Shown here one piece after another: positions 1 through 20,000 of a stretch of 20,000 bases of DNA. The stretch's first letter is position 1. Each line of letters starts with the position of its first letter. The notes below the pieces were generated by a model. The model saw nothing but the letters and a program-made list of their open reading frames with translations. It was not told the origin of the DNA and ran no database searches. The translations under genes and the position numbers were made by a program. Source of the stretch: Thelocarpon superellum (lineage: Eukaryota); assembly GCA_026025795.1 (NCBI GenBank), contig JAPEUG010000042.1:49903-69902 (forward strand). Direction: 5' to 3'.

Positions 1-28
1 CCCCAGACGAGGGCGGCATCGCTCGACG

Positions 29-847
29 TCACAAGACAGAGCGTAAGTACTCGTCCGTTCTGAAAGCCTCATACGGCCCCCTAGCCAAGGAACGCCTTGC
101 AACGTCGATATCGGTCCTGATATCATCCACGAGCGCCTCCTTGCTGACGTAGTCGAACTCGGGCCGAATCCGGCCCAGGATGACAACGTTGAGATGGTGG
201 CGGTAGAAGTCGGCGGGGAAGGAAGCCAGGAGGTGTACTTCGACACTCCGCACGCTGTTCTTGAAGTGCGGGTTCCAGCCTATGCTCATGACCATTGGGT
301 GGATGCTGAAGGTGCTCTCCTTATTCGTTGTGGTGGTGGTGGGGGTGGTGGTGGCAGGCCCAGAGGTGTCGTCGGTGGCGGGATAGACCGCGTCGTCGCT
401 CAGCCCGGCCCATCCGTAGTACACGCCGCTTTCGACTTCTTCGTGTCCGCCCACGCTGAGTCCTTTGACGGGGATATTGGCCGTGGGGATGCCGAGCTGG
501 GGCCCCCCCTACCCGTCAGTGTGTTCCGTCTGAGGTTCCCTCTCGTGCCCTTGTATTGTCCGAGGAGATTCGTTGGAAGAGGGAAGAAGGAGGAGAGTGA
601 GAAGGAAAGAAGGTGACACGAAATTGGTGAGGTTGAGATTGAGGAAAACGAGAGAAAATGTATCAAGATATGGGCGAGAATGGAAGCTGGGAAAACAGTC
701 AGGAGCAGGGTACACACAGATACATACCTCCTTGCTGCCCCTCCCAAACCCGGCAATAACCTCGCCCGAGACGCGAATCGGAAAAGGCGGTTCGGGTCCC
801 GTGGGGGAACCGACGACGGTTTCGCGGGCGGTGGTCGGAGCGTACAT
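29..847 (-). CDS. FMN1: Riboflavin kinase (2 exons: 847-728, 496-29; intron 727-497; ~195 aa)
   Basis: Splicing joins GFGRGSKE to LGIPTANIP (the flavokinase signature), followed by [29 protein letters not shown] and IRPEFDY. The intron has a GTATGT donor, a CTGAC branch point and a CAG acceptor. Confidence 0.95.
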
Positions 848-1488
848 TGTTTGATGGGATTGACGAGGCGCGGCGGGGCTGGGAGTGAAGCACGATATCG
901 TGAAGTCGCGGAGCGGGGATGGATCGGACCAAGATGGAACTGCAATGCAAATGAAATCTATGACTCTATCGATGTTTCATCTAGAGTGCTTCCGCTTCAA
1001 TATGCGACGGATGGAGCGTCTCGGGGTTGAAAGACTCTTGATGGGTGGAGCAAGACGTAAGACGAGCGGGCGTCTTGGTGATTCGTCTCGACTGACTCGT
1101 GGTTGGTAGGCGTCAGGTCAGCCACGTTTCGGTGTCGGAGCTGTTTCTCTGTTGCGCGATGAGCTTTCATCCGTCAGGTACATCTGCGCCAGAGAACTAC
1201 GATACAGTGGTGAATCTTCGTCCTTGCTCGCACACACTCTTCACACTGTTTGGCTCTACAAAGCGCCACGTGGAAGAAGCCCGCTGATACTTCTCGATGT
1301 TAGACGACATGTCTACTCTGCGTGTGCCAATGGCTGAATCAATCAACCATCTACATGTGGTCCGAGTACGGAGACTGTTCCCTGGCTAGATGCCTCGGGC
1401 TCACCCTTACTTCCTCTTCATTCCTCTCAATTCCTCCTCCCGCCTCCACCTCCGTTATCCATTTGAATATACCTCTCCGACAAACGTC

Positions 1489-2376
1489 CTAGGTCTCCTT
1501 CGCCCACTGCTTTCCGCTCCATAGTCGCCCTGTCGTCCACAGCCAGTAATCCGGCCCTTGATCAGCCACAGCAGGAAGCTAGGCAACTGATACCCCATGG
1601 CGGCACCAACGCCCTGGTTCTTTCCAACCGGCACCAAGTGCGTCTCGCGAGTATCCTCCTTGAACACTCGGTCATCACCGACAGAGCCCCCCTCCCTCCC
1701 GGCAGCCAGCAGTAAATCACGCTTGATGTTTGCGCACAGGACAGGGATGGCGTTGCAGATGGAATGGACGGCCGGTCGCGCGGACGAGGCCACATCGCCG
1801 ACGGCGTAGACGCGAGGCCCGGCCCCATCCACACGCAGGGTCGAGGCGTTCGTATCAACACGCTTGTCTGACGTGAGGAGCGCTTCGACGATGAAGGTGG
1901 TGGGTGTTGAGACTCGTGCCGGTTGCGGGAATACACAGGTCGGCTTCCAGCGTCTTTCCATCCGCGAGCGTCAGCGCTGCCTTGGACGTGAGGGCATTGT
2001 CGGTCCCTGCGCCCTGTGGCGCCACGGTCTCGACTCGCGCGTCCTTGATGACGGCGACGCCGACCTTGGCGAGATATGCCTCGGCTTTCCTCGCGATGGT
2101 GGGTCGTAGGACGGGCAAAATCTCCGAGCCGGCTGTCACGACGGTGATGGAGACCGTGGGGTGCTCCAGCTTGCCGTTGAACCAACCCGCGCGACCATTC
2201 AGGTATTCGCCGAGCTCCCCGGCCGTCTCGACGCCCGCAGGTCCTCCGCCGGCAATCACGATGCTCTGCGCACTCGGCAGAGCTTCCCGGAACGCGATCC
2301 AGCTCGTGCGCAGGCGCTCGTCGTCTCGATTCAGACTAAGCAAGGGAGAAGGTGTCGATGCGCCAGTGGCGATCAC
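1489..2376 (-). pseudogene. AIF/AMID-like FAD/NAD(P)-dependent oxidoreductase (Pyr_redox_2), 5'-truncated with two frameshifts
   Basis: Motifs VIATG, IVIAGGGPAGVETAGEL and IPATG lie in ORF 1855-2376, and VYAVGDV and WLIKGR lie in a different frame (ORF 1455-1961), so there is a shift near 1900. A second shift near 1550 restores DYWLWTTGRLWSGKQWAKET* (TAG at 1489-1491). No N-terminal FAD-binding GxGxxG segment was found upstream. Confidence 0.85.
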
Positions 2377-2663
2377 GTGGCGGCTTGGAATGAGTGAAAG
2401 CCAGAGAAAATGGCAAGGAGTAGAATATCGATAGATGCTAGATACAGATTGCCAGCAGCTGCACCCGGGCGTCGCATTTAAGATACGAGGAGTAAGAGCT
2501 CACCCCCTATACCAATCGTTGCGGTCGTCGGCGTGATGAGCCAACTGACCGACCTGCTGAACAATCACCCGCGTCCCGCGCTATACGCGATCTCCGACGC
2601 CCCAGGCACATGACGCCACGCGCACCTAGCGAACAGAAGGCGAGGTAGCGAGTAAAGCTGCCA

Positions 2664-2766
2664 TTGTAGGAGCGCGCACGTGGTCTGGTCACGTGCCCAC
2701 TCCTATTAGTATCCCAGACTACGCGTAGATTAGCAATTCAGCTCTGATTCCTACAACATAGAAGAA
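2664..2766 (-). repeat. Left arm of a diverged inverted repeat (partner 4443-4537) with an internal hairpin
   Basis: The reverse complement of 2742-2755 (TGTAGGAATCAGAG) equals 4451-4464 exactly, and similarity continues to the hairpin TAGGAG-CGC-GCACGTG-gtctggt-CACGTGC-CCA-CTCCTA (2667-2705). The arm itself has TTGTAGGA/TCCTACAA ends (2664-2671 / 2749-2756). Confidence 0.8.
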
Positions 2767-3222
2767 CCGTCGGGACCGGGACCGGGAACCGAGGAACGGT
2801 GTGCCGGAGCGACGTGGGCGGACGGAAGCGATGAAGCACCCTCCAGTCCAGTGAAAGGCTGCGCGTACGCGGGCCTCCTAGGTCGTAGAGGGAGGCGTGA
2901 TTCGCAAAGAAACCTCTGTTATGGTGTGAGGGCGTGAGGCAGCCTGGAACGCATGGTTTCAAGTTGCCCATGAATCGCCCCTGTGGTTGCTGGTTGGGGG
3001 CCATGCGTCTCATCTTAGGAGCTAGAATAGAAACATTGAGGCATATGCCAGCAAACGCATGACGTACAAGGGGCGAGTCTTGCTTCCCCATCTTCACGAT
3101 GGCTACATATTAGAGATTCCTCGGAGAATCCAGCGCGAGGCATCGCGCTGTCAACATTCTCGATGGTGGCTTATCGTCCTGCTGTCCTTCATCCGCCCAC
3201 GCCCGGGCGCTTGTGACGCGAG

Positions 3223-4338
3223 ATGAAGCTCGAAACGCTCTGGTCGATGACTTTCATTGCCGTGCTCACGCTGCCTCGATTTGGATGTGGACAAGTGCAG
3301 CCACAAGCGACAGCGCTCACATCAATCCTGAAGACGTCCAAACCAGTCCAATTATTGGACAAACAAGACGCTTCCGACGCTTCCGACGCCGTCCCAGGCG
3401 AAAAGAGCTCTGGAAAGAGGGTGATGTTTTTACTCCAAGACGGGGTGATCCGGACAGACTATGGAGATGGAGAGACCAAAGTGACCCAGGCAGATGGAAC
3501 GACAGAACACCATTACCCCGATGGAAGTACGGTGACCGTTAGCGAAGATGGACGCACTCGCACCATCACGAATACCGACGGCTCGAAAACCACCACCACC
3601 ACGGAGCCGGAGCGAAGCGTGAGCCTGAAGCGATTTCAGAATCCGGACGGCTCCTACAATTTCAGAGTCGTGGTCGGCTACGCCAGAACATCCAAGGGAC
3701 GAGTCACGCAAAATCTCCTTGAAATTGAGTGGGTCTATGGGGACCATGGTCCGGTGGTATACGTCGGCATCAATCGACCAAGCTTTAGCGCGCTGACAGT
3801 CCCACGAGATCTCGCGGCCAAGTCCGCGTACGAGAGGGCCCTGAAGGAAAAATGGGTCGCCGAAAATGATCGGATCCTGAGTATGCAAGATGGCTACATA
3901 ATGGAAGCACTCGCCGCCGCCCGTGGCCAGAACGGGGCGGGTATCACCGATGTCAGCTTCACGAAAGCGCTGCTGGAGCGTTTCCTGGGACAACTTCCCG
4001 ATGTCGCCCAAAAACAGTTCGACGGAGTGCAAGAAGGATCCTCGACAAAAGCCCCATATGTTCGCATAGACAGCTGGATTGGGGGCCCAAATGGGCCGAA
4101 AGGGTCGAAAGGGGTATCGAGGCCGACGATAAGCACGACAAGTGTCTGGGACCTAAGTGCTTGGGAGCCCAAGGAGGTCGCCCCAGTCGCCCCAGTCGAG
4201 GTCGACCCAGCTGAGGTCGCGAGTGCTTGGGAGCCCAAGGAGGTCGCCCCAGTCGCCCCAGTCGAGGTCGACCCAGCTGAGGTCGCGAAAGGTATTGGAA
4301 ACGTGGGCAACCGGGCCCCCAACCCCATCTCCGCGTAA
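3223..4338 (+). CDS. Intronless putative secreted protein (371 aa) with xDG beta-hairpin repeats and a C-terminal 22-aa duplication; function unknown
   Basis: Long ATG-initiated ORF with a signal-peptide-like N-terminus (MKLETLWSMTFIAVLTLPRFGCGQ), periodic GDG/ADG/PDG/EDG/TDG turns at about 3440-3600, and coding-like codon use. Confidence 0.8.
   Translation: MKLETLWSMTFIAVLTLPRFGCGQVQPQATALTSILKTSKPVQLLDKQDASDASDAVPGEKSSGKRVMFLLQDGVIRTDYGDGETKVTQADGTTEHHYPDGSTVTVSEDGRTRTITNTDGSKTTTTTEPERSVSLKRFQNPDGSYNFRVVVGYARTSKGRVTQNLLEIEWVYGDHGPVVYVGINRPSFSALTVPRDLAAKSAYERALKEKWVAENDRILSMQDGYIMEALAAARGQNGAGITDVSFTKALLERFLGQLPDVAQKQFDGVQEGSSTKAPYVRIDSWIGGPNGPKGSKGVSRPTISTTSVWDLSAWEPKEVAPVAPVEVDPAEVASAWEPKEVAPVAPVEVDPAEVAKGIGNVGNRAPNPISA
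4156..4287 (+). repeat. Perfect 2 x 66-bp tandem duplication inside the CDS (SAWEPKEVAPVAPVEVDPAEVA x2)
   Basis: 4156-4221 is identical to 4222-4287 and keeps the frame. Confidence 0.95.
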
Positions 4339-4442
4339 CGCCCTCTCGGCGGATTCTTTGGGAATCTGTTCAAATGTTTTGGCCCTTGAATTCGAGAGCT
4401 TGAGAGATCGCCGCGGCTCGGGTTCGCATGCAAGTTTGGTCA

Positions 4443-4537
4443 TCTTCTACTGTAGGAATCAGAGTTGAGGCGGACATACTGCGCGGAGCTAGGATATTGC
4501 ATGGGAGCGCACGTGACTATCTCACGTGCGCCACCTG
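4443..4537 (+). repeat. Right arm of the diverged inverted repeat (partner 2664-2766) with an internal hairpin
   Basis: TCTTCTA..TGTAGGAATCAGAG(T)TGA...GCGCACGTGA-ctatc-TCACGTGCGC, a perfect 10-bp stem at 4507-4516 / 4522-4531, aligns with the reverse complement of the left arm. Confidence 0.8.
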
Positions 4538-4630
4538 TACTCCACCAATTTTGGCAAGAGGCAGGATCGAAGTGTTGAAGGTTGGATGTTGGGTCGCGAC
4601 CAAGATGGGAGAAAATGCCATGAGAGCAGA

Positions 4631-4654
4631 ACATCAAAACATCAAAACATCAAA
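4631..4654 (+). repeat. Short tandem repeat (ACATCAAA)x3
   Basis: Seen directly. Confidence 0.8.
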
Positions 4655-5130
4655 ACAGAAGAACATCGGGTCTAGCTATGCTGTGCCATGTCTCAGATGT
4701 ATCTGTGTAGCAATACGATTGGTCTGACACAATTGACGTGCCAAGCTACTCCTGCTTAGCCACTCGTGCATCAGGGTCAGCGTAGCAAAGCACGCATTGT
4801 AACCCTTCAGACATAGCTCAGCCCAACTCAATGCAGGGATGGGTGGCTTGCAGCCCAACAGGACTGATGGCTTCTATCTTTATCTCGGATGCCACAATGA
4901 TACTGGCTTGCGCTTTCTTCATCCTGGCCGGCTCGAGGCCGAGTCACATTGGTCTTGTCTCGTCGATCAAGCGGTGCTCAGATTGCGGAGTTATAAGACT
5001 CGTCCCTCGACAAGCCCTTGGCTGCCCTCACCGATCGTCAATTGGACCTCAGAATCCCGGGAGATGCCCATAAGCAATGACTCGGTGAGATCTAGTCGTC
5101 CGATCATCTCCTGCGTGCCCAAGTCTCGAC

Positions 5131-7161
5131 ATGCTCTTCTTTCGCGGCATCCTGACATGGACCATGCTGTTGTTGATGAGAGGAAGCGGGGGCCATTCTC
5201 GACATATCCTCGCGACCAAGGGCGTCGGTGGGTTCGAATCGCCGCTCGTGGCCCGTGGCGGCGTATGCTTGTCCACCGACGACCTCAAGACCCAGCAAGC
5301 CGTGGTGATCCGGACTGACGACGGCGACCCCATAGTCGTGCCCACCTATGCCACCGAGGAGGCAAGTGCCGCCGGGCGAGCCTTATTGCAAACAGCTAGC
5401 CGGGCGCTCGCACCTGTACCCGCTGGTCTGTCTGTTGTCTTCCTTGTCATCGACATCCGGAAGCATGACACGAAGGGGACCACCTTTGCCGCCGTGGGCC
5501 TCGCGATCGGCTTGATAGCGCTCGTGGACCAGCCAACCGGGTGGGTCCTCGGCGCCATCTTGGTTCTGATCATGGCGGCCGCGGACGATCTGAAGAACCA
5601 AGAGGCCGCACCGCGGAACAATGCGACGCAGATCATCAATCTGCAGATGTTCGGACAGAAGGACGGGTCGCCCAATGACCCGTGTGCGGCTCATGGAAAC
5701 GTGACGTGCTATGCGTCGTATGGGCCCGCGACCATCTCGCAGCTGTTTGGCTGGAGCACCTTCGAGGCGGTGGTGTTCCTCATCCACTTCAATCAGGGCT
5801 GCGCCATGACCGTGGCGCAGATGGCCAAGGCCTTCTACGTCAATGACCCCAAGGTGGCTAATGACGGCATGAACCAGGTAGCGACGATTGATTGCCACAA
5901 CGGCAAAGCTTCGGTCGATCGAGGCGGCGAGGTCTATGGTGATCTTCCGCAAAACTGCGCACACCCCACCTTCTCCATCAAGAAGCAACTCATCACGTTG
6001 CCGCTGCTGAACCAGACGGCCGACCGGATCGAGCCTCGCATCATCCCCAACCCGGGCGGCGATTGCCTCGTCTACGACACCCTGGCCCAGCCGGAATACC
6101 GCAGCGAGCTGAACGTCACCCTCGTCGGCAACCCGGTCGCCATCACCTGTGGCTTGGTCGCGGCGGTCAACAACGACGGCGTGCTGCAGCCATTGGGAAG
6201 GCCCGTGGCCAACGCGAGCGTGTCGGTGAATGGGACCACGGTGGACGGGACGACGGGCGAGACGGCCGCACTGATCTCGCAGCTGCTGGCCGCCGGAGCC
6301 GATCTAGGTGGCGCAGCCGGGGACAGCGGCAACTCGTCGGAGCTGGTGAACTCGCTCTTGGCCAACGCCAGCGCCGCGGGCCTGATCTCATCCAACACCA
6401 GCTCGACGGATGGAGCGTCTGGCCACTACATTGCACCGCCGTCCTCGCCCCCGCCATGGCAGCCGGTCGATGAGAGCAGCATGGTCTTCCTGGGGGACGG
6501 TAATGATACCTTTGGCCTGCCGAATGGGACGTATCGGTCCGATACGCGGAGCTTCGGCTTTGCCGGGAAGGCCATCAACACCCTGAGCGTGCCGGCGGGC
6601 GGCTCACTTAGCTTTTTCTGGGGGACCAACGATGGACGGCCGGTGCTACGGAACCCGCGGCCCAAGTTCACCTCGGCGCAGACGGCATCTGATCACGACT
6701 TTGTCAAGGGCATGGCCTGGTTGCGACTCTGGGACACCAAGACGTTTGACGTCGTCGTCCCCCACGTGTCGTCATCCGTGTGCCTGTTTACGGAGGTCAA
6801 CTTTGGCGGCCAATACCTCTGCGTCAGTGCCGGCGGCGGCAACGTCACGGACGACATCCGGAACAAGGCGAAGAGCATCTCGATCAACAACGGGCTCCGG
6901 GTCTACATCTTTCCCGACTACTACGGCGCGCTCGGAGAGCGGTTGCTGACGTCGAGCCAGGCGGATTTGTCGGCCGTTGCGTTGGGAAATGGAGATTTCT
7001 CCGAGCGCATCGGGGCTTTGTGGATTGACGACGGGACGGGCATGAATGCCACCGGCTCAGGGATAGGCGTGGACCCAGGGAATGTCGTATTTGATGGATT
7101 TGGCAATCCAGTCGGTCAGGGGTCGGCCCAAAACTCGTCGGGAGGTGCCGATGTGCTGTAA
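5131..7161 (+). CDS. Intronless putative secreted protein (676 aa) with a hydrophobic helical hairpin, a Cys-containing core and a C-terminal beta/gamma-crystallin-like domain
   Basis: Hydrophobic N-terminus (MLFFRGILTWTMLLLMRGSGG). Hydrophobic segments GLSVVFLVI, FAAVGLAIGLIALV and GWVLGAILVLIMAAA at about 5425-5583. The C-terminus VCLFTEVNFGGQYLCV...IRNKAKSISINNGLRVYIFPDYYG...DLSAV...FSERIGALWI (about 6778-7026) fits the beta/gamma-crystallin Greek-key pattern. Many NxS/T sites and strong GC3 codon bias. Confidence 0.85.
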   Translation: MLFFRGILTWTMLLLMRGSGGHSRHILATKGVGGFESPLVARGGVCLSTDDLKTQQAVVIRTDDGDPIVVPTYATEEASAAGRALLQTASRALAPVPAGLSVVFLVIDIRKHDTKGTTFAAVGLAIGLIALVDQPTGWVLGAILVLIMAAADDLKNQEAAPRNNATQIINLQMFGQKDGSPNDPCAAHGNVTCYASYGPATISQLFGWSTFEAVVFLIHFNQGCAMTVAQMAKAFYVNDPKVANDGMNQVATIDCHNGKASVDRGGEVYGDLPQNCAHPTFSIKKQLITLPLLNQTADRIEPRIIPNPGGDCLVYDTLAQPEYRSELNVTLVGNPVAITCGLVAAVNNDGVLQPLGRPVANASVSVNGTTVDGTTGETAALISQLLAAGADLGGAAGDSGNSSELVNSLLANASAAGLISSNTSSTDGASGHYIAPPSSPPPWQPVDESSMVFLGDGNDTFGLPNGTYRSDTRSFGFAGKAINTLSVPAGGSLSFFWGTNDGRPVLRNPRPKFTSAQTASDHDFVKGMAWLRLWDTKTFDVVVPHVSSSVCLFTEVNFGGQYLCVSAGGGNVTDDIRNKAKSISINNGLRVYIFPDYYGALGERLLTSSQADLSAVALGNGDFSERIGALWIDDGTGMNATGSGIGVDPGNVVFDGFGNPVGQGSAQNSSGGADVL

Positions 7162-8379
7162 GGCCATCTGCCTCGGTATGGTCATGACGTGGTGAGGAGA
7201 CCCATCACTGTACCTACCCGCTTGATGGGAACAATACTAGTGCCTGCTCGCAGCTACTCGTGGCCGGCGCGAGTTCGGACGTTTTCTCATGGAGAATGAG
7301 CATCGCGAAGGAGTATTATCGTTGGACATCTGCCACGGACCTCGTCTGTTAGCAATCTCAGGCAAGGTATCATAAACATCTCCGGCATGTTCGACCAAGT
7401 ATTCCGGTTTTGCGCGGATCCAAACATTTGCCACTAAAGGAACCACACAAAGCTCACTCATCTCCTCCTACCTCTCCTTGTTGCGCAGGGAGAATACAGT
7501 GTAGATAGTCTCAAGGCTCGCTATTGAAACTCTGCTTAGGACTCCCTATACCAGTCATGTAGGAACCAACAAAGCAGCATTTCCCACTCCGCCTTCCATG
7601 ACCAACTGCTGATTATGTCATCTTCCAACATTCCTCGACGCGGAACCCCGTCACATGATCCCGTGACGTCATTCCCGTGCCTCCGCCGCATTGCCATCTT
7701 CATGATGGTCGGCGTGTGTTTCGGGCAAGGTCGAGACCGACGACGTGGCGATGGATAGCATCGACAGGCGCGTGCCGATCGTGTCAACAGTGGCTACATG
7801 GACTGGGGACGATGTACTCCGTCGCAGTATGAACTCAGCACGGAGACCAAGCCTCGCCTTTGTCGCCCGTCGCTCTAGGGTCAGTCGCGATTAGCTTGCT
7901 TGCTATCACCTCTAGTAGCAACGAGATCACATCTCGGCCACACTTCATTTCCAGCCCGCATACTTTCTCACGTCTAGTCTGAAAGCTTGACGATCCGGCC
8001 AGCAATGTCACGAGCGTCATCTGGAGGCCAAAAGTTTCACGCTAGAAGGTCTCTCGAAGGGCTCCAGAAGGTCAATGGAAGCGCCTTCATGCGGCGTGAT
8101 CCTCGACCCCCTCGTCATCCCCGTCAGCCTTATTCTGTCGATCGCGCTCGTCTTCTCAAACGATCATCCAAATGGTGGAAATCTACGCATGCGACGCTCA
8201 TGCTTGCAGCCATTGAAGGATCGACCTCGCACAAAACCCAGTAGCGCGGAACACGACTTGCTGCAAAAGATCGACGAGCAATAATGCGTAGCGATGGGTG
8301 GGCCGGGGGGGGGGAGACGCTAAGAAAACTTGACAGAAGGTAAAAAGGAGATTTGTCCGGGATGATGGTGTTCAAGCGA

Positions 8380-8900
8380 GGAAGATCGTCGCCGAAGACG
8401 TGTCCATGAGTACGATAGTATGTTAGCTATACGCAGGATGGCACGGTCCGAACGCCGGCTAACTCGACACGTCTCACCGGTCTCCATGATGATCCCGCCT
8501 ACCTTCGCGCCGACGCACGCCCACTCGCAGCTACCTAGGGCTGAGCTACCAGTCCGAGCTCGGGTCGGACAATCCCCAGCGAGAGTACGGGCATTACTTT
8601 GGTCCTCGTACATGCTTGCGAGGGTTCCTTCCAAACTTTCACCCGTCATCGTCATCTTCGCGTGGTAGATTCGCCTTCAGAGCTGTAACAAACTAGAAGC
8701 CGCATGGAAAATTCCGCCATCCTTCGATTTTTCCCGCGTCATGCCGGGCGCCCTTCACTAACGTTAGGCGGCGGGGCGCGTCATGCCCATCCTCCTGTAG
8801 CTAGAGAACAAGCCCGACGGCTCGTTCTCATCTCCATCACCCTACTCAGCCTTACGATGGCTCGGTATCGTTGACAGCTCTCTAGTCTCTTCCGTCGTGC
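8380..8900 (+). pseudogene. Possible heavily decayed MFS (allantoate/anion:cation symporter-like) transporter relic
   Basis: Fragments in different frames (ARKIV, an intron-like GTATGT...GCTAAC, YMLARVPSKLSPVIVIFAW*, AILRFF, RRLVLISITLLSLT) fall in the order expected for this family. Recognised by eye only. Confidence 0.25.
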
Positions 8901-10370
8901 ATGATCATCCCGTGCCCTCATTGCGTTGCCCACGTCGCAAAGCGACAGATTGTTCTCGGGCCGCCTGTCTCATCGTCGCGGCCCTCCCCCACCCCCGAGT
9001 CGTCGTCGCGTTCGAGCTGAGCAGCTGGCGATACAAGCGACATGGTGTGTCCAGGACGGCATGATCGGTCGGGGAAAGCACAGGGGGCCGTCTGTCGCGT
9101 TGCCGAACAGGGCCAACTCAAGGGTGTGCGTGCGCATCGACGATACACGCCCACCCGCACATGCGCTCTCTTCAAGCCACCCCTACGTAGATCAACATGG
9201 ACATAAATTTAATGCAGTGCATCATGTTACGACACCTTTGGCGGCGAGTTTGGTCCATGTCTCAGGCAACTTCGTCATGCACAGGCGCACAAAAGAAAGC
9301 AGGAAAGCGAACGATTGTGCCAGGCCAATTCATAACGGAGCCGTTACGAGTACACTCCTTACCCCAACGCGGGTCACGAAGACAGGTCTTGCCAGATATG
9401 CTCTGATTGGCGGTCGCGCCGACCGCACAACTTGCAACGCAACCTGACCTCTTAATGTCGCAGTTATGCCGGACCTGTGCAGCGATCTGCCGGATCGCCG
9501 TGGTCCGCGTAGTGCTGACCCAACTATATGCTCGTGGCCCTACCATCCCGTACCTGTACTCTACGGAGGACTCGTCTCCTACGGTGGACGAGAGGCTGGC
9601 AGAGGGTACTCGTAAGCGAGCGTCGTCTACGATTTCGTGAATGGCCCGGGGCTCCCCCCGCCGCTTGATTGGTGGTCGCTGTGTGGCAGCGGCTAGCGGG
9701 AGACGAGTGGCCGACATCCCTGTCGGAAAACAACAATGCCGAATGGCGGGCGACGGTGCCCGCCAATTAGTGAGGCGGAGCATTGCGAGCAACCAAGTGG
9801 TCATGGCCAGAGAGGTCAGCCAACCACCACTAATCCACCTTCTACCAGCCCTGGGCTTCTCGTAACCATGGCCGGCTGCTAAAGATCCCCATTTTGATCA
9901 CTTTCCTGACTGCATTGTTTATACCCATCTATCCTCTATCCTCTACCCATCTATCCCCTTATCGCAATTCGTGTCGCTACATCGCCATCGCGACATTGCT
10001 TCCGCATAGTGGACGGCCACACCTGCTTGCGTCCCCTCGGCGACGTCGCGATCTGCTGGCCGATCGGTATATCCATCCCCGCAGCGAGCCACACATTCCA
10101 TCACTTCCACCGGTGAGTGCAATGCCTCTCACCGTGTCCGCGCATGCATCCTGACGTCAACAAGAGCCATTGCGACCGCAACGACGTCCATCCTTCCATC
10201 CACTTACTATCCTGCCCACGACCGTGGCGACCGCAATGCACAGCGCGCATGATTAGCCACCGCCCTAGACATACTTACCTACATCCGCGGCCGTTAACAA
10301 CGGCCCCGCGTCTCCACGTCCATCGCCCCCGTATCCCCCACCTGTCGATACCCCCCTCATAGAAGAGACC

Positions 10371-10511
10371 ATGGTTAGCTACAACGTGACGATCGCAATC
10401 ATCATCGTCGTGCTGTTCGTCGTGATTGGTCTGGTCGGCTACGGCATCTTCTTCCTCAACCAGCGGGTGCGATTGGCGCGAGCGAGGGTATTAGAGATAT
10501 CCGACGACTGA
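10371..10511 (+). CDS. Small single-pass membrane protein, 46 aa (MVSYNVTIAIIIVVLFVVIGLVGYGIFFLNQRVRLARARVLEISDD)
   Basis: Strong Kozak context (ACCATGG), a ~24-residue hydrophobic helix followed by an Arg cluster (positive-inside rule), C/G-ending codons, a TGATGA double stop and a pyrimidine-rich upstream leader with intron-like signals. Confidence 0.7.
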   Translation: MVSYNVTIAIIIVVLFVVIGLVGYGIFFLNQRVRLARARVLEISDD

Positions 10512-11110
10512 TGAGTGGAAAGGCCCCCGCGGGCGTCAGGGTGGATGAGGGACATACGAGGAAGCCAGAAGGAGGGAAAACGGAGGGAAGCGAGGCGGTT
10601 GGCGGGGCTCTGGAGTCTCGTCAGACGCACCTATCTTGGCATTACGACTGGTGGAGATCTGCATAGATTTGGGCTGGAACTTGGGTGCTCGTTGTGCTGG
10701 ATATGTCTCGAAGCGACGTTGTGATCTTGGTGCCGTCGTGGGCAAGTCCACGGAGTGTAAATACCGCTTCAACCAGATATTGGAGTAGCTATTGTGTACG
10801 TAGCATTGTATGAAGACATTAGCCACGGGGATGATGCATGATTGATAAATGAAGAGCAAGTCTATCGAGGAGCGTACGACAACGCCAAGGTCCGTGTGCG
10901 CTATGACACTAGCAAGCAATCGACGAGAGATGTGCGTGCAACCCGGCCAAGGGAGCGACCAAAGAAAAGTAGAGAGCTCCCTCCCGCTCATATGCGCACG
11001 CGGATATCTGGCAGACAAGAAATGTCAAAAACACACGCAGTCTATAGTGGTGAACTCCAATCCATGACGGCCGACACATCTAAACCCCTTGGTGCGCTCC
11101 GCCAACTGTC

Positions 11111-12835
11111 TCAGGTCCAGAGATAAGACACCGACCTCGACCCCGATCCGGCCCCGGCTGAACCGGACTTGCCCGCTTCCAACCGGCTGGGCGTGGCCTC
11201 GTGCGGCCGAGGGGCCGAGGCCTCGCGTGGTGCTTCGCGTGGGACGGACCGACGGGCTTCCGACGGCTCGGAAGGTCGTCGCGGCTCGACCGGATCATCC
11301 GTCTCCATGGTGTCGTCGTCGTCATCGCCACCCTCAAAGTCGCGAGGATGAGACGTGGGGTCCTCTGCAGACCGACCGCCTGATCGACCAAGGTTGTATA
11401 AAAATTCCTTGGACGCCTCTGTTGGGCCAAGTGACCGCTGCCCCGCCAGACCAGCGCTCGGCCGACTCTCGTGTACGACGGCCTTCCATTTGGCCAGGAG
11501 TCGGTCGTAGTCCCAGGTAGTGAGCGCCGCGCTGGGACCACCTTTGATCTGTCGCAGCGTCTCCGAGGAGATGGGCAGGTTCGTGGGCGGGTGCAACAGG
11601 AATTCACGCGGCTGCTGTTGATGGTTCAATCGGTCCACTTGGGCCTTGAGATTCTCCACCTCCTGTCGGGCCAGCTCAAGCTGCGTTACCGTCTCCTTGC
11701 GCTGGCCTTGCTCGCGTGAGTAGGCGCGAAGGAGCTCTAAGCGCCACGCGTCTTGCTTCTGCTTCTCGGGCAGCTGCGACCAATGGTTGAAGGCATCCGC
11801 CAGATGCTGGAGCACCTTGCCCTCTTCCCGCTCGTTCGCTTGCGCCACGTCGGTCGGCGAGGTGCTCTCGGCTTGATCGAGTCCTTCGACGATGTCACGG
11901 AGCGACGTCGTTCGCGCCGGGCGCGTCTCGCCGCCGACGCGGTCAGACCGCCACTGCTCGTAAAATCGGCGGAAGTGGCGCGTCAGCGCCTCGAACTGCA
12001 TCTGCCCGGGTGCGTCGGTGGACCAGGAATCAAGCGCCGGGAAGGGCTCGGTGGAGAAAAGGGTGGGAGGGGGCGAGAGACACTGCAGCACGAGGCCAGG
12101 GAAGGTACAGGCAAAGGGATCAAAATCGAGTGGCGTGGAGGCACGCACGGCGCGGGTACTATGAACGCACGTTAGCATAGTCTGGCCGGGCGCGGGGACG
12201 AGCGTGCGCGACGAGGGAGGGAGGTCGCCCCACCTGGCCGCCTTGATGCTGCCCAAGACTTCTTGCAACGCCAGCTCTGCCGCATGGCCATGGTCGAGGG
12301 CCTCGCGCACCTTCAAGCGCTGGTCCAGACTGGTGCGCGAGGGATGGCCTCGCGACACCTCTCGTCGCCCGGATGGCCGCGAGCCCGTCTCGAGATCGCG
12401 AGCGGCGGCCCGGCCGGAGCGCCAGTCCGCCTCGCTGTAATGTGCGGGGCCTCGCCCGCCAAAGGACTCCAGCTGCAACACGCGCAGCGAGGGCGAGGTC
12501 ATCGAGGCCTCGGGTGAGGCGTGGGCGGAGATGGAGCTGGCCCCGCGTGAGGTGCGCGCCTGCCGGCGGGTGATGCCGCCCCGCGCCTTGCGGATGGCCT
12601 CGATGTCGTGCACGCCATCCGGAGGCTTGGGGTTCTTGTCCTTGATGTAGAGGTCAAGGTGACGACCCAGCGAGGACGACGTGAAGGCTTGGTTGCAGTA
12701 GGGACACTTCTTGTCCTTGGGCGCCGACGACCGGGCCACGCCCTGGTCGGCGCTGGAGCCCGGTGTGCTCGGCGTGGCTTCCGCCATCGGGCGAGAGGCG
12801 GGGCTAGGCGATTGCGGAGGGGGTGACAGCAGCAT
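11111..12835 (-). CDS. Conserved fungal hypothetical protein with an N-terminal CxxC...H motif and a coiled coil; in-frame 75-nt intron at 12233-12159; start at 12835 or 12787
   Basis: Motif KDKKCPYCNQAFTSSSLGRHLDLYIKDKNPKPPDGVHD...ITRRQ, recalled as conserved in Pezizomycotina. It also has FPGLVLQCLSPPPTLFS, WRLELLRAY, a heptad segment and WDYDRLLAKWK. The intron runs GTGGGG...GCTAAC...TAG. Confidence 0.85.
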   Translation of the reverse strand: MLLSPPPQSPSPASRPMAEATPSTPGSSADQGVARSSAPKDKKCPYCNQAFTSSSLGRHLDLYIKDKNPKPPDGVHDIEAIRKARGGITRRQARTSRGASSISAHASPEASMTSPSLRVLQLESFGGRGPAHYSEADWRSGRAAARDLETGSRPSGRREVSRGHPSRTSLDQRLKVREALDHGHAAELALQEVLGSIKAARWGDLPPSSRTLVPAPGQTMLTCVHSTRAVRASTPLDFDPFACTFPGLVLQCLSPPPTLFSTEPFPALDSWSTDAPGQMQFEALTRHFRRFYEQWRSDRVGGETRPARTTSLRDIVEGLDQAESTSPTDVAQANEREEGKVLQHLADAFNHWSQLPEKQKQDAWRLELLRAYSREQGQRKETVTQLELARQEVENLKAQVDRLNHQQQPREFLLHPPTNLPISSETLRQIKGGPSAALTTWDYDRLLAKWKAVVHESRPSAGLAGQRSLGPTEASKEFLYNLGRSGGRSAEDPTSHPRDFEGGDDDDDTMETDDPVEPRRPSEPSEARRSVPREAPREASAPRPHEATPSRLEAGKSGSAGAGSGSRSVSYLWT

Positions 12836-12945
12836 GGACTTCACGAGAGCGAGACGACGAGATAGAACCACCCGATTGGGAGGAGCAGAGATGCGAGGAC
12901 ACGCGCGCGCTGAGAAGGAGGGAAAGACGAGGCAAGCCGCGTGGT

Positions 12946-13009
<64 letters not shown>
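12946..13009 (+). repeat. Poly-G homopolymer (64 nt)
   Basis: Seen directly. It is poly-C on the sense strand just upstream of the minus-strand gene. Confidence 0.95.
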
Positions 13010-13010
<1 letters not shown>

Positions 13011-14489
13011 GAGGAGGAGGACGTTGGGCAGGTGGAGTGAGAGGCGAGAGGCAGCGCAGGCGGACTTAGGTCGAAAGGTGATCAAGGAGGACGCACAAAG
13101 GATGGAAGCTGAAGGGAGGGATCAAGGCAGGATGGGATGACGAGTGAGAAGAGGCAGCGTCCTTCATACTCCAAGTCGGACGCGATACTTGGGCCAGGTG
13201 CCGCTCGGGGTCAAGCGACCCTTGTATTTGTGCGCCGCAGGGTCGGGAGTACGTGGACGGCGTGATCTACACGGTGCGCTTCTCCGGGCTTGAATGGGTC
13301 GCCTCGTTCAGACCGGGGGGTGTGTGGTGTTTGGTGGGCCGCGTGCAGAGCGCCATGTGCTGCATCAGCCGGCGTGTAGGGCAGCGCAGGACGAACTTTG
13401 GCTTCGACGAAACTCGAGTCCCGAGACAGGCATTGCACGGACGGCGCTGGTGGAGTCCTGTCCAAGCGAGCTCAAGTTCACGCCTCAGCTTTCACTCATC
13501 CGGCATATGCAGGTTCGAGAAGGTGTCAGAGGGGCTTCTAGCTCCTCGAAGGAACGGATTGTCGTCCGCGATGGTCGGGCAGGGGAAGGAGCGGACGGGA
13601 AGGGTGGGAGCGAGGGTGGACGGGAGACCAGTCAGGGAAGGGATGTGACGAAGCGAGAGGACGTGTCGGCCATGGCGGCGATGAGCCCGATGGCCGTCGG
13701 CCATCAACCGCGTGCCGACCTACTGCTCTAGTAGGTCGGCCACTGGTCGTTGACGGGCGGCCCTGGTCCTTGGGCGTTCTGCGACGTGCGCTAGACATAC
13801 CGGTACACGCTGGCCGTAGAAGCTCTTCAGACATTCTAGTCGGAAGAGGCGATTCTAGTGGCAGCTCGACGTGGATCGCCTGCGGCTTACCTTTCCCATC
13901 CTAGGGCGAGTGTCACTGGAGCGCCCCCGCGAGGGGGCCGGGGGCGCTCCAGGGTCCTCCGGGACACGACGATCACACTGCCGAGCGAAAGGTGCGGCCA
14001 CCCACCCGGCCCCCACCCCAACCCCCGTCGTCAATAATATCACCGCGACTAGTTCCGCTAGTCACGAAATCTGCCGGTCGCCTGTGGATTTTAGGATGCG
14101 TGACCGGGGCCTCGTAACGCGCTGGGCGGTATCAGAAATGTTCACCATCGTCCGCACTGTGAGGAACGTTGCATGAAGCGACTTCATGCGGAGAAGCAGA
14201 TTATGCTTAACCTCGAGCCTCATGCATATCCGACCGTTGCATCGACTGCGACGACTGCTACTTGGACGAAGATGCCGTCTCGGCGACGACTGCCGAAGAA
14301 TTGCTCTCCCCACCCCAACCTCACCCATGACGCGTCGATCCACCACCACTCTGGTCGTGCGCCGTCGCTCTTGGGCTCGCACGCAAAGCTATACATGGGG
14401 ATCACCGTCTCAGCGTGCCACAATCCCCCGATCGGCCAGCATGAATACCTCTGCACGACGGCCACCTCCTCGGCGCTCTGACTGATCGA

Positions 14490-16010
14490 CTCGTCGCCTT
14501 CTTCCGCTGTACCTGATGCAGGGCCTGGCCGCCGAGATCTTGCATGGCTGGCGCTTCTTCTCGAAGACGTCCACCTACGATCTGCACCCGGAGCGGCACG
14601 CCGTCCTGAACGTCTGCGTCATATGGGAAGCATAGAGTTAGGCGGCACATGCGGCCGCATCATCCAGTCGCCTGAATGAACTTATCATCTTCCCAGACGA
14701 CGCAATCCATAGCGCTGATGGGAGGGCACGTCCGATCTGCAGCATCTGCACCCAAATCCACAGGCCCGACCGGATCACTGGAACGGCGGTCCCAGTATTG
14801 CCATGCACGCATTAATCGGCATGAGCCAGCATGATCCAACATGGGTAAGCATGGTGAAGCTTCGCTCTCTTATCTCACCAACATTGCTCTGCTTGTTTGG
14901 GCGCGGGGCCCAAAGGGTGAAATCAGTGGGTACAGCAGGCGCAACAAAGGCATCGCCTGGTCCGCTCGTGCCGCTTGATTGATCCATGCTGTTCCAGGAA
15001 TCGAGATTCACCCCTCTGGAGTGCGCGTTTCGCCATATTTGTGCGGCGATGTCGCCTGGACCTGACCTGTCCATAGTGAAACGGACGCACGCATGGACTC
15101 CATGGCTTGCTTGGCGGTGGGCTCGCTCAACGCTGCTGGGGCATTACGTCCATTGTATCCAATTCTCTCATGATATCTCCACCTGCAGGACATGTTTCGC
15201 TTAGGACCGGTGCCTTTTGCGTGAACGTGGACGTGACTTGCGGCAATTTGGATGAGATGCCTATGCAACAAGGGTTGGCAGTCACCGAACCATAGTTCCC
15301 GGCGATATCGGCTTCGTGATACATCTCCACCTCAATATGGAAGGACGAGCTCTATGCCCCGGCCAGTGAATCCTTCCTCGGTCTCGCCCTCGTCCGTGAA
15401 TGTCCCCTTGTCCCCCGTGGCCGTGGCAGAGGAATGGCTAGTGTCGGCATCTCCTGTGGTGAGGCAAGACCAAGATGCCGAGGGCCGGTCCGCTAACCCC
15501 CCGAGACTGTACCGGCTCCTGCATCTGCCGCTCCGTCTTATGCCACCACCGTGCCGTCACGACAAGCCTAGAACTAGGGCAACCTCAAGTCAGGGTGGTT
15601 AGCTAAGGATGTCTCTAGCAACATTGGACCACGGCCGCAGAGGTAGCGGGGCCTGAGCACATACCTCCAGACGGATGCCATCCGACCAACAGGCGCCGAC
15701 CGTAGAGCGGATTGAAGGCGTCAGTTCGAAAGCTGCCGCCAAGGTCCGAGCGAAGACTAACCGGAGTGCGACCAGGTATGAGACTCCTCGCCAAATTTGC
15801 CGACCGGCACTTTGAACACCGGTTGGCAGGATTCCGCGCGCAGTCCAAGATTTGATTTCGAGAGAGTATACAGACACGCACTATAGGATGATGTTAACGC
15901 ACATAGTCTTGTATCAGAGAGCGTGACTCACGCCCTGAAAGCCGTCTTCTCCTCGGACCACTTGCGACTAATGCCGGTCTGTTTTGAGCAGGTCGTAGTT
16001 ACACCGACGC
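14490..16010 (-). pseudogene. Possible decayed Zn(II)2Cys6 transcription-factor gene
   Basis: A canonical 51-nt intron (15931-15881: GTGAGT...TTAAC...TAG) is flanked by a basic stretch and by fragments (R)AACLY and DCARNPANRCSKCRSANL in different frames. Downstream are broken low-complexity ORFs (15127-15330, 14775-15074). Confidence 0.3.
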
Positions 16011-16663
16011 AACGCGTCATTGTCTCTAGTCCCGGACATGGAATCGATCCTTCAAAACTGACCAAAAGCCAGTAGTGGGCCTACAGTAGGGCGACTATGT
16101 TTCTGTCTGGCTCACGAGTCCGATCATCCAGTTGCTGCGCCAGGCTTAGTCGAGAAAGACTTCGTGCACCCGATTACTTCGCGAGAAATATCAGCCCGCA
16201 TATCCTCATGCAGGCTCATATAGGCATATTTGCGGTCTTATATGAGAGCAACAGCGCGCACGTATCGGATCTTGAGCCCAGACGTCGCGGTGGAAGAATA
16301 GCATCTGAGAGCGTTCGTGCTATCCATCGCCCGGCCATGGACATGTGGACGGCATCTCGATCTAAAATCCCCTGAACTTACGCCACTGTCGGCTCTTCCC
16401 CTGGGAAGTAGACAACGCAAGACGTATGAAGTCCTGATCTCGGGAGAGACGGCGGAGCTCCATCCTTGCAGGCTGCTGTAAATGCCTCGACCCAATCTCC
16501 TTGGAATGATGCTGGGAGCGAGATCCAACGCACATCTTGAGGGGAACAGACCAGAGCCACGTCACTAGCTGGGGAGCTCACATTGGGTTAGCCAACTTCT
16601 CGCATTACTTCACACGTATGCTTCTGGTGGCCAGCATTCGGTACTGATCCTCATAGTACTTGA

Positions 16664-17873
16664 TCAGAGTGAATCTGAACAATCCAGATGCTGTCGTACA
16701 TTCAGGTTGATCCGTCGCCTCGACATCCAACCCCTCCACGCTTCATAGTCGTCCTCTGCACGACCTACTGCATCACCATGTGCGCGTGGCGTTGCGGGCC
16801 AGTCTTGCATCCAGGTGGGGCACGAGCCTGCAATCACTCGTGGAACGCCATGCCACGCATACCGAGCGGCACCAGTCATGTACACCACGTCTCCTGAGCG
16901 GAGGCGGAGGACCATGTAGGTCGGCCGGCCATCGGGCTGCTCGAGCCCAGCGACGAAGAGCGCGTCGCAGCCGAGACTGGCGCTGATGAGGCCCCGGTGG
17001 CACTGTTCACTCACGTCACGATGGAGACCCAAAGTATCGCCAGGGGAGTAGAGGTTCACGATGGCTGCTTGCGGGCTCATCTCCGGGAAGAGCCCTTGCA
17101 AAAGATGGACAAGGTCCGGGGGAAAGGGCGGAGGGGTCTCGTCGGGGTAGACCTTTTGCGTCCAATCATATTGATACCCGAGCGTCATCCAGCGGAGTTT
17201 CTTGGCCAGAAACGCCGCGGCCGACAAGGACTGCGGGCCAGACGGAGGTTTGCGCTGGCAGATGTCTGGCGTAGTGGGGTCTTGCGTAAAGAAGGATGGT
17301 CTGGCAATCGTGGGCTTTGTGGCCGACATTCCCTGCTCCCGATAGATGGGATTGACTTCTTCGGCATAGTGAGCTGCGTTGTGAGGGTAACGGATATCGT
17401 AGTGCAGATGGACATTGGTCTTGTGCTGTGGATTGGAGAGGTCTCGATGTAAGAGTCGCGACAACAGCGCCAATTGGGCGGTAGGAGGCAGGAGCGATGG
17501 GTAGATGTAAAGACCTATAGCGGAGCGAATCAGCCGGAATACGCTTGATGAGAGCTGGAACAAACGCCGGTCAAAGCTGACCCGGGATAGTGCTCGACCT
17601 GTATCTAGGCCGATCCTTTAGATCTTGAATGATCGTAGAGGTCTCGTCAATCACGGTGCCACACGATGACACGATGACCTCGGCGCTTACATCACCATCA
17701 TGATGAATCGTCGCCCAGTGTTCGTCTGTGATGCCTCTGACAAAGTCGACGATATCTGGCTCGCGATCGACGCTCTCGGGTTCGATCTTCTGGTAGTACT
17801 TATACACATCGCGCAGGACTGAGGGCGGGGCGGCATGCGCATTCCTCTGCCCAGCGCCGGTTGGTTCAGCCAT
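16664..17873 (-). CDS. AlkB-family 2OG-Fe(II) dioxygenase, ALKBH1/abh1-like (exons 17873-17582, 17514-16664; ~380 aa)
   Basis: Motifs KLRWMTLGYQYDW, PQAAIVNLYSPGDTLGLHRDVSE (HxD), LRSGDVVYMTG, WHGVPRV (distal His) and RINLNVRQ (RxxxxxR). The intron 17581-17515 runs GTCAGC...CTGAT...TAG and restores IPGLYIYP. Confidence 0.93.
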
Positions 17874-18069
17874 TGGCGAGCACCCGAAGGGTCATTCTAG
17901 GTGCTCTCCGCCGCTGGGAGATCCACCGATTATACACCGTGGACTTACGCACATGGGACGTCTTCAATCGGTCCGTAACATCCTCGATCACTTTCTCGCT
18001 CTCATACACGGCGTGTCGTTCCATGCGAGTTCAGGTGGCGCTAGCCCACTCATTCACGGCCGTCTCGGT

Positions 18070-18104
18070 TCGCGTCCCCGCCAATCAACGCGACCGTGTC
18101 GCGG
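18070..18104. promoter_or_regulatory. Cluster of CGCG-core (MCB-like) elements and a CCAAT box in the divergent AlkB/CDK1 promoter
   Basis: TCGCGT 18070-18075, CCAAT 18081-18085, ACGCGA 18088-18093, TCGCGG 18099-18104. Motif match only, in GC-rich DNA. Confidence 0.35.
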
Positions 18105-18471
18105 GTGTTTCTGGATTTCTTACTCATCCCAATCATCCATGCAGTGTGTTTACCGACACCACGTTTGCCGCCATTCACGACAGCAACGAGAGAGACATGA
18201 CCGGCACTTTCACCACCATCCACGAGCCATTCGTTGCGTGTCAAGAGCAGAGACCACTTTCAATGACGAAGCCGTCCGCGTGAAGCTGTGGACTCTGCTC
18301 TGCCAGGCCGCCTTCGCACTGACTCTCGTTGCGAAGCTCAGATCCCCCACCTTGACCTGACTGCGGGGTACCTGTGCTCACAACACCAATTGCGAGATCA
18401 TTGCAGCCTGGTTACGGCACCATCTGCATCAGTCTCTCAGCACTTCAAGGGCTGATCGTGCAAGCTACAAA

Positions 18472-19663
18472 ATGGAAAACTATCAGAAGATCGAGAAGAT
18501 CGGCGAAGGTCCACCCACTTCCATCTCATGCCACAAAGTGGCGGGCTCTACAGAGACTGACCGTGACGATACATGAGTACAGGCACGTACGGGGTGGTCT
18601 ACAAGGCCCGCGACCTGACGCATCCGACTCGGATCGTTGCGCTGAAGAAGATCCGCCTCGAGGCCGAGGACGAAGGCGTTCCGAGCACAGCGATCCGCGA
18701 AATCTCGCTGCTGAAGGAGATGAACGACCCGAACATCGTGCGCTTGCTCAACATCGTCCACGCCGACGGACACAAACTCTACCTCGTCTTCGAGTTCCTA
18801 GACCTCGACCTGAAGAAGTATATGGAGGCGCTACCCGTGAGCGAGGGCGGCCGCGGCAAGGCGCTCCCGGACGGCTCGGGCGTTGAGCTGGGCCGGCTCG
18901 GGTTGGGCGATGACATGGTGAAGAAGTTCATGAGCCAGCTGGTCGAAGGTGTGCTGTACTGTCACAGCCATCGCGTCTTACACCGCGACTTGAAGCCGCA
19001 GAATCTCCTGATCGATAGGGAAGGCAATCTGAAGCTGGCCGACTTCGGGTTGGCGCGCGCATTCGGAGTCCCCTTGCGCACTTACACCCACGAGGTCGGT
19101 GCCACGTGCCCTCCCCTCCTCCTTGACCTCGCTCTGACAGCATGGCCCTGCAGGTGGTGACGCTGTGGTACCGCGCGCCCGAGATTCTCCTGGGCGGGCG
19201 ACAATATTCGACGGGGGTGGACATGTGGTCGGTCGGGTGCATCTTCGCCGAGATGTGCACTCGCAAACCTCTCTTCCCTGGCGACTCGGAGATTGACGAG
19301 ATCTTCAAGATCTTCCGGTGAGTGAGGCGGCTGGGACGGGGATGACAGAGTGCGTGACTGACGTGTTCGGGCAGCCTTCTGGGAACGCCGGACGAGCTCA
19401 TCTGGCCGGGCGTGACCAGCCTCCCCGACTTCAAGACGTCATTCCCAAAGTGGTCTCGCAATCACAGCGAAATACTGGTGTCCGGGCTCGAGGGGCACGG
19501 GCTCGACCTTCTCGATGCCTTACTCTACTACGACCCGGCGAAGCGCATCTCGGCGAAACAGGCTTGCCAACACCCATACTTCGAGAACGGGGCGAGCGCG
19601 TGGTCGGGTCGCGGACCCAAGAGCCAGACTGGGTCCCAGTCATCTCAACCTCCGAAGTACTAG
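18472..19663 (+). CDS. CDC28: Cyclin-dependent kinase 1 (Cdc28/Cdc2/NimX); exons 18472-18508, 18583-19094, 19154-19317, 19375-19663; ~333 aa
   Basis: Motifs [75 protein letters not shown] and [13 protein letters not shown]. Three GT-AG introns with CTGAC branch points give an open 1002-nt CDS. Confidence 0.98.
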
Positions 19664-20000
19664 TCGCCCTTCGGTTCCAATCCATGAGGCTAAAGGCCAT
19701 TGGCGTGGTGGTGGGTGGGAGTGGTTTGACGACGGCGGTAGACATCGATGAGTGGAGCGAATCCTAGGGTTCAAACGGTTCAAACGGGCATCTAGGCGGG
19801 CAGGACGAATCGCTTTTCGGGCCCGATCTCCATTGATGTGAGATCGACGCCTTGAGAGCTACCTATGTCTCCGTCGTGCATCTTCGTGCGTGATCGGGCT
19901 CATCTGCAAGCTCATCTGGAAACATCGGGTGGTCATGGGCGTAATACTAGTCGTAGATGGTCGGAGTCAATCACTTGGCATTCATTCTTCATGACTGACC

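What the first reader, a model, noticed from the sequence alone, without database searches (positions are those of the whole stretch)
5131..7161. Secreted beta/gamma-crystallin-domain protein with a pore-former-like hydrophobic hairpin
Seen: signal-like N-terminus, then a Gly/Ala-rich hydrophobic helical hairpin (about 5425-5583), a Cys-containing middle domain, a Ser/Gly/Asn linker and a C-terminal crystallin-like module; the gene is intronless in an otherwise intron-bearing neighbourhood. Known: the beta/gamma-crystallin fold occurs in microbial antagonistic proteins (Williopsis mrakii killer toxin, Streptomyces killer-toxin-like protein) and in Ca2+/surface-binding modules, and hydrophobic hairpins are the membrane-inserting part of alpha-pore-forming toxins. 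Inference: an uncharacterised fungal toxin or effector with a binding domain plus a membrane-insertion domain.
Basis: partly seen in the sequence, partly recalled or inferred. Interest (0 to 1): 0.7.

Follow-up and report, generated by a model that had tools for sequence, protein, structure and literature searches.

The report
Lichen-fungus membrane protein with crystallin tail
This gene is a divergent copy of an unstudied, multi-copy protein family seen so far only in lichen fungi, combining greasy membrane helices, a disulfide-rich domain and a lens-crystallin-type binding domain; nothing yet shows that it is a toxin.

Summary

It belongs to an uncharacterised family: 201 representatives at E<=1e-3, and all 14 organism-named proteins come from 7 lichen-fungus species, with 6 paralogs in one genome.

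- a signal peptide;
- a PPPDE/DeSI-like papain-fold domain, whose His-Cys dyad is kept or lost together;
- a disulfide-closed dibasic loop;
- three conserved hydrophobic helices.

The window copy lacks the N-domain. A signal-peptide ORF 793 nt upstream (3223-4338, same strand and frame) matches that domain only weakly and may be its detached remnant. The copy keeps 78% of the family's conserved positions against a median of 91%.

Best reading (about 0.5): a secretory-pathway protein held in the producer's membrane by the hydrophobic helices, with glycosylated binding modules outside. A killer-toxin or AB-toxin-like role (about 0.2) and a decaying paralog (about 0.2) are not excluded.

The parts
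3223..4338 (+). Upstream ORF P0151 (371 aa): signal-like N-terminus, DG[ST]-rich repeats, and a Pro/Glu/Val tail with a perfect 66-nt tandem duplication. It is a possible detached, catalytically dead remnant of the family's PPPDE-like N-domain.
   Evidence: ORF and translation. Hydrophobic 10-mer KD 2.06 at aa 8-17. It is the top six-frame hit of the N-domain HMM (E 0.0028; next best 1.7). Shuffle controls: 1/2000, 4/2000 and 275/2000 shuffles reach the real score with three HMMs. hhalign is weak. L004 N-domain aa 188-227 matches window 3922-4032, E 0.032. No relatives of 204-650 aa were found. The catalytic-Cys position reads Val.
4339..5130 (+). A 792-nt gap between the two ORFs. The frame they share is closed by P0151's own stop (4336-4338) and eight more stops inside the gap.
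   Evidence: 31 GT..AG pairs would keep the frame open, but none has a strong consensus. Gaps between the ORF pieces in related loci are only tens of nt.
5131..5196 (+). Signal-like N-terminus of the ORF (aa 1-22). It is not conserved.
   Evidence: KD 2.12; pLDDT about 30; the tblastn match with P0002 starts at 5353.
5242..5268 (+). First recognisable family residues (LVARGGVC, ending at Cys46). They correspond to the second Cys of the family's dibasic disulfide loop. The first Cys and the dibasic sites are absent here.
   Evidence: Read by eye against P0013. Cys46 column is Cys in 30/46 rows. Loop statistics.
5416..5577 (+). Gly/Ala-rich hydrophobic region: seg1 aa 96-108, seg2 aa 117-130, seg3 aa 136-149. 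Compared with the family, seg2 is 4 residues shorter and the ILPGLF motif is lost.
   Evidence: pLDDT below 50.
5608..6165 (+). Conserved alpha/beta domain with six near-invariant cysteines (aa 160-345). Fold unassigned. The family motif FGDxxHTGNExC reads FGQKDGSPNDPC here.
6166..6402 (+). Variable Ser/Gly/Asn/Ala linker (aa 346-424) with two low-confidence helices.
6403..6765 (+). Beta-rich domain (aa 425-545). The family Cys pair at aa 453/462 is lost in this copy. A crystallin-like nature is not established.
   Evidence: pLDDT 80-96. F453 against Cys in 94% of rows, G462 against Cys in 95%. No profile similarity to the crystallin domain. Two-domain crystallins align over about 190 columns but at rmsd about 16 A.
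6769..7038 (+). Single beta/gamma-crystallin domain (aa 547-636) with two Greek-key signatures (F553..F558-x-G560 and Y592..Y597-x-G599) and a conserved Cys551/Cys564 pair.
7039..7161 (+). Gly/Ser/Asn-rich C-terminal tail (aa 637-676) plus the stop codon. Most relatives end 0-5 residues after the crystallin domain and lack this tail.
   Evidence: pLDDT 35-43.

Best explanation
The ORF is an intact but divergent, N-domain-less paralog of an uncharacterised family. Every organism-named member found so far comes from a lichen fungus.

Family plan (shown): signal peptide; PPPDE/DeSI-like papain-fold domain; disordered linker with a Cys...KR/RR...Cys loop; three conserved Gly/Ala-rich hydrophobic helices; a three-disulfide alpha/beta domain; a variable linker; a beta-rich domain; and one canonical beta/gamma-crystallin domain.

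How it most likely works (inferred): the protein enters the secretory pathway. The hydrophobic helices are integrated into the producer's membrane, most simply with seg2 and seg3 as a helical hairpin so that both flanks face out. The disulfide-bonded, N-glycosylated C-terminal modules, ending in the crystallin domain, are then displayed on the cell surface as binding modules for wall, glycan or partner-cell ligands.

In this locus the enzyme-like head is not in the ORF. The signal-peptide ORF at 3223-4338 may be its detached, catalytically dead remnant, which would make this a gene fission or disruption rather than a normal intron.
For: Family and distribution:
- E 4.6e-85 to a Caeruleum heppii protein. 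The exhaustive search gave 201, 141 and 66 representatives at E<=1e-3, 1e-10 and 1e-30.
- Of 31 proteins whose names were seen, 14 carry an organism. All are lichen-fungus records from 7 species, 6 of them from one genome.

Location outside the cytosol:
- Eight near-invariant cysteines, and N-glycosylation sequons at aa 294, 422, 465 and 571 kept in 45-60 of about 100 rows.
- WSC domain inserted in 2 of 51 members.
- Signal-like N-termini in 39 of 55 full-length rows.

Membrane segments: median lengths 19, 21 and 17 residues, median KD 2.0, 1.7 and 2.25, with sequence motifs conserved beyond mere hydrophobicity.

Family N-domain:
- His and Cys are both present in 19 of 51 rows and both absent in 28 of 51.
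- In 9 of 10 related loci the N-domain lies directly upstream in the same gene.

This copy: P0151 sits where the N-domain should be, has a signal-like start, and matches the helix after the catalytic Cys. The 676-codon frame is still open.
Against: - No experiment or RNA data support any part of this.
- Topology is unresolved. Three membrane-spanning segments would place the Cys-rich C-terminal part in the cytosol, and basic residues flank both ends of the region.
- The hydrophobic region models at pLDDT below 50.
- The strong motif conservation in the helices (LD, NGxW, GPxGW, ILPGLF) and the dibasic disulfide loop (32 of 55 rows have the loop, 24 of them with KR/RR) are more than an anchor needs. 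They fit a processed, membrane-active toxin as well.
- The P0151 link is weak: a clade-specific HMM gives no signal (275 of 2000 shuffles reach its score) and hhalign gives P 0.094.
- This copy has lost family-conserved features and sits on a terminal branch of 1.05 against a median of 0.55. It may no longer work.
Confidence: 0.5

Rival explanations
1. Secreted, processed toxin or effector. The precursor would be cut at the dibasic loop by a Kex2-type protease, giving two chains held by the loop disulfide. The crystallin and beta domains would bind the target surface, and the glycine-zipper-like helices would insert into the target membrane as an oligomeric pore, or to deliver the papain-like head.
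For: - Dibasic Cys loop in 24 of 55 full-length rows.
- GxxxG-rich helices conserved at the sequence level.
- Multi-copy, fast-diverging and lineage-restricted family.
- Weak Pfam hits to HlyE (2 of 51, E 0.13) and RTX (1 of 51, E 0.23) on the hydrophobic region.
- Gamma-crystallin-like proteins are listed among putative effectors of a lichen mycobiont (passage read in bioRxiv 10.1101/2024.08.16.608140).
Against: - The HlyE and RTX hits are far below significance.
- By general knowledge, helices this hydrophobic should be trapped in the producer's ER membrane.
- No amphipathic bundle shields them in either model.
- The window copy lacks the loop's first Cys, the dibasic sites and the N-domain.
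Confidence: 0.2
2. Decaying remnant: a family gene was broken between its N-domain and the hydrophobic region. Both halves are drifting, and 5131-7161 is an as yet unbroken pseudogene fragment whose 'signal peptide' is a chance ORF extension.
For: - The shared frame is closed by nine stops between the two ORFs: P0151's own stop and eight more in the 792-nt gap. Related loci have gaps of only tens of nt.
- 51 of 65 conserved positions are kept, against a family median of 91% (10th lowest of 69). One disulfide pair, ILPGLF and parts of HTGNE are lost.
- Terminal branch 1.05 against a median of 0.55.
- The upstream half is almost unrecognisable.
- The first 37 residues are not conserved.
Against: - A 676-codon open frame in 60-64% GC DNA is very unlikely to persist without selection.
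- All eight core cysteines are kept, and both domains model at pLDDT above 90.
- Some other members score as low or lower on conserved positions (72-78%).
Confidence: 0.2
3. One ordinary full-length family gene: 3223-4338 and 5131-7161 are exons of a single transcript joined across an unusually long intron of about 0.8-1.1 kb. The true signal peptide would then be that of the upstream exon. This is a rival about gene structure only and is compatible with either function above.
For: - Same strand and same frame.
- 31 frame-preserving GT..AG pairs exist, for example donors at 4335 (GTAACG) and 4292 (GTATTG).
- The upstream ORF has the length and signal-like start expected of the N-part.
- Family genes do carry introns.
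Against: - No candidate site matches a strong splice consensus.
- The interruptions seen in 9 of 10 related loci are short and lie at other positions.
- The upstream ORF runs to its own stop behind a low-complexity repeat.
Confidence: 0.15

Closest known systems
Microbial single-domain beta/gamma-crystallins: Protein S N-domain 1nps, Flavobacterium 3hzb, clostrillin 3snz/3i9h, spherulin 3a 1hdf, Neurospora APP 5z6e
   Different: Here the domain is the tail of a protein of 680-1000 aa with membrane helices. The positions of the Ca2+-binding motif N/D-N/D-x-x-S/T-S (motif recalled from memory) read RNKAKS and SERIGA, so canonical Ca2+ sites look disabled. The Pfam score is below the curated cut-off.
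Williopsis mrakii killer toxin (1wkt), Streptomyces SKLP (1f53) and AFP1 (1gh5)
   Same: The same broad Greek-key fold class, in secreted antagonistic proteins.
PPPDE/DeSI (Peptidase_C97, 2wp7), CLN5 (6r99) and NlpC/P60-type effectors (TseH 6v98). These apply to the family's N-domain, not to this ORF.
   Different: Pfam scores stay below the gathering cut-off (best 21.1 bits against 29.2). 28 of 51 paralogs have lost both catalytic residues. The domain sits behind a signal peptide and is fused to membrane helices and crystallin modules. It is missing from the window ORF, and P0151 has Val at the Cys position.
Yeast K1/K28-type killer protoxins and disulfide-linked AB toxins (comparison recalled from memory, not tested)
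   Same: Signal peptide, dibasic processing sites inside a disulfide-closed loop, a hydrophobic membrane-active region, and a surface-binding part.
   Different: No sequence or fold similarity was found. The hydrophobic helices here are more hydrophobic and more numerous. Processing is unproven. The window copy lacks the loop.
Alpha-pore-forming toxins with a buried hydrophobic hairpin (colicin, ClyA/HlyE type)
   Same: A Gly/Ala-rich helical hairpin next to a binding module.
   Different: No surrounding amphipathic bundle appears in the models. HlyE Pfam hits occur in only 2 of 51 members at E 0.13.

Membership tests
beta/gamma-crystallin superfamily | A beta-sandwich of about 85-90 residues built from two Greek-key motifs | tested here: met
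beta/gamma-crystallin superfamily | Signature [YFW]-x4-[YF]-x-G in each Greek key, plus the structural Ser (signature recalled from memory) | tested here: met
   F553-TEVN-F558-G-G560 and Y592-IFPD-Y597-Y-G599. Ser582 is present in motif 1. Motif 2 has Ala629, which is the family norm.
beta/gamma-crystallin superfamily | Score above the curated Pfam threshold (Crystall / Inhibitor_I36 / Crystall_3) | tested here: not met
   Inhibitor_I36 scores 18.5 bits against a cut-off of 21.1. 16 of 51 relatives hit it at E<=1, best 1.3e-4. Sequence-level membership is therefore marginal, and the assignment rests on the fold.
Ca2+-binding microbial beta/gamma-crystallins | N/D-N/D-x-x-S/T-S motif in each Greek key (motif recalled from memory) | tested here: not met
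   The aligned positions read R577-N-K-A-K-S582 and S624-E-R-I-G-A629 (alignment to 2k1w; sequence).
WmKT/SKLP killer-toxin-like proteins | Close structural match to the toxin fold as a small free secreted protein | tested here: inconclusive
alpha-pore-forming toxins | Hydrophobic helical hairpin shielded inside an amphipathic helical bundle in the soluble form | tested here: inconclusive
   The hydrophobic region models at pLDDT below 50 with no bundle around it. HlyE Pfam hits in 2 of 51 members at E 0.13. No pore-former appears among the listed structural matches.
Unnamed lichen-fungus family (PPPDE-like head, hydrophobic helices, Cys-rich domain, crystallin tail) | Homology across the hydrophobic region, middle domain, beta domain and crystallin domain | tested here: met
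   P0003 E 3.2e-86 over query aa 101-635; 66 representatives at E<=1e-30.
Unnamed lichen-fungus family (PPPDE-like head, hydrophobic helices, Cys-rich domain, crystallin tail) | Eight near-invariant cysteines of the middle and crystallin domains | tested here: met
   Cys185, 193, 255, 276, 312, 340, 551 and 564 are all present. The columns are Cys in 71/72 to 97/100 rows.
Unnamed lichen-fungus family (PPPDE-like head, hydrophobic helices, Cys-rich domain, crystallin tail) | N-domain of about 340 aa with a signal peptide in the same reading frame | tested here: not met
   Only 95 residues precede seg1, against 290-520 in 55 full-length rows. tblastn with P0002 finds nothing upstream.
Unnamed lichen-fungus family (PPPDE-like head, hydrophobic helices, Cys-rich domain, crystallin tail) | Dibasic disulfide loop, the ILPGLF motif, and the Cys pair of the beta domain | tested here: not met
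   Only the second loop Cys (Cys46) is present and there is no KR/RR site. A151/D152 replace L/P, and F453/G462 replace the Cys pair.
PPPDE/DeSI (Peptidase_C97), asked of upstream ORF P0151 | Papain-like fold with a His...Cys dyad | tested here: inconclusive
   Only the helix after the Cys position aligns. The Cys position is Val. Pfam gives no C97 hit at E<=1.

The most novel reading that the evidence does not exclude
The family is a lichen-fungus-specific weapon or symbiosis effector built like a disulfide-linked two-chain toxin. A Kex2-nicked loop would join a papain-like (PPPDE/CLN5-type) Cys-His enzyme head to a glycine-zipper membrane-insertion hairpin and a crystallin-type targeting tail. 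Paralogs would have diversified, with frequent loss of the dyad, against photobionts, bacteria or rival fungi. The window copy would be a head-less variant that keeps the insertion and targeting parts.
Probability: 0.15. Interest if true: 0.85.

Novelty: new variant of a known kind. Interest (0 to 1): 0.5.

Why it matters
Lichen fungi are hard to study experimentally, and few lineage-specific surface or secreted protein families of theirs have been described. This one is multi-copy and every organism-named member comes from a lichen fungus. It combines known folds in an arrangement I did not find described: a PPPDE-like hydrolase, conserved glycine-rich membrane helices, and a beta/gamma-crystallin domain.

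It could mark how the fungus touches, recognises or attacks its partners. The paired retention or loss of the His-Cys dyad gives a clean, testable split between enzyme and pseudo-enzyme paralogs. For the window gene itself the value is smaller, because it is a divergent, head-less copy of uncertain activity.

Four full-text searches found no description of such a family. Only listings and one set of passages were read, so this is not proof that the family is unpublished.

Tried and rejected
- Whole genome: none is held for this window.
- RNA evidence: no RNA holder was listed. The four DNA runs laid gave only short, low-depth, near-identical contigs, with too few differences for any test of selection and no joints.
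- Complex prediction (P0001 aa 155-640 with P0151 aa 24-300): the queue was full and the tool was then declared unavailable. Nothing was folded.
- ESM Atlas: no usable hit by features for the whole protein or for aa 155-350. Structure rows all had TM below 0.5, mostly crystallin-bearing bacterial clusters.
- PDB by sequence: nothing significant with the single protein (best E 0.81) or the family profile (best E 0.18, a poly-Ala artefact).
- Second crystallin domain at aa 425-545: profile-profile comparison found no similarity (P 0.14), and structural alignments cover only one domain's worth of residues. Not established.
- BFVD viral library: only crystallin-domain hits in giant viruses.
- P0151 relatives of near length: none.
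- Profile search of the word-indexed collection with A2 returned only 7 unnamed proteins, so it added no taxonomy.
- Metagenome scans: alignment A1 was rejected for lack of a conserved stretch, and P0001 alone found nothing. The smaller alignment A3 gave 10 loci.
- Earlier findings of this scan: nothing to show.
Full report
**1. The observation**

Window 5131-7161 (+) is an uninterrupted ORF of 676 codons. It lies in a stretch whose GC content rises to 0.60-0.64, against 0.54-0.58 in the flanks.

Kyte-Doolittle scanning finds hydrophobic peaks at aa 89-107, 114-132 and 129-147. There are ten cysteines and fourteen N-x-S/T sequons.

Pfam gives one sub-threshold hit: Inhibitor_I36, a beta/gamma-crystallin-type family, at aa 547-596 (E 0.0019, 18.5 bits, cut-off 21.1). 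PDB sequences give weak hits to two bacterial beta/gamma-crystallins on the same stretch (E 0.8).

**2. Relatives**

The word-indexed search found only one relative, a Caeruleum heppii MAG protein of 845 aa (E 4.6e-85). The exhaustive HMMER search of 1.84 billion representatives found 201 proteins at E<=1e-3, 141 at E<=1e-10 and 66 at E<=1e-30.

I looked up 30 of the 150 listed representatives, and P0002's name came. Of these 31, 14 carry an organism name, and every one is a lichen-fungus record:
- Caeruleum heppii, 6 proteins
- Piccolia ochrophora, 2
- Bacidia gigantensis, 2
- Thelocarpon impressellum, Vezdaea aestivalis, cf. Caloplaca sp. and Ramalina farinacea, 1 each

. The other 17 are unnamed metagenome or assembly proteins.

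NCBI files four of these genera under 'leotiomyceta incertae sedis'. That they are lichen-forming is from my own knowledge.

So the family is multi-copy and, as far as this sample shows, lineage-restricted.

**3. Family architecture**

Most full-length members are 820-1000 aa. They carry 290-520 residues before the hydrophobic region, where the window protein has 95, and they end 0-5 residues after the crystallin domain, where the window protein has a 37-40 residue tail.

*Signal peptide.* 39 of 55 full-length rows start with a strongly hydrophobic 10-mer (KD>=2.0 within the first 35 residues). This is a crude signal-peptide proxy.

*N-domain.* An AlphaFold2 model of relative P0013, built with 51 sequences, reached pLDDT 73.5 and pTM 0.74. 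Its N-domain (aa 29-225) matches:

All are permuted papain-like (NlpC/P60-type) folds. Pfam supports this only weakly: Peptidase_C97 in 3 of 51 members (best E 3e-4, 21.1 bits against a cut-off of 29.2) and LRAT in 2 of 51.

The stronger argument is internal. At the two columns of a His and of the Cys in an N[DN]CNxF motif, 19 of 51 rows have both residues. Three rows have His only, one has Cys only (it is truncated at the His column), and 28 have neither. Paired retention and paired loss is what a real catalytic dyad with pseudo-enzyme paralogs would show.

*Dibasic loop.* In the 90 residues before the first hydrophobic segment, 32 of 55 rows have a C-x(4-25)-C loop, and 24 of those hold a KR or RR. 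Typical loops read CRGRRRGLERRC or CRSKRGLDRRC. I read these as Kex2-type processing sites inside a disulfide. That is an inference.

*Hydrophobic region.* It has three segments with median lengths 19, 21 and 17 residues and median KD 2.0, 1.7 and 2.25, joined by loops of 4 and 5 residues. The motifs are well conserved: APxFIILDFVNGxW, GGAFGAxGLxLG, GPVGW and ILPGLF.

*Location of the C-terminal part.* Several features argue that it lies outside the cytosol:
- Eight cysteines are near-invariant: Cys in 71/72 to 97/100 aligned rows.
- Four sequons are kept in 45-60 of about 100 rows.
- Two of 51 members carry a WSC domain inserted in the linker.

**4. The window protein's structure**

AlphaFold2 with 111 aligned sequences gave pLDDT 70.3 and pTM 0.70. 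Confidence is high for aa 160-345 and aa 425-638 and below 50 for aa 1-43 and aa 88-138.

*Crystallin domain.* Aa 547-636 is a canonical beta/gamma-crystallin domain:

. Foldseek gives clostrillin 3i9h at TM 0.81 and rmsd 2.0 A.

Both Greek-key signatures are present. At the positions of the Ca2+-binding motif (recalled from memory) the sequence reads RNKAKS and SERIGA, so the canonical Ca2+ sites look disabled.

**5. How this copy departs from its family**

Homology starts at about aa 38-46, where LVARGGVC compares with LVTRGC of P0013 (read by eye). The tblastn match with P0002 starts at 5353.

Compared with the family, the copy:
- lacks the N-domain
- lacks the first loop Cys
- lacks the dibasic sites
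- has a seg2 four residues shorter
- has lost ILPGLF
- has lost the Cys pair of the beta domain (F453 and G462)
- reads GSPND where 85-93% of rows have HTGNE

It keeps 51 of 65 highly conserved positions (78%). The family median is 91%, and this copy is the 10th lowest of 69. In a FastTree of 70 rows its terminal branch is 1.05 against a median of 0.55, and it sits unresolved among the Caeruleum-type paralogs.

Yet the frame is open for 676 codons, all eight core cysteines are present, and the folded domains model well.

**6. The upstream ORF**

ORF 3223-4338 (P0151, 371 aa) lies on the same strand and in the same frame, 792 nt upstream. It starts with a signal-like segment (KD 2.06) and ends in a Pro/Glu/Val-rich tail with a perfect 66-nt tandem duplication.

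*For a link to the N-domain:*
- An HMM of family N-parts picks this ORF as the best of all six-frame ORFs of the window (E 0.0028; next best 1.7).
- The aligned stretch is the helix after the catalytic Cys. P0151 reads ...TDVSFTKALLERFLGQLPDVAQKQFDG..., against NDCNSFTQRLLQKMNVDLPE in P0013.
- The same stretch is hit by the N-part of metagenome locus L004 (E 0.032 in a 2.7-kb target).

*Against:*
- Controls are mixed. 1 of 2000 and 4 of 2000 shuffles reach the real score with two HMMs, but 275 of 2000 do with a clade-specific HMM.
- hhalign gives P 0.094.
- P0151 has no relatives of 204-650 aa.

I put about 0.6 on P0151 being a degenerate N-domain with Val at the Cys position.

*One gene or two?* P0151's own stop and eight more stops close the shared frame between the ORFs. 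31 GT..AG pairs would keep it open, but none looks like a strong splice site.

In 10 related metagenome loci, the N-domain lies directly upstream in the same gene in 9. Nine loci are split into 2-5 ORFs, and the gaps are tens of nucleotides, at other positions than the break seen here. An intron of 0.8-1.1 kb here would therefore be atypical, and I favour fission or disruption. No RNA data were available.

**7. Mechanism**

Shown:
- the domain architecture
- the crystallin fold
- the extracytosolic signatures
- the conservation of the hydrophobic helices
- the distribution of the family

Inferred: the protein enters the secretory pathway. Helices this hydrophobic are integrated into the producer's membrane. 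Because both flanks carry extracytosolic marks, seg2 and seg3 most simply form a hairpin, with seg1 interfacial or part of the preceding beta-hairpin. The C-terminal modules are then displayed as binding domains. I give this 0.5.

The dibasic loop, the motif-level conservation of the helices, the multi-copy diversification and the enzyme head all fit that reading. The high hydrophobicity, the lack of a shielding bundle and the absence of any toxin homology count against it.

A decaying remnant (0.2) is the third reading. The long-intron gene model (0.15) concerns gene structure only.

**8. Novelty**

The folds are known, and beta/gamma-crystallin domains are known in fungi (Neurospora APP, 5z6e). 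Gamma-crystallin-like proteins have been listed among putative lichen effectors (passage read in bioRxiv 10.1101/2024.08.16.608140).

I did not find this combination, or this family, described in four full-text searches. Only listings were seen, plus the passages. I rate it a new variant of a known kind. The family is of moderate interest, and this head-less, divergent copy is of lesser interest.

Noticed in passing
window 4156-4287: A perfect 66-nt tandem duplication (2 copies, 100% identical) inside the 3' end of ORF 3223-4338. It encodes SAWEPKEVAPVAPVEVDPAEVA twice and looks like a very recent duplication.
   Followed up: no
window 3463-3537 (P0151 aa 81-105): Sub-threshold Pfam hit to Tcp10_C repeats (E 2.8e-5, 24.1 bits against a cut-off of 36) in a DG[ST]-rich repeated stretch. 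Moss-metagenome contigs show a divergent allele nearby, with 12-13 differences over 3441-3612.
   Followed up: partly
window 11111-14000: Very GC-rich (0.63-0.70), strongly GC-skewed region (+0.2 to +0.3) holding a 586-656 aa ORF on the minus strand. It has no Pfam family apart from a faint C2HC zinc-finger hit.
   Followed up: no
window 32-508(-), 1858-2499(-), 16667-17617(-), 18567-19157(+) and 19358-19660(+): Ordinary fungal neighbours: riboflavin kinase, a pyridine-nucleotide-disulphide oxidoreductase fragment, an AlkB-like 2OG-Fe(II) oxygenase, and a protein kinase split between frames, implying introns.
   Followed up: partly
family alignment A2 (relatives, not the window): His and Cys of the PPPDE-like N-domain are kept together in 19 of 51 rows and lost together in 28 of 51, which marks enzyme and pseudo-enzyme paralogs. 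24 of 55 rows have a KR/RR-bearing disulfide loop before the hydrophobic helices.
   Followed up: partly
relatives P0022 (aa 668-747) and one more member of A2: A WSC domain (E 1.1e-16) is inserted in the linker between the Cys-rich domain and the C-terminal domains.
   Followed up: no
L001-L010: Nine of ten related metagenome loci have the gene in 2-5 consecutive ORFs in different frames, with gaps of tens of nt, at varying positions. L001-L003 and L009 are interrupted inside the second hydrophobic segment. This implies short introns or assembly frameshifts.
   Followed up: partly
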